A stretch of DNA of 29,426 nucleotides from Alphaproteobacteria bacterium (GTDB lineage: Bacteria; Pseudomonadota; Alphaproteobacteria; UBA7879; UBA5542). The DNA is taken from positions 1 through 29,426 of the forward strand of contig JBMDXI010000043.1 of the NCBI GenBank assembly GCA_048595075.1. The letters are read 5' to 3'. This document shows positions 1 through 29,426 of the stretch, piece after piece (positions within the stretch are counted from its first letter, which is position 1; each line of letters opens with the position of its first letter). Under the pieces are notes generated by a model. The model was not told the DNA's origin. It searched no databases and worked only from the letters and a program-made list of their open reading frames with translations. Position numbers and translations under genes: made by a program.

Positions 1-1295
1 ACCATCGTGGCAAGCTGCCTATTGGTACATAAAGTGCGTGCATAGACTACTTCTGTGGCAGGCAGCTCGGGTTTGCAGTCCCAATTAACAAAGGAAATTA
101 AATAATCGGTTCCTGGAATTTTAGGGTTGCTAGAACTGCTGCGTCGGCTAAACCAAAAAGTGCTTTTTTTTTGTTTCATAGAATGATGATCATAGGAAAA
201 ATAAGGGCCAATTTCTTCTACTTCAACAGCATCCAGATTAGACGCAAAAACTTTTTCTACACTATAAATTTCTGTCGTCATTTCGCGCCGATGATCAGGG
301 ACAAGGCGATATTCTATTTTTTTATGATCAAATCGAATGGGTTCCGATGTACGGGGAAACAGGTTAATAATAGGGGTACATCCTAATAAAAAAGTCCTTT
401 TCGAAAAGGCCACTGCTTGGGCTTCTTCTGCATCACAAACGGGAATAAAAATGTCGGCAGCTTGTGTGCACTTGCTGAAATCCACTTTTAGATCAAAAAA
501 TTGATATTTTTTAGGAAATGCAAAATATTCTTGAAGGAGTCCATAAGCGGGGTGGCCATTAGCAGGGCGAGGAATGGCAGCTTCATCTAAGGAGAATCCT
601 ACTTGATGGATAACATCTGGCCCTAGAATTTTAAATTTATGCAAGTCACTTCCTGTGATAGCAATACGATGGTTTTCTTCAAATAGAAGCTGATATAAAA
701 TGTTTGCCTCGGTATGATGGGCATTAATATAGAATCTTAAGTAAGGAATATTCAGCTCGTTCAAGGGGGTTTTATGGGCTTTCAATGAAATTTTCAAAAG
801 ATAAGTATGGGGCGTAAGCGTTTCCCCAAAATCATATTTCTCAGCCTTTACTAAGGTAGCATTGCTAATTTCGATAGGCCATAATTCAATCGGATAACAG
901 GTTCTGAAGCGACAGATCTCTCCCTCAGTTGCTTCAGTAAATACAGAAAAATTCTTGGGAATAATATAGCTATTCGTCATGGGCTTTTGGGTGTCAGGCT
1001 GAAATTGTGCAATGCTCATGGGGGGAATAGGATTGGTTAAAAAGGGATATAAAATACTTAAAAGAGCAGATGAAATCCGGGGGAATTGATTTTCAATGTC
1101 ATGCTGTAAATACCCTGCTAAAAAGGCAAATGATTCAAGTAACCTTTCTATATGGGGGTCAGCAGACTGATTTTCAGTAAAACTTAGTCGGCGGGCGATT
1201 TTAGGATATTTTGACGCAAACATCCCCCCCATTTGCCGCAAAAAAGACATTTCTTTTTGGTAGTATAATAACTGAAGATCATTAGATTGCGTCAT
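1..1295 (-). CDS. tssF: T6SS baseplate subunit TssF, 5' part; gene runs off the left edge of the window (not in the ORF track)
   Basis: Manual translation from ATG at 1295: MTQSNDLQLLYYQKEMSFLRQMGGMFASKYPKIARRL...ADPHIERLLESFAFLAG...LYPFLTNPIPPMSIAQF, and LCTNR in the same frame at the window edge. These are hallmark TssF motifs. Lies directly downstream of tssE. Confidence 0.95.
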   Translation of the reverse strand, partial: MTQSNDLQLLYYQKEMSFLRQMGGMFASKYPKIARRLSFTENQSADPHIERLLESFAFLAGYLQHDIENQFPRISSALLSILYPFLTNPIPPMSIAQFQPDTQKPMTNSYIIPKNFSVFTEATEGEICRFRTCYPIELWPIEISNATLVKAEKYDFGETLTPHTYLLKISLKAHKTPLNELNIPYLRFYINAHHTEANILYQLLFEENHRIAITGSDLHKFKILGPDVIHQVGFSLDEAAIPRPANGHPAYGLLQEYFAFPKKYQFFDLKVDFSKCTQAADIFIPVCDAEEAQAVAFSKRTFLLGCTPIINLFPRTSEPIRFDHKKIEYRLVPDHRREMTTEIYSVEKVFASNLDAVEVEEIGPYFSYDHHSMKQKKSTFWFSRRSSSSNPKIPGTDYLISFVNWDCKPELPATEVVYARTLCTNRQLATM

Positions 1296-1361
1296 ATGTT
1301 ACGTAATGAGGTAGAAGAAACATAATTCTTAAACTCACCTAAACCCTCCTGTTTTATAGTT

Positions 1362-1468
1362 TATAGTTGGAAACTTATAAAATTATTACGTCGAAATTCG
1401 TCGCTGGTGTGCGTTAGCACAAGTTCGCTCCTCATTTCTCGTACTCATTTTAAACTTTCTCAGCTATA
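1362..1468. mobile_element. ~107-bp miniature inverted-repeat element (RPE/MITE-like), copy 1, in the tssE-tssF spacer
   Basis: TATAGTT...AGCTATA termini; 9 mismatches over 107 nt versus copy 2 (9887-9993) by manual alignment. Confidence 0.9.
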
Positions 1469-1477
1469 TTTCTTTCG

Positions 1478-1993
1478 CTATATGTCTTTATTATAAGCTT
1501 TTTTCTCGCGCCTGCCAATATCTTGAAAATGTTGTACAGCTACGGGGAATGAAATAGGTTCTAATACATCGCCGATTTTCAGCATACCATGAACTTGTAA
1601 ATAAAGGTTTTGAGTTTGGGGATCATATTGGCTGATTTCAACAGAGACGCTTTCTAAGCGTGGTTCAAATAACTTTAAGCTATTGGCCATCAAGCGGGCG
1701 AGTTTATTCGCTCCTTCAGGGCTAGAAGCATCCCCATAAGATTGGTCGGGGAATCCATACAGATCAGGAAGCCCGTATTCAAGGGTGGAAGGGTCTAAAG
1801 CCTGATATTCTTTCCAAGGGATTTTGCAACGGGTATTCAAAAGGTGGGTGGCTTCCCGCATAACGGACGCGATGGTTTCTTCGCGATTGTATTTAATAAA
1901 GGGAACAACCTCTGCAAAGGTATTCAGGTCATCATCCACAAGCCGATCAAACAGAGGAGCCGTCGTCCCAACAATTGTCCAACTTTTACTCAT
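1478..1993 (-). CDS. tssE: T6SS baseplate subunit TssE (gp25-like)
   Basis: PLFDRL, LLNTR, YGLPDL and FEPRL motifs; position in the T6SS operon. ATG at 1993 preceded by a GGGGG RBS is preferred over the TTG at 2011 in the ORF track. Confidence 0.92.
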   Translation of the reverse strand: MSKSWTIVGTTAPLFDRLVDDDLNTFAEVVPFIKYNREETIASVMREATHLLNTRCKIPWKEYQALDPSTLEYGLPDLYGFPDQSYGDASSPEGANKLARLMANSLKLFEPRLESVSVEISQYDPQTQNLYLQVHGMLKIGDVLEPISFPVAVQHFQDIGRREKKAYNKDI

Positions 1994-2030
1994 AGAATGA
2001 GCCCCCTTCAAGCTTCTTCGCTATAGGTTA

Positions 2031-2684
2031 CTAGCCAGCAGCTATTTGGTTAATAGTAACGTCAAAGCTTGTTGCTATTTGCCCTGTGACTTCTCCGCTG
2101 GTAGAAGTAGAGTGATAGATTAATGTGCCCTTTGTAAAAACAAAACTTAGCTCTAAAAGATATAATTCCATAGAGTGTAAGTTATTGAAAAAATTTCCAT
2201 CATAACGGGAGCTATCCATCGCGCCTTCTCCGACAGCATGAACTTCCCCTGTAGGCCCTACATAATCATACTGTACATAGGGAACGTTAGCGATGGCTTC
2301 AGCAATGCGTGCCTTTTCTAGCTCAATAACAAACTTAGGTTGGGCTGTGGCACCCGTTGCTCCATAGTTAGAAACAACAATGATGGTGATTTTAGGAAAA
2401 ACTGTTCCCTTTCCACAGTGAGCTTTAAAGGCTTCTGCTTGTTCCTGATCTATCAATATTTTAAAATCACTGACACTTACTTGTCCCGTTGAGGCCAGAA
2501 GCCCGTTATTTCCAGGCTTAACAGATTTGCTCATAGAGAATCTATATTTAAATACACTATGTCCCTCTGTAATAGCCCCATTGTCAGTGTTCTCTTTTCC
2601 TGGAACTTCAGGGCACAGTAAATACGCTGAAGCAGTTCTGGATAAGTACGATTTGTTGGGGCGTGTAAAAGTATTAATAGGCAT
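2031..2684 (-). CDS. hcp: Hcp/TssD-like tube protein B, divergent, with N-terminal extension and internal insertion
   Basis: AYLLCPEVPGKE, GQVSVSDFKI, HCGKGTVFPKITI and LELSFVFTKGTLIY...G...SFD segments align by eye with the Hcp beta-strand pattern; located between tssC and tssE; GAGGA RBS. Confidence 0.8.
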   Translation of the reverse strand: MPINTFTRPNKSYLSRTASAYLLCPEVPGKENTDNGAITEGHSVFKYRFSMSKSVKPGNNGLLASTGQVSVSDFKILIDQEQAEAFKAHCGKGTVFPKITIIVVSNYGATGATAQPKFVIELEKARIAEAIANVPYVQYDYVGPTGEVHAVGEGAMDSSRYDGNFFNNLHSMELYLLELSFVFTKGTLIYHSTSTSGEVTGQIATSFDVTINQIAAG

Positions 2685-2702
2685 GATATTCCTCTGTTAT
2701 GT

Positions 2703-3281
2703 TTATGCCGGTTCGTAGGTTCCTTTGTCGGTACTAGAAATAACCCCTGATTGACCTTCAGCTGTCATGTCTTCTCCGTAATGGGTACGCGTTTCTTCTA
2801 GTTGAGAATAGGCAAATGTCAGGGTTTCAAATATCCCTTCACTTGTTGCCAATTGATAATTTTGGTCAAATTCTATCTGGCAACTTTCGATATAAATGTT
2901 AGAGAGGATACGCTCTGTCATAACCGAGGGGCCTGCCCCTGCTGTGCCTACTTCTGTGATAGTAATTGATTCAAGGTTGGTGCCCCCAAAACAATGGGTT
3001 ACGGCAGGAATAACGCTTTTATCAACCGCAATATAAACCGTGGTAGAAAAAGTTTTAGGAAATCCTGCTTCAAAAGGGCTTCCTGATGAGACGCGATCCA
3101 CAGGGTTAATGGTAGAAAAAGTAGGCCTATTCAGAAGCGGTATCTTATGACTTAAATCAACGCCATCTGTGTTGACTTTCAAGCTTCCTTGAAGAAGGTC
3201 TCCCCCCATCCCGACAAGCATAGAAGTAAACTTGAAAGGCAGTCCGAGGAAAGACTCTAATGTTTCTGTTTGTATTGCCAT
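2703..3281 (-). CDS. hcp: Hcp/TssD-like tube protein A, highly divergent
   Basis: VDKSVIPAVTHCFGGTNLESITITEV resembles the Hcp DKASP..F..C..GE.L..V.I segment; ETLTFAYSQLEETRTHY resembles E.V.L.Y..I...Y; immediately after tssC, the canonical hcp position; AAGGA RBS. Confidence 0.7.
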   Translation of the reverse strand: MAIQTETLESFLGLPFKFTSMLVGMGGDLLQGSLKVNTDGVDLSHKIPLLNRPTFSTINPVDRVSSGSPFEAGFPKTFSTTVYIAVDKSVIPAVTHCFGGTNLESITITEVGTAGAGPSVMTERILSNIYIESCQIEFDQNYQLATSEGIFETLTFAYSQLEETRTHYGEDMTAEGQSGVISSTDKGTYEPA

Positions 3282-3297
3282 TTTCTAGCGTCCTTTC

Positions 3298-4779
3298 TTA
3301 TTTAGCTGGCGGTGGTAATTCAGCCACCAGACGTAAAGATGCTGTTAACTCTTCCAACTGGAAGTGGGGTCTTAAAAAGACAGTCGCCCTATACTTACCA
3401 GGTTCCCCTGGTACGTCAAATACGTCTATGCGTGCCTCACGCAAAGGGAACCGCGCTTTTAATTCTTGGGGCGCATCATCTGTCAAAAGAACGTAATTCG
3501 CAATCCAAGTTTGTAGATACTTTTGTACATCTGCTTTCCCCATAAAGCTACCGATCTTATCGCGCATAATAACCTTTATGTAATGAGCGAAACGTGAGGC
3601 CGCTAGAATATAGGGGAGCCTTGCTGATATAGTTGCGTTAGCTGTGGCTTGAGGTACATTATACTTCATGGATTTTTGGGTGGTTTGCCCCCCAAAGAAA
3701 GCAGCTTTATCTGTTCCTTTACAGTGACACAGGGAAATAAATCCTAAATCACTTAATTCTTTTTCCCGACGATCTGTGATCGCAATTTGCGTGGGGCACT
3801 TCAAAGCTAAATCCCCATCAGTTGTCTTAAAGGTGTAAGATGGCAATCCTTCTACTAATCCACCGCCTTCAACACCACGGATAGCAGCTGTCCATCCATA
3901 CAAAGCAAAGGCATTCGTGATACGTTGCCCCAGCATATAGGCGGGGTTCCCCCATACAAATGTTTTAAGGGTTTGACCATCTACTACTTCTTCGTAATTT
4001 AACCCTTCAACAGGTGAAGTAGTTGGGCCATAAGGTAAGCGCATCAATACGCGTGGTAGTACCAACGCCACATAACGAGAATCTTCACTTTCGCGGAAAG
4101 ATTTCCATTTTATTTTATCTAGGCTTTCAAATATTTTTGCTAAATCTCGAGGTTTTCCTAAGTCTACAAAGCTATCAAGATCAAACAAGGTAGGGGATGC
4201 TTCTGTTAACACAGGCGCATGTGCAGCAGCAGCCACATTAGACAGCTTAGAAAGTAAAGACATATCAGGGGCCGTTGCATCAAAACTATAATCTGCGATC
4301 AAACAAGAATAAGGGTTTCCCCCAAAAGTACCATATTCATCTTCATAAACTTGTTTGAAAAGAGTGCTCTGGTCAAATTCGGTTGCCTTTTCAAGGTCTT
4401 GCCTTAATTCATTTTTGCTAACGTTCAGCAAGCGTATTTTTAACTGTGTGCTTGTTTCTGTGTTCATAACAAGGTAAGAAAGCCCACGCCAGGAAGCTTC
4501 TAATTGTTGGAAGTTTGGATGATGCATAATTTCATCTAATTGACGTGAAATAAGTTGATCAATTTCTTCTATACGCGTTTGTACGAAAGCAACCGTGTCT
4601 TTGCTAACCGTATCCCCGGCTTGTAAAATCTGCTGTACAAATTCGTCGACCATATCAACGGCATATGCCTTCATATCGGGGTCGCGCACTAATTTTCCGT
4701 TTGTTAAAACTTGATCTAACAACGTGGATGGAGCAGCTGCCTCTGCTGCTGGAGTCTCAGTTTTTTTTGCGTCAGCCAT
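3298..4779 (-). CDS. tssC: T6SS contractile sheath large subunit TssC (VipB)
   Basis: IMHHPNFQQLEASWRGL, EDEYGTFGGNPY, LPRVLMRLPYG, REKELSDLGFISL, SRFAHYIKVIMRDKIGSF and RPHFQLEEL motifs. Confidence 0.99.
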   Translation of the reverse strand: MADAKKTETPAAEAAAPSTLLDQVLTNGKLVRDPDMKAYAVDMVDEFVQQILQAGDTVSKDTVAFVQTRIEEIDQLISRQLDEIMHHPNFQQLEASWRGLSYLVMNTETSTQLKIRLLNVSKNELRQDLEKATEFDQSTLFKQVYEDEYGTFGGNPYSCLIADYSFDATAPDMSLLSKLSNVAAAAHAPVLTEASPTLFDLDSFVDLGKPRDLAKIFESLDKIKWKSFRESEDSRYVALVLPRVLMRLPYGPTTSPVEGLNYEEVVDGQTLKTFVWGNPAYMLGQRITNAFALYGWTAAIRGVEGGGLVEGLPSYTFKTTDGDLALKCPTQIAITDRREKELSDLGFISLCHCKGTDKAAFFGGQTTQKSMKYNVPQATANATISARLPYILAASRFAHYIKVIMRDKIGSFMGKADVQKYLQTWIANYVLLTDDAPQELKARFPLREARIDVFDVPGEPGKYRATVFLRPHFQLEELTASLRLVAELPPPAK

Positions 4780-4796
4780 GTGTTATTCTCCCTGTT

Positions 4797-5387
4797 TTAC
4801 TTTGCTGGCTTTCCAGCAGGTTTAGCATCTTCTGCCCCTGCTGGTTTAACTGCTGCAATATCTTTTTGTACTTCTGCGCGGTTATCTGCATTTTCCAAAA
4901 TACTTTGTAGCAACTTTTCTAATTTTTCGTTCCCGTCAAGCTTAGCTAATAAATTATGAAGCTTTGTGCGGGCATCATATAATTTAGCTAAGGGGTCAAT
5001 TTGTTGTAAAACGTTAACAGGTTCAAAATCTTCTATGCTTTTGAAATTCAGCAAGACATTTAACTGAGTGTCGGCGCCTTCAGCACCTTTTTTGTCTTCT
5101 TCTTTTCCACTGCCTGCTGTTAAAGTATTATCCACACGGTAGGCAAGTCGTGGGCCAATATTTTTCAAAATGGAGTTAAAATTATCACGATCAATTTCAA
5201 TCGCTTTGCGGTCCTTAAAAAGAGGCATTTCTTTATCAGGGTCTCTGTCACCTGACAAATCAGCTAATACTCCCATTACAAAGGGCAATTCTTTCATCTG
5301 AATAGCGTCACCCACTTCAACGTCATAGGTAATTTGAACGCGTGGAGGCCGCACCCTGTCTAACTTGTGCTGATTACTTTCTGCCAT
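4797..5387 (-). CDS. tssB: T6SS contractile sheath small subunit TssB (VipA)
   Basis: QHKLDRVRPPRVQITYDVE, ELPFVMGVLADLSG and F.SIEDFEP motifs. Confidence 0.99.
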   Translation of the reverse strand: MAESNQHKLDRVRPPRVQITYDVEVGDAIQMKELPFVMGVLADLSGDRDPDKEMPLFKDRKAIEIDRDNFNSILKNIGPRLAYRVDNTLTAGSGKEEDKKGAEGADTQLNVLLNFKSIEDFEPVNVLQQIDPLAKLYDARTKLHNLLAKLDGNEKLEKLLQSILENADNRAEVQKDIAAVKPAGAEDAKPAGKPAK

Positions 5388-5415
5388 ATTTTACTCTCCC
5401 TATTTTTAATTCTTA

Positions 5416-5432
5416 TTGCTTTCAGCATGCCA
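5416..5432 (-). promoter_or_regulatory. Possible sigma-54 (-24/-12) promoter of the T6SS operon
   Basis: Minus strand reads TGGCATGCTGAAAGCAA: GG and GC at the canonical sigma-54 spacing, about 30 nt upstream of tssB. The usual TT before GC is AA here. Confidence 0.35.
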
Positions 5433-5660
5433 TGTTATAAAACGTCTGTAAACTAAAAAATAAACCCCCCTTATTTGGTACTAAGAACTTAGCACATTGC
5501 TATGCTAGATTGTAGGAATTTGAGTGACTGCTCTATAGAAAAATGTTCTTTCACAGCATTTAGGGTTACTTTTAATTAAGCTTTTTCTCTTGAAAACTTG
5601 CCTACAACTCTCTATATACAATTTACCCATAAGACTTTGATAGAGAGAGAGGCTTTGAAG

Positions 5661-8600
5661 ATGCGCAAGTTTATAAGTTACAGTTTAATTTTATCGTTCA
5701 TGTGGAGCACCCCCTACAGTGTGTGGGCGAGTATTACAAGTTCGCAGGATGAAAAAATTGCAAAGTTTGAACGATTTTTGTGGCCCTCAGCCCTGCCAGC
5801 CCATCGTTTGTTTAAAGCTGAAGAGGAAAAAACAGCCGCAGGGATTTTGCCTTTAGCTAACCATGAGGGCAACTTGTATGTTTTACTCGGAAAGCGTAAT
5901 GATCATCCTGAATGGTGTAATTTCGGGGGTGGTTCTAAATCTGACGAATCTTATCTGAATGAAACAGCAGCTCAAGAGCTTCTTGAAGAATCTTGTGGGC
6001 TGTATGCTGTAGACCCCGATGCTTTGCATGCCTCTTTTTCTCATACAGTGCAAACGCCTGAGTTAACCTATCGGATGTATATCCGCCAATTCCAGTATTT
6101 AGATAGCCTTCATTTTCTCGACAGATTGAATGAAGCCAAAGATGGCTCTTCCAAAGAATATACAGATTTTGCTTGGTTTAAGTTGAGGGCCTTAATAAAT
6201 TGGGCTAAAGATACAACTTATAAGCTATCCCTACAGGATTTCCATCCTCAAGATCAGCAACGGTTTTCTTCTAACTTTGATAATGAAATGTTCTCTCTTT
6301 TTGGCCCCTTTGCTACGATGATGCGGGAGCAGTCTGTTCTTAAGATTTTAACTTCAGGAAATCGCCATAGAAATGTTCATACCTTCCGTCGACTAGAAAG
6401 AGGAGAAGAATCTTCAGAAACCTTTACAGTACGTGTAGGCTGGTATCCTGTTCAAACAACCGTGCAAGATACAGAAGGACTTAAACCTTCGGATGCTGCC
6501 TATTTAGTACCCTATGGGCGTAATGCGGTGGGAAATATTTTTGCAGAGAAGACCTATGAGAAAATAGAGGATGGTACGGTTATTGACAGCCTATCATTTC
6601 CTGTTCTCTTCAACCCTGAGGCAGAACGTAAAACAGTGGCCACAACTGTTGTGAAAAAAGCCCACACCTTAATGGAACTGATTTCTTTGCCGAAATTTGA
6701 AAAGGGTGAGGACGCCCCAGAACCCTCTCCTATTCCTGAAAAATGGAAAGTTCTGGTAGAAGAATTTCGGAAAGCTACCCCCACAGAGCGTCACTTAAAA
6801 TGGGTTTTAAAAAATCAATTTTTAGAGGGAAGAACTCTTGAAGCGTATAGAGGAAACTTTAGGGCTTATTTAGAGGCGATGAATAATCAGTCTCGTATGG
6901 AGAATCGGGGTAAAATTGACATCACTGATGAGGCGATTGATCAATTGGCAACGCTTCTTCATCAAGAAGTTGAAGCCCTGCAGCATCCGATAGACCCCCG
7001 TTTCCCGCTTTACCATGGTGCGGTAGGGCAGATAGGAGAACTTTATACCATCTTTTCCTATTTGAAAGAAATTCTAAGGATTAATCCCTTAAAAGGAGCG
7101 CATCTTGCTAACCCTCATTTCTCGTCGGTGGAAATGAATCCTATTTTTTTGAACGGCGTCCGAGGGACGGATATGTACTTTCAAAAGTTTTTGGAAATCC
7201 TGAAAAAGCCAGAAAATCAAAACCTTACCCATGCCCAAGCTTTTTATAAAGAATTTATTAAAGATAATTCAAGCCCTAATTATGATCCTTTCGTGGTATT
7301 GAATAGAATTTGTGCTAACCCGGCCCTAACCTGTGGTCCTGGACTTAGTACAAGTACCAGTAATTCCATTGAATATTGGTTGAAAGGCCATAGCGTTACT
7401 TTACCTCCTATTGAGAATATTTTCCCAGAAACACTTGCTTTACTAGGAACAAAGGGTGAATTTACGGCTTTTAATTCTATTTTTACTCAGTATTATGGTC
7501 TTCTCAAGGAAAATGAAACAAATGGTGTTATGTTTCAGATGTTTGTGTCACCTGCTCTGTTGAATGTTGCAACCCATTCTTACAACCATCACTGCACTGA
7601 AACTTATGTAGATGACCCTATTCTAGGGCCTTTTAACAATATCTTCCAATATGAAAAGTTTTTCCAGGTAGGTATTGATCCGAGCAAAGATAGCTCTTTT
7701 GCCTACCCTGAAATTTGGGCCTACTTTACACCAGATCAAACTCAGCACGATTTGCGGATTTTATCTTATCGAAAAAATGATTTGCCTTCCGCCCAGCACA
7801 AGCAACTTATCAGTAGCCTGAAAGATCTCGTAGATCATATGACGATTCGCTGGTTGACTCAACGCACCCGCCTGATGGATGGGGCCCTCTATGAAGGCAA
7901 CCCCACCCTTTATAAGCTTCATCGTATGGTTAGCCTTTATCACGCAGGGGAATCTACCCAAGATTCTCTCCCCCAAGGTAGCTTAGAACATCTTATCAAC
8001 TTAGGTAATGTGCAAGGGGTAGAGACTTTTATCACACATCACCCTGAAGTTATTGATGCTTTACCCGAAAAGTATTGTCACGATTTATTGCTAGGGGCTA
8101 TCTATGAGGGGAACGATGAAATGGCTACCCTTCTTTCAAAAACTTTTTATAACCAAGAAAATTATGTCGAGCTCTTAACGGAAAAAGAGGCTATTTTAAT
8201 TGTACAATTCATGCTTAATAATGCTGAAAATCCTAAAACAGCCTTTGATTTAAACATTTTGCATAAGCTGAACGAAAAATTTTCCTTACAGGACTTCAGC
8301 AAGCGCTATATGAAAATGTGGTTGGGTGGAAATTTTAATCCCCAGGGTTTTTCTAACCATCTTGAAAAAATAGAGTCTTTGGTAGATTTCTTTGGTGACG
8401 ACTTTATTTTCTATTTAGTAAAATCTATTACATTATGCGGCACCCAGTACCCTCTTTTAATAAAAAAACTAGCGGAACCAACCATAAAAGCGAAGATAAA
8501 AAATCCTGTATTTTTACGAAAATGGTTCGACGCTATTGATCTAGAACATCAACAATCAAAACCCTCTTTCGGGTCGGAGGTGATAAATATCTTTAAAACT

Positions 8601-29426: not shown

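What the first reader, a model, noticed from the sequence alone, without database searches (positions are those of the whole stretch)
2031..3281. T6SS with two highly divergent tandem Hcp-like genes: possible heteropolymeric or specialised tube
Seen: two genes between tssC and tssE each retain the Hcp strand pattern but share little sequence with each other, and neither has a typical Hcp N-terminus. Known: most T6SS operons carry one hcp, and Hcp hexamer stacks form the tube and chaperone effectors; some phage tails and eCIS (Afp1/Afp5) use two tube paralogs. Inference: this T6SS may build a mixed or position-specific tube (for example an initiator ring plus bulk tube) like eCIS, which would be an unusual architecture for a symbiont T6SS.
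Basis: partly seen in the sequence, partly recalled or inferred. Interest (0 to 1): 0.75.

Follow-up and report, generated by a model that had tools for sequence, protein, structure and literature searches.

The report
Two divergent Hcp tube genes, conserved pair
A small-genome, protist-symbiont-type alphaproteobacterium (Holosporaceae-like) carries two very different but genuine copies of the type VI secretion tube protein Hcp side by side in its core operon. The pair is kept under purifying selection across the whole bacterial order, and it supplies the inner-tube gene that a published survey reported as missing from these bacteria.

Summary

The two proteins are distant paralogues (hhalign probability 94%). 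The genome has no other Hcp. The adjacent pair is present in 18 of 18 genomes of the order and in three genomes of two further families. dN/dS is 0.05-0.07 for both genes.

HcpB groups with the sole Hcp of sister lineages, whereas HcpA forms a separate clade. A complex model supports A-B contact (ipSAE 0.77, best control 0.00), but Hcp rings are known structures, so this shows likeness, not binding.

I read this as two non-redundant tube subunits that probably co-assemble. A bulk-tube plus accessory-ring arrangement is not excluded. Hcp heterohexamers are already known in Bacteroidales. A bioRxiv paper reported TssD as missing in Holosporaceae; it is cryptic, not missing. This scan had already found the same pair in other genomes.

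The parts
4797..5387 (-). tssB (small sheath subunit, 196 aa)
   Evidence: PF05591 at 1.1e-48 and TIGR03358 at 8.4e-49
3298..4779 (-). tssC (large sheath subunit, 493 aa)
   Evidence: PF05943 at 5.9e-132, PF18945 at 7.9e-45 and TIGR03355 at 8e-205
2703..3281 (-). hcpA: A-type Hcp/TssD paralogue, 192 aa, specific to this clade
2031..2684 (-). hcpB: B-type Hcp/TssD paralogue, 217 aa, with a variable insertion of about 40 residues (about 130-168); groups with the sole Hcp of sister lineages
1478..2011 (-). tssE (gp25-like baseplate subunit, 177 aa)
   Evidence: PF04965 at 5.3e-11 and TIGR03357 at 4.2e-18
1362..1468 (.). 107-nt dispersed repeat copy inserted in the tssE-tssF spacer
   Evidence: the repeat finder family D4 (92% identical copy at 9887-9993) and inverted copies at 28248-28362
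3..1295 (-). tssF, first 431 aa, cut by the contig end; the operon continues with tssG-clpV on contig C116
   Evidence: PF05947 at 1.5e-125; tssG and clpV on G000:C116

Best explanation
hcpA and hcpB are two ancient, non-redundant paralogues of the T6SS inner-tube protein Hcp (TssD). They serve the single, complete type-i T6SS of a Holosporaceae-like endosymbiont. Shown: both have the Hcp fold, both occupy the canonical hcp slot, both are retained as an adjacent pair throughout the order under strong purifying selection, and the genome has no other Hcp. Inferred: HcpB is the direct descendant of the ancestral tube subunit, because it groups with the only Hcp of sister lineages. HcpA is a second subunit fixed in this clade. 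The two work in the same tube by direct contact, most likely as mixed (heteromeric) hexamer rings or as alternating or dedicated rings. The apparent absence of TssD in published Holosporaceae T6SS inventories is an annotation artefact of their divergence.

For: Homology: hhalign of A1 against A2 gives 93.9% probability. Orthologues of both types pass the PF05638 cut-off.

Context: the operon is a tight tssB-tssC-hcpA-hcpB-tssE-tssF. TssG, ClpV, TssK, TssL, TssM and VgrG are found elsewhere in the genome.

No third Hcp.

Conservation: the pair is adjacent in 18 of 18 genomes of the order (3 families, 10 genera) and in G125, G284 and G191.

Selection: dN/dS is 0.068 for A and 0.047 for B in the closest pair of genomes.

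Phylogeny: the A clade has 100/98 support, and B plus the single- and triple-copy Hcps form a clade with 99/96 support. No A-type gene was found in the single- or triple-Hcp genomes. Pair-bearing loci form one clade on the TssC tree, with 82/71 support.

Contact: the A+B complex model scores ipSAE 0.77, 0.77 and 0.80 against a best control of 0.00. That mark was reached by 58 of 80 solved complexes and 2 of 110 mismatched pairs.

Precedent: adjacent Hcp paralogues form heterohexamers in Bacteroides (PMC13035841, PMC13213661).
Against: The complex score may come from the model's memory of Hcp rings, so any two Hcp paralogues might pass. Homo-oligomers (A6, B6) could not be modelled for comparison because only one job is allowed and the limit is 1000 residues. 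B-type Hcps evidently build a tube alone in single-Hcp relatives, so HcpA is not structurally required in principle. Tandem Hcp multiplication happened independently in related lineages (three copies in G208 and G024, two in G036). That pattern fits cargo specialisation as well as co-assembly. There are no expression or protein data for this organism.
Confidence: 0.5

Rival explanations
1. Division of labour without co-assembly. HcpB homohexamers build the whole tube, as the single B-type Hcp must do in sister lineages. HcpA forms its own homohexamers that act as a minor, specialised ring, for example a cargo-carrying or chaperone ring, or the ring seated on VgrG.
For: B groups with the sole Hcp of single-Hcp genomes. 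Independent tandem expansions of Hcp in related symbionts resemble cargo-driven diversification. In two of four same-genus comparisons A is somewhat less conserved than B: 85 against 92% and 70 against 81% identity. Hcp as an effector carrier is well established (PMC8262886).
Against: A and B diverge at nearly equal rates overall: 47.0 against 47.1%, 29 against 33%, and 34 against 31% identity. A cargo adaptor would be expected to be the more variable of the two, and to sit beside effector genes rather than in the invariant core slot between tssC and tssE. The A-B interface model scores high.
Confidence: 0.33
2. One of the two has left the tube role. It keeps the Hcp fold but now acts as a secreted effector, regulator or other Hcp-fold protein, and only the other builds the tube.
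For: Hcp-fold proteins are known to be reused. Other entries of this scan report Hcp paralogues in flagellar operons and in exported contexts (not checked here). Both proteins carry a non-canonical N-terminal extension, and B carries an insertion.
Against: Both genes are locked into the core operon with 16-19 nt spacers in every genome examined. Both models superpose on complete Hcp chains at 2.2-2.8 A. No signal peptide or added domain was seen.
Confidence: 0.1
3. Redundant or decaying duplicate: a lineage-specific duplication on its way to loss.
For: The proteins are extremely divergent from each other and from Pfam's Hcp model.
Against: dN/dS is 0.05-0.07 for both. Intact ORFs are found in 17 of 18 genomes of the order. 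The exception, G004 (named CP060261 on the evidence given in the full report), also has a broken tssC and is only 78% complete, which suggests assembly indels. Even a 0.52 Mb genome keeps two Hcp genes.
Confidence: 0.03

Closest known systems
Canonical Hcp/TssD of type-i T6SS (P. aeruginosa Hcp1 1Y12, A. baumannii Hcp1 4W64, B. pseudomallei 4TV4, E. tarda EvpC 3EAA)
   Different: There are two obligatorily paired, mutually very divergent copies instead of one. Sequence identity to solved Hcps is only 9-17%. The window proteins fall below Pfam's threshold. Both have an N-terminal extension of about 17-20 residues, and HcpB has a variable insertion of about 40 residues.
Bacteroidales T6SS-iii minor Hcps forming heterohexamers (B. 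fragilis Hcp2-Hcp3 9VNE/9VND; Hcp1-Hcp2), PMC13035841 and PMC13213661
   Same: Divergent Hcp paralogues are encoded next to each other within one T6SS locus, and heteromeric rings are the likely outcome. An A-B interface is predicted here.
Dispersed T6SS of Holosporales endosymbionts (Ca. Bodocaedibacter vickermanii, Paracaedibacteraceae, Caedimonadaceae; PMC8163844) and the 'tube-less' T6SS reported for Holosporaceae (bioRxiv 10.1101/719211)
   Same: The bacterial group and T6SS lineage are the same. Sheath genes are followed by Hcp-like gene(s), and the other T6SS genes lie at separate sites.
   Different: PMC8163844 lists one 'Hcp-like' gene in a [tssB-tssC-hcp] unit. 10.1101/719211 states that TssD is missing in Holosporaceae. 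Here the unit is tssB-tssC-hcpA-hcpB-tssE-tssF, with two cryptic Hcps.
eCIS tube pair Afp1/Afp5 (PVC1/PVC5) and the phage T4 proteins gp19/gp48/gp54
   Same: The idea is the same: more than one tube-fold paralogue in one contractile machine. The proteins share the distant tail-tube fold.

Membership tests
Hcp/TssD (PF05638), T6SS-i inner tube | The window proteins themselves reach Pfam's gathering score | tested here: not met
   HcpA scores 18.3 bits against a cut-off of 23.5. HcpB has no hit. NCBIfam has no hit for either.
Hcp/TssD (PF05638), T6SS-i inner tube | Sequence homology to the family at profile level or through orthologues | tested here: met
   The A1 profile matches PDB Hcps at E 4.7e-4 and 5.9e-4, and the A2 profile at E 2.5e-3 to 5.7e-3. 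The G191 orthologues score 25.2 bits (A) and 39.6 bits (B) on PF05638. A-type representatives score 27-32 bits. A1 hits grade continuously into canonical Hcps that score 59-127 bits.
Hcp/TssD (PF05638), T6SS-i inner tube | Hcp beta-barrel fold over the whole chain | tested here: met
Hcp/TssD (PF05638), T6SS-i inner tube | Encoded in a T6SS core cluster with the sheath and baseplate genes | tested here: met
   The order tssB-tssC-hcpA-hcpB-tssE-tssF is found here and in G001, G006, G007, G191 and G125.
Hcp/TssD (PF05638), T6SS-i inner tube | Forms hexameric rings that stack into a tube and is exported on sheath contraction | not testable with these tools
   Only an A+B dimer could be modelled (ipSAE 0.77 against a best control of 0.00). 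No hexamer, stacking or secretion data are available.
Bacteroidales-type minor-Hcp heterohexamer module | Two different Hcps form one ring | tested here: inconclusive
   The complex model supports A-B contact, but it may reflect memory of Hcp rings. There was no homo-oligomer comparison.
Bacteroidales-type minor-Hcp heterohexamer module | A separate structural Hcp builds the bulk tube | tested here: not met
   No further Hcp was found in the genome with PF05638 or with the A1 and A2 profiles.
Bacteroidales-type minor-Hcp heterohexamer module | The Hcp pair is linked to cognate effector genes in variable regions | tested here: not met
   The pair is fixed between tssC and tssE in every locus examined.
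eCIS (Afp/PVC) two-tube-protein architecture | eCIS gene set and Afp1/Afp5-type tube proteins | tested here: not met

The most novel reading that the evidence does not exclude
The entire inner tube of this type-i T6SS is built from obligate mixed HcpA/HcpB rings (for example alternating A3B3). That would be a bulk tube with three-fold rather than six-fold subunit symmetry inside a conventional six-fold sheath, fixed for the whole evolutionary history of an order of protist endosymbionts. It would be the first T6SS whose main tube, rather than a minor cargo ring, is heteromeric.
Probability: 0.3. Interest if true: 0.75.

Novelty: new variant of a known kind. Interest (0 to 1): 0.5.

Why it matters
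First, it corrects the record. A published survey (bioRxiv 10.1101/719211) concluded that Holosporaceae endosymbionts run a modified T6SS without an inner tube. The tube genes are present but too divergent for standard models, and there are two of them. Profiles A1 and A2 can be used to annotate them.

Second, it offers a natural test case for how a homomeric ring protein becomes a fixed two-subunit system. This is a type-i T6SS with exactly two Hcps and no other, kept even in very small genomes. The case complements the recent discovery of minor Hcp heterohexamers in Bacteroidales.

Third, it bears on how intracellular symbionts of protists use a T6SS against or within a eukaryotic host.

Tried and rejected
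(1) Word-indexed homologue searches with the single proteins found only the proteins themselves. Single-sequence PDB searches gave nothing. Whole-genome searches and profiles were needed to find relatives.

With TssC it gave only five loci, but these named the relatives as Holosporaceae.

(3) I first thought the contrast between sheath and tube conservation was remarkable: TssC 88% identical against HcpA and HcpB at 47% within the genus. A control on canonical alphaproteobacterial loci shows the same pattern, for example TssC 79% with Hcp 38%, and TssC 71-75% with Hcp 24-29%. The contrast is ordinary and I dropped it.

(4) Timing of the duplication is undecided. The tree puts A outside the clade of B plus single- and triple-copy Hcps. 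An AU test only marginally rejects A+B as one clade (p 0.044), and long branches are in play.

(5) Expression could not be tested. Only DNA metagenome runs (straw, air, soil) hold the sequence, and read laying was not used.

(6) A hexamer or a homo-versus-hetero comparison could not be run, because only one complex job is allowed and the limit is 1000 residues.

(7) The eCIS-like reading was rejected on structural distance and gene context.

(8) hhalign of the two G036 ORFs against A1 and A2 was not significant. A profile of the single- and triple-copy Hcps did identify them.

Full report
ANATOMY. The window is a whole 29,426-base contig (G000:C43) of a 1.2 Mb, about 40% GC genome that is 100% complete. 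Its left end carries these genes on the minus strand:
- tssB, 4797-5387
- tssC, 3298-4779
- a 192-aa ORF, 2703-3281 (hcpA, P0001)
- a 217-aa ORF, 2031-2684 (hcpB, P0002)
- tssE, 1478-2011
- the first 431 codons of tssF, 3-1295, cut by the contig end

Spacers are 16-19 nt, and each hcp start is preceded by a Shine-Dalgarno-like motif. The rest of the machine is elsewhere in the assembly: tssG-clpV on C116, tssK-tssL-tssM on C118, and vgrG fragments at the ends of C82 and C19. PF06761 alone missed TssM, but TIGR03348 found it. The T6SS is therefore complete and of the canonical type-i kind; TssC scores 681 bits on TIGR03355. The nearest named relatives by TssC are 'Holosporaceae bacterium' MAGs at 83-86% identity.

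ARE BOTH Hcp? Standard models nearly miss them. HcpA scores 18.3 bits on PF05638, under the 23.5 cut-off, and HcpB has no Pfam or NCBIfam hit. Single-sequence searches of the PDB and of 5.8 billion proteins found nothing.

Whole-genome searches of relatives recovered orthologues of each, and I aligned them as A1 (13 sequences) and A2 (12 sequences). With these alignments:
- AlphaFold2 gave models of moderate confidence: pLDDT 70.2 with pTM 0.68, and pLDDT 76.5 with pTM 0.72.
- Foldseek against the PDB returned almost only Hcp chains in the top 50, the rest being Hcp1-fusion entries. The best hit was A. baumannii Hcp1 (4w64), at E 6.7e-11 for A and 1.3e-10 for B.

At sequence level:
- The A1 and A2 profiles hit solved Hcps weakly.
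- Less diverged orthologues pass Pfam's cut-off. In G191, A scores 25.2 bits and B scores 39.6 bits. A-type representatives score 27-32 bits.
- An exhaustive HMMER search with A1 found 44 cluster representatives at E<=1e-10, and the hits grade into canonical Hcps of 160-170 aa.

A and B are homologous to each other only at profile level (hhalign 93.9%); pairwise BLASTP gives E 0.023. Both carry a low-confidence N-terminal extension of about 17-20 residues ahead of strand 1. In HcpA, part of that extension is conserved with the same-genus orthologue, as read from the alignment. HcpB has a variable insertion at about residues 130-168.

IS THE PAIR CONSERVED AND SELECTED? With the profiles, both genes are found, adjacent and in the same order, in 18 of 18 genomes of the order (3 families, 10 genera). 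They are also found in three genomes of two other families of the class: G125 and G284 (f111) and G191 (f177). Longer loci all show tssB-tssC-hcpA-hcpB-tssE-tssF.

The only broken copies are in G004 (78% complete). I identify it with the named record CP060261 (locus L030) from its matching size and coordinates. That locus also shows a fragmented tssC, so assembly indels are the likelier cause.

For the closest genome pair (G010 and G012), dN/dS is 0.068 for A and 0.047 for B, at dS of about 1.1-1.2. Neither gene is a decaying duplicate. The genome has no third Hcp. Public annotation of B-type proteins is 'hypothetical protein' with no Pfam domain.

EVOLUTION. I built a maximum-likelihood tree of 51 Hcps.
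- All the symbiont-type Hcps separate from canonical alphaproteobacterial Hcps, with 95/87 support.
- A-type is one clade, with 100/98 support.
- B-type clusters with the sole Hcp of single-Hcp relatives (G061, G234, G142, G156) and with three tandem copies in G208 and G024, with 99/96 support.
- No A-type gene exists elsewhere in those single- and triple-Hcp genomes.
- On a TssC tree, the pair-bearing loci form one clade with moderate support (82/71).
- An AU test only marginally rejects A+B monophyly (p 0.044).

It is therefore open whether A arose at the base of the pair-bearing clade and then diverged fast, or is older and was lost elsewhere. Either way, B-type is the universal subunit and can evidently build a tube alone in relatives (inference). 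A-type is the added, clade-specific subunit.

Tandem multiplication of Hcp is recurrent in this symbiont group. A 0.52 Mb, 29% GC genome (G036) has a TssB-TssC fusion ORF followed by two B-clade Hcps, scoring 68.6 and 53.1 bits against a profile of the single- and triple-copy Hcps.

MECHANISM. One complex job was available. A+B folded with ipSAE 0.77, 0.77 and 0.80 against a best control of 0.00. That mark was reached by 58 of 80 solved complexes and 2 of 110 mismatched pairs. The three runs share 78-88% of their contacts.

The interface uses:
- the helix and neighbouring strands of A (residues 86-102 and 128-159)
- the strands of B (residues 44-69 and 188-207)
- residues of both N-terminal extensions

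I read this as a lateral, ring-type contact; that is my reading of the residue list and no tool checked it. Because Hcp rings are solved structures, the pass shows that A and B are compatible with an Hcp-type interface. It does not show that they prefer each other over themselves.

Taken together with the fixed adjacency, the near-equal divergence of the two genes (47.0 and 47.1%, 29 and 33%, 34 and 31% identity) and the Bacteroides precedent for adjacent Hcp paralogues forming heterohexamers (PMC13035841, PMC13213661), I favour co-assembly in one tube, at confidence about 0.5. The main rival, at about 0.33, is a B-only bulk tube with A as a separate minor ring that carries cargo or adapts to VgrG. 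Loss of the tube role by one copy (about 0.1) and neutral redundancy (about 0.03) are unlikely.

WHAT IS KNOWN.
- PMC8163844 describes the dispersed Holosporales T6SS with a [tssB-tssC-hcp] unit and one 'Hcp-like' gene.
- bioRxiv 10.1101/719211 states that the inner tube (TssD) is missing in diplonemid endosymbionts 'as well as in related Holosporaceae' and proposes a modified T6SS. The present data indicate that TssD is cryptic and duplicated there, not absent. I could not name the exact genomes of that paper among the anonymous handles.
- Heteromeric Hcp rings are known, but only as minor cargo rings beside a structural Hcp in type-iii systems.
- This scan had already flagged the same pair in other Holosporales-like genomes. 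My tests were run independently and they agree.

CHECK THAT LOWERED A CLAIM. Within the genus, TssC is 88% identical but both Hcps only 47%. This looked striking, but canonical alphaproteobacterial loci show the same disparity, so I make no claim from it.

VERDICT. The feature is real, well supported, and a useful annotation correction. It is a new variant of a known kind: a fixed two-Hcp core in a type-i T6SS. The architecture of the tube itself remains to be shown by experiment.

Noticed in passing
L063:7331-9247 (G036:C1), L063:6676-7299 and L063:5969-6619: A 0.52 Mb, 29% GC relative encodes TssB and TssC as one 638-aa fusion ORF. It is followed by two tandem B-clade Hcp paralogues (68.6 and 53.1 bits against a profile of the single- and triple-copy Hcps). 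The first ends in a lysine-rich tail. This looks like an independent Hcp duplication kept in an extremely reduced genome.
   Followed up: partly
L037:1345-3012 (G208) and L039:1294-3071 (G024): Three tandem B-clade Hcp genes of about 153-178 aa are present in another small-genome family of the class. This is a separate expansion from the A/B pair.
   Followed up: partly
P0033 (1351 aa) and P0036 (2164 aa): Single polypeptides carry six consecutive PF05638 Hcp domains (312 and 754 bits in total). One is fused to RTX repeats, and the other to Ig-like and weakly metalloprotease-like regions. They may be covalently linked 'single-chain Hcp rings'. Their origin and genomic context are unknown.
   Followed up: no
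window 1362-1468 (also 9887-9993 and 28248-28362): A 107-nt dispersed repeat sits inside the T6SS operon, in the 182-nt tssE-tssF spacer. Other copies lie at the 3' ends of unrelated genes. Whether it affects tssF expression is unknown.
   Followed up: partly
L030 (CP060261.1, Holosporaceae bacterium HK-STAS-PROT-86), 6514-8550: tssC, hcpA and hcpB all appear as fragments in this single-contig assembly, which I identify with G004 (78% complete). This is either long-read indel error or real erosion of the T6SS in that lineage.
   Followed up: no
window 5598-9905 (+): A 1435-aa ORF is transcribed divergently from tssB. It has no Pfam hit at E<=0.01, and NCBIfam gives only a faint Nudix-like hit. 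It is treated in another entry of this scan. It is too large to be Hcp-lumen cargo, so it is probably unrelated to the Hcp pair.
   Followed up: no
L043-L056 (canonical alphaproteobacterial T6SS loci): Hcp is far less conserved than TssC in ordinary type-i loci as well (for example TssC 79% with Hcp 38%). The common statement that Hcp is among the most conserved T6SS proteins does not hold across these genomes.
   Followed up: partly
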